From Candidatus Eiseniibacteriota bacterium (GTDB taxonomy: Bacteria > Eisenbacteria > RBG-16-71-46 > CAVPCR01): a stretch of 64,000 nucleotides of DNA. Every line of letters starts with the position of its first letter. Positions within the stretch are counted from its first letter, which is position 1. The stretch lies in assembly GCA_963823555.1 (NCBI GenBank), contig CAWGMA010000001.1, positions 608,001-672,000 on the forward strand, given 5' to 3'. Shown here piece after piece: positions 1 to 64,000 of this stretch. Below the pieces are notes generated by a model, which made no database searches, had not been told where the DNA came from, and saw only the letters and a program-made list of their open reading frames with translations. Both the position numbers and the translations under genes were made by a program.

Positions 1-518
1 AGAGTCTCGGCCCCGGCACCTATGTGCTCGAGCTGACGGCGGCATACCGCGGCGAGAACGCAACCTCATCGCGGGAGTTCGAGATCGACGCGAGTCGGAT
101 CGACATCGAGCGCAATTACGATGATTATGTCGAGCTGGTGCGCTACTACCTCGGCGAGGAGGCCGAGGAACTGCGCGGCGCGCCGCCGGGAGAGCGGCGT
201 GCCCGCTGGGATGCCTTCTGGAAGGAGAGGGATCCCGATCCCGGCACTCCGGAGAACGAGCGCCTCGACGAGTTCATTTCCCGGATCCGAGTTGCGGCTG
301 ATCGTTTCCCGGAACGCGGCAAGCCGGGTTGGGATACCGACCGTGGCAAGGTCTACATCCGGTATGGCGATCCCGAGGACATCGAGCAGGTGCCTGCCGG
401 CTTCAACGCACCGGCCTATGAGATCTGGCGCTACACGAGCCGCAATCTGACCTTTGTCTTCGCCGACACCGGCGGGTTCGGCGAATACATCCTGGTCCAG
501 CCATCCAGTCCATTCTAG
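1..518 (+). CDS. GWxTD domain protein (5'-truncated by window edge)
   Basis: FWKERDPDPGTPENE and GWDTDRGKVYIRYGDP motifs. Confidence 0.85.
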   Translation, partial: SLGPGTYVLELTAAYRGENATSSREFEIDASRIDIERNYDDYVELVRYYLGEEAEELRGAPPGERRARWDAFWKERDPDPGTPENERLDEFISRIRVAADRFPERGKPGWDTDRGKVYIRYGDPEDIEQVPAGFNAPAYEIWRYTSRNLTFVFADTGGFGEYILVQPSSPF

Positions 519-521
519 CCG

Positions 522-1445
522 GTGACAGGTGCCATGGCCCGCCACCCCGAGCCCCCAGCTGCCGTGGTCGTGACACCGCTGGCCCATCTGCACGCCAAGC
601 CCGATCATCGCGCCGAACTCAAGAGCCAGCGTCTCGGCGGGGAGCTGGTGCGCCTCATCGAGCGCCACGGCTCCTGGTGGCTAGTGGCGGCCTGGGATGG
701 CTACCGTGGATGGGTGCGCGACTGGTCGCTGGCGATCTTGAGCCCGGCCGAGGCCCGGGATTGGGCCCATGCGGCCCAGGCCTGTGCCTGGGGTCACGCC
801 GTCAAGTTGCGCGTCGCCCCCGACTCCGGTGCGCCGGCCCGCCTGCTCTTGCCCTGGGGAGCCCGAGTCGCGCCGCTCGCCAGGCTCGACCACGGGGGGG
901 AATCCTGGGTCCGGGTTCGCCATCCGGAGGGATGGATCGGCTACATGCGCGCTCCGGAGATCGGCCCACGATGGGAACGGGAGTCCGGACGGCTCCGCTC
1001 CGGGCTCCGAGCCGCCGCGCTCGCTCGTGCCCAATGCGGTGTCAGCTACCTGTGGGGAGGGGCTTCGAGCTGGGGATTCGATTGCTCCGGGCTCGTGCAG
1101 TGGGCATTCGCCCTCGCAGGCCGCGCCCTGCCGCGCGACGCAGCAGACCAGATTCGCGTGGCTCGTCCCCTGGGCTTGAGAGAGACGGCAGAGGCCGGGG
1201 ATCTTCTCTTCTTCGGTCGTGAGGGCGCTGTGAACCACGTCGCCATCTTCACCGCCCCGCCGCGGTTCGTGCATGCCTATGGCCGCGTCGAGGAAGCCCA
1301 GCTCTCCGGCCCGGGTACCGATGCTCGTCCCGAACTGCGCGCGATCTGCCTCGGCGCCTTCCGGCTGGGTGATGACACCCCCCGATCCTCCGGCCCTGCT
1401 CCTCGGTCCCGACCCGACTCCCGATCGTCTCGCGCGCGCCGATAA
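522..1445 (+). CDS. SH3 + NlpC/P60 cell-wall peptidase
   Basis: YLWGGASSWGFDCSG catalytic Cys, LPRDA, GDLLFF, NHVAI; SH3-like N-terminus (GYRGWV). Confidence 0.85.
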   Translation: MTGAMARHPEPPAAVVVTPLAHLHAKPDHRAELKSQRLGGELVRLIERHGSWWLVAAWDGYRGWVRDWSLAILSPAEARDWAHAAQACAWGHAVKLRVAPDSGAPARLLLPWGARVAPLARLDHGGESWVRVRHPEGWIGYMRAPEIGPRWERESGRLRSGLRAAALARAQCGVSYLWGGASSWGFDCSGLVQWAFALAGRALPRDAADQIRVARPLGLRETAEAGDLLFFGREGAVNHVAIFTAPPRFVHAYGRVEEAQLSGPGTDARPELRAICLGAFRLGDDTPRSSGPAPRSRPDSRSSRARR

Positions 1446-1524
1446 CGAGACGGGGGAGATCCGCCCGCGGTCCGCGTCCGGGCGGCCGCTCACGGCTGCT
1501 CGGCCCGACTTGCCAAGAGCCCGC

Positions 1525-2766
1525 ATGTACTACTACTTCTTCTTTGTCCCCATCGGGACCGATGTCACCTGCCGGCGCCGGAGCCTGGTCACGCCGCTCC
1601 TGGTCCTGGCCAACATCGGCGCCTACCTCGTGGCCGAGGTGATCCTGGGCGATCCCCGGATCACCTATGCCCTGGCCTGGAAGCCATCGGCTCCCACGCT
1701 CGTGTCAGCGCTCACCGCCTGTTTCCTTCATGCCGGGCCACTGCACCTCGCCGGGAACATGCTCTACCTGTTGCTGCTGGGGCCGGCCGTCGAGGACCGG
1801 CTCGGGCGCGGGCGGTTTCTCGTCATGTATCTCATGTCCGGCGTGCTGGCGATGGTCGTCCAGGCGGCCGTCGTGCTCACGATCGCGCCTTCCTTCGCGG
1901 ACTATCCGGTGGTGGGCGCATCGGGCGCGGTGGCGGGTGTGGTCGGTGCCCTCCTTGTCCGGCTGCCTCATGCCCGTGTTCGTGTTGCCTCGGCCACGCT
2001 CATGCTCCTGCACGGCGTGAACAAGGTCGGGGTGCGCCATCTGCCGGTTCCCGTGGCCGTCGCCGCCTGGATGATTCTCCAGCTGGCCTATGGTCTCTTC
2101 TCGCCAAGCGGTCACACTGCCTATTGGTCCCACCTTGGCGGCCTCCTGGCAGGAGGGGCGCTGGCCGTGGCGGGAGGCGCGCTCAGAGCGGGGCGATACG
2201 AGCGGCGGCTTGCTCGAGCCGGGCGCTACATGGAGGGCGGTGGTTGGTTCCAGGCCTGCGGCGAGTATGAGTCGGCGCTCCGTCTCACCAGGGATCGCGA
2301 CCCGGCCGTGCTCTCGGCCTACGCCCGAGCGCTGGTCGCGGCGAAGAGGCGGGGACGGGCGATTCGTCTCTACCGGGATGCCGTGCACGGGGAGCTGAAG
2401 AGGGGGCGGATGGCGGCGGCCACGGCTCTCTATCAGGAGCTCGAGCGCCTGCTCCCGGCTGCTGGCCTCCATGCCGGCGACCAGCTCAAGATGGCTCGCG
2501 GCCTACGGATGGAGGGCGAATTCGAGACGAGCGCCCAGGCGCTCCTGGACTTCGCGGAGTCGGCGGAGGACCCGGCCCAGGCCGAGATGGCACGCCTTCT
2601 GGCCGCGGAGATCCTCCAGCAGCTCCTGGGTGACCAGGAGGCGGCAGGTGCGATCTACCGCGACATCGATCCGCGCTCGCTATCCCCGCGCTGGGCGGAG
2701 TGCCTGGCTCTGCGCCGGGCCAGAGGATTCACGAGCCGCCGCTCTCCAGAAGGAAATGCCGCCTGA
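1525..2766 (+). CDS. Rhomboid intramembrane serine protease with TPR-like C-terminal region
   Basis: HLAGNMLYL, GASG, HLGG motifs; helical soluble C-terminal half. Confidence 0.85.
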   Translation: MYYYFFFVPIGTDVTCRRRSLVTPLLVLANIGAYLVAEVILGDPRITYALAWKPSAPTLVSALTACFLHAGPLHLAGNMLYLLLLGPAVEDRLGRGRFLVMYLMSGVLAMVVQAAVVLTIAPSFADYPVVGASGAVAGVVGALLVRLPHARVRVASATLMLLHGVNKVGVRHLPVPVAVAAWMILQLAYGLFSPSGHTAYWSHLGGLLAGGALAVAGGALRAGRYERRLARAGRYMEGGGWFQACGEYESALRLTRDRDPAVLSAYARALVAAKRRGRAIRLYRDAVHGELKRGRMAAATALYQELERLLPAAGLHAGDQLKMARGLRMEGEFETSAQALLDFAESAEDPAQAEMARLLAAEILQQLLGDQEAAGAIYRDIDPRSLSPRWAECLALRRARGFTSRRSPEGNAA

Positions 2767-2798
2767 TTCCGCCTCCCGTTCCGGCGGCGATCCTGGAC

Positions 2799-3392
2799 CT
2801 AGATGCAACCGCTCGCAAAGACCTGCTGCGTCCGCGTGTCCTTGTCGAAGAGGTGCACGCGGCTCTCGACCGTCTGCTCGAACATGATGCGCGTGAAGCA
2901 GGGCGAGAGCAGCTTGGCTTCCTTGCTGGTGGTGTTCTCAGCCAGGATCAGCGCCTTGGGAACGAGCTTGTGCGAGGGGTCGACGAACCAGATGGCGACT
3001 GTCTCCTTGCCGGTGAAGTTGATGTGCTGCTTGAAGTCGTACTGGCCCACCGCGTCGGTCAGGACCTCGCGGCACATCATGCCGTCGACAAACAGCTTGA
3101 CCTGGATCCCGGCCAGCGGCTTCTCGGTGCGATCAAGCACGGTTCCGAGGACTTGGGTCTCGCCTTTCATGACCGGGAGAAGGCCGTGCGGTACATCCCG
3201 CTGCGGCTTGAGCGTGTCATCAGGAGGACGGGTGTCCGTTGTGGCTGGCCCAGGCAGGGTGTCGGCCGGTGCCAAGAGCACGCCGATGGCGAGGGTGAGG
3301 ATGAGAAGAGCAGGGAACCGGCCGGAAAGCCGAACAGATCGCATGGTGCGCTGGGTGCGATGGGCGCAAGCGGCTAACTCAAGGCGTTTCAT
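2799..3392 (-). CDS. Secreted hypothetical protein with carboxypeptidase-regulatory-like beta-sandwich
   Basis: Signal-peptide-like hydrophobic stretch; GTVLDRTEKPLAGIQVKL...TDAVGQYDF; start uncertain. Confidence 0.55.
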   Translation of the reverse strand: MKRLELAACAHRTQRTMRSVRLSGRFPALLILTLAIGVLLAPADTLPGPATTDTRPPDDTLKPQRDVPHGLLPVMKGETQVLGTVLDRTEKPLAGIQVKLFVDGMMCREVLTDAVGQYDFKQHINFTGKETVAIWFVDPSHKLVPKALILAENTTSKEAKLLSPCFTRIMFEQTVESRVHLFDKDTRTQQVFASGCI

Positions 3393-3430
3393 GGTGAACA
3401 CCTCCGCGTGAGCACTCGGGGCCCGATCGG

Positions 3431-3460
3431 AGGCTAGCACCGGGGTCTCGGAAGTGTCAA
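3431..3460 (-). promoter_or_regulatory. sigma70-type promoter
   Basis: TTGACA-18-TAGCCT on the minus strand. Confidence 0.5.
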
Positions 3461-3652
3461 ACCCGCCTCGGGACGTGCTTCGTGTTCGCCCGGGCGTCGC
3501 GAGGAGAGTCTCCCCGCCGTCGACCCCCTCCGGATGACGGGTCCAGGTCCGGGGTGGGGAAGGCCTGGCCAGCTGTGCGAAAATGAGCCGCCAGATTTTG
3601 AGCCGGCGGGTCCTATCGAGGGGTTTCCCGCGGTTTGCGGCCGTGAAGCTGC

Positions 3653-3681
3653 TTGCAAAGGCCGGGCCCCTCTGGTAGCTT
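3653..3681 (+). promoter_or_regulatory. sigma70-type promoter of the mre operon
   Basis: TTGCAA-17-TAGCTT. Confidence 0.5.
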
Positions 3682-3978
3682 GCAACTCGGCTTTATCCTT
3701 GGACTTGCTGGATGGTCCGAGCGCTCGTCGCCGGCGCGGGATGGCCGTCCACGCGAGCGGTACGGCAGATCTGCCAGTGGAATGGAGGTTGCTCGGCCCG
3801 ATGAGCAGGGGTCGGGATCCAGGCTCCGATCTCCGTTCTCTCGTCCTCGTCGGTAGGCCGGTTTTCCTCCGCCTCGCGGCCAGGAGGTCCTTCCACGCCG
3901 CCATGGACGGGCGCCAGGAACTCTCCTCTAGCCGGGTGTGGAGTGCCTCGTGCGCTCCACGCTCGCACCGGGAGCACC

Positions 3979-5013
3979 ATGTTCAGCTATCTGATGGGCT
4001 TCCTTTCGAACGACGTCGCCATCGATCTGGGTACGGCCAACACTCTCGTCTACGTGCAGGGGAAGGGCATCGTACTCAACGAGCCATCGGTCGTCGCTGT
4101 CGAGAAGGCGACGGGCAAGGTGATCGCTGTCGGGCATGCTGCCAAGGCGATGCTCGGCCGCACTCCGGACAAGATCGACGCTGTCCGTCCATTGCGTGAC
4201 GGCGTCATCGCCGATTTCGAGAAGACCGAGGATCTCCTCTCGTCATTCATCCAGCGCGTCCAGCGTCGCAAGTTCCTCGTTCGCCCGCGCGTCATCATCT
4301 GCGTGCCGTCGGGCATCACCGAGGTCGAAAAGCGTGCTGTGCGTGACTCCGCAGAGCATGCCGGCGCGCGCGAAGTGCTGCTCGTGGCCGAGCCCATAGC
4401 GGCCGCCATCGGTGTCGGACTCCCCGTTTCGAAGCCGACCGGCAACATGGTGATCGACATCGGCGGCGGTACGACCGAGATCGCGGTCATGGCGCTCAAC
4501 GACATCGTGCACCACGAGTCGATCCGTGTCGGCGGGGACGAGATGGATGAGGCCCTCGTTCAGTATATGAAGAAGGCCTACAACATGCTCATCGGTGACC
4601 AGACCGCCGAGTACATCAAGATCAAGGTGGGGTCGGCGTTCAAAATCGGTGAGGAGCAGGAGCTGGAGATCAAGGGACGCGACCTGATCGCCGGCATCCC
4701 GAAGACCATGAAGATCTCGTCAGCCGAGGTGCGTGAAGCTCTCCTCGAACCGACCAACTCAATCGTCGATGCGGTCAAGCGCTCTCTCGAGCGGACTCCG
4801 CCGGAGCTGGCTTCCGACATCGTCGACAAAGGCATCGTGATGACCGGAGGCGGCTCGCTGTTGCGCGGGCTCGACGCCCTCCTGCGCGAGCACACCAACC
4901 TGCCCGTGACGGTGGCCGAGGATCCGCTGCTGTGCGTTGTTCTTGGCAGCGGCAAGATTCTCGAAGACCTCGAGACGTACGAAAAGGTGGTGATGAACAC
5001 CACCGAGGACTGA
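3979..5013 (+). CDS. mreB: Rod shape-determining protein MreB
   Basis: AIDLGTANT, DIGGGTTE, GGGSLL motifs; GGAG RBS. Confidence 0.97.
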   Translation: MFSYLMGFLSNDVAIDLGTANTLVYVQGKGIVLNEPSVVAVEKATGKVIAVGHAAKAMLGRTPDKIDAVRPLRDGVIADFEKTEDLLSSFIQRVQRRKFLVRPRVIICVPSGITEVEKRAVRDSAEHAGAREVLLVAEPIAAAIGVGLPVSKPTGNMVIDIGGGTTEIAVMALNDIVHHESIRVGGDEMDEALVQYMKKAYNMLIGDQTAEYIKIKVGSAFKIGEEQELEIKGRDLIAGIPKTMKISSAEVREALLEPTNSIVDAVKRSLERTPPELASDIVDKGIVMTGGGSLLRGLDALLREHTNLPVTVAEDPLLCVVLGSGKILEDLETYEKVVMNTTED

Positions 5014-5057
5014 TCCCGGAGATTGGGCGCGGGACGGACCCTGGCGCCAACCTGTCC

Positions 5058-6047
5058 ATGGAGAGAAGCCCTGAATCGCGGAGCCGAGCCGGCCTCCTCG
5101 ACCGCCGCGGAGAGCTCGCGGTCGTGTTTTGCCTCTCCACGCTCGCCATCGTGCTCATGCTCTTCAGCGACTCGACCCAGGCGCAAATCGCGCGCCACGT
5201 CGAGGACTTCGTCCTCAGCCCGTTCCGGACAGTGGATCGCGGCTACCGGCACATGGTCGCTGCGTTCACTTCGAATCAGCATCTCGAGCAGGAGCTGGCG
5301 GCCGCCAAGATCGAACTGGCCCAGACGGCGGAGATGCGACGTGAGAACGCGCGCTTGCGGGCGATGCTCGGCTTCCAGGCCCGCGAAGGGATCGAGCTCA
5401 TCGGTTGCGAGGTGCTGGCCGAGGGCGCGGGACGGCTGGGAGGGACGATCGTCCTCCTCAACCGCGGCTACGACCAGGGCATCCGCACCGGGCAGCCGCT
5501 CGCGGGCCGCGAGGGTCTGGCCGGCAAGGTGGTCGAGGTTCGCCCCGAGCGCTCGCATGCCATCCTGCTCAATCATCCCGATTGCGCCGTGGCGGTGCGC
5601 ATCGAGCGGAGCCGCGTGGCCGGTATCATCGAGTGGTCGCCAGGAGCGTTCGGCGCGCTCAAGCTCCGCAACATCTCCTATCTGGCCGATGTCAAGGTGG
5701 GCGATCTGGTGATCTCTTCGGGCCTGGGTGGGGTGTTCCCGGAAGGCATCCCCGTGGGCCGGATCACCAAGGTGAGCCCGGATGACACGGGTCTCGTCCT
5801 CGACATCACCGTCAAGCCGGCCGTCGATTTCAGCGCTTTGGAAGAAGTCTTTGCGATGGAGAAAGCGGCACGATCGCCGGACTCGGCCGGCCTCAGCGAT
5901 TCCGCGCCGGAAGTCGGAGTCGCGGGGGACCCACGGACGGAGAATCTCGGGCGCAGCGAGGAACGCCTGCCCGGGCCGCTCAACTCAGTTCGTCCGGCCC
6001 CCGCCACGCCTCCGGCGGAGGACGGCGGCCTCATAGGTTCGCGATGA
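5058..6047 (+). CDS. mreC: Rod shape-determining protein MreC
   Basis: TM helix, ENARLRAML coiled coil, SSGLGGVFPEGIPVG; synteny. Confidence 0.93.
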   Translation: MERSPESRSRAGLLDRRGELAVVFCLSTLAIVLMLFSDSTQAQIARHVEDFVLSPFRTVDRGYRHMVAAFTSNQHLEQELAAAKIELAQTAEMRRENARLRAMLGFQAREGIELIGCEVLAEGAGRLGGTIVLLNRGYDQGIRTGQPLAGREGLAGKVVEVRPERSHAILLNHPDCAVAVRIERSRVAGIIEWSPGAFGALKLRNISYLADVKVGDLVISSGLGGVFPEGIPVGRITKVSPDDTGLVLDITVKPAVDFSALEEVFAMEKAARSPDSAGLSDSAPEVGVAGDPRTENLGRSEERLPGPLNSVRPAPATPPAEDGGLIGSR

Positions 6048-6598
6048 ACGCCCGCCGCCCGGTCGACCATGCGCTGTGGCGCCGATCCTCCCTCGTGCTC
6101 GCCGGCTTCGTGCTAGCCGCTCTGGCGCTCGAGACCTCGGTCACCTTCCGGCTGGCAGCCTTCGGCATCGAGCCCAACCTCCTGCTGGCTCTGACCTACT
6201 ACTTCGCCCGCTACCAGGGGGCGGTGCCGGGCGCCGTGCTCGGATTCCTCGTGGGTCTCCTCGAGGATCTCTCGGCGCCCCAGGACCTCGGGGTCCATGC
6301 TCTGGCCAAGTGCCTGGTCGGCTTCGCCATCGGCAAGCTCTGGGCTGAACAACGGATCTTCAAGGACAATCTGCGGGCCCAGACTCTCACCCTGTTCCTG
6401 GCGGGCGTGGGCCACGATCTCGTCGTCTTCACCTTCATCTCCCGTGCTGATGCCCTGCAGTTCCTGTCGCTCTTCTTCCGCGTCGGCTTGCCCACGGCGA
6501 TCTACACGGCCATCTTCTGCCCTCTCCTCGTGACCGCCTGGAGCTGGCTGCGCGCGAAGGGGCCTCGGCTTCATGAACGGATCTTCCGCATCAACTAG
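6044..6598 (+). CDS. mreD: Rod shape-determining protein MreD
   Basis: Hydrophobic, PNLLL, GFLVGLLEDL; synteny. Confidence 0.9.
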   Translation: MNARRPVDHALWRRSSLVLAGFVLAALALETSVTFRLAAFGIEPNLLLALTYYFARYQGAVPGAVLGFLVGLLEDLSAPQDLGVHALAKCLVGFAIGKLWAEQRIFKDNLRAQTLTLFLAGVGHDLVVFTFISRADALQFLSLFFRVGLPTAIYTAIFCPLLVTAWSWLRAKGPRLHERIFRIN

Positions 6599-8504
6599 AG
6601 GAGGCCGCGGCGCGGGGGGCGAGCCGGCCCGCGCTTCGGCGGCGCGCGCTCGCTGGGCCTACCAGGTGATGGCGATCGCCTTCATGATCCTCATCGTGCG
6701 CCTCCTCTACCTGCAGTGGGTGGATCACACACGGCTGCGGGAGCTGGCCAAGGAGAACGTCCTTCGCGAGGAAGTGCTGCCGGCCATCCGTGGTGTCGTT
6801 CGCGATCGCCAGGGGCGTACGCTCATCGACTCCGAGCCTTCATCCTCGGTCGCCGTCGATCCCTTCGACCGAGCCTTTCGCGAGGAAGGCGTGCTCGACC
6901 GGACGCTGTCGCGACTGGCCGAGATCATCGGCGTCGATCCGGAGCTGATGGCCGAGAAGATCGCCAGCGAAAGGGGCCGTTCCTATCTGCCTGTCCACGT
7001 CAAGCGCAACATCGATCAGGTAACCGTGGCCTATATCGAAGAGCATCGAGAGCTGCTCCCAGGGGTGTCGATCGTGATCGAGCCCCGACGCCGTTACGTG
7101 CATGGGAAGGCGGCGGCTCACCTCCTGGGCTACGTCGGCGAGATCGCGGACAAGGAGGTGGGTGTGACGGTCGAGGAGGCAATGGCCCCCGCTGCCGGCC
7201 GTGGACTGGATGAGCGGCACGGGTCCGCCGGCTTCATCGGCCGCCGCTACCAGCGCGGCGATCTCATCGGGCGCTCCGGCGTCGAGGCCACTTTCGAGGA
7301 ACACCTCTGCGGATTGAACGGAGTGCGCTTGATCGAGGTGAATGCTCTCGGCCGGCGCGTGGACGAGCTCATGCCGCTCAGCGGATTCGCCAAGGTGCGG
7401 CCCCCGGTGGCCGGCGCGGAGGCGGTGCTCACGCTCGACCTCGACCTGCAGCTGGCGGCCGAGGCGGCGTTCCCGGATTCGTTGATCGGCGCCCTCGTGG
7501 TTCTCGACCCGCGCACCGGTGGTGTGCTGGCCGCTGTGAGTCGACCGGCCTTCGATCCCAACGAATTCTCCGCCGGGCTGTCCGGCAAGGCATGGCAGGA
7601 GCTCGAGAGCAATCCAGCGCACCCGCTGCTCAATCGGGCCTTTCGCTCGGCGTATCCGCCCGGCTCGGTGTTCAAGGTCGTGACGGGTTCGGCGGTGCTC
7701 GACCGCAATGCGGTCGGCCCCCATGAGTATCTCAAGAGCTGCGTTGGCGGATATCAGTTTGGCACGCGCTTCTTCCGCTGCCATCATGTGCACGGTCCGG
7801 TTGTCTTCAGCGAGGCGATGATGGTGTCGTGCGACACGTACTTCTACCAAGCCGGGCTGCGCGTGGGCATCGACCATCTGGCCGACTACGCGCGGCGTTT
7901 CGGTCTTGGACAGCCGACCGGGATCGAGCTCAGCGAACGGTCGGGCTTCTTCCCGGATACGGCCTGGTATGATCGCCGTTTCGGCAAGGGCAAATGGAGC
8001 AAGGGGCTTCTTCTCAATCTCTCGATCGGCCAGGGCGAGATCCTGACCACGCCGCTCCAGCTGGCCGTGCTGATGAGCGCGATCAGCACGGGGAACGTCG
8101 CCGTGCCGCACGTGATGCAGAGCCTCGATGGCCGGCCGTTGCCCGTGCCCGAGCCACGGCCGCTGGAGCTCGCACCGGCTGTGCGCTCACGGGTCGTGGA
8201 AGCCCTGGAGCGCGTGGTGATGGACGAGAGAGGCACCGGCAAGCGCGCCCGGGTGCCGGGCGTGCGCGTGGCCGGCAAGACGGGGACCGCGCAGAATCCG
8301 CACGGGGAAGATCATGCCGTGTTCGCCGCCTTCGCTCCGGTCGAAGATCCACAGATCGCAGTCGCGATCATCATCGAGAACGTGGGCCATGGCGGCGAAT
8401 TCGCCGCCCCGGTGGCGGGGCAGATCCTTCGCGCCTACTTTGGGCGGGGCGGCGGCGAGCTGGCGGCCGGAGGCATGGCGCCGTCCGCGACCGAGGCCGA
8501 CTGA
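6573..8504 (+). CDS. mrdA: Penicillin-binding protein 2
   Basis: PGSVFK (SxxK), SCD (SxD), KTGTAQ. Confidence 0.95.
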   Translation: MNGSSASTRGGRGAGGEPARASAARARWAYQVMAIAFMILIVRLLYLQWVDHTRLRELAKENVLREEVLPAIRGVVRDRQGRTLIDSEPSSSVAVDPFDRAFREEGVLDRTLSRLAEIIGVDPELMAEKIASERGRSYLPVHVKRNIDQVTVAYIEEHRELLPGVSIVIEPRRRYVHGKAAAHLLGYVGEIADKEVGVTVEEAMAPAAGRGLDERHGSAGFIGRRYQRGDLIGRSGVEATFEEHLCGLNGVRLIEVNALGRRVDELMPLSGFAKVRPPVAGAEAVLTLDLDLQLAAEAAFPDSLIGALVVLDPRTGGVLAAVSRPAFDPNEFSAGLSGKAWQELESNPAHPLLNRAFRSAYPPGSVFKVVTGSAVLDRNAVGPHEYLKSCVGGYQFGTRFFRCHHVHGPVVFSEAMMVSCDTYFYQAGLRVGIDHLADYARRFGLGQPTGIELSERSGFFPDTAWYDRRFGKGKWSKGLLLNLSIGQGEILTTPLQLAVLMSAISTGNVAVPHVMQSLDGRPLPVPEPRPLELAPAVRSRVVEALERVVMDERGTGKRARVPGVRVAGKTGTAQNPHGEDHAVFAAFAPVEDPQIAVAIIIENVGHGGEFAAPVAGQILRAYFGRGGGELAAGGMAPSATEAD

Positions 8505-8514
8505 TGGGTGACGG

Positions 8515-9765
8515 ATGACCGGGCGCGGGGCCAGAGGGCTGTTCTCGGGATCGCAGCTCGCGGTGCTCGTCTCCGCGATCCTGCTCTCCGCGTTCGGGAT
8601 CCTCCTCATCTACTCGGCGGCAACTGGCTCGCGCTTCGCGGCGATCACCAATCATCATCAGCGTCAGCTGTTGTGGCTCGGGCTCGGGATCATCGCCATG
8701 GCCGGCGCCGTGACGATTCCCTTCACCATCTACGAGGGACTGCGCACCTACGTGGGCTGGGCCATATCGATCCTGCTCCTCGCGCTCGTGCCGCTGATCG
8801 GAGAGACCAGCCTCGGAGCTCAGCGCTGGCTGGACATCGGCGGCATCCGCTTTCAGCCGTCCGAGGTCGCCAAGCTGACGACGGTGGTTGTTCTGGCCTA
8901 CTATCTCTCGCGCCGCCGTCGCGACCTGATGAGCGTCCGCAGCTTGATCCTGCCCTGCATGCTCGTGCTGTTGCCGCTGGCCTTGATCCTGAAGCAGCCC
9001 GATTTGGGAACGGCGCTCTCGTTTCCCTTCATTCTCTTCTCCATGCTGTATTGGGCGGGGCTGCCGTTCTCCTATCTGGCGCTCCTGGTGTCTCCGGTCT
9101 TGAGCCTTCTGGCCGCTTTCTCCGCTGCCACCTGGGGCATCTTCGCCGTGGCCTTCGTGGTCACGCTGTACTACTCCTTGACGCGCTATCGCTTGCGCTG
9201 GGCTCCGGTGATCGCGCTGTGTTGCATCAACCTGGCGGTCGGGGTGGCCACGCCGCAGATCTGGGGCTCCATGAAGGAGTACCAGCGTGATCGGATCACG
9301 GCCTTTCTCAACCCGGGGCATGATCGCTTCGGCTCCGGGTACCAGATCATCCAATCCGAGATTGCCATCGGGTCGGGGGGGCTTTTCGGTCAGGGTTATC
9401 TGCAGGGTACGCAGAAGAACTTCCAGTTCCTGCCCGAGAAGCACACCGACTTCGTGTTCTCCGTGGTAGGCGAGGAGTTCGGGTTCACCGGATGCCTCCT
9501 CGTCGTCGTCCTCTATTTCGTGCTCTTCAGCGGAGTGATCGGCATCGCCAAGAGCGCGCGCAGTCGGTTTGCCAGCCTGATCGCCTTTGGCATCGGCGCG
9601 CCGTTGTTCTTCCACGTCGTCGTCAATATCGCGATGACCATCGGATTCGCGCCGGTGGCTGGGCTCCCCCTGCCGTTTCTTTCCTACGGTGGGACCGCCC
9701 TTCTCATGAACTTGGTCGGGCTCGGGATGGTGATCGGAATCGGGATCAGGCGCCACGAGTACTAG
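8515..9765 (+). CDS. rodA: SEDS protein RodA
   Basis: FQPSEVAK, QPDLGTA, PEKHTDF, LPFLSYGG. Confidence 0.95.
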   Translation: MTGRGARGLFSGSQLAVLVSAILLSAFGILLIYSAATGSRFAAITNHHQRQLLWLGLGIIAMAGAVTIPFTIYEGLRTYVGWAISILLLALVPLIGETSLGAQRWLDIGGIRFQPSEVAKLTTVVVLAYYLSRRRRDLMSVRSLILPCMLVLLPLALILKQPDLGTALSFPFILFSMLYWAGLPFSYLALLVSPVLSLLAAFSAATWGIFAVAFVVTLYYSLTRYRLRWAPVIALCCINLAVGVATPQIWGSMKEYQRDRITAFLNPGHDRFGSGYQIIQSEIAIGSGGLFGQGYLQGTQKNFQFLPEKHTDFVFSVVGEEFGFTGCLLVVVLYFVLFSGVIGIAKSARSRFASLIAFGIGAPLFFHVVVNIAMTIGFAPVAGLPLPFLSYGGTALLMNLVGLGMVIGIGIRRHEY

Positions 9766-9815
9766 ACACTACGGTGGGGAGCTCCCGAGAGGGGTGCCAG
9801 GAAGAAGATGACAGC

Positions 9816-10628
9816 GTGATTCCAACTCTTCTCAAGATCGGGCCGCTCGAAATCCACAGCTACGGATTGATGCTGGCGATCGCCTTCATCGTCGGCATGC
9901 AACTCGCTCTGGCCGAGTCGCGTCGCCGCGGGCTTGATGAGGCGCGGCTGGCGACGCTCTGCCTGTGGATTCTCGTGGCCTCGGTTGGCGGAGCCCGCCT
10001 CATGTACATCGCAAGCCACCCCGACGCCTACGCGGGGCGGTGGCTCGATGCCCTCAAGCTGTGGGAAGGGGGCCTCACCATGTACGGCGGCTTCGTGGCC
10101 GCCCTTCTCGTCTCGCTCATCTACCTGCGCCAGAACAACATGCAGGTGGCGGAGGTCTTCGATGCCTTCAGCCCGGCCATTGCGCTGGGCTCCGGAATCA
10201 CGCGACTCGGGTGTTTCCTGAACGGTTGCTGCTTCGGCCACCCCTGTTCCTTGCCATGGGGCGTGACCTTCGATCCCGATTCATTCGCGGGACGTGTCTA
10301 TCCGGGGATCCCGCTCCATCCGACCCAGCTCTATCTGGCCCTGGCCGGATTCATGAGCTTCGCTTTGCTGTGGGCGCTGCGCGGGCGTCTCAAGCGTCCC
10401 GGTCAGCTGTTCTTCGTGTTTCTCCTCCTCGAATCGGGTTCGCGGTTCGTTGTCGACTTCTTCCGCCACTACGAGCCCGGTGGTGAGTCGGTCGCCGTGC
10501 TGGGCGCACATCTGAGCCTGACCCAGGTCCTCTGCCTCGTGCTGATCGTGGTCGCGATCTTCGGGCTCGCGCGCATGGCGGGCCCGCGACTGCCGGCCGC
10601 CAGCGCCGGCAGCGGGGGCGGGAGGTAG
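9816..10628 (+). CDS. lgt: Prolipoprotein diacylglyceryl transferase
   Basis: IHSYGLM, GGLTMYGG, RLGCFLNGCC, HPTQLY; GTG start. Confidence 0.93.
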   Translation: MIPTLLKIGPLEIHSYGLMLAIAFIVGMQLALAESRRRGLDEARLATLCLWILVASVGGARLMYIASHPDAYAGRWLDALKLWEGGLTMYGGFVAALLVSLIYLRQNNMQVAEVFDAFSPAIALGSGITRLGCFLNGCCFGHPCSLPWGVTFDPDSFAGRVYPGIPLHPTQLYLALAGFMSFALLWALRGRLKRPGQLFFVFLLLESGSRFVVDFFRHYEPGGESVAVLGAHLSLTQVLCLVLIVVAIFGLARMAGPRLPAASAGSGGGR

Positions 10629-10629
10629 C

Positions 10630-11520
10630 GTGACGAGCACGCCGGGCGAAGCTCGGGGATCGGGAGCCATCGCCGGCGACACCGCCGTGACCGGGATCAT
10701 TGGACGACCCGTGGCCCACAGCCTCTCGCCGGCGCTACAGAATGCCGCCTTCGCCGCGCTCGGCCTCAACTGGGTCTATATCGCCCTGGACGTCGATCCA
10801 GAAGAACTCGTCCCGGCGCTTCGCGGTGTGCGCGCCCTGGGCTTCAGGGGCTTGAACGTGACGGCGCCGCACAAGGTAGCGGCGGCCATGCTGGTCGACC
10901 GCCTGGATGGAACGGCGGCCGCGCTCGGGCTCGTCAATACCATCGTCTTCACCCGCGGCGAGGCGGTCGGCCATTCCACCGACGGCGTCGGGTTTGTGGC
11001 TGCGTGCAAGGACCACGGCGTCGAGATCGAGCCCGGCCTGAGGGCCGTCGTGGTGGGGGCGGGTGGAGCCGGTATGAGCATCAGCCATGCCTTGCTCGAA
11101 CGCGGGGCGCACGTGGTCCTTGCCAACCGGGACGCGCGACGGCTCTCTCAAGCGGCCGATCGTCTGGTACCGCTGGCAAGCGAGTCGGCGCTGGCAACCG
11201 TCCCGCTTGCAGATCGGCAGTTTCGCGAGGAGCTGTCGCACGCCGACCTCCTCGTCAACGCAACCGCAGATCCTCTTCCGTCCGCCATCGAGATCGAGCG
11301 GCTGCCCCGATCCGCGCGCGTCACCGATCTCGCCTATCGCGTGCCGGCTGCGAGCCTGGTGCCTTCGGCTCGGAGCCGTGGCCTCCAGGCCTGGGACGGC
11401 CTCGGCATGCTCGTCCATCAGGGGGCTCTCAGCTTCACCCTGTGGACCGGCCATGATCCGCCGCTGGCCGCCATGGCCCGTGCGGTCGGTTACACGGGGG
11501 GACCATCTCCCATCTCATGA
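10630..11520 (+). CDS. aroE: Shikimate dehydrogenase
   Basis: HSLSP, NVTAPHK, NT, GAGGAG, GLGMLVHQG. Confidence 0.93.
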   Translation: MTSTPGEARGSGAIAGDTAVTGIIGRPVAHSLSPALQNAAFAALGLNWVYIALDVDPEELVPALRGVRALGFRGLNVTAPHKVAAAMLVDRLDGTAAALGLVNTIVFTRGEAVGHSTDGVGFVAACKDHGVEIEPGLRAVVVGAGGAGMSISHALLERGAHVVLANRDARRLSQAADRLVPLASESALATVPLADRQFREELSHADLLVNATADPLPSAIEIERLPRSARVTDLAYRVPAASLVPSARSRGLQAWDGLGMLVHQGALSFTLWTGHDPPLAAMARAVGYTGGPSPIS

Positions 11521-11555
11521 CTCCGGTGCCGGCGGCGGAGTACTGACACCGTGTC

Positions 11556-11584
11556 TTGCGACTTTGGACCAAGGGCATTATCCT
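11556..11584 (+). promoter_or_regulatory. sigma70-type promoter
   Basis: TTGCGA-17-TATCCT. Confidence 0.5.
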
Positions 11585-11623
11585 CATATGGTCGCCCGAG
11601 CCTCCCACCCACAGAGGTGCACC

Positions 11624-13240
11624 ATGGTCCGCCCCGCGGGACTCCCGGTTTTTCCCTGCCGTCATGACCTGAAAGTTCTCGTCCGCCATCTCCCCCTCGT
11701 GGTTGGCGTCGGGCTTCTCCTCGCAGTCCTCGTTCCCGGAGCCGCCACCGCTGATACGCAGGTCACTGGCGATATCCCGGCTGACGCCACCTGGACCGTG
11801 GCCGGTTCGCCCTACATCGTGGTCGGCAATGTCCGGGTGCTGCCCGGGGTGACGCTCACCATCCGCCCGGGAGTCCAGGTGAAGCTCGACCCCGGGCAGT
11901 CGCTGGTGGTCGACACCGGTGCGCTCCTGGCTCAGGGCACGCCCGATTCGACCATCGTCTTCAAACGCAACCAGGCCGGCCGTTGGGGTGTGATTGCCGG
12001 TTATGATGCCGATCTCACCTTCCGCCACTGCCGCCTCGAGTGGAGCTCATCCGTACCCATCATGTACAACACGGATCATGACGGTATGATCTCCAATGCC
12101 GCCGGCGGCGACACCATCATCGAGGACTGCGTGCTCTCCAACGCGGGCCGTGACGCCACCGAGTTCCAGGGTGGAAGTGTGGTCTTTCGCCGCAACCTGG
12201 TCCAGCACACCTACCGGCAGGGCTTCAACAGCTGGGATCACTGCAACTCGACTGTCGAGGACTGCCGGGTGGTGGATTGCTTCGACGACGCCTACAGCAT
12301 CACCACGGTGAACGCAAACGAGCTCGTCTTCCGCAACAACGTCGCGATCGATGTCGGCGATGACGGTCTCGACATCGATCATTTCGGCGCCCAGGAGCGG
12401 ATCAGCGGCTTCCAGGTCTACCACTGCAACGACAAGGGGATCTCGACCAGCCAGCTCTCGGTTTCGGTCACGGTCGAGAACTCGGTCGTGGCCGATGCCA
12501 ATGAGGGCTTCACCGCGACCGATGACTCGCGATTGAACCTGTACAACTGCGTTGCCTACAACTGCAATCGTGGGTTCGCCTCCTACGAGAGGAACCCGGG
12601 ATACGGCGGCGGCCGCCTCACCATCCGCAACTCGATCGCGTGGAACACGGTGACTCCGGTCTATCTCGACTCCCTGTCGTTTGCCGATGTCTGGTACTCG
12701 ATCCTCGATACGCCAGCGCCCTATCCCGGACTCGGGAACAAGAACGCGGATCCCGGATTCGTGAACGCGGACCAATTCGTCTTCTCCCTGGCTCCCGATT
12801 CCCCGGCCATCGACGCCGGCCTCTCCACCGGGATGCCGCCATTGGACATCCTCGGCAACCCACGCGTCGACGTGCCCTGGGTGCCGGACATGGGCGGGGG
12901 CGCGGTCACCTACTACGACATCGGGGCCTACGAGTTCGTGTCGCTGGCGGCCCCGGTCGCAGACGCGCCCGGCGCTTCCCGATTCCAGCTCAGGGCTGCG
13001 CCGACCCCGGCATCGGGACCGGTGGCGATCGCATTCGACCTGCCCCGAGCCGGCCAGGTCGAGGTCCAGATCTACGACGCGACGGGCCGCGCCATCGAGC
13101 GCCTGCACCGGGGGCCGCTCGCAGCGGGGCAGCACGAGCTCACATGGCTCGGCGCCGGGCATGCCCCCCGCGGGGTCTACTTCGTCCGGCTCACGGCGGG
13201 CGGCGACGAAGCGGTCGAGAAGATCGTGCGCACCCGTTAG
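11624..13240 (+). CDS. Secreted right-handed beta-helix protein with FlgD-Ig/T9SS-like C-terminal domain
   Basis: Signal peptide; WTVAGSPY, DDGLDID, DKGIS, SPAIDAG, DIGAYE; IYDATGR...GVYFVRL. Confidence 0.75.
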   Translation: MVRPAGLPVFPCRHDLKVLVRHLPLVVGVGLLLAVLVPGAATADTQVTGDIPADATWTVAGSPYIVVGNVRVLPGVTLTIRPGVQVKLDPGQSLVVDTGALLAQGTPDSTIVFKRNQAGRWGVIAGYDADLTFRHCRLEWSSSVPIMYNTDHDGMISNAAGGDTIIEDCVLSNAGRDATEFQGGSVVFRRNLVQHTYRQGFNSWDHCNSTVEDCRVVDCFDDAYSITTVNANELVFRNNVAIDVGDDGLDIDHFGAQERISGFQVYHCNDKGISTSQLSVSVTVENSVVADANEGFTATDDSRLNLYNCVAYNCNRGFASYERNPGYGGGRLTIRNSIAWNTVTPVYLDSLSFADVWYSILDTPAPYPGLGNKNADPGFVNADQFVFSLAPDSPAIDAGLSTGMPPLDILGNPRVDVPWVPDMGGGAVTYYDIGAYEFVSLAAPVADAPGASRFQLRAAPTPASGPVAIAFDLPRAGQVEVQIYDATGRAIERLHRGPLAAGQHELTWLGAGHAPRGVYFVRLTAGGDEAVEKIVRTR

Positions 13241-13312
13241 CCCTGGCGAGGAGGCAGCTGAAGCACCGGGTCTGCGAGCGTTCGGCGCGGAGCTTGCATA
13301 TCGCTGCATCCG

Positions 13313-14050
13313 ATGAATCGAGCTCTCGGGGCGGTCCGCGCCGCGGCGACCGTGCTTCTGGATCTCCTGCTGCCGCGCGTCTGCGTGTCCTGCGGTCGTG
13401 GCCTGGGCGGTGCCTCCGGCTCCGCCAGCGATCCTCCGCTCTGTGCATCATGCCTGGCGCATCTCGAGCTTGCCGAGCCGTTTGTCCTCCGCGATCTGCA
13501 AGTTCACGCGCTGTTCCGGCATGCGGGTCCGGCGCGAGATCTCATTCACGTGCTCAAGTACCACGGCCGGCGCGACGTGGCGCGATTCCTGGCCGCTCGC
13601 ATGGCCGAGAACGGCGCCCTTCTTGCGAAGCTATCATCCGATCTCGCTCCGCTCCTGGTACCGGTACCGCTTCACGGGCGCCGCGAGCGTGCTCGCGGCT
13701 ACAACCAGTCCGCCCTCGTGGCGCATGCCCTGGCGGCGCGTTTCCCGGCGATGGTGGTGGCATCGTTGATCGTCCGCCAGCGCTCGACCCGATCGCAGAC
13801 CACCCTCCATCGCGCCAGGCGGGCGGCGAACGTGGCCGGCGCCTTCGCTCCGCTGCCGCTCGGGAGGCGAGCAGGCCCCCGGGATCTGGCCACCCGCCCC
13901 GTGTTCCTCGTCGACGACGTCGTCACCACCGGTGCCACGCTCGTCGCGGCGGCCGACGCTCTGTCCTCGATCACGCGAGCACCGATCGTGGCCCTGGTTG
14001 CCGCCCGGGCGGACGGGGGTGGGGATGACGTGGACGCCAAGTCATCTTGA
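13313..14050 (+). CDS. comF: ComF family phosphoribosyltransferase-like protein
   Basis: CxxC zinc motifs, RGYNQS, LVDDVVTTGATL. Confidence 0.88.
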   Translation: MNRALGAVRAAATVLLDLLLPRVCVSCGRGLGGASGSASDPPLCASCLAHLELAEPFVLRDLQVHALFRHAGPARDLIHVLKYHGRRDVARFLAARMAENGALLAKLSSDLAPLLVPVPLHGRRERARGYNQSALVAHALAARFPAMVVASLIVRQRSTRSQTTLHRARRAANVAGAFAPLPLGRRAGPRDLATRPVFLVDDVVTTGATLVAAADALSSITRAPIVALVAARADGGGDDVDAKSS

Positions 14051-14075
14051 CATTCCTTCTTGGCTCCACTAACTT
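14047..14075 (+). promoter_or_regulatory. sigma70 promoter, probably giving a leaderless mRNA
   Basis: TTGACA-17-TAACTT with ATG 7 nt after the -10. Confidence 0.65.
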
Positions 14076-14081
14076 CCGTTC

Positions 14082-15263
14082 ATGCTTGATTTTAAACCTG
14101 CCGACCGGCTCGCCATGTTGCCGCCCTACCTGTTCGCGGAGATCGATCGCAAGAAGGATCGCCGCCGGGCCAGGGGACTCGATGTGATCGATCTGGGGGT
14201 GGGGGACCCCGACCTGCCAACGCCTCCGGGGATTCTCGAGCGTGTCGCCCGAGAAGCCATGGACCCGGCCCACCATCGCTACCCGCCATCGCAGGGAATC
14301 GGCGCCTTCCGTGAGGCTGTGGGCGCGTGGTATTCCCGACGCCATCAGGTGATCCTGGATCCCGACACCGAGATCACGAACCTCATCGGCTCCAAGGAAG
14401 GCATCGGGCATGTCTCTCTTGCCCTCGTCAATCCGGGAGAGGAGGTGTGGATCCCCGATCCCGGTTACCCCGTCTACCTCTCGGGCACCATCTTCGCGGC
14501 CGGCGCGCCGCGCTTCATGCCGCTGCGCGCCGAGAACGGCTTTCTTCCCGATCTCGACGCGCTCGAGGCCAACGGCGTCGATCGCGGGCGGCTCATCTTC
14601 ATCAACTACCCGAACAATCCGACCGGCGCCGTCGCCCCGCGCGACTTCTACGCGCGCCTGGTTGATCTCGCACACCGCCACCACCTGCTCATCGTGGCCG
14701 ATGCCGCTTACATGGAGCTGGCGGACGAGCCGGCGCCTTCCATCCTCGAGGTGGAAGGTGCCAAGGACGTCGCGATCGAGATCGGATCGTTCTCGAAGAC
14801 ATTCAACATGACCGGATGGCGCATGGGCTGGGCCGCCGGGAATGCGACGGCCATCAAGGCGCTGGTCGCCCTCAAGTCGAACCTCGATTCGGGGTCGCCG
14901 GGAGCGATCCAGATGGCGGCTGTCCACGGCTTCTCGCTGATCGAGGAGCACCTTCCGGCTTTGCTTCGGGTCTATGCCGAGCGCCGGGAGGCCGCGCTCG
15001 CCGGACTCCGCGAGCTCGGGATCGACGTCTTCCCGCCCGGAGGGACCTTCTACGTCTGGGCCCGCGTGCCCGCGGACATGCGCTCGGTGGAGTTCGCCGG
15101 CCGGGTTCTCGACTCGACCGGGGTGGTGGTGACCCCGGGTGTGGGGTTCGGATCCCAGGGAGAGGGCTGGTTCCGGATCGCCCTCTGCTCGGACGTGGCC
15201 CAGGTGCGGGCCGCCATGACGCGGCTCGCGGAGGCCGGACTGTGGGCGCGATCCGTCTCCTGA
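14082..15263 (+). CDS. PLP-dependent class I/II aminotransferase, LL-diaminopimelate aminotransferase-like
   Basis: LPPYLFAEID, NYPNNPTG, DAAY, SFSKTFNMTGWRMG. Confidence 0.85.
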   Translation: MLDFKPADRLAMLPPYLFAEIDRKKDRRRARGLDVIDLGVGDPDLPTPPGILERVAREAMDPAHHRYPPSQGIGAFREAVGAWYSRRHQVILDPDTEITNLIGSKEGIGHVSLALVNPGEEVWIPDPGYPVYLSGTIFAAGAPRFMPLRAENGFLPDLDALEANGVDRGRLIFINYPNNPTGAVAPRDFYARLVDLAHRHHLLIVADAAYMELADEPAPSILEVEGAKDVAIEIGSFSKTFNMTGWRMGWAAGNATAIKALVALKSNLDSGSPGAIQMAAVHGFSLIEEHLPALLRVYAERREAALAGLRELGIDVFPPGGTFYVWARVPADMRSVEFAGRVLDSTGVVVTPGVGFGSQGEGWFRIALCSDVAQVRAAMTRLAEAGLWARSVS

Positions 15264-15643
15264 GCGTCCCCTTTTTCGGCCACCACGGGGTCAGCCGGGC
15301 CGAGCGGGAGGCCGGGACCCTCCTCGAGCTGGACGTGGAGCTCGATCTGGATCTGGAGCCGGCAGCGGCTTCCGATGATGTTCGAGACACGGTAAACTAT
15401 ATGGACGTCCACGAGGAGGTCCGGGGCATTGTCCGGGACGAGCGCTTCAACCTCCTCGAGTCCCTGGCCGCTACCATCGCCGATCAGCTGATCACCCGGT
15501 TCTCCGCCCGGCGAGTGACGGTGCGCATCCGCAAGGTCAACTTGCCGCTCTCCGGTGGGCGAATCGAGGTGGAGCTCACCCGCGAGGCCAAGGCCCGCGG
15601 GCGGACGGCCAGACGTAACATCAAACGAGGCTCGGGAAATTGA
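15242..15643 (+). CDS. folB: Dihydroneopterin aldolase
   Basis: FFGHHGV...E, DTVNY, FNLLESLA, VRIRK. Confidence 0.9.
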   Translation: MGAIRLLSVPFFGHHGVSRAEREAGTLLELDVELDLDLEPAAASDDVRDTVNYMDVHEEVRGIVRDERFNLLESLAATIADQLITRFSARRVTVRIRKVNLPLSGGRIEVELTREAKARGRTARRNIKRGSGN

Positions 15644-16137
15644 CTTCGGTCTTCATCTCCATGGGGTCCAATCTGGGTGACCGTGTCGAGATGCTCCGGC
15701 GCGGGCTCGATGAGCTCGACCAGCTCAACGATACTCAGGTTGTTCGCCTTTCCTCCATCTACGATACGGAGCCGGTGGGAGAGGTGGACCAGCCACGTTT
15801 CCTGAACGCCGTCGTCATGATCGAGACCGAGCTCGAGCCGCAGGTCCTCTTGTGGAATCTGCTCCTCATCGAGCGCAGACTCGGGCGCGTGCGCACCAGG
15901 CGCTGGGGTCCCCGCCCGATCGATCTCGACATCCTCCTCTACGGTGACGACGTGATCGACGAAGAGGGTCTCGTTGTTCCCCACCCCCTGCTCCAGGAGC
16001 GGGCCTTTGTTCTCGTTCCCCTGGCCGAACTCGCCGCGGATCTCGATCATCCCTCGCTGGGACTCACCATAGCTGAGCTGCGCGACCGCCTCCCCACCGA
16101 ACACGGCGTCCGCCGGCGCGGGCGGCTGTCCATCTAG
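15640..16137 (+). CDS. folK: 6-hydroxymethyl-7,8-dihydropterin pyrophosphokinase
   Basis: MGSNLGD, FLNAV, WGPRPIDLDIL, PHP, RAFVLVPL. Confidence 0.95.
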   Translation: MTSVFISMGSNLGDRVEMLRRGLDELDQLNDTQVVRLSSIYDTEPVGEVDQPRFLNAVVMIETELEPQVLLWNLLLIERRLGRVRTRRWGPRPIDLDILLYGDDVIDEEGLVVPHPLLQERAFVLVPLAELAADLDHPSLGLTIAELRDRLPTEHGVRRRGRLSI

Positions 16138-16152
16138 GGGCGGGGGGGGAAG

Positions 16153-16830
16153 GTGGCCGAGGATCAGGTCGCCAACCAGGACGCGAGTCCGCTGCTGAGC
16201 GGTCACATTGCCATCGAAGGCGTCATCGGCGCTGGAAAGACCACGCTGGCCGCGCGGCTCGCTGCCCGCCACGGGGTGGAGCCGGTCCTCGAAGCAGTCG
16301 AGGAAAATCCGTTCCTCAAGTCGTTCTATCGGGACCGCCAGCGCTTCGCCTTCCAGACGCAGCTCTTCTTCCTCCTGTCCCGGCATGCCCAGCAAGTCGA
16401 GCTGAAGCAGCCGGATCTCTTCCGCGAGATCGTGGTCTGTGATTATATCTTCCAGAAGGATCGCATCTTCGCCAACTTGACTCTCTCCGATCACGAGCTG
16501 AACCTGTACAACCGGGTGGCTGGCATCCTCGAGCGCGAGGTGCCGGTGCCGGACAAGGTGGTCTACCTCCAGCATCCGGTCGAGACCCTGCTCGATCGCA
16601 TTCGTGATCGCGGACGTCCTTTCGAGCGCCGCATCGATCGCGACTACATCCGGACGCTCAACGATGCCTACAATCACTTCTTCTTTCACTACGAACTGGC
16701 TCCGGTCCTGATCGTCAACTCGACGCGCGTCGACTTCGACGCTCGTGAGGATGATCTCGAGGACTTGATCCGGGAAATCAAGAGGCACCGCCATGGGATC
16801 GCCTACTACTCGCCAGGCGGCAACACGTAG
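16153..16830 (+). CDS. Deoxynucleoside kinase
   Basis: IAIEGVIGAGKTT, NPFL, QLFFL, RGRPFE. Confidence 0.9.
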   Translation: MAEDQVANQDASPLLSGHIAIEGVIGAGKTTLAARLAARHGVEPVLEAVEENPFLKSFYRDRQRFAFQTQLFFLLSRHAQQVELKQPDLFREIVVCDYIFQKDRIFANLTLSDHELNLYNRVAGILEREVPVPDKVVYLQHPVETLLDRIRDRGRPFERRIDRDYIRTLNDAYNHFFFHYELAPVLIVNSTRVDFDAREDDLEDLIREIKRHRHGIAYYSPGGNT

Positions 16831-16915
16831 GAAGGGGGTTGGGGCGGGTCCTCGCCACGAGGCTCCCGCCGCCGAGGCCCCGACCCGCCCCGCCGCCGGT
16901 CCCGTCGCCCGGCGC

Positions 16916-17707
16916 GTGACGATCGAGGATCTCAGGAAGAAGAAGCAGCACGGTGAGCCGATCGTGATGGTCACCGCCTATGACACGCCCACGGCCCGCA
17001 TCGTCGATCATGCGGGGGTGGATGTGATTCTCGTCGGGGATTCCCTCGGCATGGTGGTCCTGGGCCACGAAACGACGCTCCAGGTCACCATGGAAGACAT
17101 GGTCCGACATACAGCGGCGGCATCCCGGGCCCGGCCCCGCGCTCTCCTCGTGGCCGACATGCCCTTCCTCTCTTTCCAGGTGAGTCCGGAGCGTGCCGTC
17201 GAGAACGCCGGCCGGCTCGTGCGCGAGGGCGGGGCCGACATGGTGAAGCTCGAGGGAGGCCGCGTGGTCCTGCCCGCGGTGGAGGCCATCACCAGGGCTT
17301 CGATCCCGGTCATGGGCCACCTCGGGCTCACTCCCCAGTCCATCCTCCGTTTCGGCGGCTACCGTGTGCAGGGACGGGGCGCCGACGCCGAGGCCGCGAT
17401 CCTCGATGATGCCCGTGCCCTCGTCGATGCGGGAGTGTTCCTGATCGTGCTCGAGGGGATACCCGAATCTCTGGGCCGCAAGATCACCGCGGCGGTACCT
17501 GTCCCCACCATCGGCATCGGCGCCGGCCCCGGCACCAACGGTCAGGTCCTGGTGCTGCACGATCTCGCCGGTATCTCCGAGGCCCCGCTGCCGCGGTTCG
17601 TCAAGCGGTACGGCGAGGTCGGGGAGGCGCTCCTCAAGGCGGTGGAGGGCTTTGCCGCCGAGGTCCGGCGGGGAGACTACCCGGCGCCGGCCCACTCGTA
17701 TGAGTAA
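16916..17707 (+). CDS. panB: 3-methyl-2-oxobutanoate hydroxymethyltransferase (start uncertain; frame open from 16793)
   Basis: TAYD, LVGDSLGM, KLEGG, GHLGLTPQ, IGIGAG. Confidence 0.95.
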   Translation: MTIEDLRKKKQHGEPIVMVTAYDTPTARIVDHAGVDVILVGDSLGMVVLGHETTLQVTMEDMVRHTAAASRARPRALLVADMPFLSFQVSPERAVENAGRLVREGGADMVKLEGGRVVLPAVEAITRASIPVMGHLGLTPQSILRFGGYRVQGRGADAEAAILDDARALVDAGVFLIVLEGIPESLGRKITAAVPVPTIGIGAGPGTNGQVLVLHDLAGISEAPLPRFVKRYGEVGEALLKAVEGFAAEVRRGDYPAPAHSYE

Positions 17708-18632
17708 GGCCGATCGCCGGGCACGGGCCGGGAGACAGCGCGAGCATTCGATGCAGGCGATCCGGGATCCGGCGGCGATGCGCGCCCTGTCGCGGCGGCT
17801 TCGGAGCCGCGGCCACAGGCTGGCGTTCGTCCCCACGATGGGCTACCTCCATCGCGGGCATGTGTCCCTCCTCCGCCGGGCGCGCGAGCTCGGGGATCGG
17901 GTCGTGCTCTCGATCTTCGTCAATCCGCTCCAGTTCGGCCCGCGCGAGGACCTCGCCGCCTACCCCCGGGACGAGCGTCGCGATCTGGCCATCGCCCGGA
18001 GGGCCGGGGTCGACCTGGTCTACATCCCGGATACCCGGGCCATGTATCCGCCAGGCTTTCGCACCGAAGTCACCGTGCCTGATCTCGCTCGCCGGATGTG
18101 CGGTGCTTCCCGGCCGGGCCATTTCCAGGGGGTCTCGACGGTCGTCCTCAAGCTCCTCCATCAGGTCGAGCCGGATCTGCTTCTTCTCGGGCAGAAGGAC
18201 GCTCAGCAAGCCATCGTCATCGGGCGCATGATCCGGGACCTGGATGTGCCGGTCCGTCTCGTTGTCGGCCCCACGGTGCGCGAGCCGGACGGGCTGGCCA
18301 TGAGCTCCCGGAACACCTACCTGACGCCGGAGGAGAGGGCGCAGGCCCCGGCGATCTATGCCGCCCTCCGGGCCGGGGTGGCCGCCCTCGGCGCCGGCGA
18401 GCGCCGGACCCGGGTCGTCCGCCGCGTGATCGCAGCTCGCCTGGGCCAGGCCCCGCTCCTCCGGCCCGAATACGTCGTCCTGGTTGACTTGATCGATCTC
18501 CTTGAGCATGATCACGTTCCGCCCGAAGTCCTGATCGCGGTCGCCGCCCGTCTGGGACGGGCCCGACTGATCGACAACGTGATCGTCCGCATCGGCCGCA
18601 GTCGCCGCCGCGGACCGAATCCCACCCGGTAG
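17700..18632 (+). CDS. panC: Pantoate-beta-alanine ligase
   Basis: VPTMGYLHRGH, SIFVNPLQF, GQKDAQQ, MSSRN, RLIDN. Confidence 0.95.
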   Translation: MSKADRRARAGRQREHSMQAIRDPAAMRALSRRLRSRGHRLAFVPTMGYLHRGHVSLLRRARELGDRVVLSIFVNPLQFGPREDLAAYPRDERRDLAIARRAGVDLVYIPDTRAMYPPGFRTEVTVPDLARRMCGASRPGHFQGVSTVVLKLLHQVEPDLLLLGQKDAQQAIVIGRMIRDLDVPVRLVVGPTVREPDGLAMSSRNTYLTPEERAQAPAIYAALRAGVAALGAGERRTRVVRRVIAARLGQAPLLRPEYVVLVDLIDLLEHDHVPPEVLIAVAARLGRARLIDNVIVRIGRSRRRGPNPTR

Positions 18633-18640
18633 GAGGGTTC

Positions 18641-19558
18641 ATGCCGGCTCGTGCGCTCACCGTCATCTTGGCCGCCGGGGAGGGGAAGCGGATGCACTCC
18701 ATTCTCCCCAAGGTGCTCCACCGGGTCGGCCGCCGTCCGCTGATCGAGCACCTGGTCCAAGCCTCGCTCAAATCCGGCCTGGGCCGGGTGATCGTGGTTG
18801 TCGGCCATCGCCGCGACATGGTGATCGAGGCCCTGGCCGATTATCCGATCGAATACGTCGTGCAGGCCGATCAGCACGGCACCGGTCACGCCCTCCAGAT
18901 CGTGGTGGAAAGCGTGGGCAGCTACGACGGCAGCTGCCTCGTCCTGCCCGGGGATGCGCCCTTTCTCCGGCCCGAGAACATGCGCCGGCTCGTCGAGTTC
19001 CATGAAGAGGGTGACTACGCCGCCACTCTTTTCACCGCAGAGATTCCCGATCCAACCGGTTACGGACGAGTCGTGCGCGATGCCAGTGGCGATGTGGCGC
19101 GCATCGTCGAACACGGTGACGCCTCGCCGGAAGAGCTCGAGATCCACGAGATCAACTCCAGCGTCTACGTCTTCGACTACAGGAAGCTCCGCGAGGTCCT
19201 GACTCAGCTGCGCGGTGAGAACCATCAGGGCGAGCTCTATCTCACGGACACGATTGACTACCTGCGCCGTTCCGGCAGTCGCGTCGGGGCGATCAAGGCC
19301 GAGGATCCGATCGAGGTCATGGGCATCAATGACCATGTGCAGCTCCGCGAGGCCGATCACATCTATCGCGAGCGGCAGCCACCCGAGCCGCCGAAGAAGG
19401 CGCGCCCGCAAGTCAGCTTCGACGAGGACGAAGACGAAGAGGAAATGGAGTTCATGCCCGGCATGGGGGCCGGTGGGGCGAACGGGACTGAAGCTCACCC
19501 CGGACAGAGCGATGGAGTGAGCGAGGCCGAAGAGTCGTCCTCGTCACGCGAGCCCTAG
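18641..19558 (+). CDS. GlmU-like nucleotidyltransferase, N-terminal domain only, with acidic tail
   Basis: LAAGEGKRM, GTGHA, PTGYGR, ELYLTD, MGIND; no hexapeptide repeats follow. Confidence 0.85.
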   Translation: MPARALTVILAAGEGKRMHSILPKVLHRVGRRPLIEHLVQASLKSGLGRVIVVVGHRRDMVIEALADYPIEYVVQADQHGTGHALQIVVESVGSYDGSCLVLPGDAPFLRPENMRRLVEFHEEGDYAATLFTAEIPDPTGYGRVVRDASGDVARIVEHGDASPEELEIHEINSSVYVFDYRKLREVLTQLRGENHQGELYLTDTIDYLRRSGSRVGAIKAEDPIEVMGINDHVQLREADHIYRERQPPEPPKKARPQVSFDEDEDEEEMEFMPGMGAGGANGTEAHPGQSDGVSEAEESSSSREP

Positions 19559-19604
19559 GCGAGGGTGCGGCCACGGCTGTTCCGAGTGACAGGAAGGCAG
19601 GACC

Positions 19605-20129
19605 GTGCAACGTCTCTGGGCCGGCTGGCGCATGAGCTACATCGAGTCGGCACGCACAGGAGAGAGCGGCTGCATCTTCTGCACCAAGCCGGCGGTGGGG
19701 AATGACGAGCAGGAACTCCTGCTCGAGCGCGGGCGGACGTGTTTCACCATGCTGAACGCATTTCCCTACAACACGGGTCATCTCATGGTGGCGCCCCTGC
19801 GGCATGTCGATTCCTTTTCTGGACTCGACGATGATGAGCGCGTCGATCTCCTGACTCTCGTCGGGCGCGCCGAGGAGATCCTGCGCCGGGAATATCGCCC
19901 TCAGGGGTTCAACATGGGAGTCAATCTGGGAGAGGCGGCTGGAGCCGGCGTGCTCGGGCACCTGCACGTTCACGTGGTCCCGCGCTGGAGCGGAGACACC
20001 AACTTCATGGCCGCGATCGGCGAGGCCAGGGTTCTTCCTGAGGCTCTGGGGAGAACCTTCGAAAGGCTGCGCCAGGCGTTGGCGGATCTGGGGCCGGCCG
20101 GCTCATGGCCACCTCCGGTGTCGCCATGA
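19605..20129 (+). CDS. HIT family hydrolase
   Basis: CIFC, PYNTGH, HLHVHVVPRW. Confidence 0.9.
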   Translation: MQRLWAGWRMSYIESARTGESGCIFCTKPAVGNDEQELLLERGRTCFTMLNAFPYNTGHLMVAPLRHVDSFSGLDDDERVDLLTLVGRAEEILRREYRPQGFNMGVNLGEAAGAGVLGHLHVHVVPRWSGDTNFMAAIGEARVLPEALGRTFERLRQALADLGPAGSWPPPVSP

Positions 20130-20719
20130 GCAGGCGGCGACGCGGCCGGAGCGAGAGGCCAGTTCGCGAGGCCGTCCTCGATGCCACGATCGTGACTTTG
20201 AGCATGGTCGTTGGGCTGCTCCTCGTATCCACATTGTGGCGAGGGCTGACGGCGGGTCACAAGGAGCCGAGGAGCGGCATCGATCACCACCAAGCCGCTG
20301 TCGGGGCGACGAGCGAAGACGGTGGCCACCCGGGACCCGCCCGCGGCGCCGCCGCGGCGGACCTCGCCGCTGGCGCGGGCCAGGGCCTTTCGGCTCGCAG
20401 CGTCCCGGAACAGCCGATCCGAGTGCAGGTCCTGAACGGCTGTGGTGTGAATGGAGCCGGCCGCAAGATGACCTCGGTCCTCCGGCAGATGGCCGGGATC
20501 GATGTCGTCGAGATCGGCAACGCGGACACCATGGACTTCGAGGAAACGGTGGTCGTGGATCGGGTTGGGGATGGGGTGGTGGCGCGAGCCGTGGCCCGGG
20601 CGATTGGAGACCCGCCCATCGTTCTGCAGCGCAAAGCGGGGCTTTCCCACGCGGTGACGGTCATCGTGGGGTATGACGGAGGCCGGTGGAAGGGAACCCT
20701 GGCCGGCCAGGTGCCCTGA
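20126..20719 (+). CDS. LytR C-terminal domain membrane protein
   Basis: TM helix, VQVLNGCGVNG, GNAD, VTVIVGYD. Confidence 0.8.
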   Translation: MSRRRRGRSERPVREAVLDATIVTLSMVVGLLLVSTLWRGLTAGHKEPRSGIDHHQAAVGATSEDGGHPGPARGAAAADLAAGAGQGLSARSVPEQPIRVQVLNGCGVNGAGRKMTSVLRQMAGIDVVEIGNADTMDFEETVVVDRVGDGVVARAVARAIGDPPIVLQRKAGLSHAVTVIVGYDGGRWKGTLAGQVP

Positions 20720-20752
20720 CCCCGCCACGTCGGGATCGGGCAAGGAGGGGGC

Positions 20753-21019
20753 TTGGCGACGCGCAAGATCCGCTTCGGTCTCTTGGCTTTGATCCTGTTC
20801 CTCGGATTGCTGACGGGATCGGCGGTCGGCAAGATGCTCGGCGTGATCCTGCCCGAAGGGGCGGTGCGGAGCTTCTTTGTCGAAGGTTTCAACTACGTCT
20901 TCGGCCCCCACACCATCAACTTCATCGTCTTCACGGTCACGATTGGATTCACGATCGACGTGAACGTGGTCGGCGTGCTCGGCGTCATCGTCCTCGCCCA
21001 GCTCCTGCGCTGGTACTGA
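20753..21019 (+). CDS. Small membrane protein (DUF4321-like)
   Basis: 88 aa, two hydrophobic segments, INFIVFTVTIGFTIDVN; TTG start after AAGGAGG. Confidence 0.65.
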   Translation: MATRKIRFGLLALILFLGLLTGSAVGKMLGVILPEGAVRSFFVEGFNYVFGPHTINFIVFTVTIGFTIDVNVVGVLGVIVLAQLLRWY

Positions 21020-21096
21020 GACGAAGGACCGGATGGTTGGTGACCCGCCCGGCGCGATGAGTGGGGATGCGGCAGGCGGCCTCGCCCGGGAGCGCC

Positions 21097-21125
21097 TTGC
21101 CTCGCCCCCCGGGGGCTGCTAGGCT
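21097..21125 (+). promoter_or_regulatory. sigma70-type promoter of tatA
   Basis: TTGCCT-17-TAGGCT. Confidence 0.45.
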
Positions 21126-21182
21126 CGCATTCGTGGCGGGCAAGATCTGCCCGCCGCCACGGGTCAGGAGAGCTTGAAGGCC

Positions 21183-21392
21183 ATGGGCAGTATCGGTACG
21201 CAAGAACTCATTATCATCCTAGTCATCGTTCTCCTCCTGTTCGGAGCCAAGCGGATCCCCGAAATCGCTCGCTCCATGGGGCATGGCATTCGCGAGTTCA
21301 AGAAGGCGACTCGGGAGATCACCGACGAGGTCAATTCGTCGGTCTCGGGGAAGGACGACGACAAGGACAAGCCGACGCGCCCATCCTCCTAG
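21183..21392 (+). CDS. tatA: Twin-arginine translocase TatA
   Basis: ELIIILVIVLLLFGAKRIPE...GIREFKK. Confidence 0.93.
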   Translation: MGSIGTQELIIILVIVLLLFGAKRIPEIARSMGHGIREFKKATREITDEVNSSVSGKDDDKDKPTRPSS

Positions 21393-21482
21393 CGCGCTCG
21401 AGCGAGGTAACGGAAGAGTCCCGCAGTGGCGCGCTCCACGACGCGCTGGCGCGGCGCCCGCTTTTTCTTCCGCAGCAGGAAA

Positions 21483-23282
21483 CTAGAAGAAGCGCGAGCG
21501 CCGGTCTTCGATGTCCGATCGACTTCTCATGTCGGCAAGCCAGGCCTCCAGCACCCCGTTCTGGCGCTCGCGTTCGAGGATCTGGCGAGCGGTCTGCCGC
21601 TGGCGATCGCGGTCGGCAGGTTCGGGAGGGAACAGCGAGTCGGCACGGACGACGAAGAAGCCCTTGTCGGTCTCGATGAGATCGGAGATCGCGCCGACTG
21701 ACAGGGCGAAGCTCTTGCCGATGAGCTCCGGATCGGCGCCTACCTCCCCGAAGTAACCCTTGCGCGCGAACTTGTTCGAGTCCCTGACCTCGAGAGTCTC
21801 GGCGCGGGCCGCGGCTTCCAGGGCCCCGGCGGCCTTGACCGCAGCGATCACCCGTTCAGCCTTGGTGCGCGCCAGCTCGTGCTGGCGGGAGCGGAGAACC
21901 TCGCGATCGACGCGCGTCCGGACCTCATCGAACGGGAGTGTCTCCGCCGGGCGCCGGTCCTCCACCTGGAAGATGACGAAGTCGTTCTCGGTCTCGATCG
22001 GAGTGCCCACCGCGCCCTTTGGGTGCTGGAAGGCCCACTCGACCGCCTCGCGCGCTCCGGTCAGGAGCGGGCTGAAGGAGTTGCGCTCGAAGAGGGCAGT
22101 GGTATCGGCCTCGACTCCGGCGCTGGCGGCGGCCGCCGCCATGCCGTGGCGCTTGGCCTGGTCGACGAGGGTGCGCGCCTCGCCGCGCAGTTCGGTAAGG
22201 GTCTCGGCTCCAGGCGTGATGCGCTGCTCGATGGTGGCAAAACGGCGGGCCGGCTCTCCCCCGATGACCGAGTCGGCAGTCACCTGGACGAGGATCACCC
22301 GGTTTGCGATCCGGATTGGCTCCGAGACCTGGCCCAGGGCGAGCGCGAAGACCTGATCGGCGAGCTCGGGTTCGACCTCGCGCTTCTGCATGTAGCGGCC
22401 GCGATCGCCGCCCTGCGCCGCGAAGGCGTCCTGGGAGAAGCTCTCGGCGATGCCAGCAAAGGTCACATCCCCGGCCCGGATCGTCGAGATGAACCCGCGC
22501 ACATCCTCGAGCACCTCGTTCTCGTCGGTTTCGCTCGGGGTCTTGGGAAGTCGTACCACGACGAGCTGGGCCCGCTCACCGACCTTGAAATCCTCCGGGT
22601 GGGCTTCGTAGTAGGCCCGAGCCTCCGCGTCGCTGATCTCGGTCGAGGACGCCGGGAAATTGCGGGGGTCGATCCAGAGGAAGCTCGCCCGCATGTTTTC
22701 GTAACGGTCACGGACGAACGCGTCGACGTCCCCCTCGGAGACCTTGGCCGCCGAGAGCACGGCGCGTTCGAGCTTCGACATGGGGAGCTGGAGGCGAGTC
22801 AGCTCCTCATACCAGGTGAACATCTCAGGGGTCCGGCGGAGGGCTTCCTGGTAGACTGCGACGTTGATCTGACCCGTGGCCGTGTCGATGAAAGCGGGAT
22901 TCTGGCGCAGCTCATCCGGCGGGTTCTGGCGCACCCAGAACACCACCTCGTCGTCGGAGAGCGGGAGAGCTCTCTTGGCAGCGGCCTGGCTCACCAGGAT
23001 CTCATCGATCATCTGCTGCCAGGTCTGGTCGGCGACCCGGCGCTCGTCCTCGAGGGTCGGTTCGCGGTCACCCCGGGCGCGCAGAGCCTGCAGGTTGGCC
23101 GTGAGTCGCCGCTGGTAGGTCTGGTAGGGGATCTCCTGGCCGTTCACCCAGCCGACGGCGCCGGCGGTTCCCTGCTTGCCGAATTGCAGGTCCGCGCCCC
23201 AGACCAGGATGATGAAACCAACAAAGGCGATGACGACGAACCAGAGGATGATGCGGGTGTTGTTACGCAGGGTTTGCAGCAT
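21483..23282 (-). CDS. SurA N-terminal/PpiD-like peptidyl-prolyl isomerase chaperone
   Basis: N-terminal TM, VNGQEI, parvulin-like AESFSQD...GGDRG...GQVSEPI. Confidence 0.85.
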   Translation of the reverse strand: MLQTLRNNTRIILWFVVIAFVGFIILVWGADLQFGKQGTAGAVGWVNGQEIPYQTYQRRLTANLQALRARGDREPTLEDERRVADQTWQQMIDEILVSQAAAKRALPLSDDEVVFWVRQNPPDELRQNPAFIDTATGQINVAVYQEALRRTPEMFTWYEELTRLQLPMSKLERAVLSAAKVSEGDVDAFVRDRYENMRASFLWIDPRNFPASSTEISDAEARAYYEAHPEDFKVGERAQLVVVRLPKTPSETDENEVLEDVRGFISTIRAGDVTFAGIAESFSQDAFAAQGGDRGRYMQKREVEPELADQVFALALGQVSEPIRIANRVILVQVTADSVIGGEPARRFATIEQRITPGAETLTELRGEARTLVDQAKRHGMAAAAASAGVEADTTALFERNSFSPLLTGAREAVEWAFQHPKGAVGTPIETENDFVIFQVEDRRPAETLPFDEVRTRVDREVLRSRQHELARTKAERVIAAVKAAGALEAAARAETLEVRDSNKFARKGYFGEVGADPELIGKSFALSVGAISDLIETDKGFFVVRADSLFPPEPADRDRQRQTARQILERERQNGVLEAWLADMRSRSDIEDRRSRFF

Positions 23283-23527
23283 GAGTTCGATCTTCCTGGG
23301 CGCGAGCCTGGGGGACGGTGCCTACGGCTCGCATCGCTAAGGGACGAGGCCACCTCGGATCCCGTCCGCGGCGCGCAGCGCGGGCGGGCGAAGGACCAAA
23401 GATTGAACCATAGGGCCGGCTCTGATTCAAGGCCGGGCTCGACCCTCCCGGCCCCGGGGACTCGTCCCGGTGCGGGGTCGGTGGCGAGGCGCCGGGTCTT
23501 CCGGTTCGCCGGCGCGACCGGCTCTCC

Positions 23528-23556
23528 TTGACGCACCAGGGTCCCGTTTCTAGACT
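23528..23556 (+). promoter_or_regulatory. sigma70-type promoter
   Basis: TTGACG-17-TAGACT. Confidence 0.6.
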
Positions 23557-23631
23557 TCGCGCGCCTCCGGCCGCCGAGCTGGGAGCCGCAGATGCGACCT
23601 GACTCCTGGAGAAGGAGGTTGCTCCGGCACC

Positions 23632-24966
23632 ATGGGCTTCGAGACGACGCTCGTCCTGCTAGTCAGCCTCCTCGTGCTGTCGGCGTTCCTCTCTGCGTCT
23701 GAAACCGCCCTCTTCAGCCTGAACCGCATTCAGATCAGGCGCTTGCAGGGCTCCCGCCACCGTCGCGACCGCGCCGTGGTCCGCCTGCTGGAGCACCCCG
23801 CCGATCTCCTGTCGGCGATCCTCGTGGCCAATACGCTGGTCAACGTGGCCTTCACGGCGCTCATCACCGACTTCCTCCTCGATCGACTGGGACTGGAACC
23901 GCAGCAGGCGGCCGTCCAGGCGGCGGTCGTGGCCACGATCCTCATCATCTTCTTCGGGGAGATCACGCCGAAGACGGTGGCGATCCGCGGGGCCGAGGTG
24001 ATCGCTCCCCGCGTGGCCGGTCCGCTGCAGGTGATCAGTCTGGTGCTCCGCCCGGTCGTTCTCGTGCTGTCACGCCTTGCCTACGCCGCACTCCGGCCCT
24101 TCGGTATTCGCGGCGCGTTCACCGGCCTGAGGGGACTCACCCAGGCCGAGCTCCGCACCCTCTTCGAAGAGGTGGGAGAGGATCAGGTCCTGAGCCGGGC
24201 CGAGCGCGAGATTGCAGCCCGCATCTTCGAGTTCTCGGCCACCAGGGCGGCCGAGGTCATGACTCCACGAGTCGATATCCGGAGCGCCGACCGTCGCGTC
24301 AGCCGTCAAGCCCTGGCCGAGGTGATCAGGACCTCACGCCATGCGCGAATTCCCATCTCCGAAGGCTCCATCGATCACATTGTCGGTTTCGTGAGCGCCA
24401 AGGAGTACCTCCTCGATCCGGGCGCCGGGCTTGATGAGCTCCTGAAGCCCGTGCTCTTCGTCCCGGAGACCAAGCCGGCCAACGAGATATTCCACGAAAT
24501 CCAGCGCCGGCGGATCGGCATGGTCGTGGTGGTCGACGAGTACGGCCATACCGTTGGCATCATCACCAAGGAGGATCTGGTCGAGGAGATCGTCGGCGAG
24601 ATCTACGACGAATACGAGTCCGAGTCCGAACCCATCGTGAAGGTGGGTCCGGATCGCTATCGGGTGAGCGGGCGGGCCGCCGTCGACGAGCTGGAGGCAC
24701 GCTTCGGCGTGTCATTCGATACCGAGGCAGTCACTTTGAACGGTCTCCTGGCCGACTATCTGGGCGGCATCCCGCGCCCCGGGGAGCGCCTGGAGGACCA
24801 TGGGTTGCGCTTCATCGTGCTCGAAGTGCGCCGCCACCGCGTCCACCGCTGCGAGATCCAGCGCTTGAGCCCGGGGGGTGAAGAGGAAGGCAGTGCAGGC
24901 CGTTCCGGTGCCGGCACGCGAGCAACGAGAGACGCAGGCGCCGGGCGGAGGCGGGGGCCACGATGA
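23632..24966 (+). CDS. CNNM/CBS/CorC (hemolysin family) transporter
   Basis: [37 protein letters not shown]. Confidence 0.92.
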
Positions 24967-26240
24967 GTTCCGAGCTCCTGGCCTGGATGTTCGTTGCCGC
25001 CACGGTGGTCGCTGCCGCCTTCTTCAACGGAGCCGAGATGGGGCTCATCTCGGTCAACCGACTCAGGTTGCGTCAGGCTGCCGAGCGCGGGAGCGGCACT
25101 GCCCTCGTCCTTCGCCGCCTCCTCGATCGCCAGGAGGCCGTGCTCACCACCTGTCTCCTCGGCATCAACTTCTTCACCGTGTCGGGAGCCGCGGTGGCCA
25201 CCTCGCTGCTCGAGCACCGGATGGGCGACGCCGGGGCGCTGCTGGCGACGATTCTCATGACCGTGGCCCACGTCATCTTCGCCGAGATCATGCCCAAGGC
25301 CCTCTTTCGCCAGCTCGCCGACCAGCTCATGCTCCTTGCAGCGCCCATCCTTCGTCTGGTTCTGCTTCTCGCTTCCCCGCTCGTCGGCGCTATCACGGCG
25401 GCCTACCGCCTCTTTCTGCCTGGCCCCCGGAGTCTCTTCGTGAGCCGGGAAGAGCTGCTCGTGCTCGTTCGCGAGGCAACCCAGGAAGCGGGGTCCCGCT
25501 TTCGGGAGCGGAAGATGCTCGAGTCCGTCTTCGACTTCTCGGAGACGGTGGCCCGCGAGGTCATGATTCCCCTCTCGGATGTGGTCGCCATCGATGAACA
25601 GGCGCCCCGCCAGGCCTTTCTCGATCTTGTCCGCCGGCACGGGCACACCCGGATCCCGGTCTATCGCCAGCGCCCCGACCGGATCGCGGGTTTCGTCAAC
25701 GTTTTCGATCTCCTGGTCGACCAGGCCCCGCAGCCCCGGGTGGCCGACTACCGCCGCGACATCCCGATCTTCCCCGATTCCAAGCGCATCGATCGCTTGC
25801 TCCGGGATCTGCAGGCCCGGCGGGCGTCCATGGCCGCGGTCGTGAACGAGTTCGGAATGGTGATCGGGATCGTCACCGTCGAGGACATCATCGAGGAGAT
25901 CATGGGCGAGCTCACCGACGAGCACGAGGAGGCCGCGCCCCGGATCCGCCGCGTCGCTCCGGATGCCTACCTGGTGGATGCGCGTACCGATGTCGATGAC
26001 CTGAACCAGGAGCTAGGGCTGGCCCTGCCCAAGGAGCGCTACGACACCTTGGGCGGGCTTCTCTTGAAGCGCTTTGGTCGCGTCCCGCGCCCCGGGGAGT
26101 CGGTGCGCTTCCGTGGCGTGCGGCTCCGTGTCGAGGAGGCTGACGACTATGCCGTGCGCTGGGTGCGACTGTCCCGCTCCGGACGGGATCAGGAAACGCG
26201 TGGAAAGGGCATTGTCGAGGCGGGACCGGGTGCGAGTTGA
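24963..26240 (+). CDS. Second CNNM/CBS/CorC protein
   Basis: FFNGAEMG, EIMPK, VNEFG, EDIIEEIMGE, TLGG. Confidence 0.92.
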   Translation: MSSELLAWMFVAATVVAAAFFNGAEMGLISVNRLRLRQAAERGSGTALVLRRLLDRQEAVLTTCLLGINFFTVSGAAVATSLLEHRMGDAGALLATILMTVAHVIFAEIMPKALFRQLADQLMLLAAPILRLVLLLASPLVGAITAAYRLFLPGPRSLFVSREELLVLVREATQEAGSRFRERKMLESVFDFSETVAREVMIPLSDVVAIDEQAPRQAFLDLVRRHGHTRIPVYRQRPDRIAGFVNVFDLLVDQAPQPRVADYRRDIPIFPDSKRIDRLLRDLQARRASMAAVVNEFGMVIGIVTVEDIIEEIMGELTDEHEEAAPRIRRVAPDAYLVDARTDVDDLNQELGLALPKERYDTLGGLLLKRFGRVPRPGESVRFRGVRLRVEEADDYAVRWVRLSRSGRDQETRGKGIVEAGPGAS

Positions 26241-26260
26241 CGAGTCTTGTGCATTCTCCG

Positions 26261-26290
26261 TTGACAAGTTGAAATCAACATCGCTATTTT
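26261..26290 (+). promoter_or_regulatory. sigma70-type promoter with a palindrome in the spacer
   Basis: TTGACA-18-TATTTT; GTTGA-AA-TCAAC at 26268-26279. Confidence 0.5.
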
Positions 26291-26381
26291 GGCCGCGTGC
26301 AACGAGTCGCATCGCTCGCACGATGCGAGCGCGGCTCGAGCCGCCCGCCGGCGGCCCCGGTTTACGAGGTGACATCCCGGA

Positions 26382-27482
26382 ATGGCCGAATCGAGCCCGA
26401 CACTCGACACGCTGCGCTTCGCGGACACCATCCTCGACAGTCTCGATCATGGCGTGCTGGCTATCGATGCGGAGAACCGCATCGTGTTCGTCAACCGTAT
26501 CGCCGAGGGCATCCTGAGCCTGACCCGGGAGGAACTCTGCGGCGCGGTGCTTGCCGACGTGCTCCGGACCCCGCGGAACTCACGGTGGCTGGTCTACGAT
26601 CCGGAGCGGGTCTCGACCGAGGAGTTCCACCGGGTGCGCCGAGTGAAGGACGGGAATCGGATCATCCTCCGCTCCCGCACCATTCCCTTGCGCGATGCCG
26701 AGGGAGTGGTGTTGGGCACGGCCGCCCTCTTCACGGAGGCGGCCGACGAGGATGAGGTCCTGCACACCGATCGCGACCGGCTGATCTCCCTGGGAGAGCT
26801 CTCGGCCTCGGTTGCCCACGAGATCCGGAATCCCCTGACCGGTATCCGCACAACCGTGCAGTTCGTCCAGTCGAAGCTCGAGGCGGGGGATCCCCGGCGC
26901 GAGGACCTGGATGATGTCATCAGCGAGCTCGATCGCATCGACCAGATCATCACGGACCTCCTCTTGTTCGCCCGCCCCAAGCCGGTGCGCTCGGCGCCGA
27001 TGGACATGAACCCGCTCGTGGGCAAGGTCCTGGACAGCCTGGCGGGCCGGTTCGAGGAGAGCAACATCGTCGTCAAGCGCATCTTCGCCGAGGACCTGCC
27101 CCCGGTGCTCGGCGACTCCGATCTGATGAGTCAGGTCTTCTTCAATCTGGTATCGAATGCCATCGAGGCCATGCAGCCCGGAGGGGGTGAGCTCAAGGTG
27201 ACGACCACGGTGCGGCGGAGTCCCTCTGGCAAGCAGCGGCTCAATGTGTTCGTCTCGGACACGGGCTGCGGCATTCCTGAAAAGCACATAGAGGAGATCT
27301 TCGCCCCGTTCTTCACCACCCGCTCGATGGGTACCGGGCTCGGGCTGTCCATTTCCTTGCAGATCGTCCGCGCCCACTCGGGCAGCATCGCCCCCCGCAA
27401 CCGGCGCAATGGCGGGGCCACGTTCCGAGTGAGCCTCCCGGCCCTCGGGGCCGGGGAGCCACCGGGAGGTGTAGAGGAGTGA
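26382..27482 (+). CDS. Cytoplasmic PAS-domain sensor histidine kinase (NtrB/AtoS-like)
   Basis: PAS (IVFVN..AE), AHEIRNPL, NLVSNA, DTGCGI, GTGLGL; no TM. Confidence 0.92.
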   Translation: MAESSPTLDTLRFADTILDSLDHGVLAIDAENRIVFVNRIAEGILSLTREELCGAVLADVLRTPRNSRWLVYDPERVSTEEFHRVRRVKDGNRIILRSRTIPLRDAEGVVLGTAALFTEAADEDEVLHTDRDRLISLGELSASVAHEIRNPLTGIRTTVQFVQSKLEAGDPRREDLDDVISELDRIDQIITDLLLFARPKPVRSAPMDMNPLVGKVLDSLAGRFEESNIVVKRIFAEDLPPVLGDSDLMSQVFFNLVSNAIEAMQPGGGELKVTTTVRRSPSGKQRLNVFVSDTGCGIPEKHIEEIFAPFFTTRSMGTGLGLSISLQIVRAHSGSIAPRNRRNGGATFRVSLPALGAGEPPGGVEE

Positions 27483-28849
27483 AGCACTCGATCCTGGTGG
27501 TGGATGACGAGAGGTCGGTCCGGACCTCGCTCAATCGGGCCCTGTCCGATGCCGGCTTCGATGTCCAGACCGTGGATTCGGTGGCCGCCGGCCGCGCGGT
27601 CCTCCTCAATTCACCGCCCGAGGTGGTGATCTCCGATCTGCGCCTCCCCGACGGGACCGGGCTCGAGATCCTGCAAGAGGCGAGGCGGCTGAACCGCGGT
27701 ATCCAGACCATCCTGATCACGGCTTACGGGGATATCCACCAGGCGGTGGAGGCGATGAAGGCGGGGGCGGGTGACTTCCTGAAGAAGCCCTATGAGCTGG
27801 AGGAGCTTCTCCTCGCTGTGCGATCAGCGGTCCGCAACCTGGAGCGCGAGACCCAGCTCGACGGCTTCCGTCGCCGTGCCCTGGAGCGCCATCATGCCGA
27901 CCAGATGATCGGCCGGTGCCCGGCCATGCAGGAGATCGCCCGGCTCATCGAGAAGGTGTCGCATTCCGAGGCGACCTCCGTGCTCATCACCGGAGAGTCC
28001 GGAACCGGGAAGGAGCTGGTTGCCAGGGCCCTCCACTACGGCAGCGCCAGAGCTCCCTATCCCCTGCAGGAGGTGAACTGCTCGAGCTTCCAGGAGGCGC
28101 TTCTCGAGAACGAGCTCTTCGGGCACGAACGGGGGGCCTTCACCGATGCCCGGGAGGCCAAGAAGGGGCTGGTCGAGCTCTGTGACAAGGGCACCCTCTT
28201 TCTCGATGAAGTGGGGGAGATGCCGCTCTCGACTCAGGCCAAGCTCCTGCGTTTCATCGACCAGAAGACATTCAAGCGCGTGGGAGGCGTCCAGGATATC
28301 GTGGTGGATATCCGGATCGTCGCTGCCACGAACAAGGATCTGGATGACGCCGTCGCCGAAGGTTCCTTCCGGGAGGACCTCTACTATCGCCTCAAGGTCA
28401 TCTCGATCCATATGCCGCCGCTCCGCGATCGCGGCGAGGATATCCTGATCCTGGCCGAGCATTTCCTTGCTCAGTATAGTCGCAAGTTCCGGAAGCACTT
28501 CCGCCAGATATCTGATGCTGCTTCCAAGATCCTCCTGGCCTATTCATGGCCGGGGAACGTCCGGGAGCTCAAGAACGTGCTCGAGCGCGCGGTCCTCCTG
28601 GAGGATGGCGTTGAGCTCACCCCGGACCTCCTCCCGCCCGAGGTCACGCGCTGCGTCAAGGCCAACGGCTCCGGCCGCCTGCAGAGCCTCGCCGAGGTGG
28701 AAGAGAGCCATGTGCTCTCCGTTCTCGAGTCGACGGGATGGAACAAGTCGCGTGCCGCCCGCGTGCTCGGTATCTCGCGTCAAGGACTCCTCGACCGCTT
28801 GAAGCGCATGAAGGTCGAGGCAATCGAGCATGGCGCCGAGCGCGCTTGA
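27479..28849 (+). CDS. sigma54-dependent response regulator (REC-AAA+-Fis HTH)
   Basis: DLRLPD, GESGTGKE, GAFTDA, LFLDE, WPGNVREL, NKSRAARVLGISR. Confidence 0.95.
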   Translation: MKHSILVVDDERSVRTSLNRALSDAGFDVQTVDSVAAGRAVLLNSPPEVVISDLRLPDGTGLEILQEARRLNRGIQTILITAYGDIHQAVEAMKAGAGDFLKKPYELEELLLAVRSAVRNLERETQLDGFRRRALERHHADQMIGRCPAMQEIARLIEKVSHSEATSVLITGESGTGKELVARALHYGSARAPYPLQEVNCSSFQEALLENELFGHERGAFTDAREAKKGLVELCDKGTLFLDEVGEMPLSTQAKLLRFIDQKTFKRVGGVQDIVVDIRIVAATNKDLDDAVAEGSFREDLYYRLKVISIHMPPLRDRGEDILILAEHFLAQYSRKFRKHFRQISDAASKILLAYSWPGNVRELKNVLERAVLLEDGVELTPDLLPPEVTRCVKANGSGRLQSLAEVEESHVLSVLESTGWNKSRAARVLGISRQGLLDRLKRMKVEAIEHGAERA

Positions 28850-28994
28850 TCCATCTGCACGCTGCTCGACATCAATTACTACGGTTCGCGAACATCGATC
28901 GCTTCATGCGCCTCTCCTGATTGAGTACAACCATGCAAAGTGTGTGCACTCTGTCCATTAACTTGGCGGCTGGAGCGCTTCGCCATGGTCGGTT

Positions 28995-29007
28995 CAATCC
29001 ATTGATA
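28995..29007 (-). promoter_or_regulatory. IHF-like binding site
   Basis: Minus strand TATCAATGGATTG matches WATCAANNNNTTR in a lower-GC spacer. Confidence 0.5.
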
Positions 29008-29197
29008 GGCAACGTGTTGCAGGCAATCGGCCGCAATCTCATATGGAGCTATCAAGAAACTGGGCAAAAAGGGTGGTTTGGAAGTGCCTTCTATGATGTA
29101 GAAGAGGTCGCTGGCGAGGGCCGGACGGTCAGCTCAATTCTATGCTGCTCTTCACGATACACGGGGCAGTGCGCTACCACGCCGTGAATTCGTGAAT

Positions 29198-29213
29198 TGG
29201 TACGCGGGTTGCA
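29198..29213 (+). promoter_or_regulatory. sigma54 (-24/-12) promoter
   Basis: TGGTAC-GCGGG-TTGCA versus consensus TGGCAC-N5-TTGC. Confidence 0.75.
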
Positions 29214-29255
29214 TCTGTGACAGGCGAGGTGAGACCCGCTATGGAGGTCCTGGTC

Positions 29256-29630
29256 TTGTCAAAGAGCGTGCTGATCGTCGACGACGAGCGCCTCATTGCG
29301 CGTACGTTGTCCAGTGCGCTCATGGAGGCAGGATTCGATACGCGGGTCGCTTCGAGCGCCGAGACGGCCGAGAAGCAGCTCTTCAACGCCGATTCGGAGT
29401 TCGATCTGATCATCATCGACAACCGGTTGCCGAAGGGAAGTGGGCTCGGTCTCCTCAAGAAGCTGAAGGCGGGTAATGTCGATGTCAAAGTCATCCTCAT
29501 GACTGCCTACGACAGCCCGGAGACCAAGGCCGAAGCCAGGCGGCTGGGAGTCCAACGTTACATCACCAAGCCATTCGATCTCGGGGCGATGATCACTGAG
29601 GTCGAGACCTTGGTCGGTCCGGCGCGCTGA
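29256..29630 (+). CDS. Single-domain response regulator (receiver only)
   Basis: VLIVDDE, IIIDNRLP, MTAY, ITKPF; TTG start after GGAGG (alternative ATG 29241). Confidence 0.9.
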   Translation: MSKSVLIVDDERLIARTLSSALMEAGFDTRVASSAETAEKQLFNADSEFDLIIIDNRLPKGSGLGLLKKLKAGNVDVKVILMTAYDSPETKAEARRLGVQRYITKPFDLGAMITEVETLVGPAR

Positions 29631-29684
29631 GCGCCAGGGTTCGTGCCCGGGTCAGAGACTGGTCTCTCACAGGGGGTAAACGGA

Positions 29685-30149
29685 ATGGCGGCTCGTAAGA
29701 AGGCCACGCGCAAGAAGGCCACGCGCAAGAAGGCCACGCGCAAGAAGGTTACGCGCAAGGCTGTGCGCAAGAAGGCAGTGCGCCGGAAGGTTGCGCGCAA
29801 GGCTGTGCGCAAGAAGGCAGTGCGTCGGAAGGTTGCGCGCAAGGCTGTGCGCAAGAAGGCCACCCGCAAGAAGGTTGCGCGCAAGGCTGTGCGCAAGAAG
29901 GCCACCCGGAAGGCAGTGCGCCGGAAGGTTGCGCGCAAGGCTGTGCGCAAGAAGGCCACCCGGAAGGCAGTGCGCCGGAAGGTTGCGCGCAAGGCTGTGC
30001 GCAAGAAGGCCACCCGGAAGGCAGTGCGCCGGAAGGTTGCCCGCAAGGCAATCGCCAAGAAGGCCACGCGCAAGAAGGCCACGCGCAAGAAGGCCACTCG
30101 CAAGAAGAAGGAACTGGCAGCCGAGCTTCCTTCGATCTTCACCATGTAG
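29685..30149 (+). CDS. Histone H1-like/Hc2-like basic repeat protein (154 aa)
   Basis: Almost wholly K/R/A/V/T repeats (TRKKA, RKAVR, RRKVA); short ELAAELPSIFTM tail. Confidence 0.8.
   Translation: MAARKKATRKKATRKKATRKKVTRKAVRKKAVRRKVARKAVRKKAVRRKVARKAVRKKATRKKVARKAVRKKATRKAVRRKVARKAVRKKATRKAVRRKVARKAVRKKATRKAVRRKVARKAIAKKATRKKATRKKATRKKKELAAELPSIFTM
29695..30110 (+). repeat. Coding tandem repeats (15, 42 and 54 bp units)
   Basis: AAGGCCACGCGCAAG units at both ends; 14-aa RKAVRKKAVRRKVA x2; 18-aa ARKAVRKKATRKAVRRKV x3. Confidence 0.9.
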
Positions 30150-30283
30150 GTCGGACGTTCGGGGCACGTCCTGAGGGGCGGTCCAGACCGGTGATCCCGG
30201 ACTGGGCCGCCCTCTCTTTGTGGAACCAGTTTGATGGAGCCGGGAGGTGGTTGCGGGGATGGCAGCGGACCGGCCGCTGCAGG

Positions 30284-30838
30284 TCAGCGGCTGGTCTCTG
30301 TCGTGTCGTCCTCGGCACCATGGAAACGCAGGCCGAAGGCGATGTAGTCGAAGTCGTACTCGCTCGGCAGCGTGTAGCGGGCTTCGGTGTAGAGGTCGAC
30401 TTTGCTCCCATGGATGAGGCGTGCTCCGACGAATGCATGCCACTTGAGAGCACCCCGGGAGTCCGTGAGGACATCGCCGAAGTCGCCGAGGCTGCTCCAG
30501 GAGCCGACAACGTGAGCGCCAGGGCCGGTAGCCAGCCATGGGCTGAAGGCCCCGCCTTCGAAACCAGGGATGACGAAGCGCAGCAGCAGATAGGTGGACA
30601 ACGCCACGTTTGCCACATTGTCGCGGTAGGCGAAGTGGCCCTCGACGCGCGCGGGAAAGTCGAGATGGTAGCTGGGCGGGACGTTCCTGATCGGCAGGGC
30701 GACTTCGTACCCGCCCATAACCTCCCAGTCATAGAACCCCCGAGTGGCGGCCCCGGCGGCGAGCACATCGGCTGAGGCGGGCGAGGCGCCGGCGAGACCG
30801 ATGGCGAGCCCCACCAGGGTGATCGACCTGCGGAACAT
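30284..30838 (-). CDS. Probable small outer-membrane beta-barrel protein
   Basis: Signal peptide (ASPASA), alternating beta pattern, YTEARY, FGLRF near the end. Confidence 0.6.
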   Translation of the reverse strand: MFRRSITLVGLAIGLAGASPASADVLAAGAATRGFYDWEVMGGYEVALPIRNVPPSYHLDFPARVEGHFAYRDNVANVALSTYLLLRFVIPGFEGGAFSPWLATGPGAHVVGSWSSLGDFGDVLTDSRGALKWHAFVGARLIHGSKVDLYTEARYTLPSEYDFDYIAFGLRFHGAEDDTTETSR

Positions 30839-30872
30839 GGGGCCGCGCTTTTCACGCCGCCCGGTCATCATC

Positions 30873-31430
30873 TCAGTCGACACGGAGATCGCCCTCGCTC
30901 TCGAGGTCTCCCGCGAGGAAGTAGGCCCGATAGCTCCCCGGCGGCACGCCATCGAGCAGCCAGGGGACGTTCACTTCTCGATCCACTTCGGCAGCGTAGT
31001 TCTCGAGGAGGCGGGCCACGATGAGACCGCGGTCGTTGACGATCGCGAGGTTGACGCTCGGCCGACGCACGTCGAGACGGAACGTGATGACGATTTCTCT
31101 CGTCCCCGGGGGGGCCGGGTTCGGACAGGCGCTGATGGCGAGTCCGGCGGGGGGCGGTACGGCGGAGGCACCCCTTTCGGGTCCTTCTTCAGGAGAGGAC
31201 CTGCCGAGGGGACCCGCACACGGGGCCGGCCAGGCGTTTTCCCGGTCGTAGGAAAAGAAGGGACCTGGGTCGACGAGAGTCACGTCCTCATCGCATCCCG
31301 CGATCATGAGAAGCGTGCAGAGGGTCGCGGTGAGGAGGACCAGGGCCGGCCATCGGGGGGCGGAAACACGCGCCTGTCGATCCGCCAGAGGCGACTCGTC
31401 ACCACAGCGGTATCGCGTGGTCGATGTCAA
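30873..31430 (-). CDS. Lipoprotein with FlgD-Ig-like domain
   Basis: TTG start after GAGGAG; lipobox IAGC; CPNP...IVNDRGLIVARL...GSYRAYF. Confidence 0.6.
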   Translation of the reverse strand: MTSTTRYRCGDESPLADRQARVSAPRWPALVLLTATLCTLLMIAGCDEDVTLVDPGPFFSYDRENAWPAPCAGPLGRSSPEEGPERGASAVPPPAGLAISACPNPAPPGTREIVITFRLDVRRPSVNLAIVNDRGLIVARLLENYAAEVDREVNVPWLLDGVPPGSYRAYFLAGDLESEGDLRVD

Positions 31431-31531
31431 AGCGCACTCCTCGTGGGGGAAGGACGCTAGGTCGTCGGCGCGGGGAGCTGACCACGAGCGGTAGGCAAGC
31501 GGGAACGTGACCAAGATGCGCTCGTCTAGCC

Positions 31532-31685
31532 CAGCGAGAACGGCGTTTCCACAAAGAAAGTTCCCCGCCGAACATCGTTCTTTACGCCGGGGAGCACCCC
31601 TAACCTCGATGTCTTGCGACTCGTAACTTAGGTTGGGCGTCGGACGCGTAAATCTCAAATGCGGCAGGGAACTCCGCTTCGCTGA
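31532..31685 (-). ncRNA. Candidate structured RNA or leader (long irregular hairpin)
   Basis: Nested complementary segments; begins at the predicted TSS of the adjacent promoter. Confidence 0.4.
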
Positions 31686-31691
31686 TCTCTC

Positions 31692-31720
31692 AAGCTAGCA
31701 GAGCCCCCAGGGGGCGTCAA
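31692..31720 (-). promoter_or_regulatory. sigma70-type promoter
   Basis: TTGACG-17-TAGCTT on the minus strand. Confidence 0.6.
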
Positions 31721-31952
31721 ACGGAAATCTGCTGTCCACGTTGCGGCCGAACAGGGCCTGACTCATGAACTTAGGGGAGGTCATCGACTGCCGGGGACGA
31801 CCTTGCCGCCCGCGCCATCCGGTGGCTCTCGCCCCAGGCTCCCGCCTCCCATGAGGTGGAGGGAGCGCGGCCGGCGGGCCATCTTCCACGGTGTACAATC
31901 TTCGGGTTCTACGAGCCCGTTCGTATCACCTCGCCTCCGACGATAGGTCACC

Positions 31953-33362
31953 ATGGATCTCTTCGAAACCGAACCTGAGTTGCCGGGCGATGCCCGCCCA
32001 CCGCAACGACGTCGCTCCAAGCCTGGTGCGCCCAGTGGAGAGGCCACCTCCCGCCCCGGCCTTCGTGCGCCGCTCGCCGACCGGATGCGACCGCGGTCAT
32101 TCGATGAGATGGTCGGGCAGGAACACCTCGTCGCCCCCGGTCGTCCTTTGCGCCAGACCGTGGAGTCCGGGGTCGTGCCCTCGCTCATCTTGTGGGGCCC
32201 TCCAGGCAGCGGCAAGACCACGCTGGCGAACGTGATCGCCGCCACAGCCCATTTCCGCTACGTCTCCTATTCGGCGGTGATGTCGGGAGTGGCCGAGATT
32301 CGCGCGGTGGTTGCCTCAGCGCGTGATGCCGTGCGCGGCGGCGCAGGACCGGGAGCCCGAGGGACCTTGCTCTTCGTCGATGAGATCCACCGCTTCAACA
32401 AGGCGCAGCAGGATGCCTTCCTGCCCCACGTCGAGTCGGGGCTGATCACCCTCATCGGTGCCACGACCGAGAACCCCTCCTTCGAGGTCAACTCGGCCCT
32501 CCTGTCGCGGGTCCAGGTGGCCGTACTCGAGCGTCTGGGGGCTCCCAGCATCGAGGCCTTGCTCCAGCGTGCGCTAGCCGATCCTGAGCGGGGCCTCGGC
32601 GATCGAAACCTCGAGTTGGCCGACGGCGCTCTGGAGGCCATGGCCGCGCTCGCCGACGGCGATGCCCGGGCGGGTCTCAATCTGCTCGAGGCATGTGCCG
32701 CCGTGGCCGAGCGGCGAGGGCAACCACCCCGCATCGATGCCGCGCTGGCCGAGGAAGTGCTGGCGCGCAAGGTTCTCCGCCATGATCGCGCCGGGGATCT
32801 TCACTACGAACTGATCTCGGCACTCATCAAGAGCGTGCGCGGTTCGGACGCCGATGCTGGACTGTACTGGCTGGCCCGCCTGCTCGAAGCGGGCGAGGAC
32901 CCGCTGTTCGTCGCCCGGCGGCTCGTCATTTTGGCCGCCGAGGACATCGGCAATGCCGATCCGGCCGCTCTCACCATTGCTGTTTCGGCTTTCCATGGCG
33001 TGCACGCCATCGGAATGCCCGAGGCACGCCTTCTGCTCGCCCAGGCCACGACTTATCTGGCCACCGCACCCAAGTCGAATGCTTCCTATGTCGGGTATGA
33101 AGCGGCCCGCGCCGATGCCATCGATCACGGTGGTCTGCCGGTGCCGCTCCATCTGCGCAACGCACCGACCCCCCTCATGAAGGAGCTCGGTCATGGGCGC
33201 GGTTATCGCTACCCGCACGCTGAGCCGGACAGCGATCAGGCTTATCTGCCGGCCGAGCTCGAGGAGCGGCGCTACTACGAGCCGCGCGAATCGGGCTTCG
33301 AGGCCGAACTCCGGAATCGGGTCGAAGCGAGGCGGCGGTCGCGCCGCGGTCGCCGCCCATGA
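31953..33362 (+). CDS. rarA: Replication-associated recombination protein A
   Basis: PLADRMRP, GPPGSGKTT, DEIHRFNKAQQD, GATTENPSF, KSVRGSD, EDIGNADP. Confidence 0.95.
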   Translation: MDLFETEPELPGDARPPQRRRSKPGAPSGEATSRPGLRAPLADRMRPRSFDEMVGQEHLVAPGRPLRQTVESGVVPSLILWGPPGSGKTTLANVIAATAHFRYVSYSAVMSGVAEIRAVVASARDAVRGGAGPGARGTLLFVDEIHRFNKAQQDAFLPHVESGLITLIGATTENPSFEVNSALLSRVQVAVLERLGAPSIEALLQRALADPERGLGDRNLELADGALEAMAALADGDARAGLNLLEACAAVAERRGQPPRIDAALAEEVLARKVLRHDRAGDLHYELISALIKSVRGSDADAGLYWLARLLEAGEDPLFVARRLVILAAEDIGNADPAALTIAVSAFHGVHAIGMPEARLLLAQATTYLATAPKSNASYVGYEAARADAIDHGGLPVPLHLRNAPTPLMKELGHGRGYRYPHAEPDSDQAYLPAELEERRYYEPRESGFEAELRNRVEARRRSRRGRRP

Positions 33363-33369
33363 TGGGCGG

Positions 33370-35535
33370 CTATTGCGGTTGCTTGAACAGGTCCGGGGGC
33401 AGCTCGGGGTTGATCTCGATCGCGCGCAGTTGCGACTCGCTGGAGTACTCCCCATCCATGTAGGTAGCGCTGATGAACGGTACGAAGACTCCCTCTACGG
33501 GCCGGTAGTCCGTGAAGAGCTCCTCGATGTTCACCGTTCCGTTGTCGATGAGTCGTGATGTGACCCGCTTGACGACTTGACGTGACTGGGGGTGCAAGTA
33601 ATAGCGAGCCCAGTAGCCGTCGGGCGATGTGATCTGGAACCCATCCAGGGTGGTCCCGGCGACGGCCTGAGGATCGACGAGAAAGATGTTCGCACCGGGC
33701 TGGCCATAGCGATGAAAGGCGCGGAAACCGTCGAGCCACATGCGCCCGACGAGATCCTGGCGCCGCCACTCGGGCAAGTCCGTGTTCTTTCCCATCTGCT
33801 GGCGCCAGGCTCGAGTCCCGTTCAGTGTTTGCACCAGCCCCTCACCCTGTAGCGGCCCCACTCGGAGCTGCTCGCGCATTTGATCGGGAAACTTGACGGA
33901 GAGCCGACGCTCACCGGCAATGATCTGTCCTCCGGGCCGCACGAAGAGCGTTTCCACCTCGGCATAGCTCTCGACTCGTTCGATCGCCTCGAAGCCGCCC
34001 TTGGCTTCGATGGCGGCCACCAGGAGCTCCTCGCCTTGAGCCGTGGCGGCGGCGCTCGGCTGCTTGAGGAGCGGGTCGGGCTCCTTGGTCAGCAGGCGGC
34101 CGGTGATGACGGTGAAGACATCGGCATCGTGGCCCTCGATTCCCGCCGCGGCCAGGTCCGCGGCGAGGGCGCTGTTGCGGCCGTGGGCGATCCACACGCG
34201 CCGTTCCGCGGCGAGGAGTTCGCGCCAGTGCGCATTGACCTGTTGGCGATCAAGCGCCGCGAGCGCCGCGCCCGGGTCCTCGATCGCGGCCAGGGGCTGC
34301 CCGGCGAAGGTGAGCCCCGGGGCTTCGAACATGCGTGCCTCGGGCGTCTCGTAGCGCAGGGCCAGGGCGGCTGACCGCGCGCTCACGGTGCCGGTGAAGG
34401 CTTCCTCGGATAGACCCGAGGTCGCCAGATCATCCAGAGCGCCGTCGATCTCCTGAATCGTGCGGGCCACGAGGTCGTGAGGGATGGCGACCTCTATCGT
34501 GAGCTCGCTCCCGCGGGCGCTGGCGCGCAGCTGGGTGCGGTACCGATATCCCATGGGATGGGTTGCCGCCAGGGCAGCAATCAGGTCTTCGAATCGAGAG
34601 CTTCCGATCACCTGATGGAGGAGCTGGATCTCGAGGAAGTCAGGATCCTCGCGCCCCGGGCCGGTGAAACCGCAGAGGATGAGAGCCGAGAGCGCATCGG
34701 GATCGTCGATCACGGTCACACCGGGCCGGGCGGGCCGGTCGGCCGCATGGCCCCAGACCGGCGAACCCAGATCGCCTGCAGGCCAGCTGCCGAACTGGCG
34801 CTCGGCCGCCGCCTGGACCGCCTCCGGTTCGATGGCTCCAGCGACGGTGAGGATGGCGTTGGCCGGCCGGTAGTAGTCGCGATGGAACGCCTCCACATCG
34901 CCCGGCATGATGCTGAGGATCGTGGGAAATCGCGCCGAGAAACCCAGGGGCCGCCGGTCGCCATAGAGGAGGGCGCCCATGGCCTCTCGCGATACCAGGT
35001 CCGCAGAGCTGCGCGTTTGCAGGAGCTTGAGCAGCGCTTCCCGCTTGAGCGCGGGGGTGGCCAGGAACGGGTCATCCTCGGCGGGGATCGCCGCCCGCAA
35101 CACCGCGAGGAGCGGGTCGAGATCCTCGGGCAGGGCGCTGGTCGCGAAGACGGCATGGTCGGTGGTGACGTCCGTGCTCCAGTCGGGGGCCATGTAGGTC
35201 TTTCCCACCTCACCCCGGGTCAGGGCCTGGCGCACGCGCAGATGATCGAGAGTGGCGGCCAGGTCCGCGAGCCCTTCCTTGCCCCTCGGGTTGTGCACCC
35301 ACCCAGCAGCAATCCACAGGCCGGCGGTGATCTTGGACGCCGCCTCGTCCTTGAGCACGAGGATGCGAAGGCCGTTCTGGAGCTGATGCTGCACGATCGA
35401 TGGCCCGGCGGTGGTGGCGGTCTGACCGCGCGCGGCAGCCGGGATCAGGGCCGCGATGAGAACGAGAACGGCAAGGCCCCCAGAGATCGTCGCAGCGACG
35501 AGGCGCGGCGCGAAGCGGTGCTTGAACATCGGCAT
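33370..35535 (-). CDS. M16 peptidase-like non-catalytic subunit with extra C-terminal domain
   Basis: LQNGLRIL, FHRDYYRPANA; GLADLAA replaces HxxEH; extra ~220-aa domain. Confidence 0.75.
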   Translation of the reverse strand: MPMFKHRFAPRLVAATISGGLAVLVLIAALIPAAARGQTATTAGPSIVQHQLQNGLRILVLKDEAASKITAGLWIAAGWVHNPRGKEGLADLAATLDHLRVRQALTRGEVGKTYMAPDWSTDVTTDHAVFATSALPEDLDPLLAVLRAAIPAEDDPFLATPALKREALLKLLQTRSSADLVSREAMGALLYGDRRPLGFSARFPTILSIMPGDVEAFHRDYYRPANAILTVAGAIEPEAVQAAAERQFGSWPAGDLGSPVWGHAADRPARPGVTVIDDPDALSALILCGFTGPGREDPDFLEIQLLHQVIGSSRFEDLIAALAATHPMGYRYRTQLRASARGSELTIEVAIPHDLVARTIQEIDGALDDLATSGLSEEAFTGTVSARSAALALRYETPEARMFEAPGLTFAGQPLAAIEDPGAALAALDRQQVNAHWRELLAAERRVWIAHGRNSALAADLAAAGIEGHDADVFTVITGRLLTKEPDPLLKQPSAAATAQGEELLVAAIEAKGGFEAIERVESYAEVETLFVRPGGQIIAGERRLSVKFPDQMREQLRVGPLQGEGLVQTLNGTRAWRQQMGKNTDLPEWRRQDLVGRMWLDGFRAFHRYGQPGANIFLVDPQAVAGTTLDGFQITSPDGYWARYYLHPQSRQVVKRVTSRLIDNGTVNIEELFTDYRPVEGVFVPFISATYMDGEYSSESQLRAIEINPELPPDLFKQPQ

Positions 35536-35542
35536 CGGTTCC

Positions 35543-36880
35543 TCATTCGGGCTCGGCGCTCGTGCTCTCACCCGGAGCTGGGGCGAACACGAGGCTCACG
35601 GCGGCCTCTGGTTGCAGATAGGTGCGAGCAAAGCGAGTGCAGTCGTCCGATCCAAGGGCAACGAGATGTGCGCCAGGGACCGACTCGTCCCCGGGAGACT
35701 CGCTTTTCGCCATGTAGTCCTGCGCGGCGGCGGCGGCACGGGCGCTCACGGTCCCGGACAGGGTCGCATCCGCTAGCCGCAATTGTTCACGCGATGTAGC
35801 AATAAGCTGCTCATCGATGGCCTCCACCACGAGGGGAAGGGCGTTGATCAGTCGGTCGAGAGCCGTGTCGGGGTCGGCTCCGGGATCCAGGCGGGCAGCC
35901 ACGGTGAGCAGTCCGATGCTCTGATCGAGGGCGGCGCTCACCGCCACCGCCGGCGGTCCGCCATCCCGCACCGCTTCGCGGAGGATGGGGGCGGCGCCCT
36001 GATTGATCACGGCGTGGACGAGACGGGACAGCGTGGCGTCAGCTTCCCCGAGGCGGGGCACGCGGTATCCGGCGGCCACCGTGGGCGAACCGCGTCCCGG
36101 CACGAGGCTCCGGCGTTCCGCGGGCAGTGGAGGTAACGCCGGCAGTGGGGACCGCACCGCGCCTGTGGACGGTATCGGCCCGAAGTGATGCCGGGCCGCG
36201 GCCAGGATGGAATCCGCAACGACGCCGCCGGCGACCACCAGCATGGCCCGGTCGGGTCCGTAATGGCGCGAGTAGAAGGCGCGGCAGAGCTCGGGATCCG
36301 CGGGGTCCAGGTCGGTGGCCTTGGGCGCAAGAGCGAAGGGGTGATCGGGAAACGCGAGCGGGCGGAGCAGGTCCCCCAGGTCGCCGACAGTGAGCGGCTG
36401 CCGCCCCCGCGCCACCTGCTCCAGCCGGATGTCATCGAGTGCCTGGGCGACCGCAGCGCGATCGAGCTTCAAGCCGCGCATGCGGTCGGCTTCCAGGGCG
36501 ATGATGCGGTTGACATGGAGGAGCGAGATGTCGGTCTCGAATGCCGTCCAGTTCGACGTGGTCATGGACTGGCTCCGGCCTCCGAGCGCCGCCACGGCCT
36601 CGTCCCAGTCGGGCACGTCCTGCGTGCCGGAGAACATGAGATGCTCGAAGAGGTGAGCATAGCCGAACGTCCCAGGCTCTTCATCGCGCGATCCCGTGAG
36701 ATACCAGACCAGGACCGCCGCTACCTCCCGCCCAGGTTCAGGGAGGATGAGCACCTCGAGTCCGTTGTCGAGGCGCTCGCTCTCGAGAACCGGCACCGCC
36801 GCCGCGCCCTGCCGGCTAGAGAGCGTAGCCGTCATGACTGAAGCGGCGATGGCGAGCGCTATGAAGGCCGATCGTGACAT
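35543..36880 (-). CDS. M16 (pitrilysin/insulinase) zinc peptidase
   Basis: Signal peptide, LDNGLEV, GYAHLFEHLMFSGT (HxxEH), LEADRM. Confidence 0.88.
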   Translation of the reverse strand: MSRSAFIALAIAASVMTATLSSRQGAAAVPVLESERLDNGLEVLILPEPGREVAAVLVWYLTGSRDEEPGTFGYAHLFEHLMFSGTQDVPDWDEAVAALGGRSQSMTTSNWTAFETDISLLHVNRIIALEADRMRGLKLDRAAVAQALDDIRLEQVARGRQPLTVGDLGDLLRPLAFPDHPFALAPKATDLDPADPELCRAFYSRHYGPDRAMLVVAGGVVADSILAAARHHFGPIPSTGAVRSPLPALPPLPAERRSLVPGRGSPTVAAGYRVPRLGEADATLSRLVHAVINQGAAPILREAVRDGGPPAVAVSAALDQSIGLLTVAARLDPGADPDTALDRLINALPLVVEAIDEQLIATSREQLRLADATLSGTVSARAAAAAQDYMAKSESPGDESVPGAHLVALGSDDCTRFARTYLQPEAAVSLVFAPAPGESTSAEPE

Positions 36881-37032
36881 GTGGCTGTCTCGTGGGAGAC
36901 GGCGTGTGCAGCTTGATGGCGGTTTGCCCGCATGACAGTGACGAACGCGCGATGCTAGCAGGTCGTTGTGCCTGTCATCAACCGCTTTCCCCCCCCGCGC
37001 TCCCTCACGGCGTGGCTCCGGCACTTGCTGCC

Positions 37033-38859
37033 CTATCGGCTCAAGGTGAACTTGGTCGCGGTCGTCTCACCGGCGGCGACCAGGCGCACGAAGTAGATCC
37101 CGCGCGGGGCGAGACGTCCATCCGCAAGTCTCGCGTCCCAGCGCCAACGGTGAAGGCCGGCAGCGCGGGGTTCCCGGAGCAAACGCGCCACGCGACGACC
37201 CGTGGGATCGACCACATCGAGTTCGATGGCAGCGCTCCGGGGCAGGGCGAAGGACATGCGCACCGGATCCCCTGCGGTCGCCGGGGAGGGGGCGACAGTG
37301 ACCCTGAGAGCGGCGGGATCCACTCCCGGCGCCCCGTCACCGGTGTCGCCGTCGCTCGAACCGATCCCGATCACCGGGTCCTGCTCGCGGATGGCGTCGA
37401 CGTTGACATGACCATCCGTGGCGAGATCGGCGATCTCGATCTGGACGGCAGCCCCGGCCAGGCCATCCAGGTTCCAGGTGCGTTCGGTCAACTCGTCGCC
37501 ACCCGTGCCGGTCTCACGAAAGAGGAACTCCCCGTCGCTCAGCCGGCGCAAGGCCACGTAGAGGCTCTCTTCATCCGCTCCTCCACCCACCCAGAGCGTC
37601 ATGCGCTGCCCGGTCACAGGAAACACATGGGAGCGGATGATCCCAGTCATTGCTTCATCGGGCGGGCAGTCGTGGCATCCATCGGTGACCGGATCGCCAT
37701 ACCGCTCTGCGGTGTTGATCCAGAAATGGCCCTCGACGCCAGATGGGATTCCGGTGCGCGCCAGCGGCCGATCGCCGAATGTCGGCTGGTACATGAAGGC
37801 GGTGTCACCCGCGATCGGGATCCACTCCTGCCACAGACGGTTCGAAGCGCCGAGCCGTGGGCCGTTCCCGGTCGCGTAGAGAGTATCGATGAGAACGCTC
37901 CGGGTAAGAGTGCCATCAGGCTGGTAGAGGCCGCGCACGCGTGTCATCAGCGTCGCGCCGGGCACCGTCACGACCTCGGCAGCAAAGCCCTTGTCTTCGA
38001 AGACACTGGCTTGCGTCACATCCCATCCGGAGAGGAGGGAGCTCGAGCTCGCCAGCTGCACGCCGGTCACACCAGCCTCGGTGAACAGGAGGTAGTAGCG
38101 GTCATCCATCCCGAAGAGGAAAGGTGACTCGAGCACTCGCGGGCCGTCATTCATGACAAACGGCGCACCGGCATCCGTCCAGGTCATGCCGTCGGGCGAG
38201 AAGGCCAGCGCCAGGGCGCCCCGTTCACTACCCGCATAGGCCGGTTTCGCTGAAGCCGTGGCCAGGAGGAGCCATTGCGTGCCGAGGTCGAGGACAAAGG
38301 CATCGCGGCAGTTGGACCAGCGTCCCGGCGCCCATAACGCCCAGGTCGTGTCCGGGTGATAGGCCGCTGTCGCCACGCTCTCATCGGTCCACGTCATCAG
38401 ATCCGCGCTCGAGGCGATTCCGATCTGCTGCACCACGCTCGAGTCGATACCGGTGTAGTAGAGGCGGTAGCCGAGAGTTCCGACCTTCTCGACGTGAGGC
38501 GCCCAGAGATTTCGGTTCTTCCAGCTCGTTGGGTCGATGCCCAGGATGCGTGGCTCGAACGTCCAGTGCACGAGGTCGTGAGATGTGGCATGCCCGAAGT
38601 CGATCTCGTTCCCGGGTTGTCCCCAGCCTTCGCCCTCGTTGCCGACCGTGTAGTAGAGGTGATAGACGCCGTCGCGGAAGACGAGACTGTGATCCTTGAT
38701 GTAGGCGCCGGGCTCGAGGACAACGCGTTGCTCGAAATCGAAGTCGACGAGGGCATGAGCCGGAACCGCTAGCCCGAGGAGCATGGCCAGGGCGAGCGGG
38801 AGGATGGTCCCAACGGGTCCATGCACCAGGGCATGAGGCCGTCTGGCGCTGGCGGTCAT
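37033..38859 (-). CDS. Secreted beta-propeller glycoside hydrolase (GH32/GH43-like) with FlgD-Ig/T9SS-like C-terminus
   Basis: KDHS...YHLYY, HATSHDLVHW, WAPHV, CRDAFV, ESPF; C-terminal DPTGRRV...WD...GIYFVRL; start uncertain. Confidence 0.7.
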   Translation of the reverse strand: MTASARRPHALVHGPVGTILPLALAMLLGLAVPAHALVDFDFEQRVVLEPGAYIKDHSLVFRDGVYHLYYTVGNEGEGWGQPGNEIDFGHATSHDLVHWTFEPRILGIDPTSWKNRNLWAPHVEKVGTLGYRLYYTGIDSSVVQQIGIASSADLMTWTDESVATAAYHPDTTWALWAPGRWSNCRDAFVLDLGTQWLLLATASAKPAYAGSERGALALAFSPDGMTWTDAGAPFVMNDGPRVLESPFLFGMDDRYYLLFTEAGVTGVQLASSSSLLSGWDVTQASVFEDKGFAAEVVTVPGATLMTRVRGLYQPDGTLTRSVLIDTLYATGNGPRLGASNRLWQEWIPIAGDTAFMYQPTFGDRPLARTGIPSGVEGHFWINTAERYGDPVTDGCHDCPPDEAMTGIIRSHVFPVTGQRMTLWVGGGADEESLYVALRRLSDGEFLFRETGTGGDELTERTWNLDGLAGAAVQIEIADLATDGHVNVDAIREQDPVIGIGSSDGDTGDGAPGVDPAALRVTVAPSPATAGDPVRMSFALPRSAAIELDVVDPTGRRVARLLREPRAAGLHRWRWDARLADGRLAPRGIYFVRLVAAGETTATKFTLSR

Positions 38860-39003
38860 GAGGGAGGGCCGGGAGCGGCGCGGGGGTCCGGGATGCTTCA
38901 CGAGATGGATCGGGTCCAGTTGGGTGGGGGGGCGGCCCCGGAGGCGGGCACGATGTCAGCAGGGTAGCAGAACCGGCGGTCGGTGGCCAATGAGTCCTAT
39001 AAG

Positions 39004-39023
39004 ATATTACTATATAGCAATAT
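39004..39023. promoter_or_regulatory. AT-rich 20-bp near-perfect palindrome (candidate operator)
   Basis: ATATTACTATATAGCAATAT, one mismatched pair. Confidence 0.45.
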
Positions 39024-39093
39024 ATGACTTTCAAGGCCCTGGCTGGAGGCCCCCATCCCGGGTGACGATCACCCCTTCTCAGCTCAATTCGTC

Positions 39094-39126
39094 TTGACAG
39101 GCTACCCGCCTGTGTAGCAAACTGTC
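39094..39126 (+). promoter_or_regulatory. Promoter with overlapping inverted repeats upstream of pseudo-dnaE/lexA
   Basis: TTGACA at 39094; ACAGGC-N5-GCCTGT (39097-39113); GCTAC-N8-GTAGC (39101-39118); weak -10. Confidence 0.45.
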
Positions 39127-39132
39127 GTCGAG

Positions 39133-42100
39133 ATGAGCATCCTACTCGATGTGCAGTCCGAGTTCAGCCTGCCCGAAGGAGGCGCCGCGGTCGAGGCGCT
39201 GGTCCGGCGTGCGGCCGCACTCGGGATCCGCGGTCTGGCCCTTGCCGACCGCGGCACCCTGGTGGCGGCTCCGGTCTTCGTGCGTGCCGCCCGCGCCGCG
39301 GGGATCGAGCCTCGGGTCGGCGTACGCTGCCGGGTGCAGGGAACATCGGGGCTCGATGTGCTGATCTTTCCCCGAGACGCCCGAGCCTGGCCCGTGCTCG
39401 CCGAGTTCGCCCGCCGGGGCGAGGTCGCCCCGCAGGAGCTGTCGACCATTGGCGGCGAGGCGGTTTCAGAGCAGCGCCTCCGGGTCCTTGCCGTGCTGCA
39501 CCCCGCCGCCGATCACGGGAGTGATGCGGAGATTCCAGCGCCGGGCGCGGCCCGTATCTCCGATCGCGATGCGGTATCCCGGCTCGCCACGGCCTTGCGC
39601 GCGCTGCGTTCCGCAGTCGGATCATCAGGACTCGCCCTCGCGCTGCCCGATCTTCGCGATTCCGCTTTGCTGGTCGAGCTGGGCCGTGACCTCGCCCTCC
39701 GTTGCGTGCTTGCACCGCCGGTTCACATCGTGGAGGTCGAGGATGCGCTGCTTCACCGTCTGCTCGTGATGATCCGGGGGGACCACGAGAGTGGAGGGAG
39801 CACGCCACGGCCCGGCCGACCGGTCTTCGAGCCCGGAGCGCTTGGTACCGCGGCATCCATCCTCGGCCGGGAGCTCGCTCCAGATGCGGAGCGTTTCTTC
39901 GCCGAGCTGGCGGTGCCAGACGAGTTCGTCGAGCCCCCGCTGCCAGACCTGGTGGCGGATGCGGAGGCGATCGCGGCGCTTCGTCATCGCGTCCTGGCCA
40001 TGTGTGCGGCTCAACGCCGGTTGCCGCCCGAATCCGTGCTCACTGCGGAGCTCGAAGCGATCGCCCGCCGCGGGGCTCTGGTTCCTCTGGCGAAGCTGGC
40101 CGAAGCGCTGCGGGCGCTCGGCGATCGGGTGCACCTGGGTGTGGATCCGGGATGGTGCGAAAGCTGGGTGGGCTGGGCTCTGGGCCTGACCACGGCGCCA
40201 CCGCGCGTGGCTGCTGCTCCGCCGGGCTGGGTCGATGGCCATGGTCCGCTGCCGCCTGTCACCGTCGAGATGGGTGAAGCAGGTGCGCGTGCCCTGCTCG
40301 CCCTGCTCGAGATCGCCGGAGCGCAGGAGCCCCGGGTCGCGATCCGGCTCGGTCCCGGGGAGGCCGTGCGCTGGTTGGCCACGGAGCGCGGATACGATTC
40401 CTCCTCGTTACGGCGGATCGCGGCTCTGGTGGCCGGCCGATCGCCGGCCCGGGAGCGGGCGCCCGCAGGATCCCGGAGGCTCGTCGCCGTGGCTGCGCAG
40501 CTCGCCGGGCGCATCATCGATCTGGCCGGTGACGCCACCATTCGCGTCTGGTCGCCGCTCTCGATAGCTGGGCGGGAGATTGATCGACTCACCGCCGATG
40601 CGACCGCGGCCGGCGGGTTGGCAGTGGGCGTCCGCTCCACACCGACTCTCTCGCTCCTCGAGCGGGCGGCCGTGAGTGGTCGCCGGTTGGCCGCGGGCGG
40701 TGCCGAACCGGTTCCCTGGTCGGAGCTGGCGGACCTACTGGCCGGACCTCTGGCCGGACGCGGGGGGGCCGCTTTCGCCCACTTGCTCCGCCAACGTCAG
40801 CCGGCCACGGTCCCCGATCTGGCGCGCGCTCTCGCTCTCGCCCGCCGCGCCCCCGATGCGCCGGCCCCGCATGTGCCCCAGATGACCGGGAGGGAAGCGC
40901 CTGCGTCTCCCGCGCGCCCCGGCACGCGCCCGGAGATCCTCTTCCATTCCGATGCCTCGTCTGCGTTGCGGCGCGCGGGAGTGGGGGAAGAGACGGCCGG
41001 CGAGCTGCTGCGCCGCGCGGCTGAAGGACGCGGTGGTCCGATGGCGGCGATGAGAGCCGATCTCGTCCGCGATCTCGAAGCGGCTGGCGGGTCCGGAGAA
41101 CGAGCCGAGGCGATCCTCGGCGCTCTTGTGCGCATCGTCCCGCATCTCGAGAGCGAGGGGCCGTGGCTCGCCCGGGCGCAGGCCCTTTCGCTGCTCGCCG
41201 ATCTTGCCGCACGCTCGCCGGAGGTCCTGGCACCGGCCATGGCGGATCTCCTTCCCGATCGACTGCCGTCCATCACAACCTGGGCCAAGCCGCTCAAGAT
41301 CGGCTTTCTCCGCCCTGATCTGAACTCGAGCGCCGTTGATTCCCGGGCCAGTGGCGCCCACGGCGAGACGAGGCTCATCCGGCTGGGGCTCCTTCACCTG
41401 CCGGGCGTGGACCGTGCCACCGCCGAGGTCCTGGCGGGCCTGCGCGCCGAGGCCCCGTTCTCCGATCGTGAGGATGTCGTGCGCCGGCTTCGCCACCGGA
41501 TCCCGGAGCAGCGGCTGCGCGCACTGCTCGGGAATGCCGCTCGTGGGGAGATGATCGCGGGGCAGGAAGCCGGATCGAGACCCAGCATGGCGTTGCGAGC
41601 GCAGCGCGAGCGCGTATCCGCACGCCGTTCCATCCATCCCCCGCGCCGCGGTCACGCCACCGTCGAACCCCTGGGAGATGCCATGCAGTTCGAGCTCTTT
41701 TCCGGACCCGCGGAGCGCCAGCGCATCTACACACCGACCCTGGCGCGCCACGGCATTCTGCGACTCGATCGGGTGGTGGCCACAGCGGAGGGAAGCCGTG
41801 TGCGGACCGTGGGTGTGATCCGCAGTCTGAGTGGCCTCGTGACCCGGGCTGGAAGGCGACTGGCTCGCGGGAGCCTGGAGGATGGTGGCGGCGCTGTCGA
41901 TCTCTTGCTCCTGCCCACGCTCTTCGACACCGCCGAGGATGTTCCGCTCGGCCGGCCGGTCGTGGTGGCGGGCCGCGTGAGCTTGCGCGAGGGCCGAGTC
42001 GAGCTCGTCGTCGAGAGCGCCATTCCACTCGAGCTCCTGGCTCAGGTGGAACAACCGCCGCTCGAGATTCTCTTGCCGCAAGGGTTTCGCCGCCTGCGCG

Positions 42101-42345
42101 CCCTCAAGCTGCGCTTGCTGAAGAGCCCGGGGCGATCGCCAGTGCACGTGCGCGCGCGATCCGGTGAACGAGCCCAGGTGGCAGCTCTTGGCCTGGGCCG
42201 CCTCGGAGTGACGGTGGATGATGGTCTGCTCGAGGACCTGAGGGTCCTTGTCGGCTCGGAGAGCGTGCGGCTCGTTGGCCCCGCTGGCGAGCGGGCAGCA
42301 CCGATGACAGAGACGGATCTACGCACCGCGGCTGGTGCGGCCTGA
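39133..42345 (+). CDS. Full-length, catalytically degenerate DNA polymerase III alpha (DnaE) homolog
   Basis: PHP-like N-terminus (DVQSEFSL, LALADRG, GIEPRVG), PDLNSS, HhH (IRLGLLHLPGV), QFELF, OB fold, C-terminal domain; catalytic Asp motifs replaced. Confidence 0.8.
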   Translation: MSILLDVQSEFSLPEGGAAVEALVRRAAALGIRGLALADRGTLVAAPVFVRAARAAGIEPRVGVRCRVQGTSGLDVLIFPRDARAWPVLAEFARRGEVAPQELSTIGGEAVSEQRLRVLAVLHPAADHGSDAEIPAPGAARISDRDAVSRLATALRALRSAVGSSGLALALPDLRDSALLVELGRDLALRCVLAPPVHIVEVEDALLHRLLVMIRGDHESGGSTPRPGRPVFEPGALGTAASILGRELAPDAERFFAELAVPDEFVEPPLPDLVADAEAIAALRHRVLAMCAAQRRLPPESVLTAELEAIARRGALVPLAKLAEALRALGDRVHLGVDPGWCESWVGWALGLTTAPPRVAAAPPGWVDGHGPLPPVTVEMGEAGARALLALLEIAGAQEPRVAIRLGPGEAVRWLATERGYDSSSLRRIAALVAGRSPARERAPAGSRRLVAVAAQLAGRIIDLAGDATIRVWSPLSIAGREIDRLTADATAAGGLAVGVRSTPTLSLLERAAVSGRRLAAGGAEPVPWSELADLLAGPLAGRGGAAFAHLLRQRQPATVPDLARALALARRAPDAPAPHVPQMTGREAPASPARPGTRPEILFHSDASSALRRAGVGEETAGELLRRAAEGRGGPMAAMRADLVRDLEAAGGSGERAEAILGALVRIVPHLESEGPWLARAQALSLLADLAARSPEVLAPAMADLLPDRLPSITTWAKPLKIGFLRPDLNSSAVDSRASGAHGETRLIRLGLLHLPGVDRATAEVLAGLRAEAPFSDREDVVRRLRHRIPEQRLRALLGNAARGEMIAGQEAGSRPSMALRAQRERVSARRSIHPPRRGHATVEPLGDAMQFELFSGPAERQRIYTPTLARHGILRLDRVVATAEGSRVRTVGVIRSLSGLVTRAGRRLARGSLEDGGGAVDLLLLPTLFDTAEDVPLGRPVVVAGRVSLREGRVELVVESAIPLELLAQVEQPPLEILLPQGFRRLRALKLRLLKSPGRSPVHVRARSGERAQVAALGLGRLGVTVDDGLLEDLRVLVGSESVRLVGPAGERAAPMTETDLRTAAGAA

Positions 42346-42369
42346 TCAGCCTGACCGGATGGAGGAATC

Positions 42370-43008
42370 ATGAGAGAAGATCTGACCGATCGCCAGCGGG
42401 AGGTTTACGACTTCCTCGTCGGCTTCTGGCAATCTCGCGGTTATCCGCCATCGATTCGCGAGGTGGCGAGTCATTTCGGATTCCGCTCGACACGCGCAGT
42501 CGTTGACCACCTCGGTGCGCTCGAGCGCAAGGGGTGGATCGTGCGCACGCGGGAACGCTCGCGCGCGATCGAGTTCCCCCTGGCGCGGATCTCGGGAGGG
42601 AGCGCTGCCGTCAGGGAGTCCGATCAGGTCATGGTGCTCCCGGTCGTGGGCCGCATAGCCGCCGGCGAGCCCATTCTCGCCGTCGAGAACATTGTCGACG
42701 AGATCTCGCTCGATCGGTCCTGGGTGCGAGGCCAGCGCCCCTTCCTGCTCAAGGTCGTTGGGGATTCCATGCGCGACGCCGGGATCCTCGATGGGGATTA
42801 CGTCCTCGTGAATGGCGAGGACAGGGCCGACGATGGGGACATCGTGGCTGCGATCATCGAGGACGAGGCCACCGTCAAGCGGCTGCGCAAGAACCGCGGC
42901 GAGGTCCTGCTCGAGCCGGCGAACCCGGCCTACTCGCCGATCCCGGTGCGGAGCGACCAGTCGTTCCAGCTCGTGGGCAAGGTGATCGGCGTCTTCCGCA
43001 AGCTGTAG
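42370..43008 (+). CDS. lexA: SOS repressor LexA
   Basis: LTDRQ, PPSIRE, IAAG cleavage site, GDSM (Ser), ATVKR (Lys); GGAGG RBS. Confidence 0.96.
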   Translation: MREDLTDRQREVYDFLVGFWQSRGYPPSIREVASHFGFRSTRAVVDHLGALERKGWIVRTRERSRAIEFPLARISGGSAAVRESDQVMVLPVVGRIAAGEPILAVENIVDEISLDRSWVRGQRPFLLKVVGDSMRDAGILDGDYVLVNGEDRADDGDIVAAIIEDEATVKRLRKNRGEVLLEPANPAYSPIPVRSDQSFQLVGKVIGVFRKL

Positions 43009-43072
43009 CGCGGGAAACGCCAAGGCGACTCGTCGGGCTGGAATGCCGCCGGGGGCCTGGCCTGCCTCCTGG

Positions 43073-43101
43073 TTGACGGCCTCGATCGCGGCCGCTATAG
43101 T
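43073..43101 (+). promoter_or_regulatory. sigma70 promoter of the tRNA gene
   Basis: TTGACG-17-TATAGT. Confidence 0.7.
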
Positions 43102-43175
43102 GCCTCTCCCTGCACTCGGGTGCGGCCCGTGCTCTGGCTTGCGGCCAGCGCTCCGAGTGGCACGCCAACCTCTTC

Positions 43176-43253
43176 GTCCCCATCGTCTAGCCTGGCCTAG
43201 GACACCGGCCTTTCACGCCGGTAACACGGGTTCAAATCCCGTTGGGGACACCA
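43176..43253 (+). tRNA. tRNA-Glu (anticodon TTC)
   Basis: GTCCCCA acceptor stem, CCGGC-CTTTCAC-GCCGG anticodon arm, GGTTCAAATCC, encoded CCA. Confidence 0.97.
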
Positions 43254-43361
43254 CCCTTCATCCCCTCACCGCCTTGTTGGCTCGACGGTGGTTCCAGGAG
43301 GCTCGTGTCAGGCGGGCCCACCAGGTGGATGGGTGGTTTCCCCGGCCTCTAGGCAGGCACA

Positions 43362-43397
43362 GAAGACCCGGTTGCCCACTGGGGCAACCGGGTCTTC
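43362..43397. terminator. 16-bp perfect hairpin between convergent transcripts
   Basis: GAAGACCCGGTTGCCC-ACTG-GGGCAACCGGGTCTTC. Confidence 0.7.
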
Positions 43398-43416
43398 CTT
43401 GGTGAGTGCCCAGGGT

Positions 43417-44067
43417 CTAGTCGTTGTAGAACGACTTGATGACGCCCCAGGTGGCAGGCTCGACCGGCGTGGCATCACAGGGCCAGGCGTCGGCGCCAGC
43501 GAGTGTCAGTTCGTAATCGCAACCGATCTCGCCGGGGTTCGTCGTGTGAACGACCATCACGAGGGTCTGGCCAGGCGGCACGTCGAAGGACATCGTGACC
43601 GGAGTTGGCGGGATGCCGCTGCTCAAACCCGGATCGGCAAGATAGTTGGTGCAGATATTGTTCGGGTCGAAGCTGCCCAGGTAGGCGTTCGCCTGCAGAT
43701 TGCAGTTTTCCTGGGTCAGGACCAGCAACTGCATCTGCACGCAAGTCGTGGTGGCGCAGTTGTTGCGGATTGCGTACGCGTCGTAGGCACGGCCCGGGTC
43801 GGTGAGGAAGATGTCACAGACCTTCGGAGCACCGCAGGCACTCGCGATGCCGTTGCGATTGAGGCGGCCTACCTGCTGGCCCGAGTTGGCAGGCCAGCCG
43901 GGAGCGCCGCTCCCCAGGGTGCCGTTGATGACGATCACGTCGTCCGAGTAGATCAGATTCGGATCCGGAATGGGCACATCGCCGTCTGTCTGGTCATAAG
44001 CGATGGCTCCCGCCGGGACTAGGGTGACTAGGGCAACAGCCACCGTGAGAATCGATAGCCTCTGCAT
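43417..44067 (-). CDS. Secreted Cys-rich hypothetical protein with C-terminal TWGxIK motif
   Basis: Signal peptide, AAGGAGG RBS, ends TPVEPATWGVIKSFYND. Confidence 0.8.
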   Translation of the reverse strand: MQRLSILTVAVALVTLVPAGAIAYDQTDGDVPIPDPNLIYSDDVIVINGTLGSGAPGWPANSGQQVGRLNRNGIASACGAPKVCDIFLTDPGRAYDAYAIRNNCATTTCVQMQLLVLTQENCNLQANAYLGSFDPNNICTNYLADPGLSSGIPPTPVTMSFDVPPGQTLVMVVHTTNPGEIGCDYELTLAGADAWPCDATPVEPATWGVIKSFYND

Positions 44068-44504
44068 GGGGTGGGCCTCCTTGAGGAATAGAGGTGTTCG
44101 GGACAGGCCAATTTGCTTGGCCAGTAGATGTCGCAGCGTACCTCAATCGAGGTTACAACTCAAGTCCTATCATCAGGATAACGTTGGACCGGCTGAGGCG
44201 TTTGCCTGTAATGCAGGTTCATCATGTCATGAACAAGTGAGCTGTGTTTCCGGCGTTCGCCTGCAACCTCAATGCTGATTGTCATTCCAGGAGAGGAGGA
44301 GCCCACGACTGATGGTTGGCCGATCTCATCGCTCGCGTCTCTGTGGAAGTGAGGAGGCGCGGGCTAGGCCACAGCAGTCCCTCTTGATCAGATCGGTCCA
44401 TTCCTGAGCCCCGCGTGCTTCACTTTGCGGTCACATCCGGGCCGGTGGCGACGTATGTCCGTTGTCAGGGATCCTCCTGGCTTCCACTGGATGGAGGTTT
44501 TGTG

Positions 44505-45611
44505 ATGCAGAAGTGGATCATCCTTGTTGCCGCAATCGGTTTGGCCGTCGCCGGTTGCGCCGGAGACCAGGTTGCCACCGGACCCGTTGGTGCCGAACTG
44601 GGACGCGGCGACGAATACAGTCTTGGTCGGGCGATGCCCATTGTCGCCCGCGGGCGAGTGGTCGTTGCCAATCGAGCCTCCGGCACGATCTCGGTGATCG
44701 ACACCAAGACGGATCAGGTCGTCGGCACCCATGAGCTTCCGGCCGAGATGGGGGAGCCGACTCCCGAGCCGATGTACGTGGTCCCGACCTCGACGCACCG
44801 CCGGGTCTTCGTCGGGGACCGGGCCAACAATCGCGTGGCCGTCTTCGATGCCCGTTCGTTCAAGGTGGAGGGGACCGTGGCCGCCGGCAACGGCGTCTTC
44901 CACATGTGGGCCGATCCCCAGGGCCGGCAGCTCTGGGTCAACAATGACATCGACAATACATCGACCGTGATCGATCCGGGCACACTCACCGTGATCGCCA
45001 CGGTGCCGACTCCGGCCGACCTCGTGGCTCTGGGCGGCAAGCCGCACGATGTCATCCTCGCTCCGGACGGGATGTATGCGTACGTGACCGTCCTCGGCGT
45101 CGCCGGGGCCAACGACTACGTGGTTCAGTTCGACACTTCGACCTTCAGCGAAGTGGCGAGGGCTGCGGTGGGGAAGGATCCCCACGTCTCGCTGGCCCGC
45201 CAGAACGATTGGCTCTACGTCCCCTGCCAGAACAGCGATGTCGTCATCATCCTCAACCGCTTCACGATGGCGATGGAGAGCAGCGTCACCGTCCCGGGTG
45301 CGCACGGAGCGGGCATGGCGCAGAATGGCCGCTACTTCTACACGGCGAACCTGCCGGGCGGCGGCAGCGACGCGCTCTTCACGATCGATACCAGTACCAA
45401 CTCGGTCGTCGGCGATGCGGTGGACAGCCCGTATCCGGTACCGCACAACATCGCCCTGACCTCGAGCAGCCACCGGCTCTACCTCACGCATTCCGGAGGC
45501 ACTTCGGACAAGGTGACAGTCTACGCGATCAGCAGTCAGAGTCCGGTTCCGGTCTTCATGGCCGAAGTGACCGTGGGCTTGAATCCCTTCGGTATCGCCT
45601 ACTTGCCTTGA
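44505..45611 (+). CDS. YVTN/YncE-like beta-propeller lipoprotein
   Basis: Lipobox VAGC; VANRASGTISVID, AYVTV, PHDV/PHNI repeats. Confidence 0.85.
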   Translation: MQKWIILVAAIGLAVAGCAGDQVATGPVGAELGRGDEYSLGRAMPIVARGRVVVANRASGTISVIDTKTDQVVGTHELPAEMGEPTPEPMYVVPTSTHRRVFVGDRANNRVAVFDARSFKVEGTVAAGNGVFHMWADPQGRQLWVNNDIDNTSTVIDPGTLTVIATVPTPADLVALGGKPHDVILAPDGMYAYVTVLGVAGANDYVVQFDTSTFSEVARAAVGKDPHVSLARQNDWLYVPCQNSDVVIILNRFTMAMESSVTVPGAHGAGMAQNGRYFYTANLPGGGSDALFTIDTSTNSVVGDAVDSPYPVPHNIALTSSSHRLYLTHSGGTSDKVTVYAISSQSPVPVFMAEVTVGLNPFGIAYLP

Positions 45612-45630
45612 TCGACCGCCAAGAAGGAGC

Positions 45631-45658
45631 AGGGGCCATCTCGCAAGAGGTGGCCCCT
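45631..45658. terminator. Hairpin between convergent genes
   Basis: AGGGGCCATCTC-GCAA-GAGGTGGCCCCT. Confidence 0.65.
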
Positions 45659-45676
45659 CGTCATTCCCGGGCGCTG

Positions 45677-47347
45677 TCAGGGCATGATCACGACGCGCAC
45701 TACCGCAGACGCATCCGATCCGCCTGTTGCTCGCAAGAAGTAGATCCCGGAAGCGAAGCGCCGCCCGGCGAACACATCGCTCCAGGCGAGGGCATGGCGG
45801 CCGCTCGCCAGGGGCTCGAGATCCCGCCTCGCCGCGAGCCGTCCGGTCGCGTCGTAGAGCTCGAGTGCGAGCGGGGTCCGGCCCTCGCTCGTCCACTCGA
45901 TCTTCCCGTCGCCGAAGAGCGGATTGGGCGCCACACGGAGTCCGTGGGGGACCGGCGGGGCGCCGCCTGCCATCGCCGCCGAACCGCAGCCCTCGGGGAA
46001 GGCGCCGATGAGCGCGCAGCCGGGTGGCGAGTTGGCCGGTGCGCAGGGGGAGGACGCATCGATCCGGAAGTCGCCGCCGGCGGCATTGCAGAACATGGGA
46101 TCGGCGGCGAAGTTCCCATCCTGGCCGAGCTGGTCGGCCAGGCAGCCCACCCAGTCGCCCCCGGCATTGCCGAAGACATCCGAGCATGCTACATCGGCGC
46201 TCGAGCCGGGCTCGCAGTAGATGGCCTCGCCGGCGGTGCCGAAGGCGATGATCGAACGTTCGACCACCGCGGCTGAAGGGCCGTCGGTCGCTCCGACATA
46301 GATCCCTCCACCAAGCGGGCACGAGTTGCCATGGAAGGTCGAGCTCCGGATGATCGGCATCGAACCGTAGCTCAAGAGCCCGCCCCCGGCTTCGACCGCC
46401 GAGTTGCCGGCAAAGAGGGCGCGCTCCAGGACCGGAGCCGACGCAGACATGAAGAGCCCGCCGCCGCGCGATGGGCTCGTGTTCTCGATGAAGCGGCAAT
46501 CGGTGAACTCGGGGTCGGTGTCGAGGATGAACGCCCCGCCACCCGCGCTCGTCGCCGAGTTCCCGGTGAATGTCGAACGGGTGACCCGGAGCACCGTCGT
46601 CACGCCGCCGGTGGCGAGGCCACCGCCCCAGGATCGCGCCGCATTCGCGGTAAACGTGCAATCGACGAGGTTCGCGATGGCGCCGCCGCCCACCCAGACC
46701 CCGCCGCCGCGCTTCGATGCATTGCGCTCGAAGCTCGAGTTCGTGACCGTTGCGTTGGAGAGCCGGTCGATCCAGAGGCCGCCGCCATATCCGGCATAGT
46801 CGGAGTTTCCGTCCCCGATGTTCTCGGAGAAGGTGCAGTCGGTGATGACGACCATCGAGCGGTTGCACCAGATGCCGCCGCCGGCGTCACCCCGGCTGTT
46901 CTGGAACACGCAGTTCTCGAAGCTGGCGCCGGCATCGCTCATGAGGACAGCGCCTGCTTCGCCGTCGGCGAAAGCATTGGTAACTGTGAAGCCGACGATA
47001 CGGCAGGCAATCGTCTCGTGCCGCATCAAGAGGAAGCCCCTGCCTTGCTGCTCGCAATCGATGATGGTCGATGCCGGGCCTTCGCTGGCGAAGAGGATGA
47101 GGTCCTTGCCTCCGAGGTCGAGGTCGCGGTTCGCAGGACCGGTGTAGGTCCCGGCGGCGACGACCAGCGAATCGCCGGGGACAGCGATGTTGATGGCGGC
47201 CTGGATCGTCGGCTGGTCTTCCGGGACGCGGATCGTGGTGGCGCCGGCCGGGCCGGCGCCGATCATGAGGAAGAAACTCAAAGTGAGGAGAGTTGCGGCC
47301 GGTGCAAGCACGCTGGCCGTGGAGGGTCGAAGCCCTGCGGTCGCCAT
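45677..47347 (-). CDS. Secreted right-handed beta-helix protein with FlgD-Ig/T9SS-like C-terminus
   Basis: VPEDQPTIQAAI, repeated FxxNxA...GGG motifs, SSPC, PNP...YDATGR...GIYFL. Confidence 0.8.
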   Translation of the reverse strand: MATAGLRPSTASVLAPAATLLTLSFFLMIGAGPAGATTIRVPEDQPTIQAAINIAVPGDSLVVAAGTYTGPANRDLDLGGKDLILFASEGPASTIIDCEQQGRGFLLMRHETIACRIVGFTVTNAFADGEAGAVLMSDAGASFENCVFQNSRGDAGGGIWCNRSMVVITDCTFSENIGDGNSDYAGYGGGLWIDRLSNATVTNSSFERNASKRGGGVWVGGGAIANLVDCTFTANAARSWGGGLATGGVTTVLRVTRSTFTGNSATSAGGGAFILDTDPEFTDCRFIENTSPSRGGGLFMSASAPVLERALFAGNSAVEAGGGLLSYGSMPIIRSSTFHGNSCPLGGGIYVGATDGPSAAVVERSIIAFGTAGEAIYCEPGSSADVACSDVFGNAGGDWVGCLADQLGQDGNFAADPMFCNAAGGDFRIDASSPCAPANSPPGCALIGAFPEGCGSAAMAGGAPPVPHGLRVAPNPLFGDGKIEWTSEGRTPLALELYDATGRLAARRDLEPLASGRHALAWSDVFAGRRFASGIYFLRATGGSDASAVVRVVIMP

Positions 47348-47429
47348 GGTGCCGTCCTTTCAGAATCGGCCCTTCGGCATGGGGCCAGGCTGGGATGGGC
47401 TTCGAGTATCCCGCCGGGCCCGCCCGCGG

Positions 47430-48614
47430 TCAAACTTGGTTCCCGGACGCCTCTTCGAACATGCCGCGGACGAGGATCCTCCGTTCCCGCACATGCCAGC
47501 GGCCGCGGGCCATCACGTCGCGGATGACGCTCTCCTCGTCGAGCACCACCAGATCAGCGTCGGCGCCCGTGGCGATCCGTCCCTTGGCGTGAAGCCGGAG
47601 GAGAGCAGCCGGATTCGCCGTGAAGGGGGGGAGGACGTCGCCGAGCGCGTGGCCTTGCCGGAGGAGCTCGGCCAGCGTGGCTGCCAGCCCCTCGGGGCGA
47701 CCGACTCCCATGCGCAAGAAGCGTCCCCCGGAATCGAAGACCGGGAGCGAGCCGCCGGCATCGGTCGACACCGTGATCCGGTCCCGGGGGAGACCAGCGC
47801 CCAGGAACTCAGCGATGGCGTGGGCGGCCGGGATCGTCTCGTCACCGCCGGTTCCGACCGGGTAGGCCGTGACATCGATGGTGATTCCGCGCGCGGCAAG
47901 CTCCATCGCCTCCGCGAAGACCGAGCGCCGGCGATTGACATGCGTCGGGTGGAAGACGCTCGGCGGGAGCTCCGTCGAGTCGAGGGCGGCGCGGATGAAC
48001 TCGAGGCCGCGCGCGCCGCCGCCCACGTGGAGGTGCAGGACGCCGGCCTTTCCGGCGAGCATTCCCGCCGTGCGCGCCTCGCCGGCCAGGCGCAGGATCT
48101 CCTCCAGGGTCGGCTGGCTCGATCGGTGGTCACTGATCGCGATCTCGCCGATTCCGATCACGGGTTCGATGAAGGCGATGTCGCCGCGCACGCTGCCGGT
48201 GAGGGTCACGGGCGGGACGTGGTAGCCGCCGGTCCAGCAGTAGGCGGACAGGCCCTCGGTGGCGAGAGCCCGGGTGCGGGCGACGAGGGCCGCGGGCGAT
48301 CGCGTGAGATCGTCGGTGCCGAGGAGCCCGACCACGGTGGTGGTTCCACCGCGCGTGAAGCGCGAGAGGGGAATGGGCGGCACGCTCGACTGCGGTCCGC
48401 CCTCGCCGCCGCCTCCGGTCACATGCACATGGCAGTCGATGAAGCCGGGAAGGAGACGGAGCCCGCCGAGATCGACGATCTCGGCTTCGATGGCGGGAGG
48501 AAGGGTGGGCGGGCTGCTCCCCATCCACACCACTTTCTCGCCGGCCACGAGTAGATGGCGGCGCCCGAGCGGCTCGGGTGCGAAGACATCGGCATCGAGG
48601 AGGAGCGTGAGCAT
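47430..48614 (-). CDS. iadA: Isoaspartyl dipeptidase (beta-aspartyl peptidase)
   Basis: PGFIDCHVHVTGGGGEGG, LLGTD, SDHRSSQP, PTHVNR, STDAGGSLP. Confidence 0.92.
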   Translation of the reverse strand: MLTLLLDADVFAPEPLGRRHLLVAGEKVVWMGSSPPTLPPAIEAEIVDLGGLRLLPGFIDCHVHVTGGGGEGGPQSSVPPIPLSRFTRGGTTTVVGLLGTDDLTRSPAALVARTRALATEGLSAYCWTGGYHVPPVTLTGSVRGDIAFIEPVIGIGEIAISDHRSSQPTLEEILRLAGEARTAGMLAGKAGVLHLHVGGGARGLEFIRAALDSTELPPSVFHPTHVNRRRSVFAEAMELAARGITIDVTAYPVGTGGDETIPAAHAIAEFLGAGLPRDRITVSTDAGGSLPVFDSGGRFLRMGVGRPEGLAATLAELLRQGHALGDVLPPFTANPAALLRLHAKGRIATGADADLVVLDEESVIRDVMARGRWHVRERRILVRGMFEEASGNQV

Positions 48615-48639
48615 CGTCCCCTCCGCTCTCGGGCTCGAG

Positions 48640-51121
<2,482 letters not shown>

Positions 51122-51278
51122 GATCCCCCCATGAAGAAATGCCCGGCCGGGACGACGCTCGCCCCGTAAAGCCCGGCGAGGCCGCAGTTTTTTAGCACGC
51201 GCGGCACGCGGGGTCGAGCACTTCCTTCCCTCTCGCGGTCGAGTGCCCGAAGACCGGTCGAGCGGCGGCCCGTCGCCG

Positions 51279-51779
51279 CTAGCGGGGCCAGCGCTCCACC
51301 TGCCGCCGATGGCGCAGCAGGTGCACGATTGCATGTTCGAGAATCATCTCCGGGTCGTAGGTCGGACCCCAGCGCACCGGAAAGCGAATGGCGGCCACGG
51401 TGGCCTCGTCTGCATGGTAGAGGCCATCGAGAGCGCCCTCTGTGTAGCGCAGTGCGTCGGCCAGGCGAGCGCGCACGTCGTTCGTCATGCCGAGCAGAGC
51501 TGGATCGAGCTCCACCTTCTCCTCGTGGGTGAGCCCGCGCGCCTTGCGGATGTAGTTGGCATAGCCGCGCGCGGCACGAACCACGTGCGCCGCCAGGGCG
51601 CGGATGGATCTGGTGTCGGGATCCTGGCTCGCCTGCTCCCAGTCCAGAGCGCCGGCCGGCAGCCCCTCCAGGATCCGGCAGAAATCCTCGGCGGCGCGCG
51701 CATACTCGTCCATCAGCGCCCCGAACGGCCCGGGAAGCCCGGGCCGCGACAGGAACTGAGCTCCTGCGGTCGGCATCAC
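51279..51779 (-). CDS. DinB family protein
   Basis: SIRALAAHV...ILEHAIVHLLRHRRQ. Confidence 0.75.
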   Translation of the reverse strand: MMPTAGAQFLSRPGLPGPFGALMDEYARAAEDFCRILEGLPAGALDWEQASQDPDTRSIRALAAHVVRAARGYANYIRKARGLTHEEKVELDPALLGMTNDVRARLADALRYTEGALDGLYHADEATVAAIRFPVRWGPTYDPEMILEHAIVHLLRHRRQVERWPR

Positions 51780-51785
51780 TTACCT

Positions 51786-52784
51786 CTAGTGCGGCACGCG
51801 ATCGATCAGCATGAGCGCGATGATCGCCGGCAAGTAGAGCACGGAGTAGAGGAAGACCCGGCGCGCGGCGCGATCCTCGCCCGTGCGAGCGAGAACCACC
51901 GCCAGGGCGACGAACAGAGCGCCCAGGAGCGCAGCGCCGGCGAAGTAGATGCGCCCCGTCATCCCGATCCAGGTCGGGATCAGGCTCACCACGGTGAGGA
52001 GGATGCTGGTCCCGGTGATCTGGCGGAATGTCCACTTACCACTGGGATCGATCACCGGCCACATTGGAAACCGCCCGCGGGCGTAGTCCTCGCGGTAGAG
52101 CCAGGCGATGGCGAAGAAGTGGGGGAGCTGCCAGACGAACAGGAGCGCGAAGAGAGCGACCGCTCCCGCCCCCAGCTCGCCGCGCGCGGCCACCCACCCG
52201 ATCACGGGCGGCAGGGCTCCGGGGATCGCGCCGACCGCCGTGCACCAGGGAGTCGTGCGCTTGAGTGGTGTGTAGGCGAACACATAGCTCACCAGCGTGA
52301 TCGCCGCGACCAGGCTCGCGGCCGGATGGACCGCCACGGCGAGCCACACGATGCCGAGCGCCGAGAGATCCACGGCGAAGATGAGCGCCTCGCCGGGTCC
52401 CAGCCGGCCGCTCGGTAGGGGCCGCCGCCGGGTGCGATGCATGCGCGCGTCGGCCTCGCGCTCGAGGAACTGATTGAGCGCGCTGGCTCCCCCCGCGACG
52501 AGGCCGGTGGCAACGAGCAGGTGCACGAGCCGACCCACTTCCGGGAAGCTCGCCGCACCGAGCGTGTAGCCCAGGAGCGTGGTCACCAGGACCAGCGTGG
52601 TGATACGCGGCTTCGTGAGCTGCGAGAAATCGGCGGCCCGGGCGACGGCAGCGCCGACCTCGCCGCGCGGTGAGTCGACGGCGGGCTGATCCGTGCCCCG
52701 GGCTCCTCGTCCAGGGAGGGGGCCCGGCGGGGACGTCGTCATCGTCCCGGTGCGTGATGCGGAGGCAAGTGGGGATCGACTCAT
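51786..52784 (-). CDS. ctaB: Protoheme IX farnesyltransferase (heme O synthase)
   Basis: LTKPRI, DARMHRTRRRPLPSG, YTPLKR, WQLPHF, EDY. Confidence 0.95.
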   Translation of the reverse strand: MSRSPLASASRTGTMTTSPPGPLPGRGARGTDQPAVDSPRGEVGAAVARAADFSQLTKPRITTLVLVTTLLGYTLGAASFPEVGRLVHLLVATGLVAGGASALNQFLEREADARMHRTRRRPLPSGRLGPGEALIFAVDLSALGIVWLAVAVHPAASLVAAITLVSYVFAYTPLKRTTPWCTAVGAIPGALPPVIGWVAARGELGAGAVALFALLFVWQLPHFFAIAWLYREDYARGRFPMWPVIDPSGKWTFRQITGTSILLTVVSLIPTWIGMTGRIYFAGAALLGALFVALAVVLARTGEDRAARRVFLYSVLYLPAIIALMLIDRVPH

Positions 52785-53797
52785 GCGCCTGAGGTCGCTG
52801 GGCGATTCACCAGCGAGCGGGAAGCGGCGCCGATCGGGGCCGCGGGTTCGAGGACGCTACGTCGGCTCATGAGCGCCATGATCAGGCTCGTCCCGAGCAG
52901 CGCGGCGCCGACTGTCACGTGTGCGGTCGCCGGCAGCACGGCCAGCTTGGTCAGCACGGTGAGTGCGCCGAAGGTGATCTGAGCGACCAGGAGCACGAGC
53001 AGGAGGACGGAGCCTCTGCGGACCCCACGCGGTGCGCGGCTCTCGGTCAGAGCACGCACCACGGTGAGGACGACGAGAGCTGTAACCAGGAGCGCCCCCA
53101 TCCGGTGCACGAACTGAATCGCAACCAGCGAGGAGGTGAAGGGTGGAATCAGGTGGCCGTTGGCCAGCGGGAAATCGCTGATCGCGAGACCGGCCTTGGT
53201 GTGCCGCGTCAGGGCCCCGAGGATGAGCTGCACGTAGATCGTCGCTGTCGTGACGGTGGTGAGCGCGACGAGCCGGGGAGAGACATACCCCTCGCCGGCG
53301 TGCGCCCGCCATCCGCCTGGCTCGGCGCTCAGCCAGGCCGGAGAGGTGACGACGGCGATCGTCACGAGTAGGCAGAAGAAGGCCTGGGCGACACAGGCGT
53401 GCAGAACGGAGATCGCCGTGGGCAGGAGAAAGAGCACGGTGATTCCGCCGAGGAGCCCCTGCGTGATGACCGCGGCGAGCGCGAAGAGACCGAGGCGGCG
53501 GACCCACAGCCGCGGTTCGCTCTTCTTGAGCCACATGACGAGGATGATGGTGAGAAGGCCGACCGTCGTCGCCACCATACGGTGCCCGTGCTCGTAGAGA
53601 ATCCCACCGACCATGGGCGGGAAGACCTTGCCATAGGAGAGTGGCCAGTCGGGAACGGCGAGCCCGGAGCCGGTCGATGTCACGAGCCCGCCCGCAGTGA
53701 TGAGAGCCAGCGTGGCCACGGCCGTGAGGACGGCATAGATATGGAGCGCGCTGGCCCGTCGGTTGGGCTCGGCCGTGCTCGCTACGCGTTCACTCAT
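52781..53797 (-). CDS. ctaA: COX15/CtaA family heme A synthase
   Basis: SGLAVPDWP, EHGHR, QGLLGG, VHRMGA, AHV. Confidence 0.88.
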   Translation of the reverse strand: MSERVASTAEPNRRASALHIYAVLTAVATLALITAGGLVTSTGSGLAVPDWPLSYGKVFPPMVGGILYEHGHRMVATTVGLLTIILVMWLKKSEPRLWVRRLGLFALAAVITQGLLGGITVLFLLPTAISVLHACVAQAFFCLLVTIAVVTSPAWLSAEPGGWRAHAGEGYVSPRLVALTTVTTATIYVQLILGALTRHTKAGLAISDFPLANGHLIPPFTSSLVAIQFVHRMGALLVTALVVLTVVRALTESRAPRGVRRGSVLLLVLLVAQITFGALTVLTKLAVLPATAHVTVGAALLGTSLIMALMSRRSVLEPAAPIGAASRSLVNRPATSGA

Positions 53798-53835
53798 CTC
53801 TGGTTCTCCCAAAGTCTGCTCGAGAACGCCGGCAT

Positions 53836-54651
53836 CTAGCTCGTGACCTGGAACGTGAAACCGAGCTCGACCGGAACCCCGGCGGTGACGGTCACGGATT
53901 GCGTCTTCACCCCGAGCTGCTCGTGCCAGGCCTCGATCAGATACGAACCCGGCGGCAGGTCCGAGATCGTGAACGCCCCCCCGTCGCCGCTCACGGCGAA
54001 GAACGGGTGGGTCAGGACTCCAGCCCAGCATTCCATCCATGGGTGCACATCGCACTTGATGCGAACCATGATCTCCTCGCTCGTGAATGACTTTCTGACC
54101 TTCATGCCCTGATCCGGCAACCCGACATTGAAGGCTCGATTGGTCTGGGCGAGCGAGTGGACATTGTGCAGCGTGCCGTCGGAGTTCACGATCGTGAGTT
54201 CCTGGCCGACCATGATTCCGAAGACGTGCGGCCGATACTGGCAGCCGACCTGATCGAGGACCACGGGCTCAGCCGGCGGCGCGTACCGGACACCGTCGGG
54301 AAGGCCTTCCTTCACGTAGACGAAGACGTTGCGCAGGGTCCCGTCCGGATTGGTGACGAGGCCCTCCGCCATCGGGGCGGCGGCATGCTGGGTCTTGCAG
54401 TAGGGATCGGCCGCCATGTCGAGAGCATGACCGGCGGGGGCCGCGCCTTCGAGGCGCACCGTGCCGGTGATCGCGGTTCCCGATCCGGCCGCCGGGAGCG
54501 GAGTCGTCTCGGCGGTCACCGGGGCGGCCCCTTGATCCCGGTCGCCCGCGGCGCCCCCGGCTGCCGGGTGTTCCCCGCTGCCGCAACCGCCTCCCAGGAC
54601 CAAGCTCAAGGCCAATGATCCTAGGAGCCCTAGGGGCGACTTCGCTGGCAC
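53836..54651 (-). CDS. Lipoprotein with cupredoxin-like/carboxypeptidase-regulatory-like domain
   Basis: GGGC lipobox, DQVGCQYRPHV, HNVH, CDVHPWM, AWHE. Confidence 0.75.
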   Translation of the reverse strand: MPAKSPLGLLGSLALSLVLGGGCGSGEHPAAGGAAGDRDQGAAPVTAETTPLPAAGSGTAITGTVRLEGAAPAGHALDMAADPYCKTQHAAAPMAEGLVTNPDGTLRNVFVYVKEGLPDGVRYAPPAEPVVLDQVGCQYRPHVFGIMVGQELTIVNSDGTLHNVHSLAQTNRAFNVGLPDQGMKVRKSFTSEEIMVRIKCDVHPWMECWAGVLTHPFFAVSGDGGAFTISDLPPGSYLIEAWHEQLGVKTQSVTVTAGVPVELGFTFQVTS

Positions 54652-54949
54652 CAGGAGCTCTCCTCCGGTTGCGGGACTTGATCTCGGGATGAAATGTGGC
54701 GAGCAAGGGGATGACCAGGCGGTACGGGGCCTCTCCGAAGCCTCGGGGACCGACCGAACGAGGAAGGTTAGGCGAGGGGGCCCCTTCTTTCAATGGATTT
54801 CCCGGAGCCGCCGGCCTCGGCCCCAGAGCCCCCTGGATCCGGTGGCCGGATTCGCTCCTGATTCGCCTCGGCGGCGGCGGGGGATGCGGCGAGGCCGGGG
54901 ACCGCCTGGGCGCCGCCCCCCGGCCTCAGGTGCCGTCACCGAGCGCGGG

Positions 54950-56179
54950 CTAGTAGCGAATCTGCCACTGGGCCTTCACCGACCAGTCATCCGCCGTGTT
55001 CTCGCGCTCGTTGAAGATGTTGGTGAACTCGAGCTGCAACCGGTCCTTGTTGAGCTCGGGGTCGCCCAGGATGTGGAAGCCGACGGCTACCGCGAGCTCG
55101 GTCTGGGAGTTCTGGTCCGCATCCACATCGGGGTCGTAGTCGGCGAGCCGACCCCCGATCTCCCACCCCTTGAGGGCGCCTTCCCGGCGCCAGAGCATGT
55201 TGCCGGAGACCTGCATGCCGCGCTGGGTGTAGCCGGCATCGCCCGGCGTCGGCAGGGACGAGCCGTCGGCCAGGGCGTTGCCCACATCCCGGGCGAAGAC
55301 GCGGGTGTTGGTGCCCTGGAGCACCTCGCCCTCGACGATGAGGCGGCTCGTGGTGAACTGGCGGGTGAAGTTGCCATCAGCTCCCCATACCGAGGTCCAT
55401 TCGGTGTAGCCCGCCTCCTCGGGGAGCACGAAGCGGCTGGCGCCATAGCTGTAGATGCCGCCGCTCAGGATCGGATTGGCGAGATAGGATCCTGCGATCT
55501 CCACGCCGGGCAGGATCGCGTACTCGGCCCGCCCGCCGAACACCTTGCCATCGTTCAGATCGCGGAAGTCGAAGGGATTGTTCTTTCCTTCGCCATTCCA
55601 CACCCCCGCGTAGTACTCGAGGGGGATGTCGTGTCCGTAGAAATTCCCCTGCACCATGACGCCGACGTCACGGGCGATCCACAGGCTGCGCGAGAAGTTG
55701 GAGTTGACGACCGGACTGCGGTCGACGACGAGCTGGTCGCTCGAGGACCGCAGTTCCTCGCGGCTGATCGGCATCTTGAATTGACCGAGCAGGATCGCGA
55801 AGGCATCCGATTGCGTGTACTGCATGTAGGCATCTTCGAGCACCTGTCCGCCTTCGCCAGGCAGGACATCGGCGAAGAGTCGCGCGAATTCCTGTAGGGC
55901 AAGCTGGACACGGACACGGAAGTGCTCGTTCCAGTCTCCCGTGACGCGCAGGCGCAGGCGTCGGAGCCGGAAGTAGTTCTGATCGAAGGACCCGATCTGG
56001 CCGCGCTCCCCGATGTGATCGTATTGCCAGCGGACCTGGGCGAATCCCTCGATTCCGAGCTTCTTGTCGGCATAGCCGGCCGTGGCCTCGGCTCCTGCCA
56101 GCGCGACAGGGACCGCCACCCCGGATAATGCGGCGCAGGCGGCGATGGCGACGGCGGCCTTGGCCCATGAGCTACCCAT
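54950..56179 (-). CDS. Phosphate-selective porin O/P-like protein
   Basis: Signal peptide, FRLRRLRL, LEDAY, GQFKMP, RDVG, C-terminal WQIRY; Pho context. Confidence 0.8.
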   Translation of the reverse strand: MGSSWAKAAVAIAACAALSGVAVPVALAGAEATAGYADKKLGIEGFAQVRWQYDHIGERGQIGSFDQNYFRLRRLRLRVTGDWNEHFRVRVQLALQEFARLFADVLPGEGGQVLEDAYMQYTQSDAFAILLGQFKMPISREELRSSSDQLVVDRSPVVNSNFSRSLWIARDVGVMVQGNFYGHDIPLEYYAGVWNGEGKNNPFDFRDLNDGKVFGGRAEYAILPGVEIAGSYLANPILSGGIYSYGASRFVLPEEAGYTEWTSVWGADGNFTRQFTTSRLIVEGEVLQGTNTRVFARDVGNALADGSSLPTPGDAGYTQRGMQVSGNMLWRREGALKGWEIGGRLADYDPDVDADQNSQTELAVAVGFHILGDPELNKDRLQLEFTNIFNERENTADDWSVKAQWQIRY

Positions 56180-56280
56180 AACCCGATCTCCTTGTGGGTC
56201 TGCGAGCGACTTTGACACTGAGGCCTGAGCGACCGGCGGCGCGGGCCTCTGCCGGCCAGCGTGGAAAGCTACGGCCGGAA

Positions 56281-56308
56281 TGTGGCGGTCAGGTCACACT
56301 CGCGGTAC
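56281..56308 (-). promoter_or_regulatory. Pho-box-like 11-bp-periodic motif upstream of the porin
   Basis: Minus strand GTACCGCGAGT-GTGACCTGACC-GCCACA, matching the pstS upstream motif. Confidence 0.65.
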
Positions 56309-56674
56309 AAGTTGGCTGCGAGCGGGCTGGGCCGGGGCGGGGAAGCGGGCGAGGGAGAGGAGGGGACGGGGCTGTGCGGCTGGGAGCTGGCGACCGGGGC
56401 GGAGGAGTACCTCCAGGAGCAAAGAAAAAGCCCCCGCAGGCTCGACCCGTTGGCCGCAAACGGGCTGTCGCGCTACAGGGGCAAGATCAGTTTCGAGCAG
56501 CACAGCCGCTCAAATGACCGACATCATGATAAGGTACCGCGTTACTCTGCCGCAAGCGATTTGTAGGGTCAGCCCCCGCGGCGGTGGGAGCGACTCTCGT
56601 TTCATGTAACTGCGGACAATATCTTGTGGGTAGCACGGGTGACCGGCGCGCCGCACACGCCGAGGTTGGGGGAA

Positions 56675-57352
56675 ATGGCGAAGGTCTTGATCATCGATGA
56701 CGAGCCGGACATCGTCGATCTGGTGAGCCATCACCTCAAGGCCAACGGTCACGAGCCGGTCGGTGCCGGGTCTGCAGCCGAGGGCCTTCGGCTCGCTCTC
56801 GATCGGCCGGATCTGATCATCCTCGATCTCATGCTCCCGGACATGGAGGGCACCGAGGTGCTGCGGGCGCTCAAGGCCGAGGAACGGACGCGGACGATCC
56901 CGGTCATCTTCCTCTCGGCGCGCTCGAGCGAGGTCGACCGTGTCGTCGGTTTCGAACTCGGCGGCGAGGACTACGTGGCCAAGCCGTTCAGTGCGCGCGA
57001 GCTCATGCTGCGCATTCGCGCCGTCCTGCGCCGGCGAAAGGAAGTGGAAGAGGAAACCGCGTTGCGCAGCGGTGCGGTCTTTCTCGATCCCGCGGGCCAC
57101 CGGGTCGAGGTCGACGGATCGCCGATCGACTTGACCGCCACCGAGTTCAAGCTGCTGGCCTACCTCATGAAGCGGTCGGGGCGCGTCCTCGATCGCGATC
57201 GCCTCCTCGACGCGGTGTGGGGCCAGGATGTCTATGTCACGCAACGGACCGTCGATACTCATGTCCAGCGCCTGCGGCAGAAGCTTGGCGCGTCGGGACA
57301 TCTGATCGAAACCGTCCGCGGTGTGGGATATCGGTTCAGCGATGAGCATTGA
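56675..57352 (+). CDS. phoB: OmpR/PhoB family response regulator
   Basis: DDE, LDLMLP, KPFS, LTATEF, RTVDTHVQRLR, TVRGVGY. Confidence 0.85.
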   Translation: MAKVLIIDDEPDIVDLVSHHLKANGHEPVGAGSAAEGLRLALDRPDLIILDLMLPDMEGTEVLRALKAEERTRTIPVIFLSARSSEVDRVVGFELGGEDYVAKPFSARELMLRIRAVLRRRKEVEEETALRSGAVFLDPAGHRVEVDGSPIDLTATEFKLLAYLMKRSGRVLDRDRLLDAVWGQDVYVTQRTVDTHVQRLRQKLGASGHLIETVRGVGYRFSDEH

Positions 57353-59228
57353 GCCGCGCCTGCCTGGAACCGAGGCGACCCAGGATTCGCCGGGCCTCAA
57401 GTTGCCGATCTCGATCCGCTTGGCCATGACGTACGTGCTCGTGGTCCTCGCGGTCGGGGCGCCCGCGGTTCTAGTCATCGATCGCAGCATCTCCGCCGGT
57501 CTCAACGAGCACCGTGACCGGGAGTTGCTCGCCCGCACGCGCTTGCTTGCGGACTACCTCGCGGGCGCCGAGGCCGCCGCCATGCTGGCCGCGGCGGCCG
57601 ATTCGGGGGGAACGGCCCGGGCCCGCGCCGTGGCTCAGCTCGATCCGCTCGCCGATCGCATGGCGCCTGTCTCCGGTGGGCGCGTCATTCTCTTTGCCCA
57701 TGACGGCCGGGTGGTGGGGGATTCCGACCTCGATCCCGGGGTGATCCTTGCGACTCGCGATCCAGTGACCCGCCCGGAGGTGTTGCTCGCGCTCACGCAG
57801 GGCGAGAGCCTCGAACTCCGCGGCCGCGGTCAGCTGGCCTTCGCTTATGCTGCCGTTGCCTTTCCGGCGGGAGAAGAAAGGGCGGTCGTGAGCCTGGTCG
57901 AGCCCCAATCCGAGGTGGACGCCCTGATTCGCGGCATCCGTCGCCGGATCCTGCTCGCCGCGGGCTCCGCGCTCGTGCTCGGGCTGCTCCTGAGTCTGGC
58001 GGTCGGCCGCGCCGTCTCGGCCCCGCTCCGCAACATGACGCATGTCGCCCAGCAGCTCGCCCGTGGGTCGCGCGCCGAACGGCTGCGCGTACGCCCTGGC
58101 GACGAGCTGGGGGATCTGGCCACGGCGCTCAACCGGCTGAGTGCGGATCGCGCCCGCACCGTGAGCGAGCTCGAGAGCGAGAAGGAGCAACTGCGCGGCG
58201 TGCTCGAGGGTATGGCGGAGGGGGTGCTCCTGGTGGGTGACGGCGGCCGTATTCTCCTGGCCAACGCCGCGGCGCGGGGCGCGCTGCCCCATGGCGAGGA
58301 GCTCGCGGGCCGCACCCCGCTCGAGGTGACTCGCTCTCCCGAGCTCGACCAGCTATTGAACTCGGTGCGCGCCAGCGGGGAGCCGGCCCGGGGGCAGGTC
58401 AGCCTCGGGGGTGGGGCGCGTGCTTTCGATGCGGGGGTCATCCCGCTGGCCGGGGCCGAGGGTGGACTGGTCGTCGTCCTGCATGACATCACCGATCTCA
58501 AGCGGCTGGAGACGGTGCGCCGCGAGTTCGTCGCCAATATCTCCCACGAGCTGCGTACGCCGCTCACGGCCATCCGCGGATTCATCGATACGCTGGCCGG
58601 CGACCCGCATCTCGAACCGGAGGAGCGCCACCGCTTCGTCGCCGCCGCGGCGCGCAATGCGGTCCGGCTCTCGAATCTGGTCGACGATCTTCTTACCCTG
58701 GCTCGGCTGGATAGCCCGGAGTTTCAGCTCGAGCTCGTGCCATGCCGGGTGGACGTCGCCGTCGAACATGTCCTCGAGCTGCACGAAGCGAAGGGCCGAG
58801 GAAAGCGGCTCGTCCTGAGCGCCGAGCTCGAGCCCGACCTGCCGCCGGCTCTGGCCGACCCGGCCGCTCTCGAGCAGATCCTCTCGAACCTCATCGACAA
58901 CGCGATCAAGTACAACCGCGAGGGCGGTACGGTGAAGGTGAGAGCGGTGCGCGCGGGGGATCAGGTGCGGGTGGCGGTGGAGGATTCGGGGATGGGCATC
59001 GCCTCCATCCATCTGCCTCGTATCTTCGAGCGGCTCTATCGCGTCGATCCCGGCCGCTCGCGGGCGGAGGGTGGAACCGGACTCGGACTCGCCATCGTCA
59101 AGCATCTCGTGCTCAAGCACGGGGGCGACGTCTGGGTGACGAGCGAGCCGGGGGTCGGTTCGACCTTCTGGTTCACGCTCCGGCTCGACCTGCCCCTTCG
59201 CCGTGCGGGCGAACCGCGCGTGACCTAG
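57342..59228 (+). CDS. phoR: PhoR-like HAMP-PAS sensor kinase
   Basis: Two TMs, [37 protein letters not shown]. Confidence 0.88.
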
Positions 59229-59911
59229 TCGGCAGGTGGGGGATCGAACCGGTAGCCGAAGCCGCGCACCGTCTGGATCATGTCACCGGCCGATCCGAGT
59301 TTTCCTCGCAGGTTGGCGATGTGCGCATCCACGGTGCGCGGGCCGATGTAGACATCGGTACCCCAGACCTCATCGAGGAGACGGTCGCGTTCGTGAACGC
59401 GACCCGGGTGAGCGGTGAAGAAGCGCAGGAGACGGAACTCGGTGGCGGTGAGGGTGATCTCGTGCCCATCGACCAGGACGCGGTGCTGGGCCCGGTCGAT
59501 GGTCAAGGGTCCGATGACCAGGGCCTTCTCGCCTTCGGTCTCGGCGCTGCGTGTGAGGACGGCGCGCACGCGGAGCACGAGCTCGCGCGGGCTGAACGGC
59601 TTGGGCACGTAGTCGACGGCGCCGAGCTCGAGCCCCAGGACGCGGTCCTCGGTCGAGCCGCGGGCGGAGAGAATGACCACGGGAACCGTGCTGAGGTGGC
59701 GGTCCCGGCCCATCATCTGCAGCAACTCGAGCCCCGACATGTCCGGGAGCATCAGATCCAGGATGACGAGATCGGGAGCGCCTCGCCTGAGCTCGGAGCG
59801 GGCTTGCTCTCCGGTCTCGGCCTGGAGGACGTTGAACCCGGCGCGACTCAGATGAAAGGCCACGAGCTCGAGAACATCGGGCTCGTCCTCGACGACGAGA
59901 ACGGATTTCAT
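59225..59911 (-). CDS. Second OmpR/PhoB family response regulator
   Basis: VEDE, LDLMLP, KPFSPREL, RTVDAHIANLR, TVRGFGY. Confidence 0.9.
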   Translation of the reverse strand: MKSVLVVEDEPDVLELVAFHLSRAGFNVLQAETGEQARSELRRGAPDLVILDLMLPDMSGLELLQMMGRDRHLSTVPVVILSARGSTEDRVLGLELGAVDYVPKPFSPRELVLRVRAVLTRSAETEGEKALVIGPLTIDRAQHRVLVDGHEITLTATEFRLLRFFTAHPGRVHERDRLLDEVWGTDVYIGPRTVDAHIANLRGKLGSAGDMIQTVRGFGYRFDPPPAD

Positions 59912-60110
59912 GGCGGCCGTCGGACTGATGATCGGGGTGCGCAGAGCGCTGGCTTGAGCTTCCACAGGGGAATTATCGCCCCCAGCCCTCAACGCCGATG
60001 TCTAGGTTGTTCGAACTTCCTGTCACGAATGACGATTCTCCCTCAGCGGCCGCCCCGCCGTCCTAAGTGCTTGCCGGTGAAGGAGGAGACTCCTGGCAGC
60101 GACCGGCGAC

Positions 60111-60149
60111 ATCACGCAAACGTACCCGGCCCGTGACATGACTGTCACA
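60111..60149 (+). promoter_or_regulatory. Pho-box-like 11-bp-periodic motif upstream of pstS
   Basis: ATCACG (60111), GTACCC (60122), GTGACA (60133), GTCACA (60144). Confidence 0.7.
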
Positions 60150-60296
60150 CAGCTCGCCGATCATCATTGCCGTTCAGTGCAGTAATCCGCCGGGGAGCGG
60201 CCCTGTGGCCAGGCCGCTGTCCGCCACGCCGAGGAGTGCGCGTGTGCGGTGAGCCCCTCCAGTCGGCTCGGCGGCCACGCGGAGGTCAGATCCAAT

Positions 60297-61181
60297 ATGA
60301 TTCGTCAGGCCCTCATGCCGCTCGTTCTCGCGGGGCTCGTTGCCGCCGTTCCTGCTCACGCCGGGAACATCACCGTGAAGGGATCGGACACCATGGTGCT
60401 GCTCGCCCAGCGCTGGGCCGAGAAGTACATGGAGCAGCACAAGGACGTCACCATCCAGGTCACCGGCGGTGGGTCGGGGACCGGCATTGCCGCCCTTCTC
60501 AACAAGACGACCGATATCGCCAATGCAAGCCGCCCGATCAAGGCTGCCGAGAAGAAGAGCGGTCGGGAGTCCGGCATCGACATCGTCGAGACCAAGGTGG
60601 CGATGGATGCCCTGAGCGTCGTCGTCAACAAGGACAGTCCGATCAACGAGCTCACGATGAACCAGCTCAAGGCCATCTACACGGGCGCCATCAACAACTG
60701 GAAGGACCTGGGCGGTCCGAATCAGGCCATCGTGCGCTACAGCCGGGAGTCGAACAGCGGCACCTACGTCTTCTTCAAGGAGCATGTGCTTGGCAACCAG
60801 GACTATGCTGCGGATTGTCAGAACATGCCCGGCACGGCGGCGGTGACCACGGCAGTGGCCGCGGATCCCGCCGGGATCGGTTATGGCGGTGTTGCCTACT
60901 TCTTGACTCAGCCCAGCGTCCGGATCATCAATGTCAAGAAAGAGAAGGACGCGCCGGCCGTTTCTCCAGTCGCCGCTGATGGCAAGTCGCTCGACTTCAA
61001 GGTCGTGTACTCCGGCGAGTATCCGATCGCGCGTTACCTCTACTGCTACACGGCTGGCAAGCCGAAGGGCGCGCTCGCCGAGTACATGAGCTGGGTCCTG
61101 GGCACCGAGGGGCAGAAGGTCGCCGAGGAGCTCGGATACGTTCCGCTTCAATCCGCGACGACGGCCGGCGGGACGGACTGA
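60297..61181 (+). CDS. pstS: Phosphate ABC transporter substrate-binding protein
   Basis: KGSDTM, GGGSGTG, ASR, RESNSGT, YPIARYL. Confidence 0.95.
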   Translation: MIRQALMPLVLAGLVAAVPAHAGNITVKGSDTMVLLAQRWAEKYMEQHKDVTIQVTGGGSGTGIAALLNKTTDIANASRPIKAAEKKSGRESGIDIVETKVAMDALSVVVNKDSPINELTMNQLKAIYTGAINNWKDLGGPNQAIVRYSRESNSGTYVFFKEHVLGNQDYAADCQNMPGTAAVTTAVAADPAGIGYGGVAYFLTQPSVRIINVKKEKDAPAVSPVAADGKSLDFKVVYSGEYPIARYLYCYTAGKPKGALAEYMSWVLGTEGQKVAEELGYVPLQSATTAGGTD

Positions 61182-61207
61182 CGTTCGGGCGCAGCTCTGA
61201 ACCAGGC

Positions 61208-62356
61208 ATGGAACTGATGAGAACGGAGGAGACGGCGGTGCCCGAGGCTACCAGCGGCGAGGCCGGACCCACGTCTCCGGCCCCTGGAGGGCAAGGGGGT
61301 CCGCTCCGGCGGCCGGCATGGCCGGCCGCCGCTGCGCCCCCCGTTCTCGATGCTGGGCCATCTCCGGGAGTCCCGCGATCCTCACCACGATCCCTCGATC
61401 TGACCGTCAGGCACGGCCGCCGGATGCTGGAGCGAGTGATCGAGGGCATCCTGTTCCTGAACGGATCGGCCGCGATCCTGATCATCGCCCTCATCTTCAT
61501 CTTCCTGTTCCGAGAAGGCATCGTGGCCTTTCGGGACCTGCAGCCGATACAGTTCATCGGCGGGACCGAGATCAAGGCCAGCTACGATCCGGCAAGCGAT
61601 ACCTTCACCGAGGTCCGGGATTTCGCCACCGTGTGGCAGCCTGTTTCGGAGGAGCCCAAGTACTCGCTCATTCCGCTCATCAATGGCTCGCTCCTGGTTG
61701 CCTTGCCTGCGACGTTGATCTCGACCGTGATCGGGGTGCTGGTCGGGATCTACCTGGCCGAGCTGGCCCACCACCGGGTGCGTGAGATCGTCAAGCCGGC
61801 AATCGAGCTTCTGGCTGGGATCCCCACCGTGATCATCGGCTTCATCATGCTCACCGTGGTCGCCAGCCTCGTGCACGGCATCACCCACACCCACTTCCGT
61901 CTGAACGCGTTCATCGGGGCGCTCGGAGTCTCGCTCGTCATCATCCCGGTCGTGGCCTCGCTCACCGAAGATGCCTTGCGCGCCGTGCCCGAGCAGCTCC
62001 GCCTGGCGTCCTACGGTCTCGGCGCCACCCGCTGGCAGACCGTGTCGCGAGTGGTCGTTCCCGCCGCCATCTCGGGAATCACGGCGGCCACCATCCTCGG
62101 GTTCGGACGGGCTCTCGGGGAGACCATGATCGTGCTCATGGCCACCGGGAATGCCGCTCTCGTGACTGGCAACATCTTCTCGAGCGTACGCACCATGACC
62201 GCGACCATCGCCGCCGAGCTCGGCGCCGTGGCGCAGGGGAGCGAGCAGTATCATGCGCTCTTCTTCGTGGGTGCGGTCCTCTTCACGATCACTTTCCTCT
62301 TCAACCTGGTCTCCGAGATCATCGTGTCCCGGATGCGACGCCGGTTGCGGATGTGA
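61208..62356 (+). CDS. pstC: Phosphate ABC transporter permease PstC (start uncertain)
   Basis: ELLAGIPTV, EDALRAVP, GRALGETM. Confidence 0.93.
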   Translation: MELMRTEETAVPEATSGEAGPTSPAPGGQGGPLRRPAWPAAAAPPVLDAGPSPGVPRSSPRSLDLTVRHGRRMLERVIEGILFLNGSAAILIIALIFIFLFREGIVAFRDLQPIQFIGGTEIKASYDPASDTFTEVRDFATVWQPVSEEPKYSLIPLINGSLLVALPATLISTVIGVLVGIYLAELAHHRVREIVKPAIELLAGIPTVIIGFIMLTVVASLVHGITHTHFRLNAFIGALGVSLVIIPVVASLTEDALRAVPEQLRLASYGLGATRWQTVSRVVVPAAISGITAATILGFGRALGETMIVLMATGNAALVTGNIFSSVRTMTATIAAELGAVAQGSEQYHALFFVGAVLFTITFLFNLVSEIIVSRMRRRLRM

Positions 62357-62366
62357 GGCGAGAGCG

Positions 62367-63413
62367 ATGACCGGTTCCGACCCTTCGACCACATCGGCGG
62401 CGGCCCTGGCCTTTCCCGCCCGGCCTCGCCCCGATCGCGTGGGTGAGCTGATGGCGAGTCTCTGTCGCGCCGCCACCGTGCTCGTCCTGTGCGTGCTCGT
62501 GCTCTTGGTCGGGCACATCGTGAGCCGCGGTTCCGGCGTCTTGAGCTGGGAGTTCCTGTCCCAGGCTCCAATCGAGGGCATGACCGAGGGCGGCATCTTC
62601 CCGGCCATTTTCGGCACCGTGGCGATCACCCTGCTCATGATCATCATGGCGCTGCCGCTCGGTGCTCTGGCCGGCATCTACCTCGTCGAGTATGCCGGGT
62701 CGAACCCCATGGCCCGCGTGATCCGTGCCGCCGTGAACAACCTGGCCGGCGTGCCCTCGATCGTGTTCGGTCTCTTCGGCGTCGGATTCTTCATTCTCTT
62801 CGTCGGGCGTCACATCGATGCCGCTCTTGGCCCCGGGGGGCGGGCGGCGGTCGAGCAGGTGATCGGGCAGCAAGGCAGAGCGGCGGCAAGCGGTCTCCTC
62901 TTCGGGCAACCCATCATGCTGTGGGCGGCGGCCACGCTGGCCTGCCTCGTGCTGCCGACCATCATCGTCACCACCGAGGAGGCGCTCACAGCGGTGCCGC
63001 AGAGCCATCGTGACGCGTCGCTTGCGCTCGGCGCCACTCGCTGGCAGACGATCTGGAGCGTGGTGCTACCCCAGGCCCGCGCGGGGATCCTGACCGGAGC
63101 CATTCTCTCGGTCAGTCGCGGCGCCGGGGAGACCGCACCGATCCTCTTCACGGGCTGCGCCTACTTCCTGCCGCGTCTGCCGGTTGCCGATCTGTTCGGG
63201 GTCATCCCCATGGTCAACCCGCTCGACCAGTTCATGGAGCTGAGTTACCACATCTTCATCATGGCCACCCAGTCCACGGACACCCGCCAGACGCTTCCGA
63301 TCCAGTACGGGACGACGCTCGTCCTGGTCGTCCTCACGTTCGTTCTGAATCTGGCGGGCATCGTGTCCCGCTACCTCTTCCGGCGGCGGATGACCACGCG
63401 CACCGCCATCTAG
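62367..63413 (+). CDS. pstA: Phosphate ABC transporter permease PstA
   Basis: GGIFPAIFGT, LAGVPSIVFGLFG, GETAPI. Confidence 0.93.
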   Translation: MTGSDPSTTSAAALAFPARPRPDRVGELMASLCRAATVLVLCVLVLLVGHIVSRGSGVLSWEFLSQAPIEGMTEGGIFPAIFGTVAITLLMIIMALPLGALAGIYLVEYAGSNPMARVIRAAVNNLAGVPSIVFGLFGVGFFILFVGRHIDAALGPGGRAAVEQVIGQQGRAAASGLLFGQPIMLWAAATLACLVLPTIIVTTEEALTAVPQSHRDASLALGATRWQTIWSVVLPQARAGILTGAILSVSRGAGETAPILFTGCAYFLPRLPVADLFGVIPMVNPLDQFMELSYHIFIMATQSTDTRQTLPIQYGTTLVLVVLTFVLNLAGIVSRYLFRRRMTTRTAI

Positions 63414-63481
63414 CTAGAGCCGCAGTCCAGTAGAAAACAAGGGCCTGTTGCCGGCGCGGCAGCAGGCCGCCGGGATCGATC

Positions 63482-64000
63482 ATGCACGAGAATCGAAACG
63501 CGACCCTGGCGCCATCCGCTCAGGCGATGAGCGCCACCGGCCCGATGACGGCCGAGCAGCCGGTCAAGGTGGCCGTGCGTTCCCTCAACTTCTTCTATGG
63601 TCCGGCGCAGGTCTTGCACGACATCAGCATGGATGTGCCCGAGCACCAGGTGACGGCTCTCATCGGTCCCTCGGGGTGCGGCAAGTCGACCTTCCTGCGC
63701 TGCCTGAACCGGATGAACGATCTCATCCCGGGGACGCGGATCACGGGAGAGGTGAAGCTCTCGGGAGTGGAGATCTACGACCGCGGGATCGACCCGGTGG
63801 AGGTGCGGAAGCGGGTCGGCATGGTCTTCCAGAAGTCGAACCCGTTTCCCAAGTCGGTCTTCGAGAACGTCGCCTACGGGCTCCGCATCAATGGCATTCG
63901 CGACCGCGCCGTGATCGAGGAGCGGGTGGAGGAGAGCCTCCGCGATTCCGCCCTGTGGGAAGAGGTCAAGGATCGCCTGCACCAGTCGGCGCTCGAGCTC
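63482..64000 (+). CDS. pstB: Phosphate ABC transporter ATPase (3'-truncated by window edge; absent from the ORF track)
   Basis: Own translation: LNFFYG...[22 protein letters not shown]...[13 protein letters not shown]. Confidence 0.95.

Follow-up and report, generated by a model that had tools for sequence, protein, structure and literature searches.

A conserved DnaE paralog with replaced catalytic residues lies directly upstream of lexA in an order of Candidatus Eisenbacteria

Results

Organization of the locus

The window, a stretch of 64,000 nucleotides from contig CAWGMA010000001.1 (all features below lie on its forward strand unless stated otherwise), holds at 39133..42345 a full-length DnaE paralog of 1070 aa, P0001, predicted to be catalytically dead. 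The 1070-codon ORF described in the first-pass annotation was verified as a single open frame running without interruption. An intact lexA (42370..43008), the sole copy in the assembly, starts 24 nt past the stop, as that annotation also had it, behind a ribosome-binding sequence GGAGG at 42361; its product scores 215.6 bits against TIGR00498 (cut-off 110.95) and retains the A-G cleavage site and the Ser and Lys motifs. The neighbours of P0001 are M16 peptidases, a GH43-like gene, rarA, lexA and tRNA-Glu: no polymerase gene adjoins it, and the reported lack of imuA and imuB nearby held for all annotated neighbouring ORFs. Searches of the genome for the recA and IMS families returned only recA, one weak RecA-like match and three DinB-like genes. 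A separate dnaE is present: an intact dnaE1 lies 46 kb from the dead paralog, and the genome also carries a dinB-dnaE2 cassette.

Contigs from two independent DNA runs overlap the gene in part, the D555 region among the stretches covered, and show 0-1 differences and zero gaps; an assembly artefact is therefore unlikely. In one metatranscriptome a single identical contig of 241 nt falls within the gene (41793-42033), and a 19.9-kb control stretch gave only repeat matches of 35-58 nt; this contig is too thin to show expression of the dead dnaE or its co-transcription with lexA.

P0001 is a C-family polymerase homolog

Alignment of the family profile to 51 DnaEs with hhalign (probability 100, E 9e-47) runs end to end over 977 columns, and the AlphaFold model matches Pol III alpha, bearing out the DnaE domain order that had been proposed by eye. 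The predicted structure compares to Pol III alpha with Z 17-19 and an rmsd of 13-20 A (pTM 0.54), the high rmsd arising because domain orientations differ. Pfam recognizes a PHP domain (aa 7-69), HHH_6 (aa 723-798) and an OB fold (aa 890-965); no Pfam polymerase-core or finger model matches P0001, and its score against the curated DnaE model PRK05673 (74 bits) falls below the cut-off of 1002. There is no Y-family (IMS) match, and the fold is that of the C family. P0001 is thus a C-family polymerase and DnaE homolog by both fold and order of parts (PHP-Pol3 core-(HhH)2-OB).

The PHP domain (39133..39921, about aa 1-263) retains one of nine canonical metal ligands and closes with a family signature, EDALLHRLLVMIRGDHE (39739..39789), that is also retained in the truncated G003 member. 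The signature falls in the best-conserved long segment of the family, aa 191-232 of the PHP domain, which has a mean identity of 0.76 and is modelled at low confidence. Further along lie the helix-hairpin-helix region (41299..41526; HHH_6, E 3e-8), an OB fold with a basic loop, GLVTRAGRRLA (41800..42027; Pfam E 4e-7), which aligns to the OB folds of E. coli and M. tuberculosis alpha, and a DnaE1-type C-terminal domain (CTD; 42037..42276), known in DnaE1 as the tau-binding domain, whose alignment with 7pu7 and 5fku runs through to their ends. Mean family identity is 0.61 in the OB fold and the CTD, which are conserved as well as any domain.

Loss of the catalytic sites

All the motifs that the first-pass annotation had listed as replaced lie where it placed them. 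The PHP motif reads LLDVQS (39142-39159); the GRGS motif is degenerate, reading GVDPGWCESWVGWALGLT (40138..40191), with Arg-Gly-Ser gone; the first palm motif reads LPPVTVEM (40249..40272; D401->P, D403->T, D405->E) and the second AVGVRSTPTL (40621..40650; K553->A, D555->G, the latter position being Arg in 7/9 family members). The by-eye register was correct: hhalign places P, T and G on D401, D403 and D555, MAFFT L-INS-i agrees, and all three catalytic Asp are replaced in P0001, leaving no intact acidic triad. Among the nine members that bear a palm, Asp is retained at D401 in one and at D403 and D555 in none, and each keeps between zero and two of the nine PHP ligands (P0001 itself has lost eight). 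The finger Arg/Lys/His residues are gone from the alignment together with GRGS. From its sequence, P0001 is predicted to be both polymerase-dead and proofreading-dead, with both active sites lost. The available part of the literature describes the C-family triad as absolutely conserved, and the accessible sections of two surveys describe no polymerase-dead DnaE.

A clamp motif and a candidate degron persist within variable linkers

The clamp-binding-type motif QFELF was confirmed at 41686..41700, between HhH and OB, as had been claimed; it is a putative motif in a poorly conserved linker (pLDDT <50). QxxLF, in which positions 1, 4 and 5 matter most according to the accessible text of PMC3919608, is found in 13 of the 14 family members having the C-terminal half. 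The protein ends in AGAA (42331..42342), a candidate ssrA-like ClpXP degron present in 11 of the 14 members with a C-terminus and absent from the members of G003 and G004 and from P0025. This ending occurs in two of 3543 called genes of the source genome, whose own tmRNA tag ends in ALAA. Both clamp motif and AGAA form conserved islands inside linkers of 0.19 identity. Terminal Ala-Ala directs proteins to ClpXP (PMC7652416, available in part), and clpX is present in all five genomes tested.

A candidate LexA operator upstream of the dead dnaE

Linkage to lexA holds across relatives: lexA lies directly downstream in 6/6 family loci with assembled downstream DNA, and it is single-copy in all four genomes of the order that carry one. 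Upstream of P0001, an inferred -35 hexamer, TTGACA (39094..39099), has its TTGAC conserved at a constant spacing to the ATG in 7/7 distinct promoters. It is followed by a degenerate 16-bp palindrome, CTACCC-GCCT-GTGTAG (39102..39117), a candidate LexA operator, and by a putative -10 hexamer, CAAACT (39118..39123; 18-bp spacer), which is inferred from conservation and was not called by a consensus promoter scan. A -10 at this place implies a nearly leaderless mRNA.

The operator was scored with a matrix trained on recA and dinB promoters of G001-G004, the training sites being chosen by eye in 7 of 17 upstream regions. In 7/7 family promoters the best site is the 16-bp box at the same position, and 3-28 of 2000 shuffled sequences score as high. 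Held-out promoters of the genome's own recA, dinB and dinB-dnaE2 rank 10, 13 and 16 of 3516. The score in the P0001 promoter is weak (10.3; gene rank 47/3516), and several of the top matches in the genome are non-SOS genes. Controls rejected the idea that the box is simply a generic promoter element: 4 of 426 sigma70-like promoters reach a score of 9, and the offset from the -35 varies among training sites. No site scoring at least 9 was found in the 300 nt before lexA at any of the seven loci. Because the box sits between -35 and -10 in all seven promoters, the dead-dnaE-lexA operon is probably LexA-controlled, and the analysis gives this uncultured lineage a candidate LexA box. A second weak box-like site (matrix score 10.7; 39010..39025, strand unassigned) lies in an AT-rich stretch and could either be fortuitous or pertain to the divergent gene. 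An inverted repeat, ACAGGC-N5-GCCTGT, was also considered as operator and dropped, being unconserved in G002, G003, L066 and L068.

Conservation and selection

Relatives of P0001 occur in 5/5 genomes of this Ca. Eisenbacteria order, and a close relative is missing from 201 of the 206 genomes of the class. No internal stops interrupt the gene in the five genomes or in six full-length database proteins (47-59% identity). Values of dN/dS (0.19-0.35 over 10 pairs) are well below 1, about 2-3 times those of lexA or dnaN and close to that of the active DnaE2 (0.235). The paralog is conserved under purifying selection and is no decaying pseudogene.

The G003 member (719 aa) is without HhH, clamp motif and OB and retains the promoter, box and lexA link; clamp docking is therefore not a universal reason for retention. 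A second dead-DnaE-lexA family of the same class, f14, has kept a clamp-like tail and is without OB and CTD. PHP and palm/finger remnants are the sole parts common to full-length, G003 and f14 forms. Of the family's matches of at least 850 aa, only four non-members lacked one motif pattern and not one lacked both; accordingly, no specific sequence link was found to the dead DnaE of Sumerlaeota, which is probably what the top ESM Atlas cluster (0.97) represents.

Origin of the dead paralog

An intact second DnaE1-like polymerase is present in another family of the class, f12, in 5/5 of its genomes; outside their own members, both dead families match it best. It shares with the dead paralog an outer-membrane-like gene and rarA as neighbours (3/3 loci) and the CTD signature ELxLPxGF, but its triad is intact, it is not beside lexA in the loci examined, and no box was found for it. 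Placement of the dead families is based on quick trees only. FastTree makes the dead family sister to f12 (support 0.913, one extra long row included); IQ-TREE did not resolve this grouping (AU p 0.38), and the AU test does not reject an origin from DnaE2 (p 0.23). An origin by recent duplication of the dnaE1 native to the order is rejected (p 0.0011). The two dead families are joined with support of 98 and 84, a join that long-branch attraction may cause, and the stem branch of the dead family is very long (~2.8 changes per site). Together, orthology of the dead paralog to the f12 polymerase is suggested.

Discussion

Comparison with known systems

With DnaE1 (E. coli 5fku/2hnh, M. tuberculosis 7pu7, T. 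aquaticus 2hpi/4iqj) P0001 has in common the fold and the order PHP-palm-thumb-fingers-HhH-clamp motif-OB-CTD; it differs in lacking the catalytic triad, GRGS motif, finger dNTP residues and PHP ligands, and in its location in a lexA operon. Like ImuB it is a polymerase homolog that is catalytically dead, bears a clamp motif and stands in a LexA context, but it belongs to the C rather than the Y family, has no imuA or dnaE2 neighbours and carries a tau-type CTD, and in G003 and G004 its family is found alongside imuB-dnaE2 cassettes. DnaE2 (ImuC) resembles it as a non-essential extra DnaE with a dead PHP, an SOS link and similar dN/dS; however, DnaE2 is active and, in the part of PMC3919608 available, without CTD, whereas P0001 is predicted to be dead and has one, has no imuA, imuB or PolY gene beside it, and coexists with a separate DnaE2. 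DnaEX is likewise a strongly diverged additional DnaE copy, for which the same partial source describes neither catalytic loss nor a lexA link. The view that this is no described system stands: literature searches on dead or dominant-negative DnaE and on Eisenbacteria LexA gave no description of it, although supplements of PMC12926913 and PMC3919608 could list such.

A possible role at damaged forks

A selected, full-length dead DnaE heading a lexA operon points to a non-catalytic replicase-scaffold job in damage control. The reading we favor, at somewhat under even odds (roughly 0.45), is that the conserved dead dnaE probably shares with lexA a transcript starting at a LexA-repressed promoter, and that its product likely serves as a short-lived placeholder, which would take the polymerase's seat on clamp and tau at damaged forks. 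LexA, judging from the phylogenetic footprint, would bind the box lying between the -35 and -10 hexamers, and damage would then induce dead DnaE together with LexA. Going by the parts retained, QFELF would dock on the beta clamp and the CTD on tau (as the CTD does in the accessible text of PMC3919608), HhH/OB would hold primed DNA, and the protein would thereby compete with DnaE1. Synthesis would pause, or the primer end be held, until repair or takeover by a translesion polymerase; the tail suggests that ClpXP would clear the dead DnaE once LexA re-represses the operon. A catalytically dead Pol III* is reported to inhibit ongoing replication in vitro (PMC5419744, available in part, citing Yuan 2016). 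Against the placeholder role, it leaves the conservation of aa 191-232 unexplained, and f14 is without OB and CTD just as G003 is without HhH, clamp motif and OB.

It is rather doubtful that the dead DnaE acts instead as an adaptor for lesion bypass with DinB or DnaE2. The same box is found upstream of dinB and dinB-dnaE2, and the dinB-dnaE2 cassettes of G000 and G001 come without recognized imuA or imuB, but G003 (imuB-like plus dnaE2) and G004 (imuA-imuB-dnaE2) still retain the dead paralog, no polymerase gene stands beside it, and a tau-type CTD is unneeded for an adaptor (DnaE2 never has one, according to the available portion of PMC3919608). Nor do we think it likely that the PHP/palm surface binds some other protein (for example a proofreader, RecA or LexA) with clamp motif, OB and CTD as accessories: while the prominence of aa 191-232 and the set of remnants shared by all three forms would fit, no partner was identified, the segment is of low confidence in the model, and full-length members also conserve OB, CTD and clamp motif.

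That the gene is what remains of a former second polymerase, slowly decaying and retained for the lexA operon promoter and its 5' part, is very unlikely. The long stem branch, a dead-dnaE codon score within the lowest 1% of long genes, the G003 truncation and a dN/dS above that of lexA or dnaN are what such decay might leave, but the dN/dS and conserved-motif analyses have already largely refuted it: the ratio stays well below 1 and near that of active DnaE2, reading frames are free of stops, short motifs persist within otherwise variable linkers, and fusion of promoter to lexA by deletion would end any positional need. A new or relocated catalytic site is scarcely credible, given that, for all the invariance of D405->E (9/9), the frequency of D403->E (7/9) and the conservation of H208 and D217-H218-E219, the query has Thr at D403, D555 has become Arg, Gly or Thr, and GRGS and the finger residues are gone.

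The placeholder role could be one part of a wider picture, which we offer tentatively and would not expect to hold in full: an undescribed SOS arm in which a LexA-co-regulated, ClpXP-timed replicase mimic brakes or remodels the replisome via clamp and tau, having arisen from an f12-like DnaE1-like polymerase captured by the lexA operon and reduced stepwise (1070, about 800, 719 aa and possibly the 150 aa of the f8 protein). If true, dead DnaE would be the replication counterpart of SulA. Control of polymerase exchange and fork pausing in SOS, a standing question, would become testable with a natural decoy rather than an engineered dead mutant, and the class seems to hold intact, partly and strongly reduced DnaE forms: a rare enzyme-to-pseudoenzyme series. 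As a DnaE remnant the f8 protein is a lead at most: hhalign aligns it to DnaE1 with a probability of 0.1 and to the dead family with 0.2, and it has zero Pfam matches and zero longer homologs; it is itself a clamp-motif protein sited before lexA.

Conservation of the lexA linkage and promoter

The gene at 39133-42345 is a single uninterrupted frame of 1070 codons, and an intact lexA starts 24 nt downstream, as the first-pass annotation described. That annotation's proposal of a lexA linkage holds across relatives: lexA directly follows the dead DnaE in all six loci with assembled downstream DNA (the window's own genome, genomes G001, G003 and G004 of the same order, and loci L065 and L066), three further contigs that stop within the gene being outside this count. 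In the four genomes this is the sole lexA match; none was found in the assembly of G002. The promoter layout is also kept: TTGAC is followed by a 16-bp element and then a weak -10, with the ATG some 9 nt on.

The element (39102-39117) is a candidate LexA operator. A symmetric matrix was built from seven sites chosen by eye in the recA and dinB promoters of G001-G004, out of 17 upstream regions (8 of which, several within operons, had no evident site by eye); training excluded the window's own genome and every dead DnaE promoter. The best matrix site lies between -35 and -10 in 7/7 dead DnaE promoters, with scores of 9.2-15.2 that were equalled or exceeded by 3-28 of 2000 shuffled controls. Just 4 of 426 sigma70-like intergenic promoters score ≥9, and 6 of 3543 genes have a site scoring ≥10.3 within 40 nt. 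The held-out recA, dinB and dinB-dnaE2 promoters of the own genome rank 10, 13 and 16 of 3516; the window gene's site is weak, since the gene ranks only 47. Other high-ranking genes are a radical SAM gene, mraZ, a ribonucleotide reductase and Ku, but unrelated genes are among them too. Strong matches in the own genome (C1:1129397, C1:1805420, C3:814468, C4:497424, C2:45004 and C2:318357) stand before mraZ, the ribonucleotide reductase, Ku, the radical SAM gene and two long ORFs without a Pfam match, which together form a candidate SOS regulon.

In all seven loci, the matrix scan of the 300 nt leading up to lexA gave no site scoring ≥9. Of 24 lexA promoters in other orders, 5 contain a perfect palindrome with an identical layout (CTGCAC-N4-GTGCAG or CTGAAC-N4-GTTCAG); LexA boxes are lineage-specific palindromes according to the portion of PMC8565304 consulted. 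We infer that LexA regulates itself via the dead DnaE promoter.

Around these genes, a consensus sigma70 promoter and a tRNA-Glu(TTC) follow lexA (43073-43253), in a region whose flanking genes differ among relatives (a possible insertion site). A tandem M16 peptidase pair (33370-37024) diverges from the dead DnaE gene here, in G001 and G002 and in at least three metagenome loci. A Lys/Arg/Ala-rich protein with KKATRKK repeats (29643-30149), histone-H1-like by composition, has no Pfam match at 1e-5.

Homology to DnaE and loss of catalytic sites

Pfam finds PHP, HhH and OB domains in the window gene and leaves the polymerase core unmatched; NCBIfam DnaE models score it far under cut-off, and its PDB sequence matches are Pol III alpha subunits. 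Alignment of a family profile (19 sequences) to a profile of 51 DnaEs (probability 100, 977 columns) bears out the DnaE assignment made by eye. So does an AlphaFold model computed from family sequences only (pLDDT 75.9, pTM 0.54): its top structural matches are all Pol III alpha and PolC, at high rmsd because domain orientation in the model is uncertain. The gene belongs to the DnaE homologs without being an active DnaE1, DnaE2 or ImuB.

The catalytic aspartates are described as absolutely conserved across the C family in the part of PMC3919608 consulted. At the positions of E. coli D401, D403 and D555 the window gene has P, T and G, in agreement with the loss first read by eye, and the nine family members with a palm retain Asp in 1/9, 0/9 and 0/9 cases. 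These members also lack the GRGS motif and the finger Arg/Lys/His residues, and each keeps 0-2 of nine PHP ligands. Judged by sequence, the product is catalytically dead. The separate intact polymerase that was anticipated exists: dnaE1 (C1:696046-699525) and a dinB-dnaE2 cassette (C1:1471882-1476328) both have intact DnaE motifs.

In the cassette locus (L022, C1:1471882-1476513), which has a box upstream, an 84-aa ORF is joined by a dinB-like gene and dnaE2; G001 and G002 have comparable cassettes, and the locus resembles the DnaE2B-PolY modules in the consulted part of PMC12926913. The dnaE1 of G001 (L113, contig C2) is broken across several frames, probably by assembly errors.

Retained parts and possible function

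The clamp-binding-type motif noted at 41686-41700 (QFELF) is a family feature: QxxLF occupies the DnaE clamp-motif position in 13 of 14 members having the C-terminal half. Across six relatives, identity is 0.61 in the OB and C-terminal domain (CTD) vs 0.19 in linkers, and the basic loop of the window gene's OB aligns to its counterpart in E. coli alpha. Behind a variable linker, 11/14 members end in AGAA, an ending found in 2 of 3543 genes of the own genome, whose tmRNA tag ends ALAA; ClpXP relies chiefly on a terminal Ala-Ala as its signal (PMC7652416, part consulted). A clpX match (C1:1584657-1585421) passes the cut-off and spans only model positions 75-331 of 414.

The reading we favour, at a probability of roughly 0.45, is a placeholder that would be induced by damage, rival DnaE1 at the clamp, tau and the primer end, and have its lifetime set by the putative degron. 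A dead Pol III* blocks replication in vitro (PMC5419744, part consulted). A pure clamp model is disfavoured because the G003 member (719 aa) lacks HhH, clamp motif and OB, and because the best-conserved long segment of the family is the PHP-end motif (aa 191-232). An adaptor acting like ImuB is possible, at clearly longer odds than the placeholder, and a function on the PHP surface is slightly less probable again.

The gene is under selection, and that it is a relic is improbable. Orthologs of a decaying pseudogene might be absent or show dN/dS near 1: relatives are present in 5/5 genomes of the order (E≤1e-25; none in the other 201 genomes of the class), and dN/dS over 10 pairs (Nei-Gojobori) is 0.19-0.35, against 0.10-0.12 for lexA, 0.17 for recA, 0.105 for dnaN and 0.235 for DnaE2, values that are only rough because dS is 0.5-1.4 in high-GC DNA. 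The stem branch of the family (~2.8 changes/site) indicates fast evolution. A new catalytic site is the least probable reading, and very doubtful.

Full-length database relatives comprise six proteins (47-59% identity), and a search of 1.84 billion representatives gave nine matches at E≤1e-30, all within the family. The consulted part of PMC12926913 names dead members of the Y family as well as dead PHP domains, but mentions no polymerase-dead DnaE, lexA or Eisenbacteria; no description of such a dead DnaE was found in the openly accessible main texts searched.

Relatives in other families and origin

A dead DnaE that has diverged less, and is about 800 aa long, occurs in family f14 of the class (2/2 genomes: L099:1021-3432 on G017:C39, and L142 and L101 of G039; also proteins P0160 and P0161). 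It has no HhH, OB or CTD and ends in the clamp-like Q[LMF][DES][ML]PW. In G017 it lies directly upstream of lexA; the G039 assembly has a contig break between the two, and a matching C-terminal end is found upstream of lexA. The G017 promoter contains box-like sites.

Family f12, whose genomes are small, has a second, intact DnaE1-like gene in 5/5 genomes (L136:6473-10024; also L137, L138, L108 and L109), with a CTD, a QxELGL motif and motif spellings resembling those of DnaE2. It is the top outside match of both dead families and, in 3/3 loci, shares its upstream neighbours, an outer-membrane-like gene and rarA, with the window gene; the flanks examined for G003 and G017 showed no rarA. With the CTD profile of the window gene's family, 4 of 5 f12 copies reach 27-33 bits and 13 canonical DnaE1s at most 19.4; the PHP profile, unlike the CTD profile, favours canonical copies. 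The f12 polymerase is a candidate for an active relative of the dead gene. Tree tests reject that the dead gene is a recent copy of dnaE1 from its own order (p 0.0011), and reject neither an f12 (p 0.38) nor a DnaE2 origin (p 0.23).

In 7/7 genomes of family f8, the gene immediately ahead of lexA encodes a helical protein of 114-173 aa that belongs to no Pfam family (L160:6681-7133; also L156-L159, L161 and L162). Derivation from DnaE is unsupported by hhalign; its C-terminus has a QxxLF clamp-type motif in 6/7, and box-like half-sites lie upstream.
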